A stretch of 64,000 nucleotides of DNA from an uncultured Rhodospirillaceae bacterium (GCA_964557415.1 CAZLBB010000007.1:9064-73063), one strand, 5' to 3'. Shown: positions 1-64,000, counted from the first letter of the stretch. Translations and numbers: made by a program. Notes: generated by a model from the sequence alone, not told the origin.

Positions 1-931
1 CGCGGCCGGCGCCCTGCTGACGGCTTCGGGCGATCTCGCGCTCATGGCGGTCGGCGCGTTGCTGCTGGGCCTCGGAGCGGGGCCCGAGGTGCCGGCCAGC
101 GTCCAGTTGCTCACGCGGGTGACGACGGCGGGCAATCGGCCTCTGGTGTTCGCGATCAAGCATACCGGCTGGACCCTCGGCTCGGCCACGGTCGGCGCGC
201 TCGGCCCGGCGCTCGCCCTGACCCTGGGCTGGCAGGGAAGCGTCATCGTCTTCGGCGCCGCCTGCGCGCTCGCCGTCCTGGCGGTCGAGCCGGGGCGACG
301 GCGGTTCGACCCAGGCCATGTCGCCTCCGCGCCGCCGCGCGGCGCGGTGTTCGAGTCGCTGCGTGCCATCGCGCGTTCGGGCCCGCTTCGCCGCATCACG
401 ACCGTCGCCGTCGTGCTGACCGTCGCCTTCAATGCCTATATGGCGTTCCTGGTCTCGCTGTTCGTGGTCGAGCTCGGCTATGCGCTGGCGCTGGCCGGGT
501 CGATCTTCACGCTCGGCAATTTCGGGGTGATCGTCGGGCGCATCGGCTGCGGCTCGATCGCCGGGCGTTGGGTCGAGCCCGGCGCGCTGCTGCTGATCAT
601 CGGTTTCGGCATGGCGTTCCTTGCCGCCGTGGTCGGCATGGCGACGCCGCAATGGCCGGTCGTCGCCGTGGCGATCGCGGCGATCCTGTTCGGCATGATC
701 GGCGGCGGCTGGTTCGGCGTGTGCCTCTCCGAGATCGCCCGGCTGGCGCCGCCGGACCAGGTCGGGCTGGTGACCGGCGGCGTGCTCGTGTTCCACTACA
801 TGACGATCATCGTCGCGCCGCTCAGCTTCGCCGCGATCGCCGCCGGCTTCGGCTACGGCTGGGGCTTCCTCGCCGTCGCCCTTGTCACGGCGCTCGGCCT
901 GCTGCCGATGCTGGCGCCGAGGCGGCGCTGA
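1..931 (+). CDS. Polytopic membrane transporter, MFS-like, C-terminal part. The gene is 5-prime partial: the frame is open from base 2 with no stop before the first Met at 44.
   Basis: Multiple hydrophobic helices in two halves separated by a basic loop (GRRRFDP). The open reading frame continues upstream of the window. GC3-rich codon usage. Confidence 0.5.
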   Translation, partial: AAGALLTASGDLALMAVGALLLGLGAGPEVPASVQLLTRVTTAGNRPLVFAIKHTGWTLGSATVGALGPALALTLGWQGSVIVFGAACALAVLAVEPGRRRFDPGHVASAPPRGAVFESLRAIARSGPLRRITTVAVVLTVAFNAYMAFLVSLFVVELGYALALAGSIFTLGNFGVIVGRIGCGSIAGRWVEPGALLLIIGFGMAFLAAVVGMATPQWPVVAVAIAAILFGMIGGGWFGVCLSEIARLAPPDQVGLVTGGVLVFHYMTIIVAPLSFAAIAAGFGYGWGFLAVALVTALGLLPMLAPRRR

Positions 932-1009
932 GACGGAAGCGCGCGCGATCCGTCATCCGTCATCAATGGCGGAAATCCGCCATCGGACGGTGACGGATGG
1001 CCGTTCGGG

Positions 1010-1669
1010 CTACCCCTTCGCCACGCCGACCAGGGCCGGGCGCAGCAGCCTGCCGTGGATCACGAAGCCGGCCTGCAGCACCTGCACCACGGTGCCGTTC
1101 GGCTTGCCCGTGCCCGGAACCTCGAACATGGCTTGGTGGAAGTTGGGGTCGAAGGGCTGGTCCATCGGCGCGACCATGGTGATCCCGTATTTCTCCAGCA
1201 TCGACTGCAGCTGGCGCTCGGTCAGCTCGACGCCCTCGATCAGGGTGGCCAGCGCCGTGTTGCCGGTGCGGGCCTCGGCGGGCACCGAGTCGATGGCGCG
1301 GCGCAGGTTGTCGGCCACGGTCAGCACGTCGCGGGCGAAGTTGGCGATGGCGTATTTCGATGCCTCCTCGCGGTCGCGCTCGGCGCGCCGGCGCGTGTTC
1401 TCGGTCTCGGCCAGCGCGCGCAGCAGCTGGTCCTTGAGCTGGTTCATCTCCGCCTGGGCGGCCGGCTCCTTGGCAGGTTCCGCCGGCGGCGGCTCGGCCG
1501 GCTCGGCGCCGGGCGGCGAGGCGGGCGGAAACTCCTCAGGCGTCGGCGCCTGGGAATAGGCGCGCGCGGCGGCCGCCGCGGCGGCGGGGCTGGACGCCGG
1601 CTCCGGCGACGGCTCGCGCCGCCCGCCGTCCAGGTCGTCGTGCTGATCGTTCTTGCGGGGATCGGTCAT
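1010..1669 (-). CDS. grpE: GrpE nucleotide exchange factor
   Basis: 219 aa with an Ala/Pro/Glu-rich N-terminus followed by GrpE core motifs (NFARDVLTVADNLRRA ... GVELTERQL ... KYGITMV). Sits immediately downstream of hrcA, the classic hrcA-grpE arrangement. Confidence 0.9.
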   Translation of the reverse strand: MTDPRKNDQHDDLDGGRREPSPEPASSPAAAAAAARAYSQAPTPEEFPPASPPGAEPAEPPPAEPAKEPAAQAEMNQLKDQLLRALAETENTRRRAERDREEASKYAIANFARDVLTVADNLRRAIDSVPAEARTGNTALATLIEGVELTERQLQSMLEKYGITMVAPMDQPFDPNFHQAMFEVPGTGKPNGTVVQVLQAGFVIHGRLLRPALVGVAKG

Positions 1670-1724
1670 GGGCGGAAATCCACTGTGTTCCGGAATGGGA
1701 GCAAGTTCGTGCGAGGACGACCGC

Positions 1725-2753
1725 TCAGCCGAGCAGGCGCCCGATCACCTTCGCCGTATAGTCGACCATCGGGATGATCCGCGCGTAGTTCATGCGCGTG
1801 GGCCCGATCACGCCGATGGCGCCGATGATCTTCTCCTCGCGGTTGGCGTAGGGCGCGATGATCACCGAGCAGCCGGCCATGGCGAACAGCTCGTTCTGCG
1901 CGCCGATGAAGATCTGCACGCCCTCGGCCTTTTCCGAAGCGTCGATGAGGCGCACCATGGCCTCTTTCGTCTCCAGCAGGGCGAACAGGGCGCGAATGCG
2001 CTCCAGGTCGGCCATCTGCTGCACGTCGGCCAGAAGCTGGCTCTGACCGCGCACCAGCAGGTAGCCGCTGGGCGCGGACCAGGTTGCAAGCCCCGCCTCG
2101 ACCACTTTCTGCGTCAGGGCATCGAGCTGGGCGCGGTGCTCCTCGAGCTCCTGTGCGATGGTGCGGCGCGCCTCGTCGAGCGTGCGCCCGACCAGGCGCT
2201 GCGCCAGGTAGTTCGAGGCCTCGACCAGGCTCGAGACCGGCATGCCCAGCGGGATGTCGATGATGCGGTTCTCGACCAGGCCGTTCTCGCTGACCAGCAC
2301 GACGAGCGCGCGGCCGGGCCCGAGCTGCACGAACTCGATATGCTTCAGCGGCGCCTCGGCCTTCGGCGCCACCACCAGCCCGGCGCAGCGCGACAGACCC
2401 GAGAGCGTCTGGGTCGCTTCCTCGAGCACGCTGGCGACGCTGCGGCCCGAAGCGGCGCAGCGGCCCTCGATGCTCTCGCGCTCCTCCTTCGACAGGGCGC
2501 CGATCTCCAGCAGCCCGTCCACGAACAGGCGCAGGCCCGCCTCGGTCGGCACGCGGCCGGCCGAGGTGTGGGGGGCGTACAGCAGCCCGGCTTCCTCCAG
2601 ATCCGCCATGACGTTGCGGATCGTCGCCGGCGACAACGCCATGCCCAGCCGGCGCGAGATCGTGCGCGAGCCCACCGCCTCGCCCGTCTCGACATAGGCG
2701 TCGACGATATGCCGGAAGATCTCCCGCGACCGTTCGTTCAGCGCCCCGATCAT
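1725..2753 (-). CDS. hrcA: HrcA heat-inducible transcription repressor
   Basis: 342 aa. The N-terminus LNERSREIFRHIVDAYVETGEAVGSRTISRRL is the typical winged-helix HrcA start. Full-length similarity to the HrcA family; upstream of grpE. Confidence 0.9.
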   Translation of the reverse strand: MIGALNERSREIFRHIVDAYVETGEAVGSRTISRRLGMALSPATIRNVMADLEEAGLLYAPHTSAGRVPTEAGLRLFVDGLLEIGALSKEERESIEGRCAASGRSVASVLEEATQTLSGLSRCAGLVVAPKAEAPLKHIEFVQLGPGRALVVLVSENGLVENRIIDIPLGMPVSSLVEASNYLAQRLVGRTLDEARRTIAQELEEHRAQLDALTQKVVEAGLATWSAPSGYLLVRGQSQLLADVQQMADLERIRALFALLETKEAMVRLIDASEKAEGVQIFIGAQNELFAMAGCSVIIAPYANREEKIIGAIGVIGPTRMNYARIIPMVDYTAKVIGRLLG

Positions 2754-2899
2754 CGCCCGGCGTTCATCACCCTGTGCGTCCCTGGAAACGCTGTGCTATG
2801 TAGTCGCGCCATGCCGAGGCGTCAACCGGACCTCCGCGCGGCTCGATGCCGATCCGGCTTTGACTTCAACCCCTTGACCCGAACCACGCAGGCCCGCCC

Positions 2900-3616
2900 A
2901 TGCGCCCTTCCGGCCGCGCCCCCGACCAGCTACGCAGCGTCGTTCTCGAACCCGGCTTCAGCAAGCATGCCGAGGGCTCGTGCATGGCGCGCTTCGGCGA
3001 CACGCACGTGCTGTGCACCGCCTCGGTCGAGGACAAGGTGCCGCCGTTCCTGCGCAATTCCGGCCAGGGCTGGGTCACGGCCGAATACGGCATGCTGCCG
3101 CGCTCGACCGGCACGCGCACCGAGCGCGAGGCCTCGCGCGGCAAGCAGTCCGGCCGCACGCAGGAGATCCAGCGGCTGATCGGCCGCTCCTTGCGCGCCG
3201 TGATGGACCTCAAGGCGCTGGGCGAGCTGCAGATCAAGATCGACTGCGACGTGATCCAGGCCGACGGCGGCACGCGCACGGCCGCGATCACCGGATCGTA
3301 CGTGGCGCTGCACCAGGCGGTCGGCCACCTGCGCAAGCTCGGCGCGATCAAGGCGGCGCCGCTGGTCGACCAGGTCGCCGCGGTCTCCTGCGGCCTCTAC
3401 CGCGGCGTGCCCGTGCTCGACCTCGACTACGACGAGGACAGCGGCGCCGACGCCGACGCCAATTTCGTGCTGACCGGCAAGGGCGGCATCGTCGAGGTCC
3501 AGGGCACGGCGGAGAAGACGCCGTTCACCGACGAGCAGTTCGACGCCCTGATGAAGCTGGCGCGCAAGGGCATCACCGAGCTGCTGGAAGCGCAGCGCAA
3601 GGCCCTGGGGACATGA
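2900..3616 (+). CDS. rph: Ribonuclease PH
   Basis: 238 aa with the RNase PH hallmark stretch (RxxGRxxDQLR ... [14 protein letters not shown] ... [18 protein letters not shown]). The stop overlaps the start of the next gene as ATGA. Confidence 0.9.
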
Positions 3617-4221
3617 ACAGGCCGCCCGACGGGCGGCTGGTCATCGCCACGCACAACCCCGGCAAGCTCAAGGAGATGGCCGAGCTCGTCGGTCCCTACG
3701 GCTTCGAGTGCGTCAGCGCCGGCGCGCTCGGCCTGCCCGAACCCGAAGAGACCGGCGATACCTTCGTTTCCAATGCCGAGCTGAAGGCCCGCGCCGCCGC
3801 CGCGGGCAGCGGGCTGATGGCGCTGGCCGACGATTCCGGCCTGGTCGTTTCGGCGCTGGGCGGCGAGCCCGGCATTCATTCCGCGCGCTGGGCCGAAGGT
3901 GCCGGCGGCCGCGATTTCCGCCGCGCCATGGAGCGGGTCGAGCGCGCGCTGGGTGACAATCCGGACCGGCGTGCCTATTTCATCAGCGTGCTGAGCCTGG
4001 CCTGGCCCGACGGCCGCGTCCGCTCGTTCGAGGGGCGCGTCTACGGCACGCTGGTCTGGCCGCCGCGCGGCGGCCGCGGCTTCGGCTACGACCCGATGTT
4101 CCGGCCCTTGGGCCACGCCGAGACCTTCGGCGAGATGGAGCCCGCCGCCAAGCACCGCATCAGCCACCGCGCCGAGGCGTTCCGCAGGCTGGTGGCGGGC
4201 ATGGGGTGGACCGGGGGCTGA
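3613..4221 (+). CDS. rdgB: RdgB/HAM1 non-canonical purine NTP pyrophosphatase (dITP/XTP pyrophosphatase)
   Basis: The ATG at 3613 overlaps the rph stop (ATGA). The translation [14 protein letters not shown] ... FRP is the Ham1/RdgB family signature. Everything the ORF-track entry 2980..4221 adds upstream of 3613 is an antisense/read-through artefact. Confidence 0.85.
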
Positions 4222-4232
4222 TACACCGCGTT

Positions 4233-4303
4233 TCCTCGTCCTTCGACAAGCTCAGGACGAGGTGGTTCGTTGGCCTCGTCCTGAGCTTGTCGAAGGATGA
4301 AGG
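4233..4303. repeat. Large nested inverted repeat (REP/MITE-like hairpin) between rdgB and hemW
   Basis: Seen directly in the sequence. The left arm at 4233-4262 (TCCTCGTCCTTCGACAAGCTCAGGACGAGG) and the right arm at 4274-4303 are reverse complements: a 24-bp perfect core, then 3 mismatches over 6 bp, with an 11-nt loop. Each arm is itself a CCTCGTCC..GGACGAGG palindrome. Confidence 0.6.
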
Positions 4304-4315
4304 CGCTTGGCGCGC

Positions 4316-5476
4316 ATGACACAGACAGACACCTGCTTCGGCGTCTACGTGCACTGGCCGTTCTGCCGGTCGAAGTGTCCGTATTGCGACTTCAACAGCC
4401 ACGTGCGCGAGTCCATCGACCAGACGCGCTGGCGCCGCGCGCTGCTGGCCGAACTCGACCACTGGGCCGACCAGATTCCGGAACGGCGCGTCACCAGCCT
4501 GTTCTTCGGCGGCGGCACGCCGTCGCTGATGGAGCCCGAGACGGTGGCGGCGCTGATCGCGCGCGTGCGCCGGCGCTGGCCGGTTGCCGACGATCTCGAG
4601 ATCACGCTCGAGGCCAATCCGACCTCGGTCGAGCGATCGCGCTTCGCCGCCCTGGCGGAAGCCGGGGTCAACCGCGTGTCGCTCGGCGTGCAGGCGCTCG
4701 ACGATCGGGCACTCGGCTTCCTCGGCCGCCAGCACAGCGCCGGCGAGGCGCTCGAAGCGGTAGCCACGGCGCACCGGCACTTCGCCCGTGTGTCCTTCGA
4801 CCTGATCTATGCGCGGCCGGGGCAGGGCGTCGCGGATTGGCGGCGCGAGCTTGGCGAAGCGCTCTCGCATGCCGGCGAGCATCTGTCGGTCTACCAGCTC
4901 ACCATCGAGAGGCAAACCGCGTTCGAAGGCGCGCATCGGCGGGGCGAGTTCGCCTTGCCCGACGAGGACACGGCGACGGCGCTGTTCGAGGCCACGGGGG
5001 AGATTCTGGCCGCATCCGGCCGCGCGGCCTACGAGGTGTCGAACCATGCGCGTCCCGGCGCGGAATGCCGGCACAACCTGACCTACTGGCGCTACGGCGA
5101 CTATGTCGGCATCGGCCCCGGTGCGCACGGCCGGCCGCGCGTTTCCGGCGAAAAGCTGGCGACGCGCCAGCACCGCGCGCCGGAGATCTGGCTCGATGAA
5201 GTCGAGCGTCAAGGCCACGCGACGACCGAACGCCGCGCGCTGCCGCCGGCGGAGCAAGCGCAGGAGGCGCTGATGATGGGGCTCAGGCTCAGCGAGGGCA
5301 TCGACGCGGCGCGTTTCCATGCCGCGACCGGCGTGAGGCTGGAGCATGCGGTCGATCGCGCCGGGCTCGACGTGCTGGTCGAAGCCGGATTTGTGCAACG
5401 CGACGGCGCCACGATCCGCGCGACGCCGGAAGGCGTGCTGCGGCTGGACGCGGTGCTGGCGCGGCTCGCCGCCTGA
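4316..5476 (+). CDS. hemW: Radical-SAM haem chaperone HemW (HemN-like, oxygen-independent coproporphyrinogen-III oxidase family)
   Basis: Radical SAM CxxxCxxC motif near the N-terminus (HWPFCRSKCPYCDF). Conserved rph-rdgB-hemW gene order. The ATG at 4316 is preferred over the TTG at 4307 that the ORF track used. Confidence 0.85.
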   Translation: MTQTDTCFGVYVHWPFCRSKCPYCDFNSHVRESIDQTRWRRALLAELDHWADQIPERRVTSLFFGGGTPSLMEPETVAALIARVRRRWPVADDLEITLEANPTSVERSRFAALAEAGVNRVSLGVQALDDRALGFLGRQHSAGEALEAVATAHRHFARVSFDLIYARPGQGVADWRRELGEALSHAGEHLSVYQLTIERQTAFEGAHRRGEFALPDEDTATALFEATGEILAASGRAAYEVSNHARPGAECRHNLTYWRYGDYVGIGPGAHGRPRVSGEKLATRQHRAPEIWLDEVERQGHATTERRALPPAEQAQEALMMGLRLSEGIDAARFHAATGVRLEHAVDRAGLDVLVEAGFVQRDGATIRATPEGVLRLDAVLARLAA

Positions 5477-5484
5477 GTGCGCGC

Positions 5485-7059
5485 TCAGTTAGTCTCGGCG
5501 AAGCTCTCCGGCGCCGGGTCGACGACCTTGACGCCGCGCGGCAGGACTTCCAGCACCGCCATGCCACGCTCGATCAGCCCGTCGGCGCGGAAGCGGAATA
5601 TGCCGGCGACGCCGGCATAGCCCGAGGGCTGCTCGATCAGGTCGGCGGTGAAGCCGCGGCCGCGGCCGAGCACGGCGGCGAGCGCCGCCGCGTCGTAGGC
5701 GAGCGCGGCCAGCCGCGGCGGCCGGCGCTTGAAGGTCTGCTCGTACAGTCGCTCGAATTCCTGGCGCGGTGCCGGTGGCGGCGCGGCGAACCAAGCGCCG
5801 ACCAGCGCCGGCTCGTTGCCGAGACCCGGCTCGTCCCACAGCGCCGTGCCGAGGATTTTGATCTTCGCCGGATCGATGTCGTAGTAGGGCAGGAGCGGCG
5901 CCAGGGCGCGCAGGCGCGCGCCCGACTCGGCGACCAGCAACGCGTCGAATCCCATCTCCGAGGATATCTGGTCCTGCAGCCGGCGCAGCTCGGCCTTCGA
6001 CGCGGCGTCGTTCTTGCCCTGCAGCTGCTGGATCTGGGCGCGCCGCCGCCCGTCGTACTTGGCCAGCGCACGCACCGCCGGGTTGAAATCCTCGGTGCCC
6101 GGATCATAGAGCTGCACGTCGGTCAGCGTGCCGCCATAGGCGGCCAGCGCCGCCTGCAACCCGACCGTGATCGCCTCGCCGTACTCGTTGCGCGGCGCCA
6201 GCACGGCGAAGCGCTCGATCTGCCGGCTGCGCGCGAAGGCGACGACGCGCAGCACCTGCGCCTCGGGCAGGAAGCCCATGATGTGGACGCCGCCGCCGGC
6301 GACGCTGCGGTCGTTGGAGAACGCCACCGCGTTGACGCCGCTGCCGCCGATCAGCCGCCCGACCTCGCGCGCCTCGGCGGCGAAGAGCGGCCCCAGCAGC
6401 AGCTGCGCACCTTCGGCTAGCGCCTGCTGCGCGGCCTGCTGCGCCGCCTCGGGGGAGCCGGCGGTGTCGAAGGGCCTGAGCACGACGTCTTCGACGCCCA
6501 TCTCGTAGGTCGCCAGCATCGCGGCGTCGAGCATGCTCTGGCCGAGGCCCGCCGCCTGGCCGCTCAGCGGCAGCAGCACGGCGATGGTCTTGTGCCCGGC
6601 GAAGACGCCCGGCACGGGCGCGGCGGACGGCGCGGGAATGATGGCGCCGGGCGGGTGCCCGAACAGCGTCGCCAGCGCACCGGGCGGCAGCGCCGCCGGC
6701 GGACCGGGCGGCGCTCCGGCCGGCGGCGGCAGGGCGCCGGGATCGACCACGACGCTTGCCTCCGTGCCGGGCGGCGGCAGCGGCTTCGCCGTCACCGGCG
6801 GCGCCGGCGGGATGAGCCGCGGTGCGCCGGGCTGTGCCGCGCCGGGCGGCGGTGCGGAAGGCTGCGGCGCGGCCGCGACGGCTTGTGGCGGCGGCGCTAC
6901 CTCCTTGACCCCGGGCCGTGGTAGGCCTGCGTCCTGGAACCGCATGAACGATTCCGTCGACGGCTCTTGCGGTCCGGGCCACCTCGTCACTAACGTCTTG
7001 CAGCCCGACAGCAGCGCCGCGCCAGCGAGCAGCAATGGCAACCAACAGCCACGCCTCAT
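5485..7059 (-). CDS. LpoA/YraM-like lipoprotein: a periplasmic-binding-protein type-1 fold with a Pro/Ala-rich linker. Putative penicillin-binding-protein activator.
   Basis: Signal peptide plus lipobox (LLSGC). A long P/A-rich low-complexity linker, then a Leu/Ile/Val-binding-protein-like domain. It is divergent from rsmI-yraN, as lpoA (yraM) is in E. coli. Confidence 0.7.
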   Translation of the reverse strand: MRRGCWLPLLLAGAALLSGCKTLVTRWPGPQEPSTESFMRFQDAGLPRPGVKEVAPPPQAVAAAPQPSAPPPGAAQPGAPRLIPPAPPVTAKPLPPPGTEASVVVDPGALPPPAGAPPGPPAALPPGALATLFGHPPGAIIPAPSAAPVPGVFAGHKTIAVLLPLSGQAAGLGQSMLDAAMLATYEMGVEDVVLRPFDTAGSPEAAQQAAQQALAEGAQLLLGPLFAAEAREVGRLIGGSGVNAVAFSNDRSVAGGGVHIMGFLPEAQVLRVVAFARSRQIERFAVLAPRNEYGEAITVGLQAALAAYGGTLTDVQLYDPGTEDFNPAVRALAKYDGRRRAQIQQLQGKNDAASKAELRRLQDQISSEMGFDALLVAESGARLRALAPLLPYYDIDPAKIKILGTALWDEPGLGNEPALVGAWFAAPPPAPRQEFERLYEQTFKRRPPRLAALAYDAAALAAVLGRGRGFTADLIEQPSGYAGVAGIFRFRADGLIERGMAVLEVLPRGVKVVDPAPESFAETN

Positions 7060-7958
7060 CCAGCGAGCCTAGCCGTGCCGTTCCGGCAAGTAAACCGGAC
7101 GCCGCCTATCCGGCGCCCGTCGGCTTGAGCATCGTCGCGACGCCGATCGGCAATGCCGGCGACATCACCTTGCGCGCGCTCGACACGCTGAAGCGCGTCG
7201 TCGCGGTGGCGTGCGAGGACACGCGCGTCACCATGAAGCTGTTCTCGATCCACGGCATCTCCACCAGGCTGATCGCCTACCACGACCACAATGCCGAGGA
7301 AATGCGGCCGAAGCTTGTCGCACGCCTGGCGGCGGGCGAGGCGCTGGCCCTGGTCTCTGACGCCGGTACGCCGCTGATCTCGGACCCCGGCTACAAGCTC
7401 GTGCGCGAGTGCCTCAACCGCGGCATCGCGGTGACGGCACTGCCGGGCCCGTCGGCGCTGATCGACGCCCTGGTGCTCTCGGGGCTCCCGAGTGACCGGT
7501 TCTTCTTCGCCGGCTTCCTGCCGCCGCGCGCGGCGGCACGCCGCGCCGCCATCGCCGGGCTCGCCGCCATCCCCGGCTCGCTCGTGCTCTACGAGGCGCC
7601 GCAGCGCCTGGTCGATTGCCTGTCCGACCTCGGCGACGTTCTCGGCGACCGCCCCGCCGCGGTGGCGCGCGAGCTGACCAAGCGCTTCGAGGAGCTTCGG
7701 CGCGACCGCCTCCCCGCGCTCGCCGGGCATTACGCGGCGGCGGGCGCGCCCAGGGGCGAAGTGGTGATCGTCGTCGGCCCGCCCGACCGCCCGGCCGGGG
7801 CGCCGGCCGTCGAGACGCGGCTCGACGCGATGCTGGGCGAGGCGATGGCGCGCGCGAGTCTGCGCGATGCGGTGGACGAGGTCGCCGCGGCCTTAGGGCT
7901 GCCGCGCCGCGTGGTCTACCGGCGCGCGCTGGCGCTCGGCCCGGCGGCGCCGCGATGA
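7035..7958 (+). CDS. rsmI: 16S rRNA (cytidine1402-2'-O)-methyltransferase RsmI
   Basis: Contains LSIVATPIGNAGDITLRAL ... EDTR, the tetrapyrrole-methylase-fold RsmI signature. The start is uncertain: the ATG at 7035 overlaps the divergent lipoprotein start by 25 bp. An in-frame TTG at 7125, which would give MSIVATPIGN, is an alternative. Confidence 0.85.
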   Translation: MATNSHASSSEPSRAVPASKPDAAYPAPVGLSIVATPIGNAGDITLRALDTLKRVVAVACEDTRVTMKLFSIHGISTRLIAYHDHNAEEMRPKLVARLAAGEALALVSDAGTPLISDPGYKLVRECLNRGIAVTALPGPSALIDALVLSGLPSDRFFFAGFLPPRAAARRAAIAGLAAIPGSLVLYEAPQRLVDCLSDLGDVLGDRPAAVARELTKRFEELRRDRLPALAGHYAAAGAPRGEVVIVVGPPDRPAGAPAVETRLDAMLGEAMARASLRDAVDEVAAALGLPRRVVYRRALALGPAAPR

Positions 7959-8317
7959 GCCAGCGCCGGGCGGCGGAGCGGCGCGGCTACAACGCCGAGA
8001 CGCTGTGCTGCTGGTGGCTCAGGCTCAAGGGCTATCGCATCCTCACCCGCCGCGTGCGCACGCCGATGGGAGAGATCGACATCCTGGCGCGGCGCGGCAA
8101 GGTGCTGGCCATCGTCGAGGTGAAGGCGCGCCCAAGCCGCGACCTGGCGGCGCTGTCGCTGTCGCCGCGCCAGCGCCATCGGCTCGGCCGCGCGGCGCGC
8201 TGGATCCTGTCGTCGCGCCCCGACCTCGCCGGACTCGACCTGCGCTTCGACGCCATGCTGGTGTCGCCTTGGCGGCCGCTGCGCCATGTCGCCGGCGCCT
8301 GGAATCAGGATGCTTGA
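7955..8317 (+). CDS. yraN: YraN-family (UPF0102) endonuclease-like protein
   Basis: The ATG at 7955 overlaps the rsmI stop (ATGA). The translation GEIDILARRGKVLAIVEVKAR is the UPF0102 core. The ORF-track entry 7616..8317 is an N-terminal over-extension. Confidence 0.8.
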   Translation: MSQRRAAERRGYNAETLCCWWLRLKGYRILTRRVRTPMGEIDILARRGKVLAIVEVKARPSRDLAALSLSPRQRHRLGRAARWILSSRPDLAGLDLRFDAMLVSPWRPLRHVAGAWNQDA

Positions 8318-8918
8318 GAAGCTGCGCGGCGGCGCGCTCGTCTGCCTCGCGATCCTGGCGGCGGCGCAGGCCGGCTGCAGCCCGGCCGGCATGGCGGTGG
8401 GCGCGGCATCGACCGCTGGCGTGGCGGCGGTGCAGGAGCGCGGCTTCACCGGCACGCTCAACGACACGAAGATAAAGGCGGCGATCAGCGAAGCCTACTT
8501 CAAGGCCAGCGAGACGATCTTCCTCAAGGTGACGCTGCGCGTGCACGAGGGCAAGGTCATGCTGCTGGGCGGGCTTGCCGACCGGTCGCTGCGCGATCGC
8601 GCCGTTCAGCTCGCCGCGGCCCAGACCGGCGTCAGGCAGGTGATCGACGAGCTGCAGCCGGTCGAGGGCGGCGTCGGCGACTACGCCCGGGACACCTGGA
8701 TCACCACGCAGGTCAACGCCAAGCTCACCTTCGACGAGTACGTGCTGGCGGTGAACTACTCGGTCGACACGGTGGGCGGCGTGGTCTACCTGATGGGGAT
8801 CGCCCAGGACCAGCACGAGCTGGACCGCGTGATCGACCATGCCAACGACGTGCGCTATGTGAAGCGCGTGGTCAGCCATGTCATGCTCAAGGACGATCCG
8901 CGCCGGAAAGGCAGCTGA
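8310..8918 (+). CDS. Lipoprotein with two BON domains (OsmY/YraP/DolP-like)
   Basis: Signal peptide plus lipobox (AAQAGC), then two BON repeats (KAAISEAYFK ... VKVTLRVHEGKVMLLG and VNAKLTFDEY ... VGGVVYLMG). Follows yraN, as yraP does in E. coli. An alternative start lies at 8286. Confidence 0.75.
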   Translation: MLEKLRGGALVCLAILAAAQAGCSPAGMAVGAASTAGVAAVQERGFTGTLNDTKIKAAISEAYFKASETIFLKVTLRVHEGKVMLLGGLADRSLRDRAVQLAAAQTGVRQVIDELQPVEGGVGDYARDTWITTQVNAKLTFDEYVLAVNYSVDTVGGVVYLMGIAQDQHELDRVIDHANDVRYVKRVVSHVMLKDDPRRKGS

Positions 8919-8922
8919 TCCG

Positions 8923-9786
8923 ATGAAACCGCCCCTCCCCGTTTCCGCATCCAACGACAACGCCGCCGCCGCCGAGGCGATGCTGCGTCGCTGCGGCGAT
9001 CTGCCGGACGAGGCGATCGATCTTGCCGAGGCGGCGCTGGCGCTGGCGCTGCTCGACGGCGAGCACGTCGACGCCGCGCCCTATCGCCGGCATCTCGACG
9101 CGCTGGCCGCGGACCTCGTCGCCGCGGCCGGCGCAGCGGACGCAACGCTGGCCGACCGCGCGCACCTGCTGCAGGCCGTGATCCTCGGGCGCCACGGCTA
9201 CGGCGGCGACACCGAGACCTATGACGACCTGCAGAACGCGAACCTGATCCGCGTCATCGATCGTCGTCGCGGCCTGCCGGTGGCGCTCGGCGTCCTCTTC
9301 ATGCACGCGGCGCGCACCGCCGGCTGGACGGTGCACGGCTTGAACTTTCCCGCGCATTTCCTGCTGCGGCTCGACCGCGGGGCCGAGCGCGCCGTGATCG
9401 ACCCGTTCCATGGCGGCAAGCTGCGCGAAGCGGCCGAGCTGCGCGCGATGCTGAAGCAGGTCGCGGGCGACGGCGTCGAGCTCGGCCCGGCGCATTACAG
9501 CCCGGTCGGCAACCGCGCGGTGCTACTGCGCCTGCACAACAACGTCAAGACGCGGCTCTTGCGGCTGAACCGGGTGGCCGAGGCCGCGCGCGCGGCGCAG
9601 GCCATGCTGTGGCTCGCGCCCCGCGATGCCGGGCTGTGGCGCGAGACCGGCCTGATCGAAGCGCATGTCGGCAACCTGAAGCGCGGCATCGAGGCGCTGG
9701 AGACCGCCCTCGGCCTCGGCCTGCCCGATGGCCAGCGCCGTGAAACCGAACTGGCGATCAAGCGGCTCAAAGGCAGGTTGAACTAG
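8923..9786 (+). CDS. Transglutaminase-like/TPR protein of the SirB1/YchA (UPF0162) family
   Basis: The N-terminal region carries a transglutaminase-like core (RRGLPVALGVLFMHAARTAGWTVHGLNFPAHFLLR) and the C-terminus has TPR-like helices. The ATG at 8923 follows the upstream stop at 8918. Confidence 0.6.
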   Translation: MKPPLPVSASNDNAAAAEAMLRRCGDLPDEAIDLAEAALALALLDGEHVDAAPYRRHLDALAADLVAAAGAADATLADRAHLLQAVILGRHGYGGDTETYDDLQNANLIRVIDRRRGLPVALGVLFMHAARTAGWTVHGLNFPAHFLLRLDRGAERAVIDPFHGGKLREAAELRAMLKQVAGDGVELGPAHYSPVGNRAVLLRLHNNVKTRLLRLNRVAEAARAAQAMLWLAPRDAGLWRETGLIEAHVGNLKRGIEALETALGLGLPDGQRRETELAIKRLKGRLN

Positions 9787-9805
9787 CGCGCGTCGACCCG
9801 CGCGC
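9786..9805 (+). terminator. GC-rich hairpin (GCGCGCG-TCGACC-CGCGCGC) immediately after the stop of the preceding gene. There is no U-tract.
   Basis: A 7-bp perfect stem with a 6-nt loop, seen directly in the sequence. Absence of a T-run makes a classic intrinsic terminator uncertain. Confidence 0.35.
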
Positions 9806-9914
9806 CTAGATTCGAGCCGGGGTTCGGCGGCAGACCGAGCCCGAGGCGGCTTGGGGGGACCCGGTCACGCATGGTGGGGTCGGCCGGCGATCAGTTGACG
9901 CAGCGGGAATTTCC

Positions 9915-10475
9915 TTGACCGAAGCGGCCGATCGCAACGGCGGGGGCACGAACGCATATGCCCGATTCCTGGGCTTCTTGAAGAGCAAGGAAATCCGGGA
10001 CCTGCTCGACTATTGGCGCAGGGCGCGGAAGGGCAGGCCGATGCCGTCCAAATCCGACATACGGCCGGAGGAAATTCCGTGGGCGCTGTCGCGGGTGTTT
10101 CTTCTCGACTACGGCCCTGACAGCGGATTTCGCTATCGCCTGGCCGGCGCGGACGTGGCGCGGATGTTTCGTCGATCGAATCTGAAGGGGCTCGGTTTGA
10201 CGGATATCCTGCCGGCGCCCCAGGCCGAGCTGGTAACGCGGCGCTGGATGCCGATCGTCCAGGGACCCTGTGTGCTTCATATGCGGGGCATGGTCTACTT
10301 TGCGGCGGAGCGGGTTCCGCTGGGGGAACGCCTGCTAATGCCCTTGAGCGACGACGAGAGCAGCGCCGTAACAGGAGTCCTCGGCATGACGGTGTTCGAA
10401 TGGGTCAGCGGTCCCGTTGCCGACCAGGCCAAGCTCCCGGAGATCGAGTCGATCCTGGTCGGCGCGATTCCCTGA
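9915..10475 (+). CDS. PAS-like domain protein, alphaproteobacterial PAS_5/DUF1457-type
   Basis: 186 aa, soluble. Has a central region typical of single-domain PAS-fold proteins from alphaproteobacteria. Coding-like GC3 bias. Confidence 0.5.
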   Translation: MTEAADRNGGGTNAYARFLGFLKSKEIRDLLDYWRRARKGRPMPSKSDIRPEEIPWALSRVFLLDYGPDSGFRYRLAGADVARMFRRSNLKGLGLTDILPAPQAELVTRRWMPIVQGPCVLHMRGMVYFAAERVPLGERLLMPLSDDESSAVTGVLGMTVFEWVSGPVADQAKLPEIESILVGAIP

Positions 10476-10605
10476 CTTGCGTCGAACAGTCGCGCAAGGA
10501 GCGCCGAAATGGCTTCCGGGGAGTCCGATCGATCGTCCGCATGAATGCGGCCACCTGACGCGTTCCGCAAACGGATAGCTTGGCGTCGCGTAAGCGCGGC
10601 TTCGA

Positions 10606-10989
10606 TCACCCGGTCGCGCGGCCGAACGCCAGGTGCCATGCCGCGCCCATGACGACGAACAGGGCGCCCGCGGTGGCCGCGGTCCGGGCGAAGCGCCAAT
10701 AGGCCCAGCAGTGCGCGTCGATCACGACCCGTTCGGCCGCGTGGAGCGGCAGGCGCAGGCGCCCACCGACCGCCCGCCAGAGATCGGTGCGGCGGAAATC
10801 GCGCCGCCGGGCGTTGAGCGCGAGGATCGCCATCGTCGCGCCGAGCGCGAGGTTCAGCAACCCGCCCGCGGTCAAGGCGACGAACGGCTCGTCCATGCGC
10901 GTGACGCACAGCAGCATGATCGCCAGGCTGGCGAAGTGGAAATGGCGGCCGATCAGCGCGCCGGCGACCTGTCTGATGTCGAGGTCCAT
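10606..10989 (-). CDS. Small hypothetical membrane protein (3 predicted TM helices)
   Basis: 127 aa running from Met 10989 (MDLDIRQ...). Hydrophobic helices. The upstream part of the ORF-track entry (to 11205) is Arg/Cys-rich and unlikely to be coding. Confidence 0.35.
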   Translation of the reverse strand: MDLDIRQVAGALIGRHFHFASLAIMLLCVTRMDEPFVALTAGGLLNLALGATMAILALNARRRDFRRTDLWRAVGGRLRLPLHAAERVVIDAHCWAYWRFARTAATAGALFVVMGAAWHLAFGRATG

Positions 10990-11155
10990 GGGCTCGGAGC
11001 AAATGCAGGATCGATATCGGGCCGGGCATACTTCGCATGCCGCGGCGCCGGTGAAAAGAGGCCGCGCAGCGGCAGGATGCGCCGGGCGGCGCCGGTCGCT
11101 ATAGTCCCGCCTCCGCCCGCGCGGGCATGCAGACCGAACAGACGTCGAGGAGCGC

Positions 11156-12121
11156 ATGAGCCTGGCCGTTGGCATCCAGATGGACCCGATCGAGTCCGTC
11201 AACATCGACGCGGACTCGACCTTCGTGCTGGCGCTCGAGGCGCAGGCGCGCGGCCATGCGCTGTTCCACTACCATCCGCGCAACCTCAGCCTGCGCCACG
11301 GCCGGCTCTATGCCGAGGCCCGGCCGCTCCAGGTACGGCGCAAGAAGGGCGATCATTGCACCCTGGGCGCGCCCGGGGCGCTCGACCTTGCCACGCTCGA
11401 CATCGTGCTGATGCGCCAGGATCCGCCGTTCGACATGGCCTACATCACCGCCACGCACCTGCTCGAGCACATCCATCCCGACACGCTGGTGGTGAACGAC
11501 CCGGCGCATGTGCGCAACGCGCCGGAGAAGCTGTTCGTCACGCATTTCCCCGAGCTGATGCCGCCGACGCTGATCACCAGCGACCGCGCCGAGGTGCTCG
11601 CGTTCCGCCTGGAGCACAAGGACATCATCGTCAAGCCGCTGTTCGGCAACGGCGGCGCCGGCGTGTTCCACATCGGTCCCGGCGACGAGAACCTGAACGC
11701 CCTGCTCGAGATGTTCACGCAGCTCTACCGCGAACCCATCATCGTGCAGCGCTACATTCCCCAGGTGCGCGAGGGCGACAAGCGCATCATCCTGGTGGAC
11801 GGGCGCGCCGCCGGTGCCGTCAAGCGCGTACCGCCCGCGGGCGAGGCGCGCTCGAACCTGCATGTCGGCGGCCGGGCGGAGAAAGCGGCGCTCAGCGCGC
11901 GTGACCGCGAGATCTGCGAGGCGATCGGCCCGGCGCTCAAGGAGCGCGGCCTGGTGTTCGTCGGCATCGACGTGATCGGCGACTACCTGACCGAGATCAA
12001 CGTGACCTCGCCCACCGGCATCCAGGAGATCAACCGGCTCGACGGCGTCACGATCGAAAAGGAGCTGTGGGACGCCATGGAAGCGCGCTACCACGCGCGG
12101 AACCGCCGGCGGCCGGCGTGA
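11156..12121 (+). CDS. gshB: Glutathione synthetase
   Basis: 321 aa. N-terminal GSH-synthetase domain plus an ATP-grasp domain ([14 protein letters not shown] ... RIILVDG ... [14 protein letters not shown]). Confidence 0.9.
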
Positions 12122-13451
12122 ACGGGTCGTCGAGCCCGAACAGACCCGCCGGCCTGAACACAAGCACGAGCACCAGGATGGCGAACACCGCGGCGTCGCG
12201 GAAATCGCCGCCCAGATAGGCGGCCCAGAGGGACTCGATCAGGCCGATCGCGATTCCGCCGACGAGCGCGCCCGCGTACGAGCCGATGCCGCCCAGCATC
12301 GCCGCCGTCAGCGCCTTGAAGCCGAACAGCACGCCCAGCATCGCGCCGGCCTGCCCGTAGTGCAGCACGATCGCCGCGCCGGCCACCGCGGCCAGCGCGG
12401 CGCCGGCGGCATAGGTCAAGGCCACCACGCGGTTGACGTCGATGCCCAGCATGGCCGCCATCAGCGGGTCCTGGGAAGCGGCGCGATAGGCGCGGCCCTG
12501 CGGCGTCGCGGCCAGCACCCAGCCCTGCGCCAGCGACAAGGCGGACGCCAGCAGCACGATCATGATCTGCGTGTAGGTGAGGGACACGGAAAAGCCGCCC
12601 GCCGCGAACAGCTCGACCTTTCCCGGCAGCAGCGAGGGCATCCAGCGGCTGCGCGCACTCTGGCTCAGGCGCACGAACTCCTGCAGGAAGATCGACAGGC
12701 CCACGGCGGCGATCAGCGGTGCCTGCGTGCCGGCATGGTGCAGACGGCGAAAGATCGCGCGCTCGATGCTCCAGCCGTTGAGCGCCGCCAGCAGCACCAC
12801 CGCCGGCAGCGCCAGGGCCAGCATCGCGGCCAGATTGCCCCAGCCCGCCATCGCCAGCAGCCCATAGGAGATCGCCGTCGTGACCGCGCCGATGGTCAGG
12901 AGCTCGCCATAGGCGAACTGGACGTGGCGCGTGATGCCGTAGACCAGCGTGTATCCGACCGCGACCAGCGCGATGACGCTGCCGACCACCAGCCCGTTCA
13001 GCACCTGCTGGACCAGATAGGCGACATGCAGGCCGAGCGGCCAGGGGCGAAGCGGTTCCGGCTCGTCCAACAGCTCCGGCGGGACCGGGTGGCGCAGCCA
13101 GCGATGCAGCAGGATCAGCTTGACGCGCGACAGCGCCGCGCCGTCCAGCTCGACGCCGACGAGCGAACGGCGGAGCTCCATCCGCGCGCTGCCGGTGAAC
13201 AGACAACGCAGCCGCGCTTCGTTGCGCGTCGACGGGAAGGCGGCGCGGCGCTGGAACCGCACGACCACGCCGCCCAGCGCTTCGGGATCGTGCTCTACCG
13301 CCAGCACCTTGTACGCATCGGCGGGTCCCGCCAGCGCCTCGAGCACGTGCAGGCAGGTCTCCTCGTGCGGCAGGTCGGAGCAGGCGGCGAGCACCATCGC
13401 CACGCCGAGCGCTGCAAGCATTCGCCGAGGCTTCAATGCGGTGAGCGGCAT
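12048..13451 (-). CDS. LivH-family branched-chain-amino-acid ABC permease with a ~150-aa N-terminal exported extension
   Basis: The C-terminal ~310 aa match LivH/BPD_transp_2 permeases (YTLVYGI ... [20 protein letters not shown] ... [20 protein letters not shown]). The N-terminus has a signal/lipoprotein-like start (LAACS). No partner ABC genes are adjacent. The 3-prime end overlaps gshB convergently by 74 bp. Confidence 0.7.
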
Positions 13452-13580
13452 GTCGATGGAATGATCCTGGTTCTCGACACCTTAGCACCGGGCCCCCATC
13501 GGTTCGAAGCGCGCTACCCGGAGGTGTTGGCAGGAAATCGGGCGACGGCGTAGCTTCACGTCTGGCTGTTCGGGGGACGC

Positions 13581-15089
13581 ATGGTTGCGCGGGTTTGGAC
13601 GGTGGCGTTCCAGGGCATCGACGTCCTGGACATCGACGTGCAGGTGCAGGTCGCCTCGGGCATCGTCGGCTTCACCGTGGTGGGCCTGCCCGACAAGGCG
13701 GTGGCGGAGAGCCGCGAGCGCGTGCGCTCGGCCTTCAGCGCCATCGGCCTGGCGCTGCCGGCCAAGCGCATCACCGTCAACCTCTCGCCCGCCGACGTGC
13801 AAAAGGAAGGCTCGCATTTCGACCTGCCGATCGCGCTCGGCCTCCTGGTCGCCATGGGCGTGGTCGATGCCGAGGAGGTACAGGGCTACACGGTGCTGGG
13901 GGAGCTCGCGCTCGACGGCGCGGTGGCACCCGTGGCCGGGGCGCTGCCGGCGGCGATCGGCGCCAGCGCGCAAGGCCGCGGCATCATCTGCCCCGAAGCC
14001 AATGGCGGCGAGGCGGCCTGGGCCGGCGAGATCGAGGTGCTGGCGCCGCCGTCGCTCCTGGCCCTCATCAACCACTTCAAGGGCACGCAGGTCCTGGCGC
14101 GGCCGACGCCGCGCCTCGCCGAGGACGACGGCGCCGTCCCCGACCTCAGCGACATCAAGGGTCAGGAAGCGGCCAAGCGCGCGCTCGAAGTGGCCGCGTC
14201 CGGCGGGCACAACCTGCTGATGATCGGCCCGCCCGGCTCGGGCAAGTCGATGCTGGCGCAGCGCCTGCCCGGGCTGCTTCCGCCGCTCGAGCCGGCCGAA
14301 GCGCTCGAGGTTTCGATGATCCAGTCCGTCGCCGGCCAGCTCCAGGGCGGCCGTATCACGCGAAGGCGCCCGTTCCGCGACCCGCATCATTCGGCCTCGC
14401 TGGTTTCCCTGATCGGCGGCGGGAACCGTGCGCGGCCCGGCGAATGCTCGCTGGCGCATCGCGGTGTGCTGTTCCTCGACGAGCTGCCGGAGTTCCAGCG
14501 CCCCACGCTCGAGGCGCTCCGCCAGCCCATGGAATCCGGCAAGGCCGTGGTCGCGCGCGCCAACCACCACGTCTCCTATCCCGCGCGTTTCCAGCTCGTC
14601 GCCGCGATGAATCCCTGCCGCTGCGGCCATCTCGACGACGCGTCGCTGGCCTGCGGCCGCGCGCCGAAATGCGCGCAGGAGTACCAGGCCCGCATCTCCG
14701 GCCCGCTGTTCGACCGCATCGACCTGCATGTCGACGTGCCGGCGGTCGCGGCCTCCGACCTCTCGCTGCCGCCGCCGGCCGAAGGCTCGGCCGAGGTCGC
14801 CCGGCGCGTCGCCCGCGCGCGCGCCGTGCAGGCCAGGCGCTACGAGGGCTACGGCGTCGCCTGCAACGCCGAGGCCGACGGCACGCTCCTGGAAGAGGTC
14901 GCCGGCCCCGACAAGGACGGCCGCGACCTGCTCAACACCGCCGCCGAGAAGCTGAAGCTTTCCGCGCGCGGCTACCACCGCGTCATGCGCGTCGCGCGCA
15001 CGCTGGCCGATCTCGACGGCGCCTATCGCGTCGGGCGCCTGCACATCGCCGAGGCGCTCTCCTACCGCCGCATCGCGCCGGGAAGGTGA
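13581..15089 (+). CDS. comM: ComM/YifB Mg-chelatase-like AAA+ ATPase
   Basis: 502 aa with an N-terminal Lon-protease-like domain, Walker A (GPPGSGKS), a sensor/Zn-ribbon region (NPCRCGH) and the typical C-terminal helix bundle. Confidence 0.9.
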   Translation: MVARVWTVAFQGIDVLDIDVQVQVASGIVGFTVVGLPDKAVAESRERVRSAFSAIGLALPAKRITVNLSPADVQKEGSHFDLPIALGLLVAMGVVDAEEVQGYTVLGELALDGAVAPVAGALPAAIGASAQGRGIICPEANGGEAAWAGEIEVLAPPSLLALINHFKGTQVLARPTPRLAEDDGAVPDLSDIKGQEAAKRALEVAASGGHNLLMIGPPGSGKSMLAQRLPGLLPPLEPAEALEVSMIQSVAGQLQGGRITRRRPFRDPHHSASLVSLIGGGNRARPGECSLAHRGVLFLDELPEFQRPTLEALRQPMESGKAVVARANHHVSYPARFQLVAAMNPCRCGHLDDASLACGRAPKCAQEYQARISGPLFDRIDLHVDVPAVAASDLSLPPPAEGSAEVARRVARARAVQARRYEGYGVACNAEADGTLLEEVAGPDKDGRDLLNTAAEKLKLSARGYHRVMRVARTLADLDGAYRVGRLHIAEALSYRRIAPGR

Positions 15090-15383
15090 ATGGTGCCGGG
15101 TTTGCGGCGTCGCCGGCGAATGCCGCCGCCGCCGCCCTTGTCTTCGACCGCAATGGCTTTCCGGCCGACGACGCCATTGCCCGGCGAACATGGACGCTGT
15201 GCAGCGTCTTGCCGCGCGGAACCGCCGTCGCGAACGGGGCGAAACGGCCAGCGCGCCGGCTCACGCCGCTCCGCCGTGCTGCGGCGCCACGCGCCCAGGC
15301 GGGGCGGTTCCTTGCGTTGCCGGCATAGACCGTCTAAGTGTTATGTGCAGATCGGCAGGGCGCATTTCGAGGCATTGCCGAGC

Positions 15384-16313
15384 ATGGAGACGCGGGCCCT
15401 CCGCTATTTCCAGGCCGTGGCGGAATTCGGCAGCTACAGCCGCGGGTCGGAATTTCTGCGCATCTCCCAGCCCGCCGTCAGCCGCCAGATCCGCAGGCTC
15501 GAGGAAGAACTGGGCAGTGCGCTGTTCGAGCGCCATGGCCAGGGCGTCAGCCTGACCGAATCAGGCCGCATCCTGCTGGCGCGCAGCCAGACGGTGCTGC
15601 GGCAACTGGAGCAGACGAAGGCCGAGATCCGCACGGGCAAGGCCGGGCCGTCCGGCACGATTTCGTTCGCCGTACCCCCGGCGGCCGGCAATTTCCTGGT
15701 GCCCGAGCTGGTCCGGCGCTTCGGCGCCGAGTATCCCAACGTCTTCCTGCGCATCGTCGCCGGGTTCAGCGGGCATATCCACGAATGGCTGGTGCGCGGC
15801 CAGGTCGACCTGGCTTGCGCGCACGATCCGTTGCCGCAACGCGGCTTCGAGATCACGCCGCTGATCAGCGAGGAAATCTTTCTCGCCGGCAAGCCGGGGA
15901 CGATGCCGCCCCGCCGGACCAACGTGAGCATAGAGGACCTGGCCGACCTGCCGCTGATTCTCCCCAGCCGGCCGAATGCTTCGCGCCGGCTGCTCGACAG
16001 TTGGGTCGCGCAGCATAAGACCTCGCTCCACGTGAAGATCGAGGTCGACGATCACTCCGTGATTCGCGCGCTGGTGCGGCAGGGCGAGGGCTTCACCTTG
16101 CTGACGCGCGCCGCGATCGACGCCGAGCTGTCGCGCGGCGAGGTGCAGGTCCTGCCGTTCCGCCCGCGCGCGACCTGGACGCTGGCGCTGATCACGTCGT
16201 CGGACGCCGCGCGCTCGGACATCGTGACGATCTTGGCGCGCACGGTGCGCAGCGTGGCGCGCGAGCTTACCGCCTCGGGCGCTTGGCCCGGCCGGTCGCT
16301 CGATCAACGCTGA
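15384..16313 (+). CDS. LysR-family transcriptional regulator
   Basis: N-terminal HTH (LRYFQAVAEFGSYSRGSEFLRISQPAVSRQIRRLEEELG) plus a LysR substrate-binding domain. The ORF-track entry 15090..16313 is an upstream over-extension. Confidence 0.85.
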   Translation: METRALRYFQAVAEFGSYSRGSEFLRISQPAVSRQIRRLEEELGSALFERHGQGVSLTESGRILLARSQTVLRQLEQTKAEIRTGKAGPSGTISFAVPPAAGNFLVPELVRRFGAEYPNVFLRIVAGFSGHIHEWLVRGQVDLACAHDPLPQRGFEITPLISEEIFLAGKPGTMPPRRTNVSIEDLADLPLILPSRPNASRRLLDSWVAQHKTSLHVKIEVDDHSVIRALVRQGEGFTLLTRAAIDAELSRGEVQVLPFRPRATWTLALITSSDAARSDIVTILARTVRSVARELTASGAWPGRSLDQR

Positions 16314-16332
16314 CGGCGCACCGCCGCCGCCC

Positions 16333-17544
16333 TCACTCGACGACGATGATATCCCGCGAGTGGCGCGAAATGCGCTCCGCGCCGTTCTCGGTCACCAGAA
16401 CGGTGTCGGTGATGCGCGCGCCCAGGCGCTCCTCGCCGATGAAGATCGGCGGCACGACGGAGAAAACCATGCCGGCCCGCAGCGTGTACCTGCTGCCGCC
16501 GAAGATGTGGATCGGCTCGCCCCAATAGGGCGGAAAACCGGGCGCGACGCCATAGGCCGTGGTGTGGCAGCGATAGCGGTCGAAGCCGGCCTCGGCGATG
16601 ACGCGCTTGGCTGCCTCGTGCGGCACCGTTGCGGCGACGCCGGGGCGCATCGCCGCGATGCAGGCGTCGCCCGCGCGGCGGACGACCTCGTGCAGCTCCA
16701 GCATCCGCGCGACCGGCTTTCCCAGGCAGAACATGCGCCCGATGGTCGCGGTATAGCGCTTGTAGGCGGCGCCGAACTCGACGTTGCCGGCCTCGCCGCG
16801 CCCGAGGCGCCGCGAGGTGGGAGAACCGTGCGAGAAGCCCAGACGGTCGCCGGTCACGAGGTTGATCGCGCTCGCCGGCAGTCCGCCGCCCGCGCTAAGC
16901 ATGGCGTGATAGACCGCGCCGGCGATCTCGAGTTCGCTGCGGCCTTCCGCGATCGACCGGACGCAGGCGTCCATGCCCAGATCGGCGATGCGCCCGGCCT
17001 CGCGAACCAGCGCGATCTCGCGCGCGGACTTCACCATCTTCAGGTCGTGCACCAGGTTGTCCGGTTCGGCTACCAGCGCCGCGCCCAGCATATCCTTGAT
17101 GCGTACGTAGTGCCGGGGGTGCAGGTAGTAGGCGGGAACTTCCATGCCGACGCGCCGGTGGCGCAGACCCAGCGAATCGACCAGCCGGCCGAACGCGGCC
17201 ATCGGGTCATCCGGCTCCCCGCCGCCCCAGATGCGCAGGTCCTCGACCAGCGAATCCTGCAGCATCTCGTTGCGCTCGGCGTCCCGCGTGAGCATCACCA
17301 GGGGCTTCGCATCGGCGGCCACCAGCAGGCACTGGAAGGATTGGAAGCTCTTCGCGTCCGTCCCGATCAGCCAGTGCATCGACACGGGATGGAACACGAG
17401 AAGCCAGTCGAGCTTGGCGTCGGCGATGGCGCGGCGCAGCCGCGCCAGGCGCGCGGCGAATTCCTCCGCCGGAAAGTCATGCTTGGACAATCGGGCTCCC
17501 CCGTGTTCCCCCGGCGCAAAGCCTAGCACGACCGGCGCGCACAA
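16333..17544 (-). CDS. M24-family metallopeptidase (Xaa-Pro dipeptidase/creatinase-like)
   Basis: Creatinase-N-like N-terminal domain plus the pita-bread M24 catalytic domain (HGSPTSRRLGRGEAGNVEFGAAYKRYTATIGRM ... ERISR). The likely true start is the TTG at 17490, preceded by GGGGGAG (spacer 5). Confidence 0.8.
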   Translation of the reverse strand: MCAPVVLGFAPGEHGGARLSKHDFPAEEFAARLARLRRAIADAKLDWLLVFHPVSMHWLIGTDAKSFQSFQCLLVAADAKPLVMLTRDAERNEMLQDSLVEDLRIWGGGEPDDPMAAFGRLVDSLGLRHRRVGMEVPAYYLHPRHYVRIKDMLGAALVAEPDNLVHDLKMVKSAREIALVREAGRIADLGMDACVRSIAEGRSELEIAGAVYHAMLSAGGGLPASAINLVTGDRLGFSHGSPTSRRLGRGEAGNVEFGAAYKRYTATIGRMFCLGKPVARMLELHEVVRRAGDACIAAMRPGVAATVPHEAAKRVIAEAGFDRYRCHTTAYGVAPGFPPYWGEPIHIFGGSRYTLRAGMVFSVVPPIFIGEERLGARITDTVLVTENGAERISRHSRDIIVVE

Positions 17545-17661
17545 CGACGGCCCGACGAACGGGATTGCGCTGCCGAAGCGCCGCGTGAGAGCGGGAAAAA
17601 AAGAAAGGCGACGTTCTCCGGCGGACCGCGCCGCCGGAGAACGTCGCGCGCGATTCGTGCG

Positions 17662-19119
17662 CTATTCAGCGGCTTTCATCTGCGATTTGCCGCGCTTGGC
17701 CTGCAGCGCCCGCAATTCCTGCGCCAGGCGCAGTCCGCGCGGAGTGCCGCCTTCCTCGAAGAAGCGGATGATCTTGTCGGCATAGACGCCGGTGCGCGCC
17801 TCCTCGACGGCCGGGATCATCTCCGTGCGCAGCTTGTCGTAGGCCCACAGATCCGACCGCGACAGGTTGATGCGGATCGCGGTGCCTGCGCCGACGTCGC
17901 CCAGTCCGTCGCCGGCATAGAGCGCCACCTTCCGCTTGAACAGCGCCACGCAGATTTCCTGCGCCGTTGCCCCCGTCTTGGAAATGTCGAGGACCATGGA
18001 GAACCCGTACTTCGGCATCACCGGGATGGTCACTTCGCATCCCTTGGAGCGCCACATCTTTTCCGATTCGACCACGTGGGCGAGGTTGCGCCGCATGGCC
18101 GCCTCGGCCGATTGCAGGTACTCCTTGTCCTTGAGCGCGGCGATCGCCCCGTACTGGGCCAGCAGGTTGGTGTGGATCTTGGTGATCTCCATTTTCATCA
18201 TCGCCGCCGCCTTGAGCAGGTCGGGATGGCCGGCGAGGAAGCCCAGGCGCAGCGCCGCCATGCCGTAGCCCTTCGACATGCCGGAGGTGGAGATCACGTT
18301 CGACGTGTCGATCTCCTTGTGCAGCGCGGCGATCGGATACTGGCGCGTCTTCGGATCGAGCTGGTGGGTGTTGTGGGTGATGTTGTTGAAGACGAGGAGA
18401 TTGTGGTCGTTGGCGAGCTTCACGATCTCGAGCAGCTCTTGCTTGCTCTGCGTCGTCCCGTACGGGTTGATGGGATCGCAGATCACGATCATCTTCGTGC
18501 GCAGGTTGATGTGCTTCCTGATCTCCTCGGGCTTCAGCCGGTAGTCGTTCTGGGGCCCGAGGGGGATCTGGACCGGAGTCGCCCCCGCCATCAGCGCCGC
18601 CGGCGCGAAGTGGAAGTATACCGGATCCGGCATGATCACCTCGTCACCCGGATCGAGATAGGTGAGGTAGGTATAGCCGATGCCGCCCTGGGCGCCTTCG
18701 ACGCCGATGACCTCGAAATCGTCGCCGCGTTCCCGGCCGAACTTGGTGACCGCTGCCAGGTCGCGCAGTTCGGAGAGCAGGTCGGGCGGATAGGGGCCGA
18801 CATTCTCGGCCACGCAGCGCCGCTTCATTTCCTCGATCGCGCTCGCCGGCGGGCCGATGTAGGAGCACATCCACCCGAGATCCGACCATTCGGCGGGATC
18901 GAGGTCGATGCGGCCGCCCTTGTAGACCGCGGTGTGGTCCCAGCCGAGCACGTCGATCGCCTCGCGGTAGGTGAAGTAGTTGCCCATCCCCTGCGGGTGA
19001 TAGAACAGCGGCTTTGCCCGGTGCGAGATGTGCCGCTGCATCTTCAGGCTGATGAGCTTGCCGTCGGTCTGGTAGGTACGCCCCCACGACATGATGAAGC
19101 GCGGTTTTGCCTTGGCCAT
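17662..19119 (-). CDS. PLP-dependent aminotransferase, class I/II fold, with an unusual ~110-aa N-terminal extension
   Basis: Aminotransferase fold motifs (IMPDPVYFHF ... PINPYGT ... STSGMSKGYGMAALRLGF). The start ATG at 19119 is preceded by GGAGG (spacer 7). Slightly lower GC3 than its neighbours. Confidence 0.75.
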   Translation of the reverse strand: MAKAKPRFIMSWGRTYQTDGKLISLKMQRHISHRAKPLFYHPQGMGNYFTYREAIDVLGWDHTAVYKGGRIDLDPAEWSDLGWMCSYIGPPASAIEEMKRRCVAENVGPYPPDLLSELRDLAAVTKFGRERGDDFEVIGVEGAQGGIGYTYLTYLDPGDEVIMPDPVYFHFAPAALMAGATPVQIPLGPQNDYRLKPEEIRKHINLRTKMIVICDPINPYGTTQSKQELLEIVKLANDHNLLVFNNITHNTHQLDPKTRQYPIAALHKEIDTSNVISTSGMSKGYGMAALRLGFLAGHPDLLKAAAMMKMEITKIHTNLLAQYGAIAALKDKEYLQSAEAAMRRNLAHVVESEKMWRSKGCEVTIPVMPKYGFSMVLDISKTGATAQEICVALFKRKVALYAGDGLGDVGAGTAIRINLSRSDLWAYDKLRTEMIPAVEEARTGVYADKIIRFFEEGGTPRGLRLAQELRALQAKRGKSQMKAAE

Positions 19120-19343
19120 TTGCTGACCTCCATGGACGGTGGTGTTGCTGGGCGGGACCGGGCGGAGCCTCGCAAGCGAGATTCGCGCCGCCTCTTTTCC
19201 TGCCCAATGCGCGAACGGTAGGAACGCGTTCAACCGCAGTCCAATGCATAATGCTGTATGATCTTTATGCCGCATCGGCATGGCGGGATCCTGCGGGCAT
19301 CGCATTCGGCGCAGCTGCGGGAAGGTTCCCGCCCGCGAGCGGC

Positions 19344-19439
19344 CTGTTGAACAAGGCGGCGGAGAAGCTTGAGCTCAGCGCGCGCGGCGATCACCGGGTG
19401 ATGCGCATGGCTTGCGCGACGGCCTGTCTCGCCGGCGCC
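19344..19439 (+). pseudogene. Internal fragment (~32 codons) homologous to the comM 3-prime region. It is truncated at both ends.
   Basis: Seen directly in the sequence. 19344-19439 aligns codon-for-codon to comM 14930-15025: LLNKAAEKLELSARGDHRVMRMACATACLAGA versus LLNTAAEKLKLSARGYHRVMRVARTLADLDGA. Many of the differences are synonymous. Confidence 0.6.
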
Positions 19440-19461
19440 CCCGCTTGCCGGCGCGGGCGAA

Positions 19462-19566
19462 CGCGTTGTGCATGAAGTGGGTGCGGCAGCGCCGCCAGGA
19501 CGCATGCAGCACCTTGGTCACAGCCGCATTCAGCTCCTCATGCGCGTCCGAGACGACCAGCTTCAT
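19462..19566 (-). mobile_element. Relic of an IS256-family (Mutator-type) transposase gene, a ~35-aa internal piece
   Basis: The translation KLVVSDAHEELNAAVTKVLHASWRRCRTHFMHNA matches the conserved IS256 transposase block (V[IV]SDAHEGLK ... WQRCxVHFxRN). Only about 105 bp remain and no inverted repeats were recognised. Confidence 0.5.
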
Positions 19567-19623
19567 GCAAGCAGGCGCTGTCGCGGCGGCGGCAAACGGC
19601 GGACCGGAAGGGCCGGCGCTGGC

Positions 19624-20910
19624 TCATTGCGGCGCGCGATACGCGGCCCGGCACAGGCGCACGGGCTGGCTGCGCCCGCGCACGGGCTGCGGCGGCAGCT
19701 CGATCCATTCCACGCCGGGCAGCTCCCCGGCCGCGTCGGCGGCCTCGCGCGAGACCAGCAGGTCCACGTCGTTCTCGCGCGTCAGCCGCTCGATTCGCTC
19801 GGCGGTGTTCACCGTGTCGCCGATGACGGTGTACTCCAGCCGCCGCGGGTGGCCGATCACGCCGGCCATGACCTGGCCGTAATGGATACCGATGCCGATG
19901 CCGATCGGCTCATCGCCGCGGGCGGCGCGCTCGCGGTTCCATTGCTCGATCTCGTGGAGCAGGCCGAACGCGGCGAGAATCGCCATGCGGGCGTCGTTGG
20001 CGCCGGTGGGAGGCGCGCCGAACACCGCCATCACGGAATCGCCCATGAACTTGTCCAGCGTGCCGCGGCGTTCGAAGACGGCGTGGGCGCAGCGCGACCG
20101 GAACTCGTTGAGGAACGCCGCGACCGCCTCCGGCTCCTTGCGCTCGGACATGGCGGTGAAGCCGCGGATGTCGGCGAACAGGACGGCCGCCGTCAGGCGC
20201 TGCGGCCGCTCGATCGCCGCCGCCCCTTCGTAGCTCAGCGACGCGACGAGGTTGGGCGGCAGGAAGGGGGCGAGGTTCGCGCGCATGCGGCTGACGACGA
20301 TGTTCGACAGGCGCAACTGGTGCTTGCGCGCGACCACGAAGGCGAGCGCCGCGGCCGTGAGCGCGACGATCGCCATGCGTACCGCGACGCCGTGCGCCGG
20401 GCCGTGCAGCGGCCCGCCGCTCAGCTCGCCCGCGGCCAGATCTTCCGGCTGCAGCCAATCAAGCATGGCGAAGACCGCAAACCAGCCGCCGATGAAAAGC
20501 CCCGCCGTGTAGACGACCAGCCCGGGGTGGTAGCGGATCGCGGCATGGGCCAGGAACAGGAAGATCAGCCCGGCGATCGGCAGCGCGAGCGTCTCGGTGA
20601 ACGGAACGTGCCCCGCCTGCGCGATCATGGTCAGCAGCGTGAGGAGCAGCAGCACGTCGCATGTCGCCAGCGCCCAGGCCACCCAGACGGGGGGGATATC
20701 GATCCGGCCGCGGCGCGTGACCCAGAAATCGGCCGCGGTCACGATGCCGTAGCCGACCAGGATCGGAATGCCGTGGTGCGCCGGCCCGTGGTGCTGCACG
20801 CTGAGCAGGACGACCGCCAGCCCGAGGAAGCTGAGCAGCCGGATGGTCGCCGAGGCGCGCTCGCTGCGGCGTTCCGATTCCAGGATCACGCGGCGGATAT
20901 GGGTCCTCAT
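19624..20910 (-). CDS. Membrane-anchored class III adenylate/guanylate cyclase
   Basis: N-terminal multi-TM region plus a C-terminal CYC domain (LFADIRGFTAMSE ... FMGDSVMAVFGAP ... IGIGIHYGQVMAGVIG ... GDTVNTAERIE). Start chosen at Met 20910 (MRTHIRR); the ORF-track start at 21036 is an alternative. Confidence 0.8.
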   Translation of the reverse strand: MRTHIRRVILESERRSERASATIRLLSFLGLAVVLLSVQHHGPAHHGIPILVGYGIVTAADFWVTRRGRIDIPPVWVAWALATCDVLLLLTLLTMIAQAGHVPFTETLALPIAGLIFLFLAHAAIRYHPGLVVYTAGLFIGGWFAVFAMLDWLQPEDLAAGELSGGPLHGPAHGVAVRMAIVALTAAALAFVVARKHQLRLSNIVVSRMRANLAPFLPPNLVASLSYEGAAAIERPQRLTAAVLFADIRGFTAMSERKEPEAVAAFLNEFRSRCAHAVFERRGTLDKFMGDSVMAVFGAPPTGANDARMAILAAFGLLHEIEQWNRERAARGDEPIGIGIGIHYGQVMAGVIGHPRRLEYTVIGDTVNTAERIERLTRENDVDLLVSREAADAAGELPGVEWIELPPQPVRGRSQPVRLCRAAYRAPQ

Positions 20911-21120
20911 CCCGGCCCCCGCGGAGCCAGCCGCGCCCCGGCCTTCGCCCGACAGCCCCCGACTTGCCCGCTGGTCATGCAATCGCCTCCCCGCCGACTG
21001 AGCGTATTCGTACGGCGCGCGGTCATCCAGAACCAAGTGCCTCGGGGCCCGATCATAGGGTTGGAAATCTTCAATTGATCCAAATCATTGCCGAATTCGC
21101 CACGGATGAGATGATATGTG

Positions 21121-21378
21121 ATGCTCGAGGCGAACCCTTGGCGCGAAAAGGCGCTGAAACTGCTGGTCGTTGCCGAGACGAATTCGGACCCGGAAGAGCG
21201 CCTTCACTATCAGCTTGCCGCGGTCGCCCTGATGGACCTCGCAGAGAACGCCGAGAATCCTCAAGCGGCCGTGTGCACGGATTGCGGCTCGCCCCATGCA
21301 TGCCCGATGGGCTGCGCAGGCGCAGAAATGTCGGCGGCTCTCGGGATCGCTGGTGCAGTGGTCGGCTGCATCTCGTAG
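21121..21378 (+). CDS. Small hypothetical protein (85 aa) with a Cys-rich C-terminal segment
   Basis: GC3-biased codon usage. Sits downstream of an AT-rich promoter-like stretch at 21061-21117. No family recognised. Confidence 0.3.
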   Translation: MLEANPWREKALKLLVVAETNSDPEERLHYQLAAVALMDLAENAENPQAAVCTDCGSPHACPMGCAGAEMSAALGIAGAVVGCIS

Positions 21379-21465
21379 CTCCGACCTGGCTGCAGCCGAT
21401 TTGGTGCTGCGAGATGCCTGGCTGACCGAGGCCCGGGACAGGCTGCCCGGGCGTGGAGGTCGCCG

Positions 21466-21894
21466 ATGACGACAATCGGACAGCTGCTCGATCGCAAGGG
21501 CCACGACGCTTACGCCATCGCGAAGGGATCGACGGTGTTCGACGCCATCAGGACGATGGCGGACCATGACGTGGGCTCGTTGCTGGTCATGGACGGCGAC
21601 AAACTCATCGGCATCGTCACCGAGCGGCAATACGCGCGGAATGTCTTTCTGAAGGGGAAATCTTCGCCGACGACGCGCGTCGAAGAGATCATGCGGACAC
21701 CGGTGCTCGTCGCACGGCCCGATCAGTCAGTGGAAGAAGCTATGGCGGTGATGACCAAAGGACGCGTTCGCCACCTTCCGGTTCTCGATGGCGAGAAGAT
21801 CGTCGGCGTCGTTTCGATCGGCGACCTGGTGAGCAGCAAGATCGCCGACCAGGAATTCGTCATCGACCAGCTCGAGCACTACATCCGGAGCTAG
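21466..21894 (+). CDS. CBS-pair domain protein
   Basis: 142 aa with two tandem CBS motifs (VGSLLVMDGDKLIGIVTERQ ... RVRHLPVLDGEKIVGVVSIGDLV). Confidence 0.85.
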   Translation: MTTIGQLLDRKGHDAYAIAKGSTVFDAIRTMADHDVGSLLVMDGDKLIGIVTERQYARNVFLKGKSSPTTRVEEIMRTPVLVARPDQSVEEAMAVMTKGRVRHLPVLDGEKIVGVVSIGDLVSSKIADQEFVIDQLEHYIRS

Positions 21895-21947
21895 CGCGGC
21901 AGACTCTCAGCGCCGGCCACCTGTGCGGCGGCGCCGTGCGGCGGCCG

Positions 21948-22538
21948 CTATTTTGCCACGACCTGCTTCCACGCCGCTTCCCAGTCCTTCGGCAGCTTGT
22001 GTGCGATTCCCTGGTGGCAGTCGATGCAGGTCATTCCCTTCTCGCGCGCTTCGGCGTGCCTGCGCTGCGCCGGGCGCACCTGCTTTTCCTTGTCCATGAA
22101 CTCGAAAGCGTGGCAGTTGCGGCATTCGCGCGAGTCGGTCGACCTCATTGCCGTCCACACGGACTTGGCCAGCTCGGTACGGGCTGTCTCGAACTTCTCG
22201 GGCGTGCCCACGGTGCCGACGATCTTGTGGTACAGCTCGTTCGTGGCGCGAACCTTGCGCACCACCTTGTGGACCCATTCCTTCGGCACGTGACAGTCGG
22301 AGCAGACGGCGCGCACGCCGGTGCGATTGCTGAAATGCGGCGTGGTCTTTATTTCGGCGTACACGTTGTCGCGCATCTCGTGGCACGAGATGCAGAAGGC
22401 TTCGGTGTTCGACAGCTCCATCGCCCAGTTGAAGCCGCCCCAGAACACGATGCCGGCGGCGAACGACGCCAGCACGAATCCGGCCAGCAGCCATCCGCCG
22501 CGCGGTGCGCCCAGCCATTTGCAAATGCGCTTGAACAT
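21948..22538 (-). CDS. NapC/NirT/CymA-family membrane-anchored tetrahaem cytochrome c (quinol dehydrogenase)
   Basis: N-terminal TM helix plus four CxxCH motifs (CISCH, CSDCH, CRNCH, CIDCH) in the characteristic NapC/NirT spacing. Confidence 0.85.
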   Translation of the reverse strand: MFKRICKWLGAPRGGWLLAGFVLASFAAGIVFWGGFNWAMELSNTEAFCISCHEMRDNVYAEIKTTPHFSNRTGVRAVCSDCHVPKEWVHKVVRKVRATNELYHKIVGTVGTPEKFETARTELAKSVWTAMRSTDSRECRNCHAFEFMDKEKQVRPAQRRHAEAREKGMTCIDCHQGIAHKLPKDWEAAWKQVVAK

Positions 22539-22661
22539 GCTGCCGGTTCCTTTTCTGGGATGTTCGCCTGCCGGACCAGATCCCCGGCAATCGAATCATC
22601 GCGGCGATGTTGATGGCGCCCGGCCGAGTGTCTAATCGGCCGGGCGCCGGCGAGGGAGGGG

Positions 22662-23981
22662 CTAGTTGAGGGTCACCGCCTTGATAGTGGCGTCCGCGCC
22701 GATCCCGAGGCTCAACGGGAACGAGACGAAATGGTAGCGCGTGGTGACGTTGTCGTCGTGCACCGCGATGCCGATCGTGTACACGCCGCCAACCTTCATG
22801 ATCTTGTCGTCCGCCGGATTGCCGGTATCCAGCTTGCGCCGCCACAACAGCGTGTAGGCGCCGTCCTTCCACATTCCCTTCGCGTAGTCGTTGTCGGCGG
22901 CCGATCCCTTGGCGTCGGCGCGGCTGATCAGGCGGCCGGGAAGGATGTCGCCCTCCTTCCACCCCGCGTTCGGGTCGAAGGGCGCGGCGTTCTCCTCGCG
23001 CACGACCGCCGCCGGCTTGGCGGCGTTGCCGATGTCCTCGGCGCGCAACGCCTTGAAGCCCGTCTTGGCGGAATCGAACATGTATTTCGGCAGTTTGGTC
23101 TTGCCGTCGATGTTGGAAGCGAACGGATTGGCGCCGGCATCGAACAAACGGAATTCCAGCACGTAGCCGTCGTCGGCCATGCCGACGGGGTTGCTGCGCG
23201 CGGTCCGCCACTGCATGAGGTCGAGGAACTGGCCGGCGGCCTTCAGCTTGGCGATCTCCTCGGCCGATTTCGGCTTGTCCCAGCTCGCCTCCGGATCCGA
23301 GCGCGTGATGGCGAGATACTTGAGGACCTCGTCCTTCTTCATGCCGGCGTCGCCCAGGAAGGGATGCTTCTTGACGGCATCCTTGCCCGCCATCTTCGGC
23401 GCGTCGCGCATGCCGTTGTGGCAGGTCAGCCAGCAGCCCTGCTGGGCGAAGCGCTCGACCTTGCCGTCGTCGAGCATGATCGCGACGCGGTCCTCGTAGA
23501 GCGGTGGCTCGGCACCCGAGCGCACCTTCTCGTGAGAGCGATAGCTGCCGTACGACTTCCACTCCTTGCCGTCGAAGCGCACGTAGTCGTGCATGCGCCC
23601 CTCGCGGTTCATCTGGGATTTCCACTGCATGCGGAAATAGACGAACTCCTTGTCGTGCGCCGCCTGCACCGACAGCGGGAGCGTGCCGTTCTTGCCGGCG
23701 ATCGGCGTCGGCTCCAGCGGGCCGCCCTTCACCAGCTTGTTGCCGATGTCCGCCTCGTCGCCCTCGTGACAGGACAGACACGCCTTGCCTTGCGCGACCT
23801 GCTTGTCGCCCTTCTTGTGGTCGGGGCTCAGCAGCCAGTCATAGGTCGATTGTCCGGGGTAGAACAGCGTGATCGACTTGGCGGGGATCTTCGACCAGTC
23901 GATGGTCGCCGGATCGGCGGCCAGCGCGGGCCCACCCATCAGCGCAACGGCGCCCAAGAGAGCAGCCGTTTTGTTCCTCAT
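22662..23981 (-). CDS. Periplasmic dihaem c-type cytochrome of unassigned family (439 aa)
   Basis: Sec signal peptide (AVALMGGPALAADP). Exactly two CxxCH motifs (CLSCH near residue 68, CWLTCH near residue 193) and no other Cys. Sits 123 bp upstream of the NapC/NirT gene on the same strand. Confidence 0.7.
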   Translation of the reverse strand: MRNKTAALLGAVALMGGPALAADPATIDWSKIPAKSITLFYPGQSTYDWLLSPDHKKGDKQVAQGKACLSCHEGDEADIGNKLVKGGPLEPTPIAGKNGTLPLSVQAAHDKEFVYFRMQWKSQMNREGRMHDYVRFDGKEWKSYGSYRSHEKVRSGAEPPLYEDRVAIMLDDGKVERFAQQGCWLTCHNGMRDAPKMAGKDAVKKHPFLGDAGMKKDEVLKYLAITRSDPEASWDKPKSAEEIAKLKAAGQFLDLMQWRTARSNPVGMADDGYVLEFRLFDAGANPFASNIDGKTKLPKYMFDSAKTGFKALRAEDIGNAAKPAAVVREENAAPFDPNAGWKEGDILPGRLISRADAKGSAADNDYAKGMWKDGAYTLLWRRKLDTGNPADDKIMKVGGVYTIGIAVHDDNVTTRYHFVSFPLSLGIGADATIKAVTLN

Positions 23982-24627
23982 GGACCTCTCCTCTCAGTGC
24001 CAATGCCCGCGGCGCCGGCGCCATGCGATGTCGCCATTCGCCTTGCCGAGGGTCGAGGACGCCCGCACGGCCGAGAGCCGCTTCGGGTCGCGAACGAATT
24101 GATCGGTGCTCGAGCGAGAAGACTTGACGCGATGCCGAAGGCTGTCTCGCCGCGTTCGAGGAAATTGCGGTGCCGGGATGTTTGCTTGGATACCAGTAAC
24201 GGCAGCAAGTGCGATTGATCATGCCGCCGGACAGCCCCGTCTAGCCTCTGCGTCGGAGGTGGAGCTGTTCCAGTGAAGCCCGCAAACAGCCACATGTCTG
24301 CAACCGGTGGCCAAGCCCGGAAGGGCGCAAGGTTGCTTGCGTCACGCATCAAGCCTGCGAAGGGTGATCGTATCGCACTCGATCGCAGGCAGTTCCCGAG
24401 TTGGCTCCGTCCCTCGTCCGCTGGTTTTCACAAAAGTCGGGCTATGTTCGTTTGCTGGCGGGATTGCCGCATTGACATAGATCATGTCCAGCGGTCTTCG
24501 CGGCGCGATTTGGCTAGTTTCGACAGGGGACGCCGGTCGAGCGGTCTGTGCCAAGCGCGTCGCGGTGTGCTGTCATCGACGCGTTGTCCGCCTGGCGGAT
24601 CGTGCTTGGGCGATGGCGTCCTTCGGG

Positions 24628-25605
24628 CTAGATCTTGTCCCTCAATCGCTCGATCAGCGTGCGGTACAGCTCCTTGTCCGCGCCCGTCGCGGCGTCGAAG
24701 CGGTCGGTCAGCTCCTTCAGCGTCATGCCGATGTTGAGCGCGTCGCCGGGCGGGCGCGGCGAGGGCCTTGCGGTCTGTACGGTCTCGATGCCGACCTTGG
24801 GCAGGATGGCGTTGATGACGCGCTCGATCGTCTGGAACAGGAAGTCGGTGCTGTAGCCGGCCAGGAAGCCGAGCGCGGCGGCGCTGAGCTGGATCGTCTC
24901 GCCGCCCTCCGTCGTGATCTGGTTTACGAACAGCGTGATCGTGCCGCCCGCCACCGCGCCCAACAGGATGCGGTTCATGTATTCGGACTTGCGCCGCACG
25001 TCGAAGGTCCGCGCATGCAGATTGGTGTGCGCATTGCGCAGCAGGTAGACGCAGGCACCGAGACCGCCATACGAGAACGGCAGCAGCAGTTCGACAAGTT
25101 GCAGCCACGTGTTGATCCGATCGATCTCGCCATCCAGGATCGGCCCGTAGCGACGCTGCATCCAGCCGGCAAAGACGATGAACGCAGCGAAGCCGATGGT
25201 CGCCATGAACAGCCCGCGCGCGAAACGCTGCGCCGGCGCCAGGCCGTCGGAAAACCAGTCTGCGGGCGAGAACCAGCGGATCGTGATGCCGGCGGCGGCG
25301 GTCGCACGCAGCGTATCGGCGGTGACGGGATGCAGCAGTGCCGCCAGCTGATGATACGCCATCTGGAACTTGATCCAGTCCCCGGGCCCGTTCCTCAGCG
25401 CCTCGCCTGCCGGGGTCTTGTCGAGCGTGGCGGCCGTCGTCTTGATCGTCGTCATGATGTCCGAGGAAACCGTCAGGCCCTCGGCGGTCTTGAAACCGCT
25501 CTCGACGGCGTAGGTAAGCAGCTCGAGCGCGTCCTTCGCTTCCTTGCGATAGACACGCTCGGCTTCGCTTGGACTCGGCGCATCGGGCGGGAGCGGATCG
25601 CTCAT
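24628..25605 (-). CDS. Hypothetical membrane protein: an N-terminal soluble ~120 aa, 4 predicted TM helices, then a C-terminal soluble ~60 aa
   Basis: The start ATG at 25605 overlaps the stop of the upstream nuclease gene (ATGA) and is preceded by AAGGAGG (spacer ~5). The upstream part of the ORF-track entry 24628..26031 is Arg/Gly-rich read-through. Confidence 0.6.
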   Translation of the reverse strand: MSDPLPPDAPSPSEAERVYRKEAKDALELLTYAVESGFKTAEGLTVSSDIMTTIKTTAATLDKTPAGEALRNGPGDWIKFQMAYHQLAALLHPVTADTLRATAAAGITIRWFSPADWFSDGLAPAQRFARGLFMATIGFAAFIVFAGWMQRRYGPILDGEIDRINTWLQLVELLLPFSYGGLGACVYLLRNAHTNLHARTFDVRRKSEYMNRILLGAVAGGTITLFVNQITTEGGETIQLSAAALGFLAGYSTDFLFQTIERVINAILPKVGIETVQTARPSPRPPGDALNIGMTLKELTDRFDAATGADKELYRTLIERLRDKI

Positions 25606-26741
25606 AGTCCCTCCTTCGCGAACTTCTTGCAGCCCTGGTCGTAGTCGGCCGGCGCGACGGGCCAGGCCGCCGTCGCGACGCGCTTCTTCAGATTGGCGGT
25701 GTCGCCGCCGGCGTCGGTGAAGAAGCGCTGGCCCGTCAGATGCTCGATGCGCGCCACCGAGGCCAGCCAGGCCGACGGCCGGAACGGGCCCTTGCGGTAG
25801 CTCGGGTGGTCCTGCGGGTAGACGAAGGCGAGCGCGTCCCACGCGCCCGTTTCGTCCTTGCGCGCGACGATCTTGAACAGGGCGTCGGGGATGGCGACCT
25901 TGAGCGCCTTGCGTCCGGGCTCGCGCAGCCAATGCGTCGGCCGTCCTTGCAGGAAGACCGGCCCGCTGACGACCCAGATGCTGCCGTGCCGGTTCGCGAG
26001 CGCGCCGGTATAGCACTCGAGCTTGAGCCACGGCCCGCTGTTGAAGCGGCTGCGCTGCGGCACGGCGTTGCCCACGTTGTGCGTGAACTTGCCGGCGTCC
26101 GGCCCCAGCCGCTCGGCCAGGAACTTCTGCGCCATGTGGCCGCGGTCGTACCAGTTCGGATGCGCATCGCGGAAGGATTTCGAGAACTTGTAGCTGTCGT
26201 CGGTCGGCGCGATGTTGTTGCGCGCCAGGTCGGGGATCGTGTACCAGGCGCGCGGGCGCGGGCCGCCGCGCGGCTCGCGCGACTTGCGGTCGACGCGCTG
26301 GCTGACCCAGTGCGGCACGGCGAGCACGTCCGGCTTGCCGTCACCGTCGTCGTCGTCGCCCAGGTCGAAATTGACCGCGAAGGCCTGGAAGCAGACGAGC
26401 CGGTCGGTGACCGCGGCCAGGCCCGGATTGTGCTCGCCGCCCTGTTGGTCGGCGCATTCCACGATGCCGACCCGCCGCGCCTCGTCGTCGACCGGCTGCA
26501 TCTCGATGGCGCCGGCGACGACCGCGCAGAACAGCGCGACCGCGCCGATCACTGCCGCGGGCCTGACAAGGCGCGCCGCACGGCCGCTCCGTCGATCGGG
26601 CGGAGAAGCGCCAGGGAATGCCGTCACGCCTCGCTCCCCCAGTTCCCGCCGGCCGCGCCCGAGCCGAGGCGGCGGCACGACGTGATGCGGCCGCAGCTTA
26701 GCACCACACCTGCCGGAGGACACGGCCGAGTTGTGCTGCAA
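25602..26741 (-). CDS. Secreted/membrane-anchored DNA/RNA non-specific endonuclease, Serratia NucA/EndoG (His-Me finger) family
   Basis: Catalytic DRGH motif (NWYDRGHMAQ) and downstream Asn-containing region (FNSGPW). N-terminal hydrophobic signal/anchor (AAVIGAVALFCAVVAGAI) and an acidic linker (DLGDDDDGDG). The exact start is uncertain; 26741 is the most upstream ATG. Confidence 0.75.
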   Translation of the reverse strand: MQHNSAVSSGRCGAKLRPHHVVPPPRLGRGRRELGERGVTAFPGASPPDRRSGRAARLVRPAAVIGAVALFCAVVAGAIEMQPVDDEARRVGIVECADQQGGEHNPGLAAVTDRLVCFQAFAVNFDLGDDDDGDGKPDVLAVPHWVSQRVDRKSREPRGGPRPRAWYTIPDLARNNIAPTDDSYKFSKSFRDAHPNWYDRGHMAQKFLAERLGPDAGKFTHNVGNAVPQRSRFNSGPWLKLECYTGALANRHGSIWVVSGPVFLQGRPTHWLREPGRKALKVAIPDALFKIVARKDETGAWDALAFVYPQDHPSYRKGPFRPSAWLASVARIEHLTGQRFFTDAGGDTANLKKRVATAAWPVAPADYDQGCKKFAKEGL

Positions 26742-26788
26742 CCAAGTCGGGAATACCCTGCTCGCGTCGCTGCTGGGGAGGTTTGAGC

Positions 26789-26995
26789 ATGGCGTTCGTC
26801 AGGCTGACGCGGCCGGGCGGCTCGGCCGTGATCATCAACACCGACCACATCGTCCAATGCGCGCCGGTGCCGGAATCGGGGCCGCTGGCCGGCACGCAGC
26901 CGACGGGCACGCGCGTCGAGTTCGCGAACCGCACGCACCAGGACGTGGTCGAGCTGGTCGACGAGGTCGAGCGCCGGCTGGAGTTGCACGCCTAG
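26789..26995 (+). CDS. Small hypothetical protein (68 aa)
   Basis: The ATG at 26789 is preceded by GGGGAGG (spacer 7). It is divergent from the nuclease operon. Coding-like GC3. No family assigned. Confidence 0.45.
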   Translation: MAFVRLTRPGGSAVIINTDHIVQCAPVPESGPLAGTQPTGTRVEFANRTHQDVVELVDEVERRLELHA

Positions 26996-27029
26996 CGCGG
27001 CGGCCTCGCGGCCCAAGCGGACGGAGCGC

Positions 27030-28169
27030 CTATCCGGCCGCGGCAGCCGCGGTTTCGAAGGGGATGGTGCCGGCGCCGCGCGCGGGTCCGGCGATCGCTT
27101 CCTGGCGCTTGAACGCGAGCGCGAAATGGGCGCCGCCGCCGGCGACGGATTCGTAGCGGACGCTGCCGCCGAGCTGCTGGGCAAGGGCCTGCACGATCTG
27201 CATGCCGAAGCCCGCGCCGGAGCGGTCGTCCGTCCCATCCTGGTCCAAAGGCGTCCCGACGCCGTTGTCGACGACGTCCAGCCGCACCTTGCCGCCCTCG
27301 GTCGCGACCGCGATCCGCACCCGGCCGGCGCGCTGGCTGGCGAAGGCGTGCTTCAGCGCGTTGGTGATCGCCTCGTTGGCGATCAGCGCAAGCGGCACCG
27401 ACTGGTCGATCGGCAGCGCCGTGTCGTCGGCCGTCACCTCGATCTCCACCGCGCCCGCGTGCGGGTCGGCCTGCCGCAGGTACTCGACCAGCTTGCGCAT
27501 GTAGTTGCCGGCATTGACGCTGACGATGTTGGTGCTGCCGTACAGCGCCTGGTGCACCAGACTCATCGCATGCACGCGCGCGATGCTGCGCTCGAGGGCG
27601 TCGCGCAGCTGCGCGTCCGCGAACCGGCGCTGCTGCAGCCGCAGCATCGAGGCGACGACCTGCAGGTTGTTCTTCACGCGGTGATGCACCTCCTGCAGCA
27701 GGGCGGTGAGCTGCTGGTTGGCGCGCTCGACCTCTTCCGTGCGCTCGGCCACGCGGCGCTCCAGCTCCTCGTTCATGCGCTGCAGGACCTCGCGGCTCGG
27801 CAGGGACAGGAGCCGCGGCAGGAGCGGCCAGACCAGGATGGCCGTGCCGATCGAGGCGATGCCCGTCGCCAGCTTGACGATCGCCTCCAGCCCGTAGATC
27901 GGATGCCAGAACGAGACGATGTTCAACAGATGCGCGGCGCCGCAGAGCAGGATGAAGGTGCCGAACAGGTAGAGAGGCCAGGTGAACAGCAGGCCGCGCC
28001 GCCGGCGCGCCAGCGTGACCAGGAAGACCGGGATGGTGAAGTAGGCCAGCGCGATGGTGGCGTCGGCGACGACATGGGTCCAGACCAGGTCCGGCCGCCA
28101 CAGCAGGCAGAAGCCGTGCGGCATGAGCTGGTCGGTGCTGAACAGCCACTGCGTGATGGAATCGATCAT
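27030..28169 (-). CDS. Sensor histidine kinase with an HWE/HisKA_2-type dimerisation domain and an N-terminal membrane sensor region
   Basis: About 5 TM helices, then EVHHRVKNNLQVVASMLRLQ (H-box of HisKA_2/HWE kinases) and an ATPase domain ending in a G-rich lid (GAGFGMQIV). Confidence 0.8.
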   Translation of the reverse strand: MIDSITQWLFSTDQLMPHGFCLLWRPDLVWTHVVADATIALAYFTIPVFLVTLARRRRGLLFTWPLYLFGTFILLCGAAHLLNIVSFWHPIYGLEAIVKLATGIASIGTAILVWPLLPRLLSLPSREVLQRMNEELERRVAERTEEVERANQQLTALLQEVHHRVKNNLQVVASMLRLQQRRFADAQLRDALERSIARVHAMSLVHQALYGSTNIVSVNAGNYMRKLVEYLRQADPHAGAVEIEVTADDTALPIDQSVPLALIANEAITNALKHAFASQRAGRVRIAVATEGGKVRLDVVDNGVGTPLDQDGTDDRSGAGFGMQIVQALAQQLGGSVRYESVAGGGAHFALAFKRQEAIAGPARGAGTIPFETAAAAAG

Positions 28170-28240
28170 CGCTGCCCCGCCGTGAGCATGTCGGTCGCAG
28201 GTGTTCGCCGCAGGCCTTCGGCAGCGACGCGAACGCGGCG

Positions 28241-28693
28241 TTATTCCGGGTCGCGGCAGGCGCGCTGGATGGCGCGCTTCAGCCCGTCGATCGAGATCGG
28301 CTTCGGCACCAGGGGCGCCCGGCCGAACTTGCCGATGCGCAGCAGCGTTTCGGGATCGGTATTGCCGGTCACGAACACGATGCGCGCGCCGTGGCGCTCG
28401 CGGATCTGGCGGGCCGCGTCGATCCCATCGCCGTCCGGCAACCGGATGTCCATCAGCGCCACATCGGGCGGCTGCTGGGCGGCCGATCGCAGGGCTTCGC
28501 TGACCGAGGCGACGGGCCCGATCACCGTGCCACCGAACTGCTCCACGATCGACGCGAGGTCGAGGGCGACCAGGCCTTCATCCTCCACCACCAGGACGCG
28601 CAGCTCGCGCCCGTCGGCGCGGCTGAGCCTGTCGCTAAGCTCGGCCTTCATCGTGGATCCGCCCTGGTCGACCGGCGACGCGGCTTGCGGCAT
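28241..28693 (-). CDS. Single-domain response regulator (receiver only)
   Basis: REC fold motifs (VLVVEDEGLVALDL ... DVALMDIRLPDGDG ... IVFVTG ... KPI). Lies immediately downstream of the kinase. Start at 28693, with GGGAG 5 nt upstream. Confidence 0.8.
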   Translation of the reverse strand: MPQAASPVDQGGSTMKAELSDRLSRADGRELRVLVVEDEGLVALDLASIVEQFGGTVIGPVASVSEALRSAAQQPPDVALMDIRLPDGDGIDAARQIRERHGARIVFVTGNTDPETLLRIGKFGRAPLVPKPISIDGLKRAIQRACRDPE

Positions 28694-28873
28694 GGAGGCT
28701 CCCGCGGCCCTGGGGCTTGCCTAGCTTGAAAGTTATACCCGCTATCAACAATATTCACAGGTCGCAAGCGCTGGCAATCCAAGGCGCCCTGATTCGTCTG
28801 GCTTTGCGCAACGTCAAATGGCGCCGCCCCTGCTGCGGCACCCACGCAGGAGCAATTTTTCCAGCTGGTTCAA

Positions 28874-29656
28874 TTACTTCGTGAAGCGATCCCACAGGCC
28901 CAGGGCGATCTCCAGCGCAATCAGGGCAATAATGTACCACTCCAGCCGGTGGCTCGTCCGGGTCGAGATCAGGTCGGTGATCGTGTCCGCGGTCTCGCGG
29001 ATGACGGCCAGCCGCCGCTCGATCGCGCGGGCGCGCTGCGGCAGGTCGTATTCGTCGACCAGCTTGGCCCAGAAGCGCTCGAGCTCCGGATGGTCCCATA
29101 ACAGGTCCGGCTTTTCGTCCAGGTCGACGCGTTCCGCCAAGCGCTGCTGGATATGCAGGGCTTCGCCGATCTGGCCGAGCAGCGCCGATTTCGGCCCGGG
29201 CGGCAGGCGGCGCTTGACGAGGCTCGACGCCACCGGCTCCAGGCGCTCGAAGGCGCGTGCGATGCGCCGCTCGTCATGCGCCAACGCCACGCTGACCGCC
29301 AGCGCCTCGGCCACCAGCAGCAGGCGGTTCGGATCCGCCGCCTTCAACTGGATCGCACCCGTCGGCGAGGTGATGTCGTCCTCGGCCGGCCGCACCACGA
29401 TCTGCGCCGATTCGCTCTCGCGCTCGTTCAGCGGCTCGATCACGCGCGTGCCCAGGCCGCGGACCACGTCCTCCTCCTCGATCGGCGTCATGTTGACGAA
29501 GACCACTGCGCCCGACTTGAACAGTACGACCGTTCCGCCGCTGCGGGTGCGGAAGGCAAGCGGGTTGCTCGAGAACGCGTCCTCGCGCTCCAGCCCCTTC
29601 AAGTCGATGTGGTCGCCGAGCTGCAGCGCGCGGATATGCATCGCTTCGTTGGCCAT
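28874..29656 (-). CDS. RMD1/YagE-family (DUF155) protein with a C-terminal TM helix
   Basis: 260 aa. Conserved DUF155 core and a terminal hydrophobic helix (LEWYIIALIALEIALGLW). Confidence 0.6.
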   Translation of the reverse strand: MANEAMHIRALQLGDHIDLKGLEREDAFSSNPLAFRTRSGGTVVLFKSGAVVFVNMTPIEEEDVVRGLGTRVIEPLNERESESAQIVVRPAEDDITSPTGAIQLKAADPNRLLLVAEALAVSVALAHDERRIARAFERLEPVASSLVKRRLPPGPKSALLGQIGEALHIQQRLAERVDLDEKPDLLWDHPELERFWAKLVDEYDLPQRARAIERRLAVIRETADTITDLISTRTSHRLEWYIIALIALEIALGLWDRFTK

Positions 29657-29736
29657 GGAACCCCCGGGAGCTGGCCGCGGGACAAAGTCGTAGCATTTCC
29701 GGAGATTCCCCGCCCGCCCGCGGATATGATCGTCGC

Positions 29737-30258
29737 ATGGTGCAGATCCAGCGCATGGAAGCCCTCGCGGCCGACATCACCGGCCTCAAGGTCGACGCCA
29801 TCGTCAACGCGGCCAACAGCCGCCTGATCCGCGGCGGCGGCGTCGACGGCGCGATCCATCGCGCCGCCGGACCCGAGCTGCAGGAGGAGCTCAACGGCAT
29901 CGGCGGCTGCCCGACCGGCCAGGCCGTGATCACGAAAGCCTATCGCCTGCCGGCGAAGCGCATCATCCACACGGTCGGGCCGGTCTGGCGCGGCGGCAAG
30001 TCGGGCGAGGCCGAGCAGCTGGCAAGCTGCTACCGCGCGTCCCTGGCGCTGGCGGTCGAGCACGGCGTCAAGTCGGTGGCATTCCCCGCCATCTCGACCG
30101 GCATCTACGGCTACCCGCTGGACGCGGCGACGCGGATCGCGGTCGGCACGGTGGCCGAGATCCTGGGCAGGGAGAAGCGCATCGAGCGCGTCATCTTCTG
30201 CTGCTTCGGCGACGAGGCGCTCAAGACCTATCAGCGCGCGCTCGCGGACCTGCGATAA
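29737..30258 (+). CDS. Macro-domain protein (O-acetyl-ADP-ribose deacetylase, YmdB/MacroD-like)
   Basis: The translation DAIVNAANSRLIRGGGVDGAIHRAAGPEL ... GGCPTGQAVIT ... AFPAISTGIYGYP is the canonical macro-domain signature. Confidence 0.8.
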   Translation: MVQIQRMEALAADITGLKVDAIVNAANSRLIRGGGVDGAIHRAAGPELQEELNGIGGCPTGQAVITKAYRLPAKRIIHTVGPVWRGGKSGEAEQLASCYRASLALAVEHGVKSVAFPAISTGIYGYPLDAATRIAVGTVAEILGREKRIERVIFCCFGDEALKTYQRALADLR

Positions 30259-30279
30259 TCGGCCGGCCGCTGCCTCGTC

Positions 30280-32958
30280 ATGTCGATCCGCAACCTCGAC
30301 GCGCTGCTCCGGCCGCAATCGGTCGCGCTGATCGGCGTCAGCCGGCGCCCCGGCGCGGTAGGCACGGTGGTGGCGCGCAACCTGATGGAAGGCGGCTTCA
30401 AGGGCAAGCTGCTGCTGGTCAATCCCAAGCACAAGAGAATCGCCGGCCTGCCGGTCTATCCCGACGTCGCGGCCCTGCCGCTGGTGCCCGACCTTGCCGT
30501 CATCGCCACGCCGCCTGCGACCGTGCCGGGCCTCGTTGCCGCGGTGGCCGCGCGCGGCACGCGCGCCGCGGTGGTGATCACGGCCGGAGTCGGCGCCAAG
30601 GACGGCCTGCGCCAGGCGATGCTCGATGCGGCGCGGCCGCATCTCCTGCGCGTGCTCGGGCCGAACTGCGTCGGCATCCTGGCGCCGCAGATCGGCCTCA
30701 ATGCCAGCTTCGCCCATATCGGTGCGCCGCCGGGCGACCTCGGCTTCGTCACCCAGTCGGGCGCGATCCTGGTATCCGTGCTCGATTGGGCGACGTCGCG
30801 CGGCATCGGCTTCTCGCACATGGTCTCGCTCGGCGACATGGCCGACGTGGATTTCGGCGACATGCTCGACTATCTCGGGCGCGATCCCAACGTGCGCGCC
30901 GTGCTGCTCTACATCGAGCAGGTCACGCATGCGCGCAAGTTCATGTCGGCTGCGCGCGCCACCGCGCGCATCAAGCCCGTCGTCGTGGTCAAGGCCGGTC
31001 GCGGCGAGGCCGGCGCCAGGGCCGCGGCTTCCCATACCGGCGCGCTCGCCGGCATGGACGCGGTCTACGATGCCGCCTTCCGCCGCGCCGGCATGCTGCG
31101 CGTGCGCGAGCTCGCCGACCTGTTCGCTGCCGTCGAGACGCTGGCGATGCTGCGCCCGCCTGCCGGCGACCGGCTGGCGATCGTCACCAACGGCGGCGGG
31201 CTCGGCGTCATGGCGGTGGACACGGTATCCGAGGCGGGCGCCACGCTGGCGTCCCTCTCGCCCGAGACGATGGCGCGCCTGAACGCCGTGCTGCCGGCCA
31301 CCTGGTCGCACGACAATCCCGTCGACATCATCGGCGACGCGGACGGATCGCGCTATGCCGCCGCCGTCGCCGCCGTGCTCGAAGACCGCAACGTCGACGC
31401 TCTGCTGGTGCTCAACTGCCCGACCGCGATCACCTCGCCGCTCGAGGCCGCCGAGGCGGTGATCAAGGCGGTCGGCGACCGGCGGCGCTCGGTGCTGACC
31501 AGCTGGGTCGGCGGCGCGGCGGCCGAGCCGGGCCGCCGGCGCCTGGCCGAGGCGCGCATCGCCTCGTTCGACACGCCAGACCAGGCCGTGCGCGGCTTCA
31601 TGCGGCTTGTCGAGTACCGGCGCAACCAGGAAGCGCTGATGCAGACGCCGCCGGTGCTCGCCAGCGAAATCCGCCCCGATGCGGCGCGTGGCCGCGCCAT
31701 CGTCGAGCAGGCGCTGGCGTCCGGGTCGCAATGGCTGGGCGAGGCCGAGGCCAAGGACCTGCTCGCCGCCTATGGCGTGCCGGTGGTGCCGACGCGCATC
31801 GCCGTCACGCCCGAACAGGTCGCCGAGTTCGCGCACGGCATGATGGGTCCGGTCGCGGTCAAGATCCGCTCGCCCGATATCACGCACAAGACCGACGTGG
31901 GCGGCGTTGCGCTCGATCTCGCCACGCCGGTCGCCGCGCGCCAGGCGGCGGCGCGCATGCTCGACGTGGTGCGCGCGCGCCGTCCCGACGCGCGGCTCGA
32001 GGGCTTCACCGTGCAGCCCATGGCCAGCCGCCCGCGCGCGCACGAGCTGATCGTCGGCATCGTCGAGGACCGGCAGTTCGGACCGGTCGTGCTGATAGGC
32101 CAAGGCGGCACGGCGGTCGAGCTGGCGGACGACAAGGCGCTGGCCTTGCCGCCGCTCAACCTCGTACTCGCGCGCGAGGCGCTCTCGCGCACGCGCATCT
32201 GGCGCCTGCTGCAGCCGCATCGCGGCCGGCCCGGCGCCGATCTCGACGCCATCGCGCTCGCCATGATCCGCGCCGCGCAGATCGCCATCGACCTGCCCGA
32301 GGTCGTCGAGCTCGACATCAACCCGCTCTTGGCCGACGCCGACGGCGTGGTGGCGCTGGACGCGCGTGTGCGCGTGCGCCCGGTCCAGACGGTCGACGGC
32401 AGGCGCCCGACGACCGATCGCCTGGCGATCCGCCCCTACCCGCAGGAGCTGGAGGAGATCGTCGCCGACCATGATGGGCGCCGCTACCGCCTCAGGCCCA
32501 TCCGGCCCGAGGACGAGCCGGCGCTGCGCCATGCCTTCACCAAGCTGAGCCCGCATGCCGTGCGCATGCGCTTCTTCGCGCCGCTGCGCGCGCTCGACCA
32601 CGCCATGGCGGCACGGCTGACGCAGATCGACTACGATCGCGAGATAGCCTTCGTGCTGGCGGCGCCGCTCGAGAGCGGCGCGGAGGAGCTCTACGGCGTC
32701 GGCCGCCTCAGCGCTGACCCGGACAACGCCCGTGCCGAGTTCGCCGTCATCGTGCGCACCGACGTGACGGGCAAAGGCCTCGGGCATCTGCTGATGCAGC
32801 GCATCCTTTCCTATGCCCGCGCCCGCGGCATCGGCGAGGTCCACGGCGACGTGCTGGCCGAGAACACCAGCATGCTCGAGCTCTGCCGCCAGCTCGGCTT
32901 TTCCATCCAGGCCTCGCCCGACGACGGCGCCGTGATGCAGGTGAGCGTCAGGCCGTAA
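30280..32958 (+). CDS. Pat/YfiQ-like protein acetyltransferase: an NDP-forming acyl-CoA synthetase-like region (CoA-binding + ATP-grasp) fused to a C-terminal GNAT domain
   Basis: 892 aa. N-terminal CoA-binding/succinyl-CoA-synthetase-like domains, a central ATP-grasp, and a C-terminal GNAT (RLRPIRPEDEPALRHAF ... VTGKGLGHLLMQRILSYARARGI). Confidence 0.8.
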   Translation: MSIRNLDALLRPQSVALIGVSRRPGAVGTVVARNLMEGGFKGKLLLVNPKHKRIAGLPVYPDVAALPLVPDLAVIATPPATVPGLVAAVAARGTRAAVVITAGVGAKDGLRQAMLDAARPHLLRVLGPNCVGILAPQIGLNASFAHIGAPPGDLGFVTQSGAILVSVLDWATSRGIGFSHMVSLGDMADVDFGDMLDYLGRDPNVRAVLLYIEQVTHARKFMSAARATARIKPVVVVKAGRGEAGARAAASHTGALAGMDAVYDAAFRRAGMLRVRELADLFAAVETLAMLRPPAGDRLAIVTNGGGLGVMAVDTVSEAGATLASLSPETMARLNAVLPATWSHDNPVDIIGDADGSRYAAAVAAVLEDRNVDALLVLNCPTAITSPLEAAEAVIKAVGDRRRSVLTSWVGGAAAEPGRRRLAEARIASFDTPDQAVRGFMRLVEYRRNQEALMQTPPVLASEIRPDAARGRAIVEQALASGSQWLGEAEAKDLLAAYGVPVVPTRIAVTPEQVAEFAHGMMGPVAVKIRSPDITHKTDVGGVALDLATPVAARQAAARMLDVVRARRPDARLEGFTVQPMASRPRAHELIVGIVEDRQFGPVVLIGQGGTAVELADDKALALPPLNLVLAREALSRTRIWRLLQPHRGRPGADLDAIALAMIRAAQIAIDLPEVVELDINPLLADADGVVALDARVRVRPVQTVDGRRPTTDRLAIRPYPQELEEIVADHDGRRYRLRPIRPEDEPALRHAFTKLSPHAVRMRFFAPLRALDHAMAARLTQIDYDREIAFVLAAPLESGAEELYGVGRLSADPDNARAEFAVIVRTDVTGKGLGHLLMQRILSYARARGIGEVHGDVLAENTSMLELCRQLGFSIQASPDDGAVMQVSVRP

Positions 32959-32967
32959 GGGTCGCGC

Positions 32968-34821
32968 TCAGTTGCCTGCCGCCGCCTTGCGCTGCGCCAG
33001 GGTCGCTTCCTTCTTCGGATCGACCCACCACGCGTCGAACTGCGCCCCCTGCTTTGGCGTCACCGCAGGCCGCCCGAACTTGTCCCAGTAGGCCAGCCGG
33101 TCGACGTTGGTGTGGAAATTGGGGATGACCCAGAAGCCCCATTGCAGCACGCGGTCGAGCGCGCGTGTGCGCGCCACCAGTGCCTGGCGGTCGGGCGCGG
33201 CGATCAGCTTCTCGATCAGCTCGTCGATCGCTTTGCTCTTGATGCCGACCGAGTTGCGGCTGCCCTTCTGGTCGGCGGCGGCGGTGCTCCAGAAGTCGCG
33301 CTGCTCGTTGCCCGGCGATTCCGACTGGCCCCAGACCTCGACCGTCATGTCGAAATCGAACTCGTCCGAACGGCGCTGGTATTGCGCCGTGTCGACCGTG
33401 CGCACCGACGCCTCGATGCCCAGCCGCTCCAGGTTTTTCACGAACGGCAGCACGATGCGCTCGAATTGCGGGTTGTTGAGCAGAATCTCGAAGCGCATCG
33501 GCTCCCCGGTCCTGTCGTTGACCAGCTTGCCGCCCTTGATCGACCAGCCCGCCTCCTTCAAGAGCTGCGCGCCCTTCATCAGATTGCCGCGGATGTTGCC
33601 CGACCCGTCGGTGCGCGGCGGGTTGTATTCCTGCGCGAACGCTTCGTCCGGGATCTGGCCGCGCAGCGGTTCCAGCAGCTTCAGCTCCTCCGGCCCGGGC
33701 AGGCCCTTGGCCTCGAGCTCGGAATTGCCGAAATAGCTGCGCGTGCGCGTATACTGCTCGTAGAACAGGGTCCTGTTCGACCATTCGAAATCGAAGGCGA
33801 AGCCGAGCGCCTCGCGCACCTTGCGGTCCTGAAAGATCGGGCGCCGCACGTTGAAGGCGAAGCCCTGCATGCCCTGCGTGCGGCTGTTCTTCAGCGCCTC
33901 CTTGACGATCACGCCGGCCTTGACCGCCGGCACGTCGTAGCCGGTGGCCCATTCCTTGGCCGAGTTCTCGACCCGGAAGTCGAACGCGCCGGCCTTGAAC
34001 GCCTCCAGCGCGACCGTGGCGTCGCGGTAGTAGTCGTAGCGGATCGCGTCGAAGTTCTCGCGCCCGATGTTCACCGCCAGGTCCTTGCCCCAGTAGTCGG
34101 GCACGCGGCGATAGGTGATCGCACGACCCGGATCGATGCTGTCTATCTTGTAGGCGGCGCTGCCGAGCGGCGGCTCGAGCGTCGTCTTCTCGAAGTCGCG
34201 CGTCTCCCAGTAATGCTTGGGCAGCACTGGCAGCTGGCCGAGGATCAGCGGCAATTCGTGGTTCTCGCCCGGCTTGAAGCCGAATTTCACCGTGCGCTCG
34301 CCCGTCTTCGCCACCTGGTCGACATGCTGGTAGTAGAGCCGGTAGAAGGGCGCGCCCTTCTCGCGCAGGATGTTGAAGGTGAAGATCACGTCGTCGACCG
34401 TGATCGGCTTGCCGTCGTGCCAGCGGGCGTTCGGCCGCAGCGTGAAGGCGACCCAGGACCGGTCGGCCGGCGTCTCGATCTTCTCCGCCAGCAGGCCGTA
34501 CTGGCTGAACGGCTCGTCGGCCGAGCCCGCCATCAGCGAATCGTAGATCTGCCCCAGGCCGGCAGCGGCGCGGCCCTTGATGACGAAGCCGTTCAGCGTG
34601 TCGAAGCCGCCGATCGCCGCCAGCTTGACCTCGCCGCCCTTGGGTGCGTTCGGGCTGACGTAGTCGAAGTGCTTGAAGTCGTCCTTGTATTTCGGCGTGC
34701 CGTGCATGGCGATGCCCAGCCCGTTGACCGGCTGATCGGCCAGCGCGCCCGCCGCGGGCGCGCCCGCGAGCAGCGCGGACGCAAGCAGGCGGAAGAGATG
34801 GGGCCGCATTCCCTGGCGCAT
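32968..34821 (-). CDS. ABC transporter substrate-binding protein, family 5 (oligopeptide/microcin-C YejA-like)
   Basis: 617 aa with a signal peptide and the SBP_bac_5 fold. No permease or ATPase genes are adjacent. Confidence 0.8.
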   Translation of the reverse strand: MRQGMRPHLFRLLASALLAGAPAAGALADQPVNGLGIAMHGTPKYKDDFKHFDYVSPNAPKGGEVKLAAIGGFDTLNGFVIKGRAAAGLGQIYDSLMAGSADEPFSQYGLLAEKIETPADRSWVAFTLRPNARWHDGKPITVDDVIFTFNILREKGAPFYRLYYQHVDQVAKTGERTVKFGFKPGENHELPLILGQLPVLPKHYWETRDFEKTTLEPPLGSAAYKIDSIDPGRAITYRRVPDYWGKDLAVNIGRENFDAIRYDYYRDATVALEAFKAGAFDFRVENSAKEWATGYDVPAVKAGVIVKEALKNSRTQGMQGFAFNVRRPIFQDRKVREALGFAFDFEWSNRTLFYEQYTRTRSYFGNSELEAKGLPGPEELKLLEPLRGQIPDEAFAQEYNPPRTDGSGNIRGNLMKGAQLLKEAGWSIKGGKLVNDRTGEPMRFEILLNNPQFERIVLPFVKNLERLGIEASVRTVDTAQYQRRSDEFDFDMTVEVWGQSESPGNEQRDFWSTAAADQKGSRNSVGIKSKAIDELIEKLIAAPDRQALVARTRALDRVLQWGFWVIPNFHTNVDRLAYWDKFGRPAVTPKQGAQFDAWWVDPKKEATLAQRKAAAGN

Positions 34822-34879
34822 GGCGGATTCCTTGGCTATGCGAGGACCGCCCCGACTCTGGCCGATGCACGCCGGACCA

Positions 34880-35680
34880 TCAACCCGCGAGCGTGCGCAC
34901 CACGTCCTTGTGAAGCTGCCGGTCGCCGCAGGCGACCACGCGCCCGTCGGACCTGAGGCCGAGCGCCGTTCCGTTCCAGTCGGTCAGCGCGCCGCCGGCG
35001 CCTTCGATGATCGGCACCTGGGCCAGGTAGTCGTACGGCTTGAGGCTGGCCTCGACCACGATGTCGATATGGCCGATCGCGACCAGGCCGTAGGCGTAGC
35101 AATCGCTGCCGTAGCGCGGCAGCTTCACCGCCTTACGCAGCCGCTCGTAGGCGGGCCAGTTGTCGCCCTTGAACATTTCGGGCGACGTGGAGAACAGCGA
35201 CGCCTCGGCCAGGCTCGCGCAGGGGCGCGTCCGCGCGATCTGGCCGCAGAACAGGGTCGGCCGCCCCTCGACGCCGATCCAGCGCTCGCGTGAAATGGGC
35301 TGGTCGATCACGCCCAGGATCGGCCGGCCGCGATGCAGCAGCGCGATCAGCGTGCCGAACAGCGGCACGCCCGAGATGAAGGACTTCGTGCCGTCGATCG
35401 GATCGAGTACCCAGACGAACTCGGCGTCGAGGCGCTCGGGCCCGAATTCCTCGCCCAGGATGCCATGGCCGGGGCACTCGCGCGCGATGATCGCGCGCAT
35501 CGCCGCCTCCGCCTCGCGGTCGGCGACGGTCACGGGCGAGGCGTCGTCCTTGCCGATGACATCGAGCCGCGTGCGGAAATACGGACGGATGATGGCGCCG
35601 GCGGCGTCGGCGAGCCGGTCGGCGAGGGCGATCAACGCTTCCGGGCGGCCCGTGCCGATGCGCCCGGCCGTCAGCGTCAA
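34880..35680 (-). CDS. Inositol-monophosphatase-family protein (HisN-like histidinol-phosphatase candidate)
   Basis: IMPase motifs (WVLDPIDGTKSFISGVPLFGTLIAL ... GSDCYAYGLVAIGHIDIVVEASLKPYD). The proposed TTG start at 35680 overlaps the stop of the upstream cytochrome c gene (TTGA). The ORF-track entry 34880..36904 is an over-extension. Confidence 0.65.
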   Translation of the reverse strand: MTLTAGRIGTGRPEALIALADRLADAAGAIIRPYFRTRLDVIGKDDASPVTVADREAEAAMRAIIARECPGHGILGEEFGPERLDAEFVWVLDPIDGTKSFISGVPLFGTLIALLHRGRPILGVIDQPISRERWIGVEGRPTLFCGQIARTRPCASLAEASLFSTSPEMFKGDNWPAYERLRKAVKLPRYGSDCYAYGLVAIGHIDIVVEASLKPYDYLAQVPIIEGAGGALTDWNGTALGLRSDGRVVACGDRQLHKDVVRTLAG

Positions 35681-36228
35681 GGCAGCGGCTTCGGCTGATC
35701 GCTGAGCGAGCGCAGATAGGCGATCACGTCGGCCCGCTCCTTGGCGCTCGAGATGCCGGCGAACGCCATCTTGGTGCCGGGCACGACGCCCTTGGGATTG
35801 GCCAGGAACTGGTTCAGATCCTCGTAGTCCCAGTTCTTGTCCTTCATGCCCGCCAAGCCCTGCGAATAGGCGAAGCTGGCGGAATGGGCGCGATGGCCGC
35901 CCACGACGTTCCACAGGTTGGGGCCGACGCGGTCCGGCCCGCCCTTGGTGAAGGTGTGGCAGGCCGCGCACTTCTTCGCCGCCGCCTCGCCCGCCTCGGG
36001 CTTGGCACTGGCCAGGAGCGGCCCGATCGGCTCGATCGCCTTGGGCGCGCCGGCCGCCGCCGTCGCCGCCTCGGGTACCGCCACGACGTAGACGTTCTCC
36101 TTCAGCTTCTTCGGGTGCACCAGCAGCTCCGCGATGAAGCCGGTCGTCATGGCGATCAGGCCGGCGAACAGGATCGCCCCCACCACCTTGTTCCAGAACA
36201 ACGGATCGGATTGCTTGGTTGTCGCCAT
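35677..36228 (-). CDS. Membrane-anchored mono-haem cytochrome c (CycM/c552-like)
   Basis: N-terminal TM anchor (VVGAILFAGLIAMTTGFIA). Single CAACH haem site plus a downstream Met ligand region (GTKMAFAG), typical of the cytochrome c2/c550 fold. Confidence 0.8.
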   Translation of the reverse strand: MATTKQSDPLFWNKVVGAILFAGLIAMTTGFIAELLVHPKKLKENVYVVAVPEAATAAAGAPKAIEPIGPLLASAKPEAGEAAAKKCAACHTFTKGGPDRVGPNLWNVVGGHRAHSASFAYSQGLAGMKDKNWDYEDLNQFLANPKGVVPGTKMAFAGISSAKERADVIAYLRSLSDQPKPLP

Positions 36229-36425
36229 GAACCTGATTTTCCCTCAAAGCGGCCTGGACCGGCCGCCCACCCCTCGAAGCGGGCGGAATGTAGCCTCCCG
36301 CAACGCACAAAGGCAATACGCCAAACGTCGGGGTCGCAACGCCTTCGCCGGCCCCGCCGGCTTCAGGATCGTGGCTCGCCGCGGCCGCTTCCCGCCCGGG
36401 GCGCGCTTCGCTATGGTCGCCGCCG

Positions 36426-37175
36426 ATGATCGCGCCCAGGCTCAACCCGATCGTCGCCATTCCGGCGCGCCTTGCGGCGACGCGGCTGCCGAACAAGCCG
36501 CTGGCCGATATCGGCGGCGTGCCGATGATCGTGCAGGTCTGGCGCCGCGCGACGGAGGCCGGCGTCGGCCCGGTGCTGGTCGCCTGCGCCGATGCGGAGA
36601 TCGCGCGCGAAGTGGAGCGTGCGGGCGGCCGGGCCGTGCTGACCGACCCCGGCCACCAGACCGGGTCCGACCGCATCGCCGAGGCCGTGGCCAAGGTCGA
36701 TCCGGAGCGTCGCCATGACGTGGTGGTCAACGTCCAGGGCGATCTGCCGACCGTCGATCCCCAGGCGATCCGCGCCTCGCTGCTGCCGCTGATGGACCCC
36801 GCGGTCGACATCGCCACGCTGGTCGCCGAGATCAGGATCGAGGAGGAACGCAGCAATCCCAACGTGGTGAAATGCGTGGTTGGCTTCGCGCCGGGCAAGC
36901 GCATCGCGCGCGCACTCTATTTCTCGCGCGCCACCGTGCCGGCGCGCGAGGGGCCGCACTATCACCATATCGGGCTCTATGCCTATCGCCGCGCCGCGCT
37001 CGAGCGCTTCGTCAAGCTGCCGCCCGGCGTGCTGCAGCTGCGCGAGAGCCTGGAGCAGCTGCGCGCGCTGGAGAACGGCATGCGCATCGACGCCGTATTG
37101 GTTGACACGGTTCCGCTCGGTGTCGATACTCAGGCCGACCTGGAGCGCGCGCGTCAATTGCTGGCCGCGCGCTGA
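36426..37175 (+). CDS. kdsB: 3-deoxy-manno-octulosonate cytidylyltransferase (CMP-KDO synthetase)
   Basis: The translation [28 protein letters not shown] ... GSDRIAEA ... NVQGDLP is the KdsB signature. Confidence 0.85.
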
Positions 37176-37197
37176 TTTTTTCCGTGCAGAGCCGCCC

Positions 37198-38103
37198 ATG
37201 ACCACGATCAAGAGCGCCCCCAAGGCCGCGCCCGCCGTCGTCGCCGACACCTCGCCGGACAACACGATCGCTTTCCAGGGCGAGCACGGCGCCTATTCCG
37301 ACCTCGCCTGCCGCACCGTGTTCCCGACGATGAACACGCTGCCCTGCCGCGACTTCGCCGAAACGTTCGCCTCGGTCCAGGAAGGCCGCGCGCGCCTGGC
37401 GATGATCGCGGTCGAGAACTCGGTCGCCGGACGCGTCGCCGACGTCTATCACCTGCTGCCGGAATCGCGCCTGCACATCATCGCCGAGCACTTCCAGCGC
37501 GTGGAGCATCACCTGCTGGCGCCCCAAGGCGCGACGACCGAAGGCGTCAGGACCATCCTCAGCCACGTGCACGCGCTCGGCCAGTGTCGCAAGCTGATCC
37601 GCGAGCTGGACGCCAAGGCGATGGTCTGGGCCGATACGGCCGGTGCCGCGGCCGAGGTGGCGCGGCGCGGCGACAAGACCATGGCGGCGATCGCCTCGTC
37701 GCTCGCCGGCCGGCTGCACGGACTCCAGTCGCTGCGCGCCAACATCGAGGACGCCGAGCACAACACCACGCGCTTCCTGGTGATGGCGCGCGAGCCGATC
37801 AACCCCGACGCCGGCAGCGACGTCATGACGACATTCGTGTTCCGCGTGCGCAACGTGCCGGCGGCGCTCTACAAGGCGATGGGCGGATTCGCCACCAATG
37901 GCGTCAACATGACCAAGCTCGAGAGCTACATGCTCGGCGGCAGCTTCTTCGCCACGCAGTTCTACGCCGACATCGAGGGCCACCCCGAGCACACGCCGGT
38001 CAGGCTCGCGCTCGAGGAACTCAGCTTCTTCTCGCGCGAGGTGCGGATCCTCGGCGTCTATCCCGCGCATCCCGCGCGCCGGAAAGGCGCGGTCGACGAC
38101 TGA
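37198..38103 (+). CDS. pheA: Prephenate dehydratase (monofunctional; PDT catalytic + ACT domain)
   Basis: Contains IAFQGEHGAYSDLA ... ESRLHIIAE ... TRFLV, then an ACT region (TTFVFRVRNVPAALYKAMGGFATNGVNMTKLESY). Start ATG at 37198. The ORF-track entry 36880..38103 is over-extended. Confidence 0.85.
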   Translation: MTTIKSAPKAAPAVVADTSPDNTIAFQGEHGAYSDLACRTVFPTMNTLPCRDFAETFASVQEGRARLAMIAVENSVAGRVADVYHLLPESRLHIIAEHFQRVEHHLLAPQGATTEGVRTILSHVHALGQCRKLIRELDAKAMVWADTAGAAAEVARRGDKTMAAIASSLAGRLHGLQSLRANIEDAEHNTTRFLVMAREPINPDAGSDVMTTFVFRVRNVPAALYKAMGGFATNGVNMTKLESYMLGGSFFATQFYADIEGHPEHTPVRLALEELSFFSREVRILGVYPAHPARRKGAVDD

Positions 38104-38133
38104 TCATCGGCGGCTGCCCGCTGGTCCCGGCCG

Positions 38134-39096
38134 TCATCCTTCCTTCATCCACTCCTCGACCAGGCGGCGCGCGATCGAATCGGCGCGCGGCAGGCGGAAG
38201 ACGTCGTTCATCGGGCAGTTCCGCACTTCCTCGCGCGTGAACCAGCGCGCCGACTCCAGTTCGTCCGTGTTGACGTCGGGCTCGACCGGGTCGCTGACGG
38301 CGGTGAAGCCCAGCATGATCGAGGCGGGAAACGGCCAGGGCTGCGACGAGCGGTAGCGGATGTCGCGCACCTTCAAGCCGACCTCCTCCTCGACCTCGCG
38401 CGCGACCGCGTCCTCCAGGCTCTCGCCGGGCTCGACGAAGCCGGCCAGCACCGAATGCTGTCCCGGCGGCCAGATGCGCTGGCGGCCGAGCAGCAGGCGC
38501 TCGCCGTCGGTCACCAGCATGATCACGGCCGGGTCGGTGCGGGGGAAATGCGACGCGTTGCAGTCGGGATTGGTGCAGCGCCGGACATGGCCGCCTTCGG
38601 CAGGCCGCGTCGGCGAGCCGCAGACGCCGCAGAACTTGTTCCGGTCGTGCCAGTGCATCAGCCCGCGCGCATAGGCGAGCAGCGCGCCTTCGCGGCGCTC
38701 CATCAGCGGCCCGACCGCGCGCAGGTCGACGAACCTGGCCCCGCTCGCGGAAACCAGGTCGGCGACGCAGGCCTGGGCCCGCTCCTCTTCCAGGGCCGAC
38801 ACGTCGACGGCGAAATGCGCCGCCTCGTCGAGGAAGCCGAGCAAGGTCGCGCCGGCTTCGGGATCGAGCGCGATGCTGTCGAAGCGGCGCACGAACTCCG
38901 CCACCGACAGCAGGGCAGCGCCGGGCGCCGACCCTTCGACCACCAGGCTGCGCGCGCGCCAGACCGGCACGATGCGCGTGGTGGGCAGCGCCAGCGCCTG
39001 GCGCAGCGCCTCGACGTCGGCGCGCAGGCGATGCGCGCGCTCGATTCCGCCCGAGGCGTAGAAGTTCGCGCGATGGCGATGGTGGAAGACGATCAT
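38134..39096 (-). CDS. nudC: NADH pyrophosphatase, Nudix, NudC-like with a zinc ribbon
   Basis: Zn-ribbon CGVCGSPTRPAEGGHVRRCTNPDC plus a Nudix box (GFVEPGESLEDAVAREVEEEVG). Confidence 0.8.
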   Translation of the reverse strand: MIVFHHRHRANFYASGGIERAHRLRADVEALRQALALPTTRIVPVWRARSLVVEGSAPGAALLSVAEFVRRFDSIALDPEAGATLLGFLDEAAHFAVDVSALEEERAQACVADLVSASGARFVDLRAVGPLMERREGALLAYARGLMHWHDRNKFCGVCGSPTRPAEGGHVRRCTNPDCNASHFPRTDPAVIMLVTDGERLLLGRQRIWPPGQHSVLAGFVEPGESLEDAVAREVEEEVGLKVRDIRYRSSQPWPFPASIMLGFTAVSDPVEPDVNTDELESARWFTREEVRNCPMNDVFRLPRADSIARRLVEEWMKEG

Positions 39097-39169
39097 GGTC
39101 CTGCAAGCGATCGGAACGCGGGCCGGGAAACTCGCACGGCGCGGCCCGCGAGCGCAACCCGTGCGCCGC

Positions 39170-39666
39170 CTAAGGCTCCGCGGGGGCCTTTTCCATGAAT
39201 ATGCTCAGCGGGTCGGGCCGGTACGCGCCGAAGGGCCCGCGCGTGCGGAAGCCGAAGCGGCGGCAGAGCGCGAGGGCGGCGACGTTCCCGGGGCCGGTTT
39301 CCAGCGGGATCACCTGCACCCGCTCGCGCCGCGCCGCCTCATCGATGGCGCCGAGGAGCGCGCGGCCGACGCCCATCCCGCGCGCGGCCGCCGTCACGAT
39401 CATGCGCTTGACCTCGGCATCGCCGGCTCGGCCCCGCAGCAACCCGGCACAGCCGGCCACGCACCCATCAGCCGCGCGACAAAGAAGCGGGTCCCGGGCC
39501 GGTCAAGCGCGTCGACGCCGATCAGATGGTTGCTCCACGGCGGGTAGAGCCCCATGGAGAATGCGTCGGATTCCCGCAGCAGGGATTCGATCTCGGCCTG
39601 CCGCGGCGGCTCTTCGGCAATCATCACCATCGGGCTAGACTGGCATTGGGTCAGGCCCTCGCGCAA
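39170..39666 (-). pseudogene. GNAT-family N-acetyltransferase interrupted by a 1-nt frameshift near 39455
   Basis: The N-terminal half lies in the frame of 39400..39666 and the C-terminal half (AGCAGLLRGRAGDAEVKRMIVTAAARGMGVGRALL, GNAT motif A) in the frame of 39170..39460. Joining them requires a 1-nt shift within CGGCTGATGGG. It could equally be a sequencing error. Confidence 0.55.
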
Positions 39667-39917
39667 TCCAGAGCCGCATATCGCGTCTCGCCGTCCTGTG
39701 CGCCCCCGGTGCGCGGCTGGCGCTGTTCGTCCCGGCGCTGCGCCATCTCGGCACGGCGCGCACGGGCGCCTATTTCTCGACCTCGCCCTTCCTCGGCGCG
39801 GCCCTCTCCACCCCGCTTCTGGGCGAACAGCCGACGGTGCGGCTCGCCCATGCGCGGCTGTGCCATGCGCACCCGCACGCGCCGGACATGCATCACCAGC
39901 ACCGGCACTGACGCCGG

Positions 39918-40895
39918 TCAGGCGCGCCTGCCGCGGAAGGAGCGATAGAGCGCCTCGAACAGCTCGGCGCCGCGCTTGATGCGCTCCGTGTCGTCGGCTG
40001 CGCTCTCGCAGATGCCGGCGACGAGCTGCAGCACGCCGGCCGCCTCGGGCCGCGCGTACTTGCCGTCCTTCAGGTCGATGTCGTGCACGATCTCGGCGAG
40101 CTGGTGCAGGCCTGGATCGTTCGCGACAAAGCGCTGCTGCAACACCTCGAACGTGCAGCGGTCGCCTTCGTGCGTGAACTCGGCATCGAACATGTCGAAG
40201 CGCAGCTCGCCGGCGCGCGGGCTGTAGTCCTTCTCGGAGACGAACTTGAAGCGCGCCCGGGGATCGATGAAGCGCTTGATCAGCCAGGCGGTGGCGATGC
40301 GGTCGACGAACACCTGCGACCGGGTCACCCAGACCCGGCCGCTCGGCCGTGCCCTCTCCGCGCGCGCTTCGGCCTGGTGCTGCGACGCGGGCTTGAGCCG
40401 CGCCTCCAGGCCCGACAGCGCCCCTTCGGCCGGCTCGCGGCCGGCCGCGCCGAAGAAATCAAGCGCCGCCACCTGATCGAAGCGACGCCTGAGCCGCCGC
40501 GTCGCCGCCTCCATCTCGGACGGCTGCTCGGCCAGCTCGTCGAGAATCCGGCGCGCTTCCTCGGTCACGCCGGCGTAGTCGGCATCGCGCGCGGCATCGA
40601 ACAGGCCGCGCAGACCCGCGTCGTCCAGGCCGTGCACGAAGCGCGCCTCGCACAGCACCGCCTCGCCGCCGCCCTGCTCGATCTCGCGACAGACCCAGCG
40701 CAGGTCCTCGTGCGCCTGGTCCGACCGCGGCAGAACGTAGGCCGCGTTCTTGACCGCTACGGCGCCCAGCGCCTGCAGCCGGCGCCAGATCTTGACCCGC
40801 AGGTAGGCCGGCTTCGGCGGGATGTTGTGCAGCAGCATCAGCCAGGACATCGGCGCGGGCGCGGCCATAGCGTCTCCTTGCGGCCAATATAACAA
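39918..40895 (-). CDS. chrB: ChrB-family chromate-resistance protein (regulator/sensor; two ChrB domains)
   Basis: N-terminal ChrB domain (LLHNIPPKPAYLRVKIWRRLQALGAVAVKNAAYVLP) and C-terminal ChrB_C-like domain (VWVTRSQVFVDRIATAWLIKRFIDP). Confidence 0.75.
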   Translation of the reverse strand: MLYWPQGDAMAAPAPMSWLMLLHNIPPKPAYLRVKIWRRLQALGAVAVKNAAYVLPRSDQAHEDLRWVCREIEQGGGEAVLCEARFVHGLDDAGLRGLFDAARDADYAGVTEEARRILDELAEQPSEMEAATRRLRRRFDQVAALDFFGAAGREPAEGALSGLEARLKPASQHQAEARAERARPSGRVWVTRSQVFVDRIATAWLIKRFIDPRARFKFVSEKDYSPRAGELRFDMFDAEFTHEGDRCTFEVLQQRFVANDPGLHQLAEIVHDIDLKDGKYARPEAAGVLQLVAGICESAADDTERIKRGAELFEALYRSFRGRRA

Positions 40896-41012
40896 CTGCT
40901 AGCAACAAAGCCATTAAGAAAGAAACAGTTGCAACATCGATTGTCCAGGTATATAGAGCAGATGTATCATTGAATGCAACAGTGATGATCATGAAGCCAT
41001 CGAGGGCCGCAC
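40896..41012. promoter_or_regulatory. AT-rich divergent intergenic region between chrB and the DUF1127 genes. It carries three GCAAC half-sites, including a perfect GTTGCAAC palindrome.
   Basis: Seen directly in the sequence. This is a marked GC drop in a ~68% GC genome. GCAAC occurs at 40902, 40931 (GTTGCAAC at 40928-40935) and 40976. TATATAGAG lies at about 40950. The function is inferred. Confidence 0.3.
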
Positions 41013-41186
41013 ATGCCCGGCAAGCTCATGGAGTTGCTCGTCATTCTTCACCGCGTTCTGGCGCGCCGCCGGCATCGGCGGGCCCTCGCCGGGCTGTCGA
41101 GGCTGGGCGAGCGCACGCTGCGCGACCTGGGCATCGATCCCGATGCGCTGCGCGCAGAAATGTCGAAGCCGTCATGGCGACCCTGA
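41013..41186 (+). CDS. DUF1127-family small protein (57 aa; 52 aa if it starts at the ATG at 41028)
   Basis: Not in the ORF track (<60 aa). The translation ...RRRHRRALAGLSRLGERTLRDLGIDPDALRAEMSKPSWRP matches the DUF1127 C-terminal signature (basic stretch, DxGLxR, KPFW/KPSW). GAGGG lies 6 nt before the ATG at 41013. Confidence 0.6.
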   Translation: MPGKLMELLVILHRVLARRRHRRALAGLSRLGERTLRDLGIDPDALRAEMSKPSWRP

Positions 41187-41220
41187 CCATGTCGAAGACG
41201 CAAGCACGGGAGATTCGATC

Positions 41221-41436
41221 ATGCTGATGGACGTTCTCTATGCCACGTTTGCGCGCTGCGCCGCCCGCAACCGCGCAGCGCGATCGGGCGGCCTGGCCGG
41301 CGTGCTGCTGTGCTGGACCGAGCGGGCGCGTCAGCGCAACGCGTTGGCGACGCTGGACGCCGACGGGCGGCGCGATATCGGCCTCGCCGCGGGGGCGATC
41401 GACCGCGAGGTCGCCAAGCCGTTCTGGCGCCCATAG
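41221..41436 (+). CDS. DUF1127-family small protein (71 aa), second tandem copy
   Basis: The translation MLMDVLYATFARCAARNRAARSGG ... RARQRNALATLDADGRRDIGLAAGAIDREVAKPFWRP. GGGAG lies 7 nt before the ATG. The ORF-track entry 41143..41436 is an over-extension. Confidence 0.6.
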   Translation: MLMDVLYATFARCAARNRAARSGGLAGVLLCWTERARQRNALATLDADGRRDIGLAAGAIDREVAKPFWRP

Positions 41437-41445
41437 GGGACGGCC

Positions 41446-42390
41446 ATGAGCTACCGCGTCGCACCGCTCGACGTCACCCCGGCCTCGCTCGACGGCCTGT
41501 CCGAGCGGCTGATCGTCAGCCACTACGAGAACAACTACGGCGGCGCCGTGCGCCGATTGAACGCGATCGCCGCCGAACTCGCGCGGCTGGACCCGCAGGC
41601 GGCGCCCGGCTTCCAACTCAACGGGCTCAAGCGCGAGGAGCTGATCGCCGCCAACTCGATGCTCCTGCACGAGCTCTACTTCGCGAGCCTGGGCGGCGGC
41701 AGCGGCGATCCGCCGGCGGCGCTGGCGGCGGCGCTTGAGCGCGACTTCGGCAGCGTCGCGCGCTGGCGCGCGGAATTCAGCGCGATGGGCAAGGCGCTGG
41801 GCGGTGGCTCGGGCTGGGTGCTGCTCGCGTGGTCGTCGCGCGACCGGCGCCTGGTGAACCAATGGGCCGCCGACCACACGCACACGCTGGCGGGCGCCCG
41901 GCCGGTCCTCGCGCTCGACATGTACGAGCATGCCTATCACCTCGATTTCGGCGCCCGCGCCGGCGCCTATGTCGACGCGTTCATTCGCAATATCGACTGG
42001 GCTTCGGTCGAGCGGCGCGTTCAGGCCGCGGCCGGCATCGCCGACGAGCCGCGACGCCATGACGCGGAATCGATCGCACCCGAGGATCTCAGTGCGTCGC
42101 TGGCCGCCGGCCGGGCGCCGCTCATCCTCGACGTGCGCCGGCGCCGGGCCTTCGATGCCGGCGCCGACATGATCCAGGGCGCCGCTTGGCGCCAGCCGGA
42201 GATCGTGGCCGACTGGGCCGACACGCTGCCGCGCGGCCGCGAGGTCGTCGTCTACTGCGTCTACGGCCACAACGTCAGCCACGACACGGTGACGGCCCTG
42301 CGTGCCAAAGGCATCGATGCCCGCGCGCTCCGCGGCGGTATCGCGGCCTGGCATGCGATCGGCGGGCCGGTAGGCGGCAAAACCGCGTGA
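41446..42390 (+). CDS. Fe/Mn superoxide-dismutase-like domain fused to a C-terminal rhodanese (sulfurtransferase) domain. The SOD-like part resembles ChrC.
   Basis: SOD C-terminal motifs are conserved (GSGWVLLAW; DMYEHAYHLDFG ... FIRNIDW). In the N-terminal motif, VSHYENNY replaces the canonical FHHxKHHxxY. The rhodanese domain has the active-site Cys loop VVVYCVYGHNVS. Confidence 0.75.
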   Translation: MSYRVAPLDVTPASLDGLSERLIVSHYENNYGGAVRRLNAIAAELARLDPQAAPGFQLNGLKREELIAANSMLLHELYFASLGGGSGDPPAALAAALERDFGSVARWRAEFSAMGKALGGGSGWVLLAWSSRDRRLVNQWAADHTHTLAGARPVLALDMYEHAYHLDFGARAGAYVDAFIRNIDWASVERRVQAAAGIADEPRRHDAESIAPEDLSASLAAGRAPLILDVRRRRAFDAGADMIQGAAWRQPEIVADWADTLPRGREVVVYCVYGHNVSHDTVTALRAKGIDARALRGGIAAWHAIGGPVGGKTA

Positions 42391-42433
42391 TCGGCCGCGC
42401 GACAGCCAATATGGTCCTTGACGGGGGAACGCC

Positions 42434-42928
42434 ATGAAATGGATCACGCGCGAGCGGCCGAAGATCGATCGCATCGCTTGTCCCTGGCTGGTCGCGCGCT
42501 TCATCGACCGCGCGCCGGAATTCCTCTACGTGCCCGCGGGCGCGGTGATGCGCGAGGCAACGGCGCAGAGCGCCATTCCCTACGACGTACCCGAGGTCGA
42601 GCTCAGCCATGTCGGCGAGAGATGCAGCTTCGACGCGTTCCTGTCGAAATACGGTCTCGACGAGCCGGCGCTGCGTCAGCTCGCGACGATCGTGCGCGGC
42701 GCCGATACCGGGCGGCCCGATCTCACCGCGCAGTCGGCCGGGCTGCTCGCGGTTTCGCTCGGCCTCTCGCGAGTCTTCAGGGACGATCACCAGATGCTGG
42801 CGCACGGCATGGTGCTCTACGACGCGCTCTATGCCTGGTGCCGCGAGGCGCAGGGCGAGACGCATGGCTGGCCGCCGGCCGATTGGCCGAGAGCCGTCCT
42901 CGATGACGCGGAGCCGCCACGCGTATGA
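42434..42928 (+). CDS. ChrB C-terminal-domain-like protein (standalone)
   Basis: The translation ERPKIDRIACPWLVARFIDRAPEFLYV parallels the C-terminal domain of the chrB product. Its stop overlaps the chrA start (ATGA). Confidence 0.6.
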   Translation: MKWITRERPKIDRIACPWLVARFIDRAPEFLYVPAGAVMREATAQSAIPYDVPEVELSHVGERCSFDAFLSKYGLDEPALRQLATIVRGADTGRPDLTAQSAGLLAVSLGLSRVFRDDHQMLAHGMVLYDALYAWCREAQGETHGWPPADWPRAVLDDAEPPRV

Positions 42929-44289
42929 CGCATGCCGCCGCACCGGTCCCCTTTCGCGATGCGCTGCGCACCTGGGCCAAGATCGGGCTCCTGAGCTTCG
43001 GCGGGCCGGCGGGACAGATCGCCACCATGCACCGCATCCTGGTCGAGGAGAAGCGCTGGATCGGCGAAGCGCGGTTCCTGCACGCGCTCAACTACTGCAT
43101 GCTGCTGCCGGGGCCCGAGGCGACGCAACTCGCCGCCTATATCGGCTGGCTGCTGCACCGCACGCTCGGCGGCATCGTCGCCGGCGTGCTGTTCGTGCTG
43201 CCGGGCGCCTTGGTGATGGTGGCGTTGAGCGCGCTTTACGCCGGCTATCGCGATCTGTCCGCGGTCGACGCCGTGTTCTTCGGCATCAAGGCGGCGGTGC
43301 TGGCGGTGGTGGTCGAGGCTGTCCTCCGCATAGGCCGGCGCGCGCTCGGCAATCCCGCGCGCGTGGCGCTCGCGGCGCTGGCGTTCGTCGGCATCTTCCT
43401 GTTCGCCGTGCCGTTCCCGCTGATCGTGCTGGCGGCGGGGATGGCCGGCCTGGTCGGCGCGCGGGTCCGGCCGGACTGGTTCGCCAACGGCGTCGGACAT
43501 GGTTCCGCCAAGGGCAAGCCCGTGCTCGACGCGCTGATCGACGAGAGGCTGCTGACCCATGTCGATCCCACGCCGGGCCGCGCGCTCGGCGTGCTGCTGG
43601 CCTGGGGGGCCATCTGGGCCGCTCCGGTCGCGGTTGCGGGCCTCGTGCTCGGATCGAGCCACGTGCTGGTGGCCGAGGGCCTGTTCTTCTCCAAGGTCGC
43701 GGTGGTCACCTTCGGCGGCGCCTACGCGGTGCTCGCCTACGTCGCGCAGCAGGCGGTCGAGCACTATGCCTGGATCGGAGCCGGCGAGATGCTGGACGGT
43801 CTCGGCATGGCCGAGACCACGCCCGGGCCGCTGATCCTGGTGCTGACCTTCATCGGCTACTTGGCCGCCTACCGGCTCGGCGCGCCGCTCGATCCGGCTC
43901 TGGCCGGCTTGCTGGGAGCGGCCCTGACCACCTGGGTGACGTTCGTTCCCAGCTTCCTGTTCATCTTCCTCGGCGCGCCTTATGTCGAGCGGCTGCGCGG
44001 CAACCCGGCCGCGGCGGGGGCGCTGTCGGCGATCACGGCCGCCGTGGTCGGCGTGATCCTCAACCTCGCCGTCTGGTTCGCCCTGCACGTGGTGTTCCGC
44101 GACCACGTGCCCTGGCGCTTCGCCGGGATGCAGGTCGACCTCCCGGTCGCGTCCTCGCTCGACCTGCCGGCCCTGGTGCTCGCAGGCGGCGCGATGCTGG
44201 CCATGCTGCGTTTCAAGCTCGGCATGATCCCGGTCCTGGCCGGGGCGGCGGCACTCGGTCTCGGCTGGCGCTATGTCACAGGGACTTGA
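42925..44289 (+). CDS. chrA: Chromate ion transporter ChrA (long form, two CHR domains)
   Basis: 454 aa. The translation IGLLSFGGPAGQIATMHRILVEEKRWI ... GPEATQLAAYIGW, with the repeat VAVVTFGGAYAVLAYVAQQ ... TPGPLILVLTFIGY, gives the tandem CHR-family signature. Confidence 0.85.
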   Translation: MTHAAAPVPFRDALRTWAKIGLLSFGGPAGQIATMHRILVEEKRWIGEARFLHALNYCMLLPGPEATQLAAYIGWLLHRTLGGIVAGVLFVLPGALVMVALSALYAGYRDLSAVDAVFFGIKAAVLAVVVEAVLRIGRRALGNPARVALAALAFVGIFLFAVPFPLIVLAAGMAGLVGARVRPDWFANGVGHGSAKGKPVLDALIDERLLTHVDPTPGRALGVLLAWGAIWAAPVAVAGLVLGSSHVLVAEGLFFSKVAVVTFGGAYAVLAYVAQQAVEHYAWIGAGEMLDGLGMAETTPGPLILVLTFIGYLAAYRLGAPLDPALAGLLGAALTTWVTFVPSFLFIFLGAPYVERLRGNPAAAGALSAITAAVVGVILNLAVWFALHVVFRDHVPWRFAGMQVDLPVASSLDLPALVLAGGAMLAMLRFKLGMIPVLAGAAALGLGWRYVTGT

Positions 44290-44436
44290 AGATATCCGAA
44301 AGGCGGATCGCGATTCCCCCTTAACTCGCGCGACCGTTTTGTGCCATTGTGAAATAAAAAATGCCACGGTGATGTAAAGAACGATCCCGGGCCGGGTGCG
44401 CCGGCCGGGCGCGAGAGGGCAACCCGAGGAGGAAAC

Positions 44437-45585
44437 ATGAGCGAGATTTCGAAGAAACCCGACGTGCAGGTCGACAAGGCCGCGACCCGCCGCAAGTTCC
44501 TGGTCGGTGCCGGCGCCGGCGCGGCCGCCGTCGCCACGCTCGCGACACCCAGCGTGTCGCGCGCGCAGACGACGACCCTGAAGATGCAGACCTCGTGGCC
44601 GGCGTCGGACATCTTCCAGGAAATGGCCGCCGACTACTGCGACCGCGTGAACGCGATGGCGGGCGGCAGGCTCAAGGTCGACCTGCTGACCGGCGGCGCC
44701 GTGGTGCATCCGTTCAGCGTGCAGGACGCGGTCCATACCGGCGCGCTCGACGCAGCCCATACCGTCACCGTCTACTGGTACGGCAAGCACAAGGCCGCGT
44801 CGCTGTTCGGCACCGGGCCGGTGTTCGGCTTCAACGCCGAGCAGGGTCTGGGCTGGATCCACAAGGGCGGCGGGCAGGAGCTGTTCCAGGAGCTGCTCGA
44901 CAACATCCTCAAGATCAACATCGTCAGCTTCTTCGCCATGCCGATGCCGACCCAGCCGCTCGGCTGGTTCAAGAAGCCGATCAAGACGTCTGCTGAGCTG
45001 AAGGGCCTGAAGTACCGCACCGTGGGCTTGGCGGCCGACCTGTTCCAGGCGATGGGTGCGGCCGTGGCGCAGCTCCCCGGCGGCGAGATCGTGCCGGCGA
45101 TGGAGCGCGGCGTCATCGACGCGTTCGAGTTCAACAACCCGACCTCGGATCGCCGCTTCGGGGCGCAGAACGTGGCCAAGAACTACATGCTGGGCTCGTA
45201 CCATCAGGCAACCGAGTATTTCGAGCTGATGTTCAACAAGACCAAGTTCAACGCGCTGCCCAAGGAACACCAGGCGATCCTGCGCTACGGCGCGGAGGCC
45301 GCCTCCTCGGCCAACTACTGGAAGGCCATGGACGTCTACTCCAAGGACCTGCAGGAGCTGCGCGAGAAGGAGAAGGTCACGGTCATCCGCACGCCGAAGG
45401 AGGTGTTCGAGGCGCAGATCAAGGCCTGGGACGGCCTGATCGACAAGCTCGGCGCCGATCCCTTCATGAAGAAGGTGATGGAGTCGCAGAAGGCCTGGAC
45501 CAAGCGCGTCGTGTACTACGAAATGCTCAACGCGGCCGACTATCAGACCGCGTATGAGCATCACTTCGGCAAGCTCGGTCTGTAG
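44437..45585 (+). CDS. TRAP transporter substrate-binding protein (DctP family), Tat-type signal
   Basis: RRKFLVGAGAGAAAVATLA twin-arginine signal plus the DctP fold. GAGGAGG lies 6 nt upstream of the ATG. Confidence 0.85.
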   Translation: MSEISKKPDVQVDKAATRRKFLVGAGAGAAAVATLATPSVSRAQTTTLKMQTSWPASDIFQEMAADYCDRVNAMAGGRLKVDLLTGGAVVHPFSVQDAVHTGALDAAHTVTVYWYGKHKAASLFGTGPVFGFNAEQGLGWIHKGGGQELFQELLDNILKINIVSFFAMPMPTQPLGWFKKPIKTSAELKGLKYRTVGLAADLFQAMGAAVAQLPGGEIVPAMERGVIDAFEFNNPTSDRRFGAQNVAKNYMLGSYHQATEYFELMFNKTKFNALPKEHQAILRYGAEAASSANYWKAMDVYSKDLQELREKEKVTVIRTPKEVFEAQIKAWDGLIDKLGADPFMKKVMESQKAWTKRVVYYEMLNAADYQTAYEHHFGKLGL

Positions 45586-45694
45586 CGCATCGTCGGCGGT
45601 CTGGCGGGGCGGCGCCTGACGGCGCCGCCCTTGCCGCGCTTCCGGGGGTGAAATTCGGGGGAGCAAAGCGGCGCAGGCCGGCCGCGATCACGCC

Positions 45695-46306
45695 ATGAAC
45701 AAGGTCCTGCTTTTCATCGACCAGATCAGCGCCTGGGTCGGCAAGTGCTTCGGCTGGCTGATCCTGGTCCTGACGCTGGGCGTCAGCTACGAGGTGTTCG
45801 TGCGCTATGCGCTGCGCGCGCCGACCACCTGGGCGTTCGATTTCAGCTACATCATGTACGGGGCGCTGCTGCTGATGGCCGGCCCCTACACCCTTTCGCG
45901 GAACGGGCACGTGCGCGGCGACGTGCTTTATCGCCTGTGGCCGCACCGCGTGCAGGCGTCGGTCGAGCTGACGCTGTACATCATCTTCTTTCTGCCCGCG
46001 GTGCTGGCGTTGATCTATTCCGGCTGGACCTTCGCCAGCATGTCGATCCGCTTCAAGGAGGTCAGCATCTTCAGTCCCGCCGGCGTGCCGGTCTTTCCGT
46101 TGAAGACCTTGATTCCCGTGGCCGGCTGCCTGTTGCTGTTGCAGGGCATCGCCGAGATCATCCGCTGCGTCGTGTGCCTGCGCAGCGGGCGCTGGCCGCA
46201 GCGGCTGCATGACGTCGAAGAGCTGGAAACGGCGATCCTGGCCCAGGCCCAGGCGCATGGCGGGCAGTCGGCATCCGCTGCCGGCACAAGCGGAGCGTCT
46301 CGATGA
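45695..46306 (+). CDS. TRAP transporter small permease (DctQ family)
   Basis: 203 aa with 4 TM helices. Precedes and overlaps the start of the large permease (ATGA). Confidence 0.8.
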   Translation: MNKVLLFIDQISAWVGKCFGWLILVLTLGVSYEVFVRYALRAPTTWAFDFSYIMYGALLLMAGPYTLSRNGHVRGDVLYRLWPHRVQASVELTLYIIFFLPAVLALIYSGWTFASMSIRFKEVSIFSPAGVPVFPLKTLIPVAGCLLLLQGIAEIIRCVVCLRSGRWPQRLHDVEELETAILAQAQAHGGQSASAAGTSGASR

Positions 46307-47658
46307 CCAACCCCGAAGTCGGCATCCTGATGCTGGCGCTGTTCATCCTCATCGTCATGCTCGGATTCCCCATCGCCTTCACGCTGATCGCGATGGGCGT
46401 CATCTTCGGCTATTACGCCTATGCCGGTCCGACCCAGCTCGACAACATCTTCGACAATCGGATCTTCGGCCTGCTGGTGCAGAAGACGTTCGAGGTGACG
46501 ACCAGCGACGTGCTGACCGCCGTTCCGCTGTTCCTCTTCATGGGATACATCGTCGAACGCAGCAACATTCTCGATCGCCTGTTCCACAGCATCCAGCTGG
46601 CCGCGCGCCACGTGCCTGGCTCGCTGGCGGTTGCGACGCTCGTCACCTGCGCGCTGTTTGCGACCGCGACCGGGATCGTCGGCGCCGTCGTCACGCTGAT
46701 GGGGCTGCTCGCCTATCCCGCGATGCTCAAGGCCGGCTACGACACCAAGCTCGCCTCCGGCGTCGTCTGCGCGGGGGGATGCCTCGGCATTCTCATCCCG
46801 CCGAGCATCCTCCTGATCGTCTATGCCGCGACAGCCGGCATCTCGGCGGTCAAGCTCTACGCCGCCGCCTTCTTCCCCGGCTTCCTCCTGGCCGGGCTCT
46901 ACGTCGTCTACGTCATCATCTTCGCGCTGATCTTCCCGAAGGCCGCGCCGAAGCTGCCGAAGTCCGAGACCGACGTGCCGTTCGGCACGCTGCTCTGGGC
47001 GCTGGCGACGTCGTTCTTCCCGCTCGCCGTGCTGATCCTGGCCGTTCTCGGCGCCATCCTGTTCGGTCTCGCCACCCCGTCGGAGGCGGCAGCGGTCGGT
47101 GCTCTCGGCAGCATGGTCCTGGCGGCCTGCTACCGGGCCCTGAACTTCGAGCGCGTGCGCGAGGCGGTGTTCCTCACCGCCCGCACCACGGCGATGGTCT
47201 GCTACCTGTTCATCGGCTCTTGGACGTTCTCCTCGGTGTTCTCGTATCTCGGCGGCCATTCCGTGGTCGAGGAGTTCGTCAAGTCGCTGAACATGTCGCC
47301 GACGCAGTTCCTGATCATGACCCAGGCCATCATCTTCCTGCTCGGCTGGCCGCTGGAGTGGAGCGAGATCATCATCATCTTCGTTCCGATCTTCCTGCCG
47401 CTGCTCAAGGCCTTCGACATCGATCCGATCTTCTTCGGCATCCTGGTGGCGCTGAACATCCAGACCTCGTTCAACACGCCACCGATGGCAATGGCCGCCT
47501 ATTATCTCAAGGGCGTCGCGCCGCCGCACGTGCGCCTGACGCAGATCTTCGCCGGGGCGCTGCCCTTCGTGTCGATGGTGTTCCTCAGCATGGTGCTCGT
47601 GTACACCTATCCGCAGATCGTGCTGTGGCTGCCCGACTACCTGTACACGCCGCGATGA
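46303..47658 (+). CDS. TRAP transporter large permease (DctM family)
   Basis: 451 aa, about 12 TM helices, DctM family. Its stop overlaps the amidase start (ATGA). Confidence 0.85.
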   Translation: MTNPEVGILMLALFILIVMLGFPIAFTLIAMGVIFGYYAYAGPTQLDNIFDNRIFGLLVQKTFEVTTSDVLTAVPLFLFMGYIVERSNILDRLFHSIQLAARHVPGSLAVATLVTCALFATATGIVGAVVTLMGLLAYPAMLKAGYDTKLASGVVCAGGCLGILIPPSILLIVYAATAGISAVKLYAAAFFPGFLLAGLYVVYVIIFALIFPKAAPKLPKSETDVPFGTLLWALATSFFPLAVLILAVLGAILFGLATPSEAAAVGALGSMVLAACYRALNFERVREAVFLTARTTAMVCYLFIGSWTFSSVFSYLGGHSVVEEFVKSLNMSPTQFLIMTQAIIFLLGWPLEWSEIIIIFVPIFLPLLKAFDIDPIFFGILVALNIQTSFNTPPMAMAAYYLKGVAPPHVRLTQIFAGALPFVSMVFLSMVLVYTYPQIVLWLPDYLYTPR

Positions 47659-49028
47659 GCCTGCACGAGCTGTCGCTGGCGCAAGCCGCCCTCGAGATTC
47701 GCGAGGGCAGGGTCAAGTCCGTCGAGCTGGTGCGTGCCTGCCTCGATCGCATCAAGGCGATCGACGCCGACATCCGTGCCTGGACCTTCCTGGATCCGGA
47801 TCACGCGATCCGGCAGGCCGAGGCGCTGGACCGGCACCGCAGCCAGGGCAAGGCCGTCGGCCGGCTGCACGGCGTTCCCGTCGGCATCAAGGACGTGTTC
47901 GACACGGGCGACATGCCGACCGAGCTCGGCTCGCCGCTCTATGCCGGTCGCACGCCCAGGCGGGACGCCGCCTGCGTGTCCCGGCTGCGCAGCGCCGGCG
48001 CGGTCATCATGGGCAAGACGGTCACGACCGAGTTCGCCTACTTCACGCCGGGCAAGACGGCGAACCCGCACGACCCGAAACGCACGCCCGGCGGCTCGTC
48101 CTCCGGCTCCGCCGCCGCCGTCGCGGCGATGATGGTACCCGGCGCCATCGGTTCGCAGACCGCGGGATCGACGATCCGGCCGGCCGCATTCTGCGGCGTG
48201 GTGGGCTTCAAGCCGACGCACGGACTGATCCCGCGCAGCGGCGCTCTGCTTCTGTCGCGTACGCTCGACCATGTCGGCGTGTTCGCGCGCACCATCGAGG
48301 ACGCCGCGCTCCTGGCCGAGATCATGGCGGGGCACGACAAGGACGATCCCGACACGCGGCCGATTGCGACACCGCCGCTCGCCGCGGTCGCGTCGGAAGA
48401 GCCACCGCTGCCGCCGCGCTTCGCCTTCGTCAGGACGCCCATGTGGGAGCAGGCGGAGAAGAGTACCCAGGAGGCCTTCGCCGGGTTCGCGAAGCTGCTC
48501 GGCGAGCATACCGGCGATGTCGAGCTGCCTTCGTCCGCCGGCGAAGTCATGGCGCTGCACGGCACCGTGATGGATGTCGAGATGGCGGGCAACCTGCATC
48601 GCGAATACGAGGACGGGTCGGAGAAGATGAGCCTCCGGCTGCGCCAGCTGATCGAGCGCGGCCGCGGGCACCTGGCCGTGGCATACCGTCGCGCAGTCGA
48701 CCTGGTGGAGCCGCTCAACGCTTCCATCGACGCCATCTTCGACGAATACGACGCGATCCTGACGCCGACGGCGCCGGGCGAGGCGCCACTCGGGCTCGAT
48801 GCCACGGGCACCCCGGTGTTCTGCTCGATGTGGACCTATCTCGGCACGCCCGCCGTCACGCTGCCGCTGATGCAAGGGCCGGCCGGCATGCCGCTCGGCG
48901 TGCAATTGGTAGGGCGGCGCGGCAACGATGCGCGGCTGCTGCGCACGGCGCGGTGGCTCGCGCGCCATGTGGCCGGCGGGCCCTCAAGGGGCGGGCGGAG
49001 CAAGGCCGCCAGGCGCGGCAAGCGCTAG
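47655..49028 (+). CDS. Amidase-signature (AS) family amidase
   Basis: Has the GGSSSGSAAAVAA signature and Ser-cisSer-Lys triad context (GVPVGIKDVFDT ... KTVTTEFAY). The ORF-track entry 46209..49028 is an over-extension. Confidence 0.8.
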   Translation: MSLHELSLAQAALEIREGRVKSVELVRACLDRIKAIDADIRAWTFLDPDHAIRQAEALDRHRSQGKAVGRLHGVPVGIKDVFDTGDMPTELGSPLYAGRTPRRDAACVSRLRSAGAVIMGKTVTTEFAYFTPGKTANPHDPKRTPGGSSSGSAAAVAAMMVPGAIGSQTAGSTIRPAAFCGVVGFKPTHGLIPRSGALLLSRTLDHVGVFARTIEDAALLAEIMAGHDKDDPDTRPIATPPLAAVASEEPPLPPRFAFVRTPMWEQAEKSTQEAFAGFAKLLGEHTGDVELPSSAGEVMALHGTVMDVEMAGNLHREYEDGSEKMSLRLRQLIERGRGHLAVAYRRAVDLVEPLNASIDAIFDEYDAILTPTAPGEAPLGLDATGTPVFCSMWTYLGTPAVTLPLMQGPAGMPLGVQLVGRRGNDARLLRTARWLARHVAGGPSRGGRSKAARRGKR

Positions 49029-49050
49029 ATCAGCGGAAGCGGGGACGGAC

Positions 49051-49233
49051 ATGGTGAGCACGTTGATCGCAGGAGTGATCGGGATAGCGATGGTGTGCGG
49101 GTTCCTTGCCATCCTCCTGATCTGGGTTCCTGCACTTCCGATCGTCATCATCATCCTCATGGTGATCGCCATGATGGTCTACGACTTCTGGCTCTCGCTC
49201 CGCGGCAACGGCAGCACACCCTATCGGCGCTGA
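49051..49233 (+). CDS. Small hydrophobic protein (60 aa, 2 TM)
   Basis: The translation MVSTLIAGVIGIAMVCGFLAILLIWVPALPIVIIILMVIAMMVYDFWLSLRGN. Starts 23 nt after the amidase stop. Codon usage is coding-like. Confidence 0.3.
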   Translation: MVSTLIAGVIGIAMVCGFLAILLIWVPALPIVIIILMVIAMMVYDFWLSLRGNGSTPYRR

Positions 49234-49409
49234 CGTCCGTCGCAGTCCCGCCGCCATTGCGACACGGAATCCGGCCGGGACCAAAGATCGGGCTTGCGCA
49301 TCTTGCCTCGCCGGCGCGCGCGCCCACGCGGACATCGCCTGGTGCCGCTCCGGGTGTGGATGGGCAGCAAAGGCGTCCTGGCGAAGATCGAAGAAGCGAT
49401 GGGCCGGCG

Positions 49410-50666
49410 TCACGCCTTCGCCGTATCGCGCGACAGCAGCGCCGCGCCGGTTCCGATCGCCAGAATCAGCGGCAACACGGCGAAGGCGCGGTAATAGGCC
49501 GCGGCAGAATAGACGCGCGCGCCGGCCGACATCGTGCCGTCCCATTGCAGGTCCAGCAGCGCGCCGATCAGCGGCTGCAGCAGGGCGCCGCTGCCGACCA
49601 CGAAGGTGTTGACCACGCCCAGCACCGTGCCGCTGACCTGCGGCGGGGTGGTTTCGCGCGCCAGCGCCACGCCCACCACCATGGTCGAGGCGCAGAGCCC
49701 CTGCATGGTCATCAAGCCGGCGATGGCCCAGGCCGGCGCGCCGTCGACCAGCGGCAGGGCCGCGAGCAACAGCGTGGTGAGCGCGCCGCTCGCCAGCATC
49801 GGCGCGCGGCGCCGGCCGAGCCGGTCGGACAGCCAGCCGACCAGCGGGGCGCCGATGCCCCAGCCGATGAACATGATCGAGGTGAGCGCCGCAGCCTCGG
49901 CGCGCGTCATGCCTTGCGTCTGGGTCAGATAGGGCACGGCCCAGAGGCCGCCGAAGGCGACCATGGGCGACACCATCGCCATGCCGAAGATGCCCGACAG
50001 CCAGGTCTGGCGCCGGGCCAGCACGATGCGCAGTCCCGCGCCCAGGCCCACCGAGACGTGCGTTGCCGCCGGCCGGTCGCGCGCCACGGCCCAGATCGCG
50101 GCGGCCAGCGCCAATCCCAGCGCCGCCAGCACCATCATCGCGCCGCGCCAGCCCCAGTCCGCGACCAGCGCGGCGATCGGCGCCTGGCCGAACACGGCGC
50201 CCGCCATGCCGAAAGCCTGGGTGCCGCCGGCGAGCCCGGCGAAGCGCCGCGGCGGAAACCACTGCAGCGCCACCGTCAGCGCGCCGACCCAGCTGAAGGC
50301 GGAGCCCGCGCCGATCAGGAGGCGGCCGGCGTAGGCGAACAGGATCGACTCGCCCGCGGTGAACACCAGGCTGCCGATGCCGGCCAGCAGCAGCCCGCCG
50401 GTCATCAGCCGCCGCGGCCCCAGCCGGTCGAGCATGAAGCCGATCGGGATCTGCAGGCTGGCATAAGCATAGAAATAGAAGGCGGTCAGATTGCCGAGGA
50501 TCGCCGCGCCGACGGCGAAGTCGCGCATCAGCTCCTCGACCATCACCGAGGGCGCCACGCGCTGGGCGAAGGCGTAGAAGAAGAACAGCGAGGCGAGCAG
50601 CCATGCCGCCCAGGCGCGCACCGTGACGACGCTGGACGCGGGTTCGCCTGCCGTTCCGGCGGTCAA
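49410..50666 (-). CDS. MFS transporter
   Basis: 418 aa, 12 TM helices. MFS motif A-like loops (GFMLDRLGPRRLM; GWLSDRLGRRRAPM). Confidence 0.8.
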   Translation of the reverse strand: MTAGTAGEPASSVVTVRAWAAWLLASLFFFYAFAQRVAPSVMVEELMRDFAVGAAILGNLTAFYFYAYASLQIPIGFMLDRLGPRRLMTGGLLLAGIGSLVFTAGESILFAYAGRLLIGAGSAFSWVGALTVALQWFPPRRFAGLAGGTQAFGMAGAVFGQAPIAALVADWGWRGAMMVLAALGLALAAAIWAVARDRPAATHVSVGLGAGLRIVLARRQTWLSGIFGMAMVSPMVAFGGLWAVPYLTQTQGMTRAEAAALTSIMFIGWGIGAPLVGWLSDRLGRRRAPMLASGALTTLLLAALPLVDGAPAWAIAGLMTMQGLCASTMVVGVALARETTPPQVSGTVLGVVNTFVVGSGALLQPLIGALLDLQWDGTMSAGARVYSAAAYYRAFAVLPLILAIGTGAALLSRDTAKA

Positions 50667-50682
50667 GGCGCGGGCAGCGTCC

Positions 50683-52953
50683 CTACCTGACCGCCTGGTA
50701 CGCCGCCAGCACGGCGGCCTGCACCACGTCGGACACGGTGGCGCGCAGGTGCACGATCTGCACCGGCTTCTCCAGCCCGATCAGGATCGGGCCGATCATC
50801 GTGGCGCCGCCCAGCTGGTGCATCAGGCGGGTCGACACGTCGGCCGTGTGCAGCGCCGGCATCACCAGGACGTTCGCCTGGCCCTTGAGGCGGCAGAACG
50901 GGAAGAAGCGCTCGCGCAGCTCGGGCTCCAGCGCCATGTCGGCGTTCATCTCGCCGTCGTACATGAAGTCGACCTTGCGCCGGTCGAGCACGGCGACCGC
51001 ATCGCGCACGCGCTGCGCCTTCTCGCGCCAGGGGTTGCCGAAATTGGAGAAGGACAGCAGCGCCACGCGCGGCTCGTGTCCCATCTGGCGCGCGACCGCC
51101 GCGCTCTGCACGGCGATATCGGCCAGCATCTCGGGCTCGGGCAGCGAATGCACGTTCGTGTCGGCGATGAACAGGGTGCGGCCGCGCGCGACGACGATCA
51201 TCATGCCGAAGGCGCGCTCGCCCGGCTTATGGTCGATCACGCGGCTGATGTCCTCGTAGCAGACCATCCAGCTGCGCGTCAGGCCCGTGACCATCGCGTC
51301 CGCGTCGCCGCAGGCGACCATGCAGGCGGCGAACACGTTGCGGTCCTGGTTCACCATGCGCTGGCAGTCGCGGTACAGCGCGCCTCTGCGCTGCAGCCGC
51401 GAATAGAGGAAGTCGGTGTACTTCTTGTTGTTGCTCGACAGCCGCGCGTTGTGGACCTCGAGGTCGGCGGTACCTTGCAGCCCCGCCGCCTTGATCGTGT
51501 CGGCCATGCGGTGCTCGCGCCCGATCAGGACCGGCGTGCCGTACCCTTGGGCACGGAAGGCGAGCGCGGCGCGGATCGCCTTTTCCTCCTCGCCCTCGGT
51601 GAACACGACGCGGCGCGGGTTGGCGCGCACCGTCTCGGTGATGCGCGTCAGGCTCGAGGCGGTCGGGTCGAGGCGTGAGCGCAGCGTGGCGCGATAGGCC
51701 TTGACGTCGACGATCGGCCGCCGCGCCACGCCGGAATCCATCGCCGCGCGCGCGACCGCCTCCGGCACCGCCTCGATCAGGCGCGGATCGAACGGGACCG
51801 GGATGATGTATTCCGGCCCGTAGCGCAGGCGTCTTCCGCCATAGGCGGCGTCGACCTCGTCCGGCACGTCCTCGCGCGCGAGCGCGGCGAGCGCGCGGGC
51901 GGCGGCGATCTTCATCGCGTCGTTGATGGTCGAGGCGCGCACGTCGAGCGCGCCGCGGAAGATGTAGGGGAAGCCCAGCACGTTGTTGATCTGGTTCGGG
52001 TAGTCCGAGCGGCCGGTGGCGATGATGGCGTCGTTGCGGACCGCCTTGACGTCCTCGGGCGTGATCTCCGGGTCGGGATTGGCCATGGCGAAGATGATCG
52101 GCCTCGCCGCCATCGACTTGACCATCTTCTGGTCGACCGCGTCCTTGACCGACAGGCCGAAGAAGACGTCGGCGCCTTCCATCGCCTCCGTCAGCGTGCG
52201 CGCTTTCGTCTCGACCGCGTGCGCCGACTTCCACTGGTTCATGCCCTTGGGGCGGCCGCGGTAGATCACGCCCTGGCTGTCGCATAGGATCGCGTTCTCG
52301 GGCGGCAGGCCCAGCGTCTTGATCAGCTCGACGCAGGCGATCGACGCCGCGCCCGCGCCGTTGATCACCAGCTTTATGCTCCTGAGGTCGCGTCCGGTCA
52401 GGTCGAGCGCGTTCAAGAGGCCGGCCGTGGCGATGATCGCCGTGCCGTGCTGGTCGTCGTGGAAGACCGGGATGTCCATCAGCTCGCGCAGGCGCTGCTC
52501 GATGATGAAGCACTCCGGCGCCTTGATGTCCTCGAGGTTGATGCCGCCCCAGGTCTTGCCGAGGAAGCGCACGCAGTTGACGAACTCGTCGACGTCGTGC
52601 GTATCGACCTCGAGGTCGATGCCGTCGATGTCGGCGAAGCGCTTGAACAGCACCGACTTGCCTTCCATCACCGGCTTGGCCGCCAGCGCGCCGAGGTCGC
52701 CGAGGCCCAGCACCGCCGTGCCGTTCGAGATCACGGCGACGATGTTGCCCTTGGCCGTGTAGTCGTAGGCGCTGTCGGGATCCTTCTGGATGCGCAGGCA
52801 CGGCACCGCCACGCCCGGCGAATAGGCGAGGCTCAGGTCGCGCTGCGTCGTCAGCGGCTTGGTCGGCGCGATCGACAGCTTGCCCGGCCGGCCGCTCGAG
52901 TGCAGCAGCAGGGCTTCCTCGTCGCTGATGCGGATGCGGCGATCTTCGATCAC
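50683..52953 (-). CDS. maeB: NADP-dependent malic enzyme (malic-enzyme domain + phosphotransacetylase-like domain)
   Basis: 756 aa. Malic-enzyme motifs (PVFHDDQHGTAII ... INGAGAASI) followed by a PTA-like C-terminal half. Confidence 0.9.
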   Translation of the reverse strand: MIEDRRIRISDEEALLLHSSGRPGKLSIAPTKPLTTQRDLSLAYSPGVAVPCLRIQKDPDSAYDYTAKGNIVAVISNGTAVLGLGDLGALAAKPVMEGKSVLFKRFADIDGIDLEVDTHDVDEFVNCVRFLGKTWGGINLEDIKAPECFIIEQRLRELMDIPVFHDDQHGTAIIATAGLLNALDLTGRDLRSIKLVINGAGAASIACVELIKTLGLPPENAILCDSQGVIYRGRPKGMNQWKSAHAVETKARTLTEAMEGADVFFGLSVKDAVDQKMVKSMAARPIIFAMANPDPEITPEDVKAVRNDAIIATGRSDYPNQINNVLGFPYIFRGALDVRASTINDAMKIAAARALAALAREDVPDEVDAAYGGRRLRYGPEYIIPVPFDPRLIEAVPEAVARAAMDSGVARRPIVDVKAYRATLRSRLDPTASSLTRITETVRANPRRVVFTEGEEEKAIRAALAFRAQGYGTPVLIGREHRMADTIKAAGLQGTADLEVHNARLSSNNKKYTDFLYSRLQRRGALYRDCQRMVNQDRNVFAACMVACGDADAMVTGLTRSWMVCYEDISRVIDHKPGERAFGMMIVVARGRTLFIADTNVHSLPEPEMLADIAVQSAAVARQMGHEPRVALLSFSNFGNPWREKAQRVRDAVAVLDRRKVDFMYDGEMNADMALEPELRERFFPFCRLKGQANVLVMPALHTADVSTRLMHQLGGATMIGPILIGLEKPVQIVHLRATVSDVVQAAVLAAYQAVR

Positions 52954-53046
52954 GGCGGCGTTTCCTTATCCCCGAAGCTCCTGGACTCGTTGCCCGAGAT
53001 AATCCCAGGTTTGTCGCTTCCCTGTCCAGCAATCCGGGAGGAAACG

Positions 53047-53877
53047 CTATCCCTTGATCGCGCCGGCGCCCCAGCCGGAGACGAGATAGCGCTGCACCGC
53101 AACAAAGAACACCAGCGCCGGGATCGTGATCATCACGCCGGCCGCCATCACCATGCCCCAGTCGGTGACGGTCGACTCGTAGAGGTCCTGGATGCCGACC
53201 GGCAGGGTCTTGAGCTGGTCGGCGCCGATCAGCACGCGCGCGAACAGGTAGTCGTTCCACGCCACGATGAAGGTGAAGATCGACACGGCGATGACGCCGG
53301 GCAGCGCCAGCGGCACGATGATCAGCGCGACGGCGCGCGGGCGCGAGGCGCCGTCGATCATCGCCGCTTCCTCCAGCTCGAGCGGGATCGACTGGAAGAA
53401 CGAGCGCAGCATCCACATGCTGAACGGCAGCGAGAAGGTCGTGTAGGACAGGATCAGCCCCAGATGCGAGTTCACCAGACCGGCGCTGCGCATCAGGATG
53501 TAGAACGGCACCACGATCATGATCGGCGCGAACATGTAGGTGAACAGCATGGTGCCCGCGACTGCCTCGCGGCCGCGGAAGCGGAAGCGCGTGATCGCAT
53601 AGGCCGCCAGTACCGCGACCAGGATCGTCAGCAGCGTCGCCGCGCCCGCCACGGTGATGCTGTTGACGAAATAGGTGAGGAAGCGCGTCTGCGTGAACAG
53701 GCGCTGATAGGCGTCGAGATGCGCCTGCCAGGTCAGGAACGTCGGCACCGCCTGGATGATCTCGGCATCGGGCTTCACCGAGGTCAGCACCATCCAGTAG
53801 AGCGGGAAGCCGCACGTCAGGCAGATCACGCCCGCCGCCAGGTAGACCGCCGTGCGCTGCGCGATCTGGGCGACCAT
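53047..53877 (-). CDS. Carbohydrate ABC transporter permease (MalG/UgpE-like)
   Basis: 276 aa, 6 TM. EAA loop (LEEAAMIDGASRPRAVALIIVPLALPG). Confidence 0.85.
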   Translation of the reverse strand: MVAQIAQRTAVYLAAGVICLTCGFPLYWMVLTSVKPDAEIIQAVPTFLTWQAHLDAYQRLFTQTRFLTYFVNSITVAGAATLLTILVAVLAAYAITRFRFRGREAVAGTMLFTYMFAPIMIVVPFYILMRSAGLVNSHLGLILSYTTFSLPFSMWMLRSFFQSIPLELEEAAMIDGASRPRAVALIIVPLALPGVIAVSIFTFIVAWNDYLFARVLIGADQLKTLPVGIQDLYESTVTDWGMVMAAGVMITIPALVFFVAVQRYLVSGWGAGAIKG

Positions 53878-53880
53878 GGC

Positions 53881-54816
53881 CTAGAGGTGCTCGTCGCGCT
53901 TGAACAGGCGGAAATACAGCGCCACGAACGCTGCCAGCATCAGGAACATGATCGTCGAGAGGGCCGCGCCCATGCCGACCTGCAGCTCGCCGAAGCTCTT
54001 GACGAAGGTGTAGATGGGCAAGGTGCGCACGTAGGAGCCAAGTCCGCCGGCGCCGGCGAACAGCCAGATGACGTCGAACTTCGTGAACATGAACATGAAG
54101 CGCAGCAGCACGACGACGAACAGGACGTTGCGGATCTGCGGCAGCGTCACGTGCCAGAAGCGCCGCAGGATGCCGGCGCCGTCCACCTTGGCGGCGGCGT
54201 AGAGCTCGGGGTCGATCGTCTGCAGGCGCGCCAGCGTACCGATCACGACGAAGGGGAAGAAGGTCCAGGTGCTGATCAGGATCATCGTCACCATGATCGT
54301 CTCGGGCGCGAACCACACGATGGCCCTGGTCACGATGGTCGATTCGAGCAGGTACTTGACGACGCCGATGCTGTCGTTGAACAGCCACCGCATCAGGATG
54401 ACGACGACGATGGTCGGCAGCATGTAGGGGAACAGCGCAAGCCCGCGCACGAAACCGCGGCCGATGAAGGTCTCGTTCAGGACCAGCGCCGCCGCGACGC
54501 CGACCACGATCTGCAGCGTCACCGTCCCGAAGGCGTAGATCGTGCCCAGCCACAGCGAGCGCCAGAACCCGTCGTAGTCGGTCAGGAAGAAGATGTAGTT
54601 GTCCAGCCCGACCCATGTCTGGATCGGCATGTAGGCGTGCTTGGCATGGAAGCTGATCCAGATGGAATAGGCGACGGGATAGAGGATGATGCCGATCACC
54701 AGCGCGACCGCCGGCGTCAGCAGGACGTAGCCCCACCAATGTTCGGGGATGCGCCGCGGCTTGAGCGCCGGCAGCGCCTTGCGTTCGGCATAGGCGACGG
54801 TCGTGGTCATCGACAT
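53881..54816 (-). CDS. Carbohydrate ABC transporter permease (MalF/UgpA-like)
   Basis: 311 aa. EAA-like loop (AAKVDGAGILRRFWHVTLPQI). Confidence 0.85.
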   Translation of the reverse strand: MSMTTTVAYAERKALPALKPRRIPEHWWGYVLLTPAVALVIGIILYPVAYSIWISFHAKHAYMPIQTWVGLDNYIFFLTDYDGFWRSLWLGTIYAFGTVTLQIVVGVAAALVLNETFIGRGFVRGLALFPYMLPTIVVVILMRWLFNDSIGVVKYLLESTIVTRAIVWFAPETIMVTMILISTWTFFPFVVIGTLARLQTIDPELYAAAKVDGAGILRRFWHVTLPQIRNVLFVVVLLRFMFMFTKFDVIWLFAGAGGLGSYVRTLPIYTFVKSFGELQVGMGAALSTIMFLMLAAFVALYFRLFKRDEHL

Positions 54817-54887
54817 GTCAATCCGGAGAGCTCCCCGCGCCGGCCTCGGCCGGCGCGGGGCATCATCTCAAGCGGTGCGTCCGCGGG

Positions 54888-56264
54888 CTACCACTTCTTG
54901 TAGCCGAGCTGCGTGATGAGCTGCTCGGCGCGCTGCTGCGCCTTGGTGGCCGCTTCCATCGGCGTCCTGCCGTTCTTGGTCACGTCGGTGACCATGTCGA
55001 CCAGAATGGTCGAGCCGGCGATCTCGGCGACGTAGGGCAGCTCCAGGTCGCTCCACTGCGTGATCAGCAGCGGCCGCGGGTCGTGCTTCGCGATCACCTC
55101 ATGCTGGGCGTCGACCCAGAACTTCCACTTCTGGAACTCGGGCGTCGCCTTGTACGCCGCGTCCTCGCGCAGCGACTTGGTGATCGGGAAGAAGTGCACC
55201 GGCACGGTCTGGATGTACTTCAGGTAGTTGTCCTTGCGGTGGAAGAACTTCAGGAACTTCGCCGCCTCCTCGGGATTCTTCGAATTCTTGAACACCATCC
55301 ACGGCTCGCAGTCGAACTGCGTGACGAAGGACTGCCCGGGCTTGGCCGACGGGCCCAGCGGCTTCGAGGCATAGACGCCGATGTCGCCCTTGGCGACGAC
55401 GTCGGGCGCGTACTGCTCGAAATAGCCGTTGCCGCGGCCCCAGCCCAGGATCTGCGCCGCCTTGCCGGTGGCGAGGTCGGCGAAGGTGTCGAGATACTGC
55501 CGGCTCAGCCAGTCCGGCGCGAGGCAGCAGTCGTTGAGCTGCTTCCAGAACTCCAGTACCTCGAGCACCGGCTTCTCGGTGAAGGCCGGCTTGCCCTTCT
55601 CGTCGAACAGCCGCCCGCCGTTCGAGCCGACCCACATGTAGAGGTCCTCGTTGATGAAGAAGCCGGGACCGGCCAGGCTGAGGCCGTAGCGGTCGGGCTT
55701 GCCGTCGCCGTTGGTATCGACCGTCAGCTTCTTCAGCTGCTCCAGCCACTCCTTGAACGTTGTCGGCGGCTTCTCGGCGTCGAGCCCGGCCTGCCGCATG
55801 AAGTCCTTGCGATAGACGATCAGGTCGGTCCCAACCGCATGGGCCAGCCCGTAGTACTTCTTGTCCTTCGGGTTGTAGTCGAGCTTGCGCACGACCTCAA
55901 AAATGTCGTTCTCGCCGATCGACTCGATCACGTCGTTGAGCGGCCTGAGGAAGCCCTTGGCCGACAGCGAGCGCTCGACATAGGTCTGGCCGTGCGCGAT
56001 CTCGGGGAACGCCCCCGAGGCCAGCGCTGCCTGCATCTTCTTGTCCAGGTCGCCCCAGGCGACCGCCTCCTGCTCCACCTTGACGCCCGGGTTCTCCTTC
56101 TCGAACGCCTTGATGATCTCGTCGATGGCGGCCTTCGTCTTCGGGTTGGGCTCGGTGTGCCAGACGTTGACGACCTTCTGCGCCGCCGCCGGCAAGGGCA
56201 GGGCGAGCGAGAGCGCGATCCCGGCCGCGAGCCCGAGTCGCCACAGGTCCGATTTCCACTGCAT
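54888..56264 (-). CDS. Carbohydrate ABC transporter substrate-binding protein (family 1)
   Basis: 458 aa from the ATG at 56264 (MQWKSDLWRL..., signal peptide). The upstream part of the ORF-track entry 54888..57761 is antisense to mutS. Confidence 0.8.
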   Translation of the reverse strand: MQWKSDLWRLGLAAGIALSLALPLPAAAQKVVNVWHTEPNPKTKAAIDEIIKAFEKENPGVKVEQEAVAWGDLDKKMQAALASGAFPEIAHGQTYVERSLSAKGFLRPLNDVIESIGENDIFEVVRKLDYNPKDKKYYGLAHAVGTDLIVYRKDFMRQAGLDAEKPPTTFKEWLEQLKKLTVDTNGDGKPDRYGLSLAGPGFFINEDLYMWVGSNGGRLFDEKGKPAFTEKPVLEVLEFWKQLNDCCLAPDWLSRQYLDTFADLATGKAAQILGWGRGNGYFEQYAPDVVAKGDIGVYASKPLGPSAKPGQSFVTQFDCEPWMVFKNSKNPEEAAKFLKFFHRKDNYLKYIQTVPVHFFPITKSLREDAAYKATPEFQKWKFWVDAQHEVIAKHDPRPLLITQWSDLELPYVAEIAGSTILVDMVTDVTKNGRTPMEAATKAQQRAEQLITQLGYKKW

Positions 56265-56441
56265 GGCGTGATTCCCCCTTGTTCCCCGGCGCCTGTTTCG
56301 GCCGACGACGCCCGGACGCGATGCCCGGTGTATGCGCTTACGTCGCCGCCCGCGCCGGCACGCCGCGGATTTGACCAGCGCCGAAGGGCAGGCGTCAAGG
56401 CGACTGCCGCCGCAAGGCGCGCGTGATATCGTGCCGGCCCC

Positions 56442-59207
56442 ATGGCTTCCGCGCGCTCGCACCCGCCCAGGGAAGGCGTCACGGCTCCGGCCGCCGCCGC
56501 GCCGGTTTCGGCCGCGCTGCGCACCGACGGCGCCTCGCCGGTGATGGCGCAGTATCTCGAGCTCAAGCGGCAGTACCCGGACTCGCTGCTGTTCTACCGC
56601 ATGGGCGATTTCTACGAGCTGTTCTTCGACGACGCCGCGCGCGCGGCAAAGGCGCTCGACATCGCGCTGACCAAGCGCGGCCAGCACGCCGGGCAGGACA
56701 TCCCGATGTGCGGCGTGCCGGTGCACAGCGCCGAGTCCTATCTGCTGAGGCTGATTCGCCAGGGCTTCAAGGTCGCGGTCTGCGAGCAGCTCGAGGATCC
56801 GGCCGAGGCAAGGAAGCGCGGCAGCAAGGCCGTCGTGCGCCGCGACGTGGTGCGGCTGGTCACGCCCGGCACGATCACCGAGGAGGCGCTGCTCGACGCG
56901 CGCCGGCACAACTATCTCGCCGCCCTGGCCGAGGCCGAGCGGCGCCTGGCGCTCGCCTGGCTCGACATGAGCACGGGCGGCTTCACCGTGCAGCACGTGC
57001 CGGTGGCGGCGCTGGCCGCCGCGCTGGAGCGGGTGCAGCCGGGCGAGCTTCTGCTGTCCGACCGGCTGCTGCAGCGTCCCGAGCTGTTCGAAGTCCTGGG
57101 CCAGTGGAAAGAGCGGCTGACGCCGTTGCCGGCGCCGCGCTTCGACAGCGACAACGCGCGCCGCCGGCTGCAGGCGGTCTACCAGGTCGAGGCGCTGGAT
57201 GCGTTCGGCGCGTTCGGCCGCGCCGAGCTCGCCGCCGCCGGCGCGCTGGTCGACTATGTCGAGCTGACGCAGAAGGGCCGCCTGCCGCGGCTCGAGCAGC
57301 CGCGCCTGCTCGGCGACGGCGCGATCATGGAGATCGACGCGGCGACGCGCCGTTCGCTCGAGATCGACCGCTCGATCACGACCGGCGACCGGCGCGGCAG
57401 CCTGATCGGCGCGATCGACCGCACCGTCACCGGCGCGGGCGCGCGGCTGCTGCTGGCGCGCCTGTCGGCGCCGCTGACCGATCCGCGCGCGATCGCGAGC
57501 CGCCTCGACGTGATCGGCTGGTTCGTCGACGACGCCGAGGCGCGCGCGGCGGCGCGCACGGCGCTCGGCGGTGCGCCCGACATCGAGCGCGCGCAGACCA
57601 GGCTCCTGCTCGGCCGCGGCGGCCCGCGCGATCTCGCCGCTATCCGCGACGGGCTCGCCGCCGCCGGCGCGCTCAAGGCCGCGCTCGAGGCGCGCCAGGC
57701 CGACCCGCTGGCCCGGACGCCGGAAGAGCTCGCGGCGGCGCTCGCCGATCTCGGCCACCACGAGGTGCTGGTCGAGCGCCTGCGGCGCGCGCTGGCGCCG
57801 GACCTGCCGCTAATCGCGCGCGATGGCGGCTTCGTCGCCGAGGCCTACCTGCCCGAGCTGGACGAGCAGCGCGCGCTGCGCGACGAAAGCCGGCGCCTGA
57901 TCGCCGAGCTGCAGCAGCGCTATGCGGCCGAGACCGGCATCGCGTCGCTCAAGATCCGCCACAACAACGTGCTCGGCTACTACATCGAGGCCTCGGCCGC
58001 GCAGGCCGACAAGCTGACCAAGGGCGAGCATGCCCGGCGCTTCATCCATCGCCAGACCATGGCCGGCGCGATGCGCTTCTCCACGGTCGAGCTGGGCGAG
58101 CTCGAGCACCGCATCGCCGCGGCCGCCGACAAGGCGCTGGCGCTGGAGCTGCGCCTGTTCGACGACCTCGTCGGCGAGATCCGCGCGCGGGCCGACGCCA
58201 TCGCGCGCGCCGCCGCGGGGCTTGCGGCGCTCGACGTCGCCGCGTCGCTCGCCGAGCTCGCGGTCGAACGGCGCTATTGCCGGCCCGTGGTCGACGACAG
58301 CGCCGTCTTCGCCGTGCGCGGCGGGCGCCACGCCGTGGTCGAGCAGTCGCTGCCCGGGGGCGAACGCTTCATCGCCAACGAATGCGACCTGTCGCCCGGC
58401 CGGCGCCTGTGGCTGGTGACCGGCCCGAACATGGCGGGCAAGAGCACCTTCCTGCGGCAGAACGCGCTGATCGCGATCCTGGCGCAGGCCGGCTCCTACG
58501 TGCCGGCCGAGGAATGCCGGATCGGCGTGGTCGACCGCCTGTTCAGCCGTGTCGGCGCCTCGGACGACCTCGCGCGCGGCCGCTCGACCTTCATGGTCGA
58601 GATGGTCGAGACCGCGGCGATCCTCAACCTCGCCGGCCCGCGCGCGCTGGTGATCCTCGACGAGATCGGGCGCGGCACGGCGACCTTCGACGGGCTGTCG
58701 ATCGCCTGGGCCTGCGTCGAGCACCTGCACGAGGTCAACAAGTGCCGCGCGCTGTTCGCGACGCACTACCACGAGCTGGTGGCGCTGACCGGCCGCCTGC
58801 CCGACCTCGCTTCCTACACGATGCGGGTCAAGGAATGGCAGGGCGACGTGGTGTTCCTGCACGAGGTTGCGCCGGGCGCGGCCGACCGCTCCTACGGCAT
58901 CCATGTCGCGCGCCTCGCCGGCCTGCCGGCCGCCGCGGTCAAGCGCGCGGAGGAAGTGCTGGCGCGGCTCGAGGCCGGCGAGCAGAGCGGCGTGGTGACC
59001 GAGCTTGCGACCGACCTGCCCCTGTTCGCCGCCGTCGCCAGGCGCACCGGCCCAAACGGATCGAAGGGGGCGAACGAGGAGCGCGGCGCCGGCCCGTCGC
59101 CGCTCGAAACCGCGCTCGCGGCGCTCAACCCCGACGAGCTCGCCCCGCGCGAGGCGCTCGACGCGCTCTATCGCCTGCGCGCCCTGCTGCCGCCGGAAAA
59201 GGGGTGA
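56442..59207 (+). CDS. mutS: DNA mismatch repair protein MutS
   Basis: 921 aa. N-terminal mismatch-binding motif ([27 protein letters not shown]), Walker A (GPNMAGKST) and a C-terminal HTH. The start is uncertain within the first ~35 codons. Confidence 0.9.
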
Positions 59208-60172
59208 TGCGCGCGCGTCTTCTGGTTGCCTGCGTCGTCTGGTTCGCCGCCGCCGCCGCCGTGGCCGAGCCGGTCCGGCTCCACGCCGTGCCGGTCGAGC
59301 TCGTGCCCGGCCGGTCCGACCTGCGGCAGGTCGGCCGGCTCCAATGGCGCGGCGGCCTGCACCTGACGAGTCCGGACCGCCGCTTCGGCGGCTACTCGGG
59401 GCTGGAGCGCCTGCCCGACGGGCGGCTCGTCGCGGTGTCCGATCTCGGGCATTGGCTGGTGTTCCGCCCCGTCTTCGACATGGACGGGCTTCTGGTCGCC
59501 GCCATCGACGGCGAGATCGAGCCGCTGAAGGACGAGGCCGGGCGCCCGTTCCGGCGCAAGCTCCAGGCCGATGCCGAAAGCCTGCGCCGCGACCGCGACG
59601 GCGCCTTCCTGATCGGCTTCGAGCGCGACCATCGCCTGCTGCGCTACGCCGCGCCCGGCGCGCCCGGCAAGCGGGTGGACACGCCGGCCGAGCTTGCCTC
59701 GCAGCCTGGCAACGGCGGCATCGAGTCGATCGCGGTATGGCCCGACGGGCGCGTCCTCCTGATCAGCGAGTTGGCGCGCACCGATGACGGCGACCTCAAG
59801 GCCTGGCTGCGCGCGCGCGGCCAATGGCACGATCTCGCCTACGCCATCTCGGGCGAGCACCAGCCGACCGACGCCGTGGTGCTGCCGTCGGGCGATCTGC
59901 TGGTGCTCGAACGCCGCTACGGCCTGTTCGCCTCGCAGGGCGCGCGCGTCATCCGCGTTCCCGCCCAGCGCGTCGTCCCCGGCGGCCGGCTCTACGGCGA
60001 GGTGCTGGCCGACTGGGACGCATCGATGACCGTCGACAACATGGAAGCGATGGCGATCGGCCGCGGTCCGCGCGACAGCCCCGACGCAGGCGCCGTGCTG
60101 CTGTGGCTGATGTCCGACGACAACAAGAATCCCCTGCAGCGCACGCTCCTGATGCTGTTCCGTGTCGAATAG
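59207..60172 (+). CDS. Secreted phytase-like/esterase-like beta-propeller protein (PF13449-type)
   Basis: The ATG at 59207 overlaps the mutS stop (GTGATG). Signal peptide (LLVACVVWFAAAAAVA). Repeated Dxx-GxxL-type blades (GYSGLERLPDGRLVAVSD). The ORF-track entry 56423..60172 is a read-through artefact. Confidence 0.65.
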   Translation: MRARLLVACVVWFAAAAAVAEPVRLHAVPVELVPGRSDLRQVGRLQWRGGLHLTSPDRRFGGYSGLERLPDGRLVAVSDLGHWLVFRPVFDMDGLLVAAIDGEIEPLKDEAGRPFRRKLQADAESLRRDRDGAFLIGFERDHRLLRYAAPGAPGKRVDTPAELASQPGNGGIESIAVWPDGRVLLISELARTDDGDLKAWLRARGQWHDLAYAISGEHQPTDAVVLPSGDLLVLERRYGLFASQGARVIRVPAQRVVPGGRLYGEVLADWDASMTVDNMEAMAIGRGPRDSPDAGAVLLWLMSDDNKNPLQRTLLMLFRVE

Positions 60173-60185
60173 GGCGGGTAAGGCG

Positions 60186-60232
60186 CCGGACGCCACAGCG
60201 TTCGCGTCCGGAAGAGCGCCCGGGCAGCGCTC
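60186..60232. terminator. Two adjacent GC-rich hairpins between convergent genes (CCGGACGC-N10-GCGTCCGG and GAGCGC-N7-GCGCTC)
   Basis: Seen directly in the sequence. No U-tract, so this may be a bidirectional terminator or an RNA-processing structure. Confidence 0.35.
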
Positions 60233-60293
60233 TGGTGCGCTGAACGGCCCCGGAACCGCCGCGCGATCCGGCCGCTTGAGCCGGCCGTTGTGC

Positions 60294-61559
60294 TCAAGTG
60301 CCGGCTCGCGCCAGGGCGTCGATTGCGGCCGCGCCGGCGGCGGTCAGGATCACGACGAGCCAGGGCGGCCATTTCCACAACGCGAGGAGCGCGAACGCGG
60401 TGAGCGCCAGGGCGAAGTCGGCCGGCGCCTTGATCGCGCTGGTCCACACCGGATTGTAGAGCGCCGCGAGCAGCAGCCCGACTACGGCCGCGTTGACGCC
60501 CATCAGGGCCGAGCGTACCGGACGCACGCGGCGCAGATCGTCCCAGAACGGCAGCGCGCCGAGGGTCAAGAGGAAGGACGGCAGGAAGATCGCCGCCAGG
60601 CACAGGACCGCGCCCGCCCAGCCGTTGGGCGGCGGTGTCATCACGGTCCCGAGATAGCCCGCAAAGGTGAAAAGGGGACCGGGCACGGCCTGGGCGGCGC
60701 CGTAGCCGGCAAGGAACGTGTCGTTCGTGACCCAGCCCGGCTGCACGACCTCGGATTGCAGCAGCGGCAGCACCACGTGTCCGCCGCCGAACACGAGCGA
60801 GCCGGTGCGGTAGAAACTGTCGAGCAGCGCCAGCGACTGGCTCGGGAAGGCTGCCGCGAGAGCCGGCAGGCCGAGCAGCAGAGCGAAGAACAGGAACAGT
60901 GCCACCGCACCGGTCGTCCGCGAGACGCCGGCATGCATCGGCTCATGCGCTCCCTCGCGCGTGTCCTTGAGGAACAGCAGGCCGAAGAGCCCGCCGCCGG
61001 CGATCGCGCCGATCTGGCCGAGCGAGGTCGGCCAAAGCGAGAAGGCCCAGGCCGCCGCAACGGCGACGCTCGCGCGGGTCGCGTCGGGACAGAGGTTGCG
61101 GGCCATGCCCCACACCGCAAGGGCGACGACGGCGACCGCCACCACCTTCAAGCCGTGCAGGAGGCCCGCATCGAGCAAGTCGTGATAGGCGCCGACGCCA
61201 TAGGCGAACAGGACGAGCGCCAGCGCCGAGGGCAGCGTGAAGGCAAGCCACGAGGCGATGCCGCCCGGCAGCCCGCCCATCATGAGGCCGATGCCGATTC
61301 CGACCTTGCTGCTGGCGGCGCCAGGCGTGAACTGGCACAGCGCCACCAGGTCGGCGTAGCTTTGGTCGTCGAGCCACTTGCGGCGGTTGACGATCTCGTC
61401 GCGGAAATATCCCAGGTGCGCGATCGGCCCACCGAAGGAGGTCAGTCCAAGGCGCAGGAATACCAGGAAGATCTCGCCGATGGAGCGGTGCCGAGCGTGA
61501 CGCGCATGCGGTTGCGCCGTCGCGCCGACCTTGTGTGGGCGCTGATCCATCGTTGTCAC
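60294..61559 (-). CDS. chrA: Chromate ion transporter ChrA, second paralog
   Basis: 421 aa. The translation LRLGLTSFGGPIAHLGYFRDEIVNRRKWL ... LVFGGGHVVLPLL ... VPGPLFTFAGYLG gives the tandem CHR domains. Confidence 0.8.
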   Translation of the reverse strand: MTTMDQRPHKVGATAQPHARHARHRSIGEIFLVFLRLGLTSFGGPIAHLGYFRDEIVNRRKWLDDQSYADLVALCQFTPGAASSKVGIGIGLMMGGLPGGIASWLAFTLPSALALVLFAYGVGAYHDLLDAGLLHGLKVVAVAVVALAVWGMARNLCPDATRASVAVAAAWAFSLWPTSLGQIGAIAGGGLFGLLFLKDTREGAHEPMHAGVSRTTGAVALFLFFALLLGLPALAAAFPSQSLALLDSFYRTGSLVFGGGHVVLPLLQSEVVQPGWVTNDTFLAGYGAAQAVPGPLFTFAGYLGTVMTPPPNGWAGAVLCLAAIFLPSFLLTLGALPFWDDLRRVRPVRSALMGVNAAVVGLLLAALYNPVWTSAIKAPADFALALTAFALLALWKWPPWLVVILTAAGAAAIDALARAGT

Positions 61560-61661
61560 CGGTCAGGATGACGTTTCCAATCGGCTATCGATATCGATTT
61601 ACGATATACTGTGCAACAGCTATCGGCTGAGTGGTTCCACGCACCTTGGAAGGCGGCGCAG

Positions 61662-62447
61662 ATGGAGTACGCCGTTATTGCCGCGACGGCCCTGCTGGTA
61701 TCGGGCGTGACGCTGTTTTCCGGCTTCGGGCTCGGCACGGTGCTGATGCCGGCCTTTGCGTTGTTCTTCCCCGTGCCGGTCGCGATCGCGGCGACGGCGG
61801 TGGTGCATCTCGCCAACAACCTGTTCAAGGTCGGCCTCGTCGGCCGCCATGCGGATTGGCGCGTCGTGCTGCGCTTTGGCCTGCCGGCGGCCTGTGCGGC
61901 GATTGTTGGCGCGCGGCTCCTGGCGGCATTTGCCGGCCTGCCACCGCTGACCACCTTTCAGCTGGCGGGCGCCGAGCGCGAAATCTCGCCACTGAAGCTG
62001 ACCGTCGGATTGCTGATCGTCGCCTTCGCATGGCTGGAGCTCTCGTCGCGCCTGGAACAGCTCGCCATCCCGCCGCGCCTGCTGGTCCTGGGCGGGCTGA
62101 TCTCGGGCTTTTTCGGCGGGCTGACCGGCAACCAGGGCGCCTTTCGCACGGCCTTCCTGGTCAAGGCAGGTCTCTCGAAGGACGCGTTCGTAGGAACCGG
62201 GGTCGTATCGTCGGTCATCGTCGATACGGTGAGGCTCACGGTCTACGGCCTCTCCTTCTATACGGCGCAATTCGCCGTGCTCGACCGGGACGTGATAGCG
62301 GCGGTCGCGGTTGCCACGGTGGCTGCCTTCGCAGGTGCGTGGCTCGGGGCGCGCTTGCTGCGGAAGGTGACGTTGCGCTCGGTGCAGATCATCGTGGCCG
62401 CGATGATGATCGCGTTCGGCTTCGCGCTGGCGGCGGGCATCGCGTAG
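61662..62447 (+). CDS. TauE/SafE-family (DUF81) anion exporter membrane protein
   Basis: 261 aa from the ATG at 61662, about 8 TM, with the conserved paired G-rich helices (LFSGFGLGTVLMP; GGLISGFFGGLTGNQGAF). Confidence 0.75.
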   Translation: MEYAVIAATALLVSGVTLFSGFGLGTVLMPAFALFFPVPVAIAATAVVHLANNLFKVGLVGRHADWRVVLRFGLPAACAAIVGARLLAAFAGLPPLTTFQLAGAEREISPLKLTVGLLIVAFAWLELSSRLEQLAIPPRLLVLGGLISGFFGGLTGNQGAFRTAFLVKAGLSKDAFVGTGVVSSVIVDTVRLTVYGLSFYTAQFAVLDRDVIAAVAVATVAAFAGAWLGARLLRKVTLRSVQIIVAAMMIAFGFALAAGIA

Positions 62448-62449
62448 CT

Positions 62450-62788
62450 TCAGTCGTCCTCGAACAGCTCCCCGAACAGCTCGCGGACCTTCTCCTTGGC
62501 CTCTGCCAGCGCGCGCCTTCCGGCCGGAGTTGCGCGGTAGAGCCGCCGCGCGCTGCGCCCCTGGCGTTCATGGCGCGAGCGCAGATAGCCGCGCGTCTCC
62601 AGGCCGTGCAGCAGCGGGTAGAGCGTACCCGCGCTGAGCCTGTAGCCGTGCCGCGCCAGCTCTTCCATGATTCCGGTGCCAAAGATCGGCTCGCGCGCGG
62701 CGTGATGCAGGATGTGCAGGCGGATGAGCCCCGAATAGAGCTGGTTGTGGCTGGCGCCCTTCCGGCCGGAATCGATGCGGTTGCGCAT
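62450..62788 (-). CDS. PadR-family transcriptional regulator
   Basis: 112 aa. The translation GLIRLHILHHAAREPIFGTGIMEELARHGYRLSAGTLYPLLHGLE is the PadR winged-HTH signature. Confidence 0.8.
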   Translation of the reverse strand: MRNRIDSGRKGASHNQLYSGLIRLHILHHAAREPIFGTGIMEELARHGYRLSAGTLYPLLHGLETRGYLRSRHERQGRSARRLYRATPAGRRALAEAKEKVRELFGELFEDD

Positions 62789-62959
62789 GGGCTTGAAATC
62801 GACGAAACGATCGCGAAACGCCGATCATGTCACAGGTCGGGGCGCGTCCACCAGCCTCGGGCGCGGACTCGGCGGCTGTCGCTTACCCTGTCCCCGCGTG
62901 ACAGGCGGCCGGCGGTCGCGTAATCCTCTGCGCCCCGCTTTCCGCCGGAGCCCGCGACC

Positions 62960-64000
62960 ATGACCGCATCCGCCAAGTCCCGCCCGCGCATCACCGCCAT
63001 CACCGCCTGGCGCGTCGAGCTGCCGCTGCACGAGGGCAGCTACAAATGGTCGGGCGGCAACCAGGTGACGGTGTTCGACAGCACCGTGGTCGCTGTCGAA
63101 ACCGACGCGGGCGTGACCGGCTATGGCGAGATCTGCCCGCTCGGTCCCGCCTACCTGCCGGCCTATGCCGCGGGCGCGCGGGCCGGCATCAAGGAGCTGG
63201 CGCCGGCGCTGATCGGCCAGGACCCGACCGGATTGGGCGCGCTCAACCGCCGCATGGACCAGGCGATGCGCGGCCATCCCTACGTCAAGTCGGCGCTCGA
63301 CATGGCGTGCTGGGACATCACCGGCAAGCTCGCCGGCCTGCCGGTCGCTACCCTGCTCGGCGGTGCAAACGGCGACTCGTTCCGGCTCTATCGCGCCATC
63401 TCGCAGGAAAGCCCGAAGCAGATGGCAAGCCGCGTCGGCGACTACCGCAAGGAGGGCTACTCGAAGTTCCAGCTCAAGGTCGGCGGCGACCCGGACACCG
63501 ATATCGAGCGCATCAAGGCCTGCGCGGAGAATCTGAAAGCCGGCGACGTGCTGGTCGCCGACGCCAATACGGGCTGGCTGATGCACCAGGCGACGCGCGT
63601 GGTCGACGCGGTCAAGGACGTCGACGTCTATATCGAGCAGCCCTGTCCCTCTTACGAGGAATGCCGCGCGATCCGCGAGCGCACGCAACGCCCGTTCATC
63701 CTCGACGAGGTGATCGACGGCGTGGGGATGGTGCTGCGCGCTGCGCAGGACCGCGCCGCCGACGTCGTCAACCTGAAGATCTCCAAGGTCGGCGGCCTCA
63801 CCAAGGCGCGACAGATCCGCGACCTCTGCCAGTCGCTCGGCCTCGCCATGATCATCGAGGACACCTGGGGCGGCGACATCGTCACGGCGGCGATCGCGCA
63901 TCTGGCGCATTCGACGGCGCCGGAATTCCTGTTCGCGGCGACCGACTTCAACAGCTACGTCACCAAGCCGATCGCCATCGGCGCGCCCAAGCGGCGCGAA
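62960..64000 (+). CDS. Enolase-superfamily enzyme (mandelate racemase/muconate-lactonising-enzyme family), 3-prime partial at the window edge
   Basis: Not in the ORF track, since there is no stop inside the window. The open frame runs from the ATG at 62960. Has the MR/MLE capping domain plus barrel motifs (KFQLKVGG ... DANTGW ... IEQP ... ILDE ... KISKVGG). Confidence 0.75.

Follow-up and report, generated by a model that had tools for sequence, protein, structure and literature searches.

A chromosomal chr gene cluster with a fused chrC::chrE gene and two DUF1127 genes in an uncultured Rhodospirillaceae bacterium

The window, that is, the whole stretch of 64,000 nucleotides analysed here, contains a chr gene cluster and, at some distance, a second gene for a chromate transporter of the CHR family. 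The cluster is composed of chrB on the minus strand (39918-40868), an AT-rich divergent promoter/operator region (40869..41012, no strand), and five genes on the plus strand: two short DUF1127 genes, a (41013-41186) and b (41221-41436), a chrC::chrE fusion (41446-42390), chrF (42434-42928) and chrA1 (42925-44289). The layout is chrB <-> DUF1127-DUF1127-chrC::chrE-chrF-chrA, and along the five-gene operon the intergenic distances are 34, 9 and 43 nt, with an ATGA overlap at the last junction. The second locus has chrA2 (60294-61559, minus strand), a TauE/SafE-family anion permease gene (61611-62447, plus strand) and a PadR-family regulator gene (62450-62788, minus strand). The chr genes, the SOD/rhodanese fusion, the second ChrA, TauE and PadR of the original prediction were all recovered at these positions with strong Pfam matches, and the ATGA overlap that it reported for the last two genes of the cluster is read in the sequence at 42925-42928. 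The 4-base chrF/chrA overlap is also present in the relatives L087 and L091, and the joining of the chrF stop to the chrA1 start suggests translational coupling.

The two domains of ChrB, ChrB_N (2.2e-16, 60.6 bits) and ChrB_C (8.9e-47, 159.2 bits), are both above the Pfam cut-offs. The gene has a GC3 of 0.92 and is divergent from the operon, whose first gene lies 145 nt away. Its start is likely the ATG at 40868, the ORF list having an upstream TTG at 40895, and an independent assembly calls it as 316 aa. By homology to ChrB, which is a chromate-specific regulator, chrB probably encodes a chromate-responsive transcriptional regulator, with ChrB_N as the DNA-binding half and ChrB_C as the sensor half. 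A promoter scan of the intergenic region identified a -35 element TTGTCC (40941) and a -10 element TATCAT (40965-40970), and the region also has an inverted repeat, ACAGTTGCA (40925-40933) / TGCAACAGT (40975-40983). Alignment with relatives revealed that the GCAACA and TGTATCAT boxes of this region are kept. Across several alphaproteobacterial lineages, TGTATCAT/ATGATACA is present in 16 of the 23 intergenic regions compared between divergent chrB and chrCE genes. Lying over the -10, the GCAACA / TGTATCAT boxes form a candidate operator to which ChrB may bind.

The chrC::chrE fusion (Sod_Fe_C 3.6e-24, Rhodanese 3.1e-8) joins a ChrC-type Fe/Mn-SOD (residues 1-~195) to a ChrE-type rhodanese (residues ~208-309). 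It is 70% identical to ChrC and 48% identical to ChrE of C. metallidurans, and a single tblastn match covers both adjacent genes, chrC and chrE, of a pMOL28-type plasmid. Among 26 homologues the SOD metal ligands H26, H75, D158 and H162 are invariant, as is the catalytic Cys271 of the rhodanese, in YCVYGHNVS, a loop that aligns with CVHGHQVS of ChrE. The best PDB match is the Fe-SOD 1coj (residues 6-195, 2.8e-26), and the rhodanese half scores 98.6 bits with NCBIfam rhodan_ChrE, below the equivalog cut-off of 120. Fe/Mn SODs usually have His30 and Tyr34 as second-sphere residues (numbered as in E. coli FeSOD). These are absent from the ChrC domain, where the motif SHYENNYGGA, also found in C. 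metallidurans ChrC, gives Asn30 and Ala34. The ChrC of Ochrobactrum tritici is an active Fe-SOD, described by its authors as strongly homologous to that of C. metallidurans (PMC4779226). A search for the SOD-rhodanese fusion in chr context, which the original prediction had proposed as a check, found it full length in all of the best 80 species genomes and linked within 7 kb to chrA, chrB or chrF in 67 of them (ChrA in 61, ChrB in 46, ChrB_C-only genes in 41). The database label for the fusion is merely "Fe-Mn family superoxide dismutase".

The chrF product (164 aa) is a ChrB_C domain alone (Pfam 1.3e-49, 168.4 bits). It is 74% identical to the product of chrF1, the 140-aa gene downstream of chrE in the pMOL28-type plasmid, versus 32% to the C-terminal half of the window's own ChrB, and on these values we rejected the idea that chrF is a recent copy of that half. 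The gene has a dN/dS of 0.12. The AF2 model of ChrF has a pLDDT of 85; a PDB sequence search gave no match at E <= 1, and Foldseek found no significant match of the model in the PDB. In O. tritici, ChrF is an accessory protein of about 17 kDa (PMC3817168, PMC4779226) that was reported as a Mn-SOD (PMC4779226), and its role is disputed in the literature, as a putative repressor or as a SOD.

The transporter ChrA1 is a long-chain CHR-family protein of 454 aa with two Chromate_transp halves (Pfam 7.3e-77, 257.5 bits over two stretches; TIGR00937 222 bits against a cut-off of 171.7). As it shares only 30% identity with the characterised ChrA of C. metallidurans, its substrate is a presumed one.

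On plasmid pMOL28 the gene order is chrB1-A1-C-E-F1 (PMC11647585), in a chr1 locus of C. metallidurans that reads chrI <-> chrB1-A1-C-E-F1-O-N-P-Y-Z. Its five core proteins, ChrB, ChrA, ChrC, ChrE and ChrF, all have counterparts in the window, with identities of 70% for C, 48% for E, 74% for F and 30% for A. Consequently, the SOD-like, rhodanese and ChrB-C components, which had been called non-canonical, are the orthologues of ChrC, ChrE and ChrF. The arrangement does differ from chrBACEF, as predicted: the genes run B / (DUF1127)x2-CE-F-A rather than B-A-C-E-F, chrB is transcribed divergently, a single polypeptide replaces the separate C and E products, and the overlap with the next gene is made by chrF, not chrE. 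In addition, chrI and chrONPYZ are absent, two DUF1127 genes are extra, and the locus lies on the chromosome, with synteny among relatives, whereas pMOL28 is a plasmid. The DUF1127 genes do lie within the cluster and are the sole parts beyond the textbook chr set. What stands of the proposed variant module is thus a chr cluster with a changed layout and DUF1127 genes, but not the non-canonical nature of the other parts. The cluster is made of ordinary chr parts, reordered and with chrC and chrE fused, and the DUF1127 pair is the only unusual addition.

The chrBACF operon of transposon TnOtChr in O. tritici 5bvl1 is ChrB-regulated and chromate-inducible, and its operator is AT-rich and covers the -10 (PMC3817168, PMC4779226). 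The window resembles it in a SOD-type ChrC, in ChrF and in an AT-rich candidate operator, likewise over the -10. However, that operon is transposon-borne, begins with chrB and has neither rhodanese nor DUF1127, whereas chrB is divergent here. The candidate operator is also unlike the O. tritici site in sequence. Related arrangements are found in Rhizobium, Mesorhizobium, Sinorhizobium and Inquilinus (chrA-chrB <-> chrCE-chrF) and in the Acetobacteraceae Roseicella and Dankookia (chrB <-> chrCE-chrF-chrA); the latter order is also present in Rubritepida and Crenalkalicoccus. In the Rhizobiales, Inquilinus and Acetobacteraceae clusters a fused ChrC::ChrE (56-62% identity) is followed by ChrF, divergent from chrB, and they have in common with the window a ChrA1-type transporter (>530 bits to ChrA1) and a TGTATC(AT) promoter element. 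They differ from it in having no DUF1127 gene between chrB and chrCE and, in Rhizobiales, in having chrA behind chrB.

Regarding inheritance, three relatives (73-80% identity) have the cluster at the matching site, between PDT-NUDIX(-GNAT) and TRAP-amidase genes, and the GC content is flat across the region. A mobile-element origin is unsupported, given the flat GC and the chromosomal site common to the three relatives. In L087 a TauE gene is inserted between chrCE and chrF.

We consider it probable, at roughly 0.75, that the locus is a vertically inherited chromosomal chr determinant, homologous part for part to pMOL28 chrBACEF, and that it works as follows, the function of each part being taken from characterised homologues. 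The C-terminal domain of ChrB would sense chromate, and ChrB would control the AT-rich divergent promoter; on induction, the compact five-gene operon would be transcribed. ChrA1 would export chromate, driven by the proton-motive force, while the ChrC domain would clear superoxide arising from intracellular Cr(VI) reduction and the fused ChrE rhodanese domain may perform thiol or persulfide chemistry beside the SOD domain. ChrF, as a sensor domain lacking the DNA-binding half, could modulate signalling or add Mn-dependent SOD activity, for which there is the Ochrobactrum precedent. The DUF1127 pair would act as lineage-specific accessory regulators, most likely on ChrB_C-domain proteins, and chrA2, TauE and PadR would form a separate module.

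It seems quite improbable that the cluster serves chiefly for sulfur oxyanions or sulfur stress (sulfite, thiosulfate, sulfate imbalance), with chromate as an incidental analogue. The rhodanese, a sulfurtransferase domain with a conserved catalytic Cys fused to the SOD, would fit such a role, as would the sulfite-exporter-family gene within the L087 operon, the common occurrence of ChrB_C+rhodanese fusions, and the fact that the locus is a conserved chromosomal feature of uncultured environmental relatives and no mobile resistance island. However, the characterised ChrA, ChrB, ChrC and ChrF homologues were all defined via chromate phenotypes, and a chromate reporter built on O. tritici ChrB has been described as very specific (PMC3817168). 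Moreover, TauE was not found in 160 other chr loci, and the TauE of the L087 operon has no significant similarity to that of the window. For the latter reason we also rejected TauE as a link between the two ChrA loci.

The second ChrA had been predicted to sit back-to-back with TauE and PadR genes. All three genes are present, but chrA2 and TauE are divergent, head-to-head, and PadR is convergent with TauE, facing its 3' end. ChrA2 is also a long-chain CHR transporter with two Chromate_transp halves (Pfam 1.5e-76, 256.5 bits; TIGR00937 343 bits), and the identical database protein P0241 has 418 aa, which suggests that the start is likely the ATG at 61550. TauE scores 78.6 bits (7.6e-22) and PadR 65.6 bits (3.9e-18) in Pfam; against the NCBIfam Rv3488-family, PadR reaches 98 bits, below the cut-off of 140, and it is a candidate regulator of chrA2/TauE. 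In L097 an 87% identical chrA2 orthologue keeps its TauE and PadR neighbours, and in L098 a PadR gene directly adjoins a ChrA2-type gene. It is unlikely that this locus belongs to the chromate system as its second arm and that the two ChrA proteins work jointly or redundantly. Both are full-length CHR transporters at most 16 kb apart, one relative has a chrA2 orthologue and a chr cluster on one contig, and TauE-family genes are found now and then in chr loci. Nevertheless, ChrA1 and ChrA2 share merely 28% identity over about 90 residues, and none of 100 ChrA ORFs from chr loci is ChrA2-like, the best score being 121 bits. In the loci sampled, ChrA2-type genes are PadR-linked or alone, with no chrB, chrC or chrF beside them, and the 16 kb between chrA1 and chrA2 hold unrelated genes (TRAP transporter, amidase, extracellular solute-binding protein and MutS). 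ChrA2 belongs to a distant CHR subfamily and lies outside the chr operon, probably in a separate module with TauE and PadR; on present evidence the two transporters are no functional pair.

The real novelty of the locus is the two DUF1127 genes. Gene a encodes an arginine-rich protein of 57 aa ending in KPSWRP, and gene b one of 71 aa ending in KPFWRP, so that both have a KPFWRP-type terminal motif. Short arginine-rich proteins with a KPFW-like C-terminal motif are likewise known as the SDPs of A. tumefaciens, YjiS of E. coli and CcaF1 of R. sphaeroides; here, in contrast, they are encoded inside a chr operon, and relatives have the domain covalently fused to ChrB_C. The Pfam scores (PF06568) of 22.9 bits for a and 23.2 bits for b are just under the cut-off of 23.3, and a custom HMM identified both as homologous to each other's orthologues and to the C-terminal domain of a protein in L007 (DUF1127, 38.5 bits). 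DUF1127 orthologues occur in L087, L089 and L150. Those in L087 have 57 and 71 aa, each at 63% identity, with dN/dS of 0.58 for a and 0.29 for b; GC3 is 0.81 and 0.88, respectively, and b is called as a gene in an independent assembly. The relative L091 has just a degenerate 49-aa remnant, and DUF1127 is therefore dispensable. Rfam gave zero matches at gathering thresholds in the whole window, so the DUF1127 genes have no accompanying CcsR-type sRNA or riboswitch.

A search for ChrB_C::DUF1127 proteins returned both Pfam domains in most of the 120 matches listed (50-100% identity). Some of these fusions lie inside chr clusters, in L007 and L094. In L007 the fusion protein is encoded at the head of a chrCE-chrF-chrA operon; a chrB gene was not found within the 14.9-kb locus, which takes in about 6 kb before and 5 kb after the operon. 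L032 was rejected as a second case of fusion, the two domains being encoded there by adjacent genes in different frames. When metagenomes were scanned with the fusion alignment, most of the matches were plain ChrB_C proteins, as the two search patterns were both placed in ChrB_C, and the scan serves as a background sample only; among 80 randomly sampled ChrB_C loci, one has a DUF1127 gene.

It is rather doubtful that the DUF1127 ORFs have no chr role and are small, rapidly evolving genes or remnants that happen to occupy the operon's 5' leader. Their scores slightly under the Pfam cut-off, the dN/dS of a compared with the 0.12 of chrF, the single gene in 80 random ChrB_C loci, and a copy number in close relatives of two, one or a degenerate remnant would be expected in that case. 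On the other hand, the L087 genes are identical in length, frame and position, GC3 is of coding type and dN/dS is below 1. In addition, DUF1127 independently adjoins chr genes in L150, L032, L007 and L094, and the large ChrB_C::DUF1127 fusion family is hard to account for without a functional link. We tentatively propose, as one possibility, that DUF1127 serves the ChrB_C oxyanion-sensor domain as a partner or output module. What is one protein, ChrB_C::DUF1127, in many Alphaproteobacteria would here be split into ChrF and two free DUF1127 proteins. The function of DUF1127 is under active study, with binding to RNA (PMC8034643) and to the phosphate-sensor kinase PhoR (PMC12501420) both reported for small proteins of this family, which is a precedent for DUF1127 in oxyanion signalling. 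No paper treating DUF1127 and chromate together was found in the searchable literature.

A chrC::chrE fusion with chrF behind it is a standard and widespread form of the chr toolkit, and apart from the DUF1127 pair the locus adds little to chromate biology. If the proposed partnership is true, DUF1127 would be a second regulatory layer on chromate resistance, acting via RNA or protein binding, in parallel to the DUF1127 proteins that bind PhoR. The recurrent DUF1127 genes in chr operons and the ChrB_C::DUF1127 family offer a testable partner for the functions of both DUF1127 and ChrF.

The chromate-resistance cluster (39918-44289) is composed of six genes, each confirmed by Pfam, in a genome of approximately 70% GC. 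On the minus strand, chrB encodes both ChrB_N and ChrB_C; the plus strand carries two small DUF1127 ORFs (22.9 and 23.2 bits, marginally under the cut-off of 23.3), a 314-aa protein with Sod_Fe_C and Rhodanese domains, a 164-aa protein with ChrB_C alone, and ChrA1 (454 aa), with two Chromate_transp halves. Because the gaps among the plus-strand genes are only 34, 9 and 43 nt and the last two genes are joined by an ATGA overlap, these genes are read as a single compact operon, transcribed divergently from chrB across an AT-rich spacer of 145 nt. The gene content of the original prediction is thus upheld, as is its view that the layout is unlike the textbook chrBACEF: the order is changed, and C and E are fused. 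An Rfam scan of the entire window identified no known RNA family.

The proposal that some of these components are non-canonical did not survive comparison with known plasmids. By tblastn, residues 1-309 of the SOD-rhodanese protein match two adjacent genes of a C. metallidurans pMOL28-type plasmid, annotated as "Fe-Mn family superoxide dismutase" and "rhodanese family chromate resistance protein ChrE", in a region annotated as regulator <-> chrB-chrA-SOD-chrE followed by a 140-aa "ChrB domain-containing protein". The published pMOL28 order, chrZYPNOF1ECA1B1 <-> chrI (PMC11647585), together with this annotation, identifies the SOD as chrC and the 140-aa gene as chrF1. In pairwise alignments, the N-half of the fusion is 70% identical to ChrC, its C-half 48% to ChrE, the ChrB_C-only protein 74% to ChrF1, and ChrA1 30% to ChrA; all core parts of the textbook system are therefore present. 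Judged by sequence, the cluster is a chrBACEF in altered order whose C::E fusion is common; this fusion and the gene order set it apart from that of C. metallidurans. Downstream of chrF, the loci of Rhizobium leguminosarum (L002, 7575-9483) and C. metallidurans (L093, 9440-11429) also carry a lipoprotein-type gene (DUF1529 and DUF1259, respectively) and then a beta-propeller/YncE-like gene, a pair resembling chrY/chrZ of pMOL28 and missing from the window.

SOD-rhodanese homologues number in the thousands, and nearly all of the best 120 have both domains; those named by the source are labelled "Fe-Mn family superoxide dismutase". A species-representative genome set contains at least 589 stretches coding for ChrC-type relatives, of which the best 80 all align over approximately residues 1-309 and are thus fused. 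Their hosts include Rhizobium, Mesorhizobium, Sinorhizobium, Inquilinus, Roseicella, Variovorax, Acidovorax, Polaromonas and many MAGs. Annotation of these 80 loci by phmmer, with the window proteins as queries and a radius of 7 kb, showed that relatives do carry the fusion in chr context: 67 have another chr gene (ChrA in 61, full ChrB in 46, a ChrB_C-only gene in 41). The recurring layouts are chrA-chrB <-> chrCE-chrF in Rhizobiales, chrB-chrA-chrCE(-chrF) in Burkholderiales and, in the order of the window's own cluster, chrB <-> chrCE-chrF-chrA in Acetobacteraceae. A metagenome background of 80 ChrB_C loci combines the same toolkit otherwise, including split SOD-RHD-BC and BC+RHD fusions. 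Proteins with ChrB_C+rhodanese, named 'sulfurtransferase/chromate resistance protein' by NCBI, are frequent in chr loci (L015, L016, L029, L054, L063 and many of L100-L179), and the domain network around ChrB_C is promiscuous (ChrB_C+rhodanese, SOD+rhodanese, ChrB_N+ChrB_C, ChrB_C+DUF1127).

Across all 26 fusion homologues compared, the SOD ligands (H26, H75, D158, H162) and the rhodanese Cys271 do not vary, and residues 6-195 align to the Aquifex Fe-SOD 1coj (2.8e-26). The second sphere of Fe-SODs usually has His30 and Tyr34, at whose places the invariant motif SHYENNYGGA puts Asn and Ala. C. metallidurans ChrC shares this motif, and O. tritici ChrC, by its authors' account a strong homologue of it, is an active tetrameric Fe-SOD (PMC4779226), so SOD activity is likely retained in the fusion. 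ChrF has been viewed as a putative repressor (as cited in PMC7060636) and as a dimeric Mn-dependent SOD (PMC4779226). The window ChrF has a confident AlphaFold model (pLDDT 85) and only 32% identity to the C-half of the window's own ChrB.

Fusion homologues of 73-80% identity occur in three alphaproteobacterial MAG assemblies, with the window's flanks: prephenate dehydratase-NUDIX(-GNAT) on one side, a TRAP transporter and amidase on the other. From this shared site the locus is read as vertically inherited and not as an island of recent origin; the cluster shows no shift in GC content. In the relatives L087 (3440-4474) and L091 (3441-4487), though not in the window, chrB is separated from the NUDIX/GNAT genes by a gene for an EamA-family transporter. 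The 80%-identity relative, L087, has a TauE/SafE-family permease gene between chrCE and chrF (6952-7698), with no significant similarity to the window TauE (61611-62447). Adjoining chrB, a frameshift splits a minus-strand GNAT acetyltransferase (39170-39666): ORF 39400-39666 corresponds to residues 1-37 of a relative's 136-aa protein, and ORF 39170-39460, in a different frame, to residues 42-136. Either the gene is a pseudogene or the assembly is in error here; a Logan assembly made independently (L001) has the split too.

The chrB/operon spacer has a sigma-70-like -35/-10 pair in a promoter scan, a 9-nt inverted repeat and blocks conserved in the three relatives. Among 23 divergent chrB <-> chrCE spacers from several lineages, 16 contain the 8-mer TGTATCAT or its complement, mostly in the form GCAACAC-TTGTATCAT; the palindrome GATACAnnTGTATC takes its place in Acetobacteraceae. 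O. tritici ChrB is described as binding an imperfect, AT-rich repeat that covers the -10 (PMC3817168), and the window spacer fits this description with a different sequence. The spacer holds a candidate operator, to which ChrB would bind.

The second full-length ChrA and its neighbours were confirmed by Pfam: chrA2 (60294-61559, minus), TauE (61611-62447) and PadR (62450-62788, minus). ChrA1 and ChrA2 share 28% identity over approximately 90 residues and score 222 and 343 bits against TIGR00937. A set of 100 ChrA ORFs from chr loci contains 95 that are nearer ChrA1 and none that is ChrA2-like (top ChrA2 score, 121 bits). Around an 87% ChrA2 orthologue in the genome of L087, MutS, a phytase-like gene, TauE and PadR are all retained, plus two extra genes; directly downstream of a 77% homologue lies PadR, and around a 68% homologue both PadR and TauE are missing. 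Low identity, absence from the chr loci and its own neighbours predict that ChrA2 is a module apart from the chr operon, probably PadR-associated. Between its ChrA2 and TauE genes, a close relative also has a gene for 171 aa that matches no Pfam family (L097, 4299-4814); it is without counterpart in the window, where the gap is approximately 50-110 nt.

The new element of the cluster is the DUF1127 pair and its tie to ChrB_C. Both ORFs have L087 orthologues (57 and 71 aa) of equal length and position with 63% identity, dN/dS of 0.58 and 0.29 (0.12 for chrF) and GC3 of 0.81 and 0.88, and look like real genes. L089, another close relative, has a single copy; in L091 a degenerate 49-aa remnant is all there is. 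Elsewhere, the order chrB <-> DUF1127-chrCE-chrF occurs on a contig from a freshwater metagenome (L150), and in L032 a DUF1127 gene directly follows chrF. Most informative is a Rhodospirillaceae MAG (L007), whose fusion protein is 65% identical to the window's: there, a single protein carries ChrB_C (136.7 bits) and DUF1127 (38.5 bits), and its gene is followed by chrCE-chrF-chrA; chrB was not found in this locus, whose flanks extend approximately 6 kb before the operon and 5 kb beyond it. With this protein as query, most of the 120 matches listed, down to 50% identity and including a Dongia deserti protein, have both domains, and on sequence grounds the ChrB_C::DUF1127 fusion is a large family. 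It lies within a chr cluster in Dongia (L094), as an orphan in L095, and beside an MFS transporter in L096, where the surrounding few kb also contain another ChrB_C gene and a TauE gene. As only one of the 80 background ChrB_C loci has DUF1127, the association is limited to certain lineages. A literature search returned no searchable paper naming DUF1127 together with chromate; the modes described for the domain are RNA binding by CcaF1 (PMC8034643) and binding of PhoR, the kinase that senses phosphate (PMC12501420). In chr loci, to judge from the domain fusion, DUF1127 would act together with the ChrB_C sensor domain. The link offers a testable, if modest, lead on two poorly understood protein families.

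Follow-up and report, generated by a model that had tools for sequence, protein, structure and literature searches.

Tandem predicted DUF1127 genes in a chr cluster and their relation to ChrB_C::DUF1127 fusion proteins

We analysed a 64-kb stretch of DNA, called the window below, that carries a chr cluster. A reading made from the sequence alone (hereafter the sequence-only reading) had placed two tandem DUF1127 mini-proteins in this cluster, between chrB and a SOD-like gene. The flanks are as it described. The gene on one side is chrB, on the minus strand; the protein encoded on the other side is SOD-like and is fused to a ChrE-type rhodanese, and the pair is embedded in the chr cluster. The locus comprises the following features.

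39918-40868, minus strand: chrB, full-length chromate-responsive regulator (Pfam: ChrB_C 8.2e-47, ChrB_N 2e-16)
40869-41012, no strand assigned: AT-rich divergent intergenic region, 144 bp, 44% GC versus 69% overall
40941-40970, plus strand: sigma-70-like promoter candidate, TTGTCC-18-TATCAT, reading toward DUF1127-a
41002-41006, plus strand: Shine-Dalgarno site of DUF1127-a, GAGGG with a 6-nt spacer to the ATG, read from the sequence
41013-41186, plus strand: DUF1127-a, 57 aa, 19.3% Arg; sequence MPGKLMELLVILHRVLARRRHRRALAGLSRLGERTLRDLGIDPDALRAEMSKPSWRP
41208-41212, plus strand: Shine-Dalgarno site of DUF1127-b, GGGAG with an 8-nt spacer to the ATG, read from the sequence
41221-41436, plus strand: DUF1127-b, 71 aa, 15.5% Arg; sequence MLMDVLYATFARCAARNRAARSGGLAGVLLCWTERARQRNALATLDADGRRDIGLAAGAIDREVAKPFWRP
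41446-42390, plus strand: chrCE, a ChrC-ChrE fusion, SOD-like plus rhodanese (Pfam: Sod_Fe_C 3.6e-24, Rhodanese 3.1e-8)
42434-42928, plus strand: ChrB_C-only protein, 164 aa (Pfam: ChrB_C 1.3e-49)
42925-44289, plus strand: chrA, chromate efflux transporter and last gene of the operon (Pfam: Chromate_transp 7.3e-77, in two stretches)

The genes DUF1127-a, DUF1127-b, chrCE, ChrB_C-only and chrA follow one another in this order, all on the same strand and divergent from chrB. The two DUF1127 genes are separated by 34 nt, DUF1127-b and chrCE by 9 nt, and chrCE and the ChrB_C-only gene by 43 nt; the ChrB_C-only gene and chrA overlap by 4 nt. NCBIfam also recognizes the rhodanese part of chrCE (rhodan_ChrE, 1.8e-28). 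Within 40700-41600, the candidate upstream of DUF1127-a is the only promoter-like site (shuffle mean 0.0), and no plus-strand terminator-like site was found in that interval. With a shared strand, close spacing, chrB adjacent and no intervening terminator, DUF1127-a and DUF1127-b are likely to be the first two cistrons of the chr operon. An unrelated TRAP transporter lies beyond chrA.

Blocks of the intergenic region are conserved in a second genome, represented by a contig of 1.2 kb (L086) that has the same chrB <-> a, b layout and a ChrB 84% identical to that of the window. One conserved block, ATGTATCAT, lies at the promoter candidate. The region also holds repeated TGCAACA / ACAGTTGCA elements, which are candidate ChrB operators, an inverted repeat (40925-40933 / 40975-40983) and direct repeats. 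In Ochrobactrum tritici, ChrB represses the chr promoter via an AT-rich inverted repeat that overlaps the -10 box; DNA binding is assigned to the N-terminal half of ChrB, and its C-terminal half contains residues needed for chromate induction (PMC3817168). By analogy, chromate would induce DUF1127-a and DUF1127-b together with the pump via ChrB. A family-wide motif located 5' of chrB, ATGATACAAGTGTTGCAT, was present in 44 of 80 ChrB-anchored loci. It was not found in the window within 3 mismatches, and only half-site resemblances occur there. Because this motif is not intact in the window, ChrB control of the window's promoter is only assumed here.

The family assignment was examined with PF06568, now named YjiS-like, which has a gathering score of 23.3 bits. 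This HMM search had been suggested as a check by the sequence-only reading, and its outcome was divided: DUF1127-b exceeds the gathering score (24.1 bits, E 3e-5, residues 32-60), and DUF1127-a falls 0.4 bit under it (22.9 bits, E 6.9e-5). P0011, an orthologue of DUF1127-a from another assembly, scores 27.4 bits against the same model. When aligned by hhalign to the DUF1127 tails of the fusion proteins described below, DUF1127-b gave a probability of 97.5% and DUF1127-a one of 96.8% (E 2.5e-10), the latter for the DUF1127 domain proper only. No NCBIfam model matches either protein.

The signatures that had been quoted for the pair are present in the sequence: a basic stretch (RRRHRRAL in DUF1127-a, RARQRNAL in DUF1127-b), DLGI or DIGL, and KPSWRP or KPFWRP, respectively. 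Both proteins carry the family hallmarks, being small and helical, with about 14% Arg or more, a D[IL]G[ILV] motif after an Arg-rich helix, and KPxW(R) at the C-terminus. Residues R, R, L, A, D, G, E, K, P, W and R are invariant in the DUF1127 alignment, which also reveals DUF1127-a to be atypical, as its helix 1 is without the usual Trp and a 3-residue insertion precedes DLGI. Both ribosome-binding sites were found as reported, except that the spacer before DUF1127-b is 8 nt and not 7. DUF1127-a had been absent from the ORF list simply because its 57 aa fall short of the list's 60-aa limit. Using an HMM built here together with a motif pattern, we searched all ORFs of at least 25 aa in the window and the comparison loci, and no DUF1127 ORF besides these two was found in the 64-kb window. 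A word-indexed protein search returned one relative of DUF1127-a and eight of DUF1127-b. A metagenome scan with DUF1127-a gave 600 pattern matches, none of which was confirmed.

Short ORFs such as these could arise as chance open frames in the GC-rich 5' leader of a chr operon. Both are short, and DUF1127-a scores under the Pfam threshold and has different start codons in the two assemblies. This explanation is nevertheless extremely improbable, given that two independent Pfam matches stand side by side, that a Shine-Dalgarno site precedes each ORF and that DUF1127-b is homologous to more than 100 fused tails. GC content by codon position in DUF1127-a (0.74/0.52/0.81) and DUF1127-b (0.73/0.59/0.89, frame +2) follows that of the real genes nearby (chrB 0.74/0.47/0.92, chrCE 0.74/0.53/0.90, ChrB_C-only 0.71/0.50/0.84). 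In L086, DUF1127-a is 86% identical to the window's copy; the two differ by 15.3 synonymous and 13.7 non-synonymous changes (dN/dS 0.29), and the differences fall mostly at third positions (5/7/17 by codon position), which also argues against chance. For chrB, dN/dS in the same genome pair is 0.23. An independent gene caller annotated both DUF1127-a and DUF1127-b on an identical Logan contig (L001), where chrB is called as a 316-aa gene. DUF1127-a and DUF1127-b are thus very probably genuine genes, and the claim of two tandem DUF1127 mini-proteins is borne out by the PF06568 and hhalign matches, codon bias and dN/dS. A structured RNA or sRNA in place of the ORFs was considered and ruled out. 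Rfam gave no gathering-score match anywhere in the window, only two chance-level matches with E <= 1 in 39500-45000, and none between 41436 and chrCE; the RNA fold of 40975-41240 was no better than shuffles (z 0.05).

The N-termini of the two proteins call for some care. In L086, the ATG at 41013 and the ATG at 41028 are ACG and CTG, and DUF1127-a starts nine codons later. Because the start codon differs, the first ~10 residues of DUF1127-a appear to be variable. The start of DUF1127-b is most plausibly the ATG at 41221. A longer in-frame ATG at 41143 is without a coding signature, and the stretch 41143-41220 (GC by codon position 0.63/0.54/0.58) does not follow the pattern of the neighbouring genes. 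The N-terminus and the domain of DUF1127-b lie in different frames in L086, which would reflect an indel introduced by assembly at the end of the contig or else the use of an ATGA-overlapping start.

We then examined how often a DUF1127 gene accompanies chr genes. Of 80 genome loci anchored on ChrB (49-60% identity to the window's ChrB), two contain a DUF1127 gene (L014 and L022), and none was found in 80 metagenome loci anchored on ChrB_C-only proteins. These counts rule out a general DUF1127-chrB association; the link is lineage-restricted, being confined to a small number of lineages in the Alphaproteobacteria. Alphaproteobacterial loci are usually laid out as [ChrB_C-only <- chrCE] <-> chrB -> chrA, and Acetobacteraceae-type chr loci have the window's layout without DUF1127. 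The window contains no rRNA, and its best chr relatives point to a Rhodospirillales-like alphaproteobacterium as its source. In L014, a Dongiaceae MAG, a 72-aa DUF1127 gene sits inside the operon, between chrCE and the ChrB_C-only gene. Its product consists of MKW followed by ALYGWAREHE..., is 62% identical to residues 131-193 of P0117, and reads like a fusion from which an in-frame deletion has removed residues 4-130. The DUF1127-chr link is rare; that it is not accidental is indicated by the fusion proteins described next. The whole finding is comparative-genomic, and the second genome with the DUF1127-a and DUF1127-b pair is the 1.2-kb contig.

The second of the two loci, L022 of Dongia deserti, encodes a 191-aa protein in which ChrB_C (residues 3-135) and DUF1127 (149-180) are fused. 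Among the best 120 relatives of D. deserti P0015, counted as clusters at the 90% identity level, 102 have PF09828 and PF06568 in one chain. The fusions are 180-211 aa long, range from 100% down to 50% identical, and bear the generic database name 'ChrB domain-containing protein'. When 1.84 billion representatives at 50% identity were searched exhaustively with HMMER, essentially one full-length fusion, P0135, came back, with both domains confirmed. The fusions therefore appear to form a single compact clade in a ChrB_C superfamily that counts more than 14,000 representatives. ChrB_C is also found with partners other than ChrB_N and DUF1127: a C-terminal AraC-type HTH (a Spirosoma oryzicola plasmid protein; P0142, P0155), a rhodanese on either side (P0141, P0138; L021, L029) and an LMWPc domain (P0179). 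Because its partners are this varied, ChrB_C appears to be a portable module that is joined to nucleic-acid-binding and enzyme-like domains.

The fusion gene lies inside a chr cluster in three of five contexts. The order is chrB-chrA-fusion in L022, fusion-chrCE-ChrB_C-only-chrA in L091/L092 and [ChrB_C-only <- chrCE] <-> [chrB -> fusion] in L174/L175; the 14-kb contig of L091/L092 carries no ChrB_N gene. In the other two contexts (L088/L089 and L090) the fusion is an orphan outside any chr cluster. The fusion gene of L091 occupies the position that DUF1127-a and DUF1127-b have in the window, ahead of chrCE, and no chrCE among the loci examined matches the window's more closely than that of L091, at 73% identity. 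The window's ChrB_C-only protein shares 56% identity with the ChrB_C part of P0015 and 53% with that of the L091 fusion. The ChrB_C parts of the fusions are thus 53-56% identical to the ChrB_C-only protein versus 38-39% to the C-domain of ChrB, and they appear to belong to the ChrB_C-only subfamily.

DUF1127-a and DUF1127-b are not fusions themselves, as they are separate ORFs with their own ribosome-binding sites and ChrB_C is encoded at 42434-42928. Residues 1-70 of DUF1127-b nevertheless align with residues 131-199 of the fusion P0098 at 51% identity, and the alignment begins in the last ChrB_C helix (VLYDALY-DWARKA in the fusion, MLMDVLYATFARCA in DUF1127-b). When the N-terminal 31 residues of DUF1127-b were compared with the collinear last-helix and linker segment, 2 of 1000 shuffles reached the observed score, on both maximum and mean. 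Four free DUF1127 controls were not significant on the maximum in this position-constrained test. In an unconstrained comparison of the DUF1127-b N-terminus alone with whole fusions, the match was not significant (36 of 500 shuffles). Because the alignment with the fusion tail spans DUF1127-b from end to end and takes in the last ChrB_C helix, the protein looks like the detached tail of a ChrB_C::DUF1127 fusion of the kind that occurs in related Alphaproteobacteria, with the case for fission resting on ~30 residues. The L014 protein is the clearer example. BLASTP extends the alignment of DUF1127-b into the in-frame stretch 41143-41220. We considered a ChrB_C remnant at this place, 5' of DUF1127-b, and rejected it, since 541 of 1000 shuffles reach the score.

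Structure prediction gave a similar picture of the free and fused domains. The AlphaFold2 model of the fusion, built from 56 sequences, has a pLDDT of 84 and a pTM of 0.68, and its tail is predicted to form helices at residues 146-163, 167-172 and 177-184 (pLDDT about 73-85). The model of DUF1127-b (pLDDT 71) has the same three helices, at residues 25-44, 47-52 and 57-65, plus an N-terminal helix. No solved relative was found by sequence, and the fold search was uninformative, with neither an HTH nor any other significant match to the DUF1127-b model. No experimental DUF1127 structure exists (PMC12501420). Beyond what the sequence-only reading had noticed, our main result is that the chr link recurs as a ChrB_C::DUF1127 fusion, to whose tail DUF1127-b is homologous.

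The DUF1127 family has more than 17,000 proteins (Grützner et al. 2021), and its mode of action is disputed, with RNA binding (CcaF1) on one side and the sensor kinases PhoR and SsrA on the other (PMC12501420). CcaF1 is an RNA binder that influences how sRNAs mature and how stable mRNAs are (PMC8034643). Direct binding to PhoR is known for the SDPs of Agrobacterium and for YjiS of E. coli (PMC12501420), and Salmonella YjiS binds the sensor kinase SsrA (PMC11707872). The background that the sequence-only reading had given on RNA binding and on phosphate and carbon regulation agrees with this literature (PMC8034643, PMC12501420); the evidence from 2025 goes further, in that DUF1127 proteins also act by binding sensor proteins.

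We propose that DUF1127-a and DUF1127-b are transcribed from the AT-rich region that they have in common with the divergent chrB. Chromate would relieve ChrB repression, and as first cistrons of the chr operon the two proteins would then be made along with the efflux and detoxification proteins. They would bind a ChrB_C-type chromate-sensing domain and so tune the response to chromate. Their proposed partner is the ChrB_C-only paralogue encoded three cistrons downstream, and possibly ChrB too. A parallel is offered by free DUF1127 proteins, which bind and restrain the phosphate sensor kinase PhoR. A partnership between DUF1127 and ChrB_C fits best because the two are covalently fused in some proteins and repeatedly linked in operons, and because a free protein still has residues derived from the fusion. 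The best explanation as a whole, that DUF1127-a and DUF1127-b are chromate-co-induced small partners of ChrB_C-type sensor domains, has in our judgement not quite an even chance of being correct. Of its parts, a functional link of the two proteins to ChrB_C proteins is somewhat probable, and a protein-protein mechanism is more tentative. Physical contact of the two proteins with ChrB_C is inferred, and so is the direction in which they would act on regulation; a domain fusion shows a functional link and does not necessarily imply contact after the split.

A serious, if rather unlikely, rival is that DUF1127-a and DUF1127-b bind RNA in the manner of CcaF1 and, on induction, stabilise or process the polycistronic chr mRNA or stress sRNAs and mRNAs. 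The ChrB_C link would then be one of co-regulation with no contact. CcaF1, which has 71 aa like DUF1127-b, binds RNA (PMC8034643), the Arg content is 19% in DUF1127-a and 15.5% in DUF1127-b, and the predicted helices agree with a two-helix, Arg-exposed picture (PMC12501420). However, no Cuckoo/CcsR-type sRNA or Rfam match lies downstream, where chrCE follows 9 nt after DUF1127-b, and no RNA binding was seen for Salmonella YjiS (PMC11707872). Mere co-regulation also leaves the covalent, sensor-type fusion in 102 clusters unexplained. The fusions could instead be chromate-responsive regulators in which DUF1127 is the nucleic-acid-binding output of a ChrB_C sensor; in the window, the ChrB_C-only protein with DUF1127-b (and DUF1127-a) would rebuild such a regulator non-covalently and act on chr DNA or RNA. 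In favour of this, the last ChrB_C helix and the linker are apparently kept in DUF1127-b, and the L091 fusion heads a chrCE-ChrB_C-chrA operon on a contig of 14 kb with no ChrB_N gene. Bacteroidota-type proteins (the Spirosoma plasmid protein, P0142, P0155) carry an AraC-type HTH C-terminal to ChrB_C, an arrangement that may fit a nucleic-acid-binding output role of DUF1127 as well as a docking role. Yet ChrB_C is also fused to the non-DNA-binding rhodanese and LMWPc domains, a full-length chrB adjoins the fusion in L022 and L174, a literature search found no report of DNA binding by DUF1127 proteins, and the fold search with the DUF1127-b model gave no HTH. We regard a split regulator of this kind as improbable.

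It is also conceivable that a generic DUF1127 pair, for example of modulators of PhoR or other sensors, was inserted by chance behind the chr promoter and ahead of chrCE, with no role specific to chromate. Most chr clusters are without DUF1127, and the closest free relatives of DUF1127-b lie outside chr clusters, divergent from genes for unrelated regulators of the ArsR/HTH_20 or GntR/MocR type. DUF1127 proteins of different species are moreover interchangeable for the phosphate phenotype (PMC12501420). Against mere passengers stand the three different ways in which DUF1127 is linked with ChrB_C or chr genes (operon head, operon-internal and fused), the specific homology of DUF1127-b to the fusion tail including its ChrB_C-derived residues, the retention of the pair in the second genome, where ChrB is 84% identical, and the purifying selection on DUF1127-a. 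Taken together, these points make passenger genes decidedly improbable, and small partners of ChrB_C-type sensor domains remain our preferred reading.

A bolder reading goes further still. DUF1127 might be a dedicated partner or output module for oxyanion sensors, with the window showing a split form in which DUF1127-b, as a detached tail retaining the last ChrB_C helix, re-docks on the ChrB_C-only protein; in the fusions, DUF1127 would turn a chromate-binding domain into a one-component regulator of nucleic acid or protein. We consider this reading unlikely. If true, however, it would, along with the DUF1127 proteins that bind PhoR, define a general class of small adaptors that serve the sensing of phosphate- and chromate-type anions, and it would give DUF1127 its first ligand-linked partner with a soluble, tractable domain.

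A literature search found no paper that pairs DUF1127 with chromate or YjiS with ChrB, and no report on ChrB_C::DUF1127 fusions or their function. What appears to be new is a chr operon with DUF1127 cistrons and the split and fused relationship; the proteins would be new members of a known family. A recurrent fusion and a free version in a chr operon provide a concrete, soluble candidate partner for DUF1127. With them, the question of RNA versus protein binding can be tested directly in a simple inducible system whose ligand, chromate, is known, and the fusion host D. deserti has already been cultured. For chromate resistance and biosensors, where regulation is so far known only at the level of ChrB, they suggest unrecognised small components and a new ChrB_C architecture.

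The closest counterparts of the window's proteins are the fusions of D. deserti (P0015/P0022) and of metagenomes (P0098, P0102), which have the same type of DUF1127 and share the chr-cluster context. In the window, by contrast, there are two free DUF1127 proteins, and the ChrB_C paralogue is encoded by a gene of its own, three cistrons further on. SDP1-3 of Agrobacterium tumefaciens and YjiS of E. coli and Salmonella share the family, small size, Arg-rich helices, DIGL and KPxW, and they provide the model of action, the binding of a sensor for a tetrahedral oxyanion (PMC12501420, PMC11707872). Their genes lie outside resistance operons, and their partner is a membrane histidine kinase, whereas a soluble ChrB_C protein is proposed here. 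DUF1127-a also differs from them in its 3-residue insertion and in being without the conserved Trp. CcaF1 of Rhodobacter sphaeroides (RSP_6037) belongs to the same family, has the length of DUF1127-b and is encoded by the first gene of a stress-induced transcript (PMC8034643). Four CcsR/Cuckoo sRNAs, whose maturation it assists, lie downstream of CcaF1, whereas protein genes and no RNA-family match follow in the window.

Among classical chr determinants we compared TnOtChr chrBACF of O. tritici, chrBACEF of Cupriavidus metallidurans and the Arthrobacter FB24 CRD with its ChrB-Cterm genes. None of the classical determinants described includes a DUF1127 gene. They have in common with the window chrB, chrA, a SOD-like chrC, a rhodanese chrE and stand-alone ChrB_C genes, as well as an AT-rich promoter/operator region beside chrB (PMC3817168, PMC2751784). 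Stand-alone ChrB_C genes are chromate-induced in Arthrobacter (PMC2751784). The window departs from the classical arrangement in its fusion of chrC with chrE and in having chrB divergent from the operon instead of at its head.

ChrB_C (PF09828) followed by a C-terminal DUF1127 domain (PF06568) is a populated architecture, with protein lengths of 180-211 aa. Both domains were present in 102 of the 120 best relatives. These fusion proteins (P0015-P0125) are named in databases merely as 'ChrB domain-containing protein' or 'hypothetical protein'. Loci with fusion genes, and with free or repeated DUF1127 genes, include the following.

L022:8422-8997, + strand, ChrB_C::DUF1127 fusion of Dongia deserti
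L091:5418-6020, ChrB_C::DUF1127 fusion in a chr cluster
L174:7001-7582, ChrB_C::DUF1127 fusion in a chr cluster
L014:4597-4968, - strand, free DUF1127 gene (72 aa) of a Dongiaceae MAG, between chrCE and the ChrB_C-only gene
L090:12133-12753, - strand, triple-DUF1127 protein (206 aa)

The L014 product begins with MKW followed by ALYGWAREHE and is 62% identical to residues 131-193 of the fusion P0117. Judged by sequence, the gene resembles a fusion gene from which an in-frame deletion has removed residues 4-130, an appearance that, in a MAG, may be an assembly artefact. The L090 protein matches PF06568 in three stretches (105 bits), and these three repeats show that the domain is able to work as multiple copies in a single protein. 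An orphan ChrB_C::DUF1127 gene lies approximately 4.6 kb away.

The closest free relatives of DUF1127-b, the second cistron of the chr operon, are each divergent from a transcription-factor gene (two ArsR/HTH_20 and two GntR/MocR, one of the latter assigned by eye).

L002:5208-6222, relative with divergent regulator
L004:3551-4657, relative with divergent regulator
L005:339-2056, relative with divergent regulator
L087:1-525, relative with divergent regulator

The layout of the window, where chrB is the divergent gene, mirrors this arrangement. In L086, a related 1.2-kb contig, the conserved DUF1127-b N-terminus MLLNALRASFTRR is out of frame with its DUF1127 domain LLAWTERARARRALAELD (999-1169, + strand), and an alternative start overlaps the DUF1127-a stop codon (ATGA). 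The frame break is either a contig-end assembly indel or a genuine frameshift.

Upstream of chrB, the motif ATGATACAAGTGTTGCAT is conserved approximately 50 nt 5' of the start in 44 of 80 ChrB-anchored loci, with palindromic variants GATACAAGTGTATC. For the role of ChrB operator in Alphaproteobacteria and their relatives, this motif is a strong candidate; it differs from the published O. tritici inverted repeat. No intact copy was found in the window. The chrB/DUF1127-a intergenic region (40888-40992) shares with L086 the conserved blocks TATAACAAyTGCTAGC, GAAAGAAACAGTTGCA and TATAGA.CA.ATGTATCAT. This region holds three TGCAACA-type elements, among which an inverted pair (40925-40933 and 40975-40983) flanks a promoter-like site on both sides.

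ChrB_C also occurs with rhodanese, in either order, with LMWPc (low-molecular-weight phosphatase/ArsC-like), and, in Bacteroidota, with an AraC-type HTH, probably forming a one-component regulator.

L173:7001-7864, ChrB_C with AraC-type HTH, Spirosoma oryzicola plasmid NZ_CP089545.1
P0142 and P0155, ChrB_C with AraC-type HTH
P0138 and P0141, ChrB_C with rhodanese
P0179, ChrB_C with LMWPc

Other genes and calls of the window are listed here.

41446-42390, + strand, chrC-chrE fusion (314 aa), SOD-like plus rhodanese
33017-33104, - strand, tRNA-Arg(GCG) call by ARAGORN (88 nt, anticodon at position 39)
About 39170-39630 (L001:2110-2570), - strand, two neighbouring small called genes (77 and 76 aa) between the NUDIX gene and chrB

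Such chrC-chrE fusions are common among the fetched alphaproteobacterial loci; in the SOD-like chrC part of the window's protein, the C-terminal Fe/Mn-SOD domain alone was detected. The whole-window Rfam gathering scan found no tRNA, and the site of the tRNA call falls within long ORFs; the call is probably a false positive. The first gene of the small pair matches GNAT acetyltransferases, and the two may represent a split or frameshifted acetyltransferase gene.
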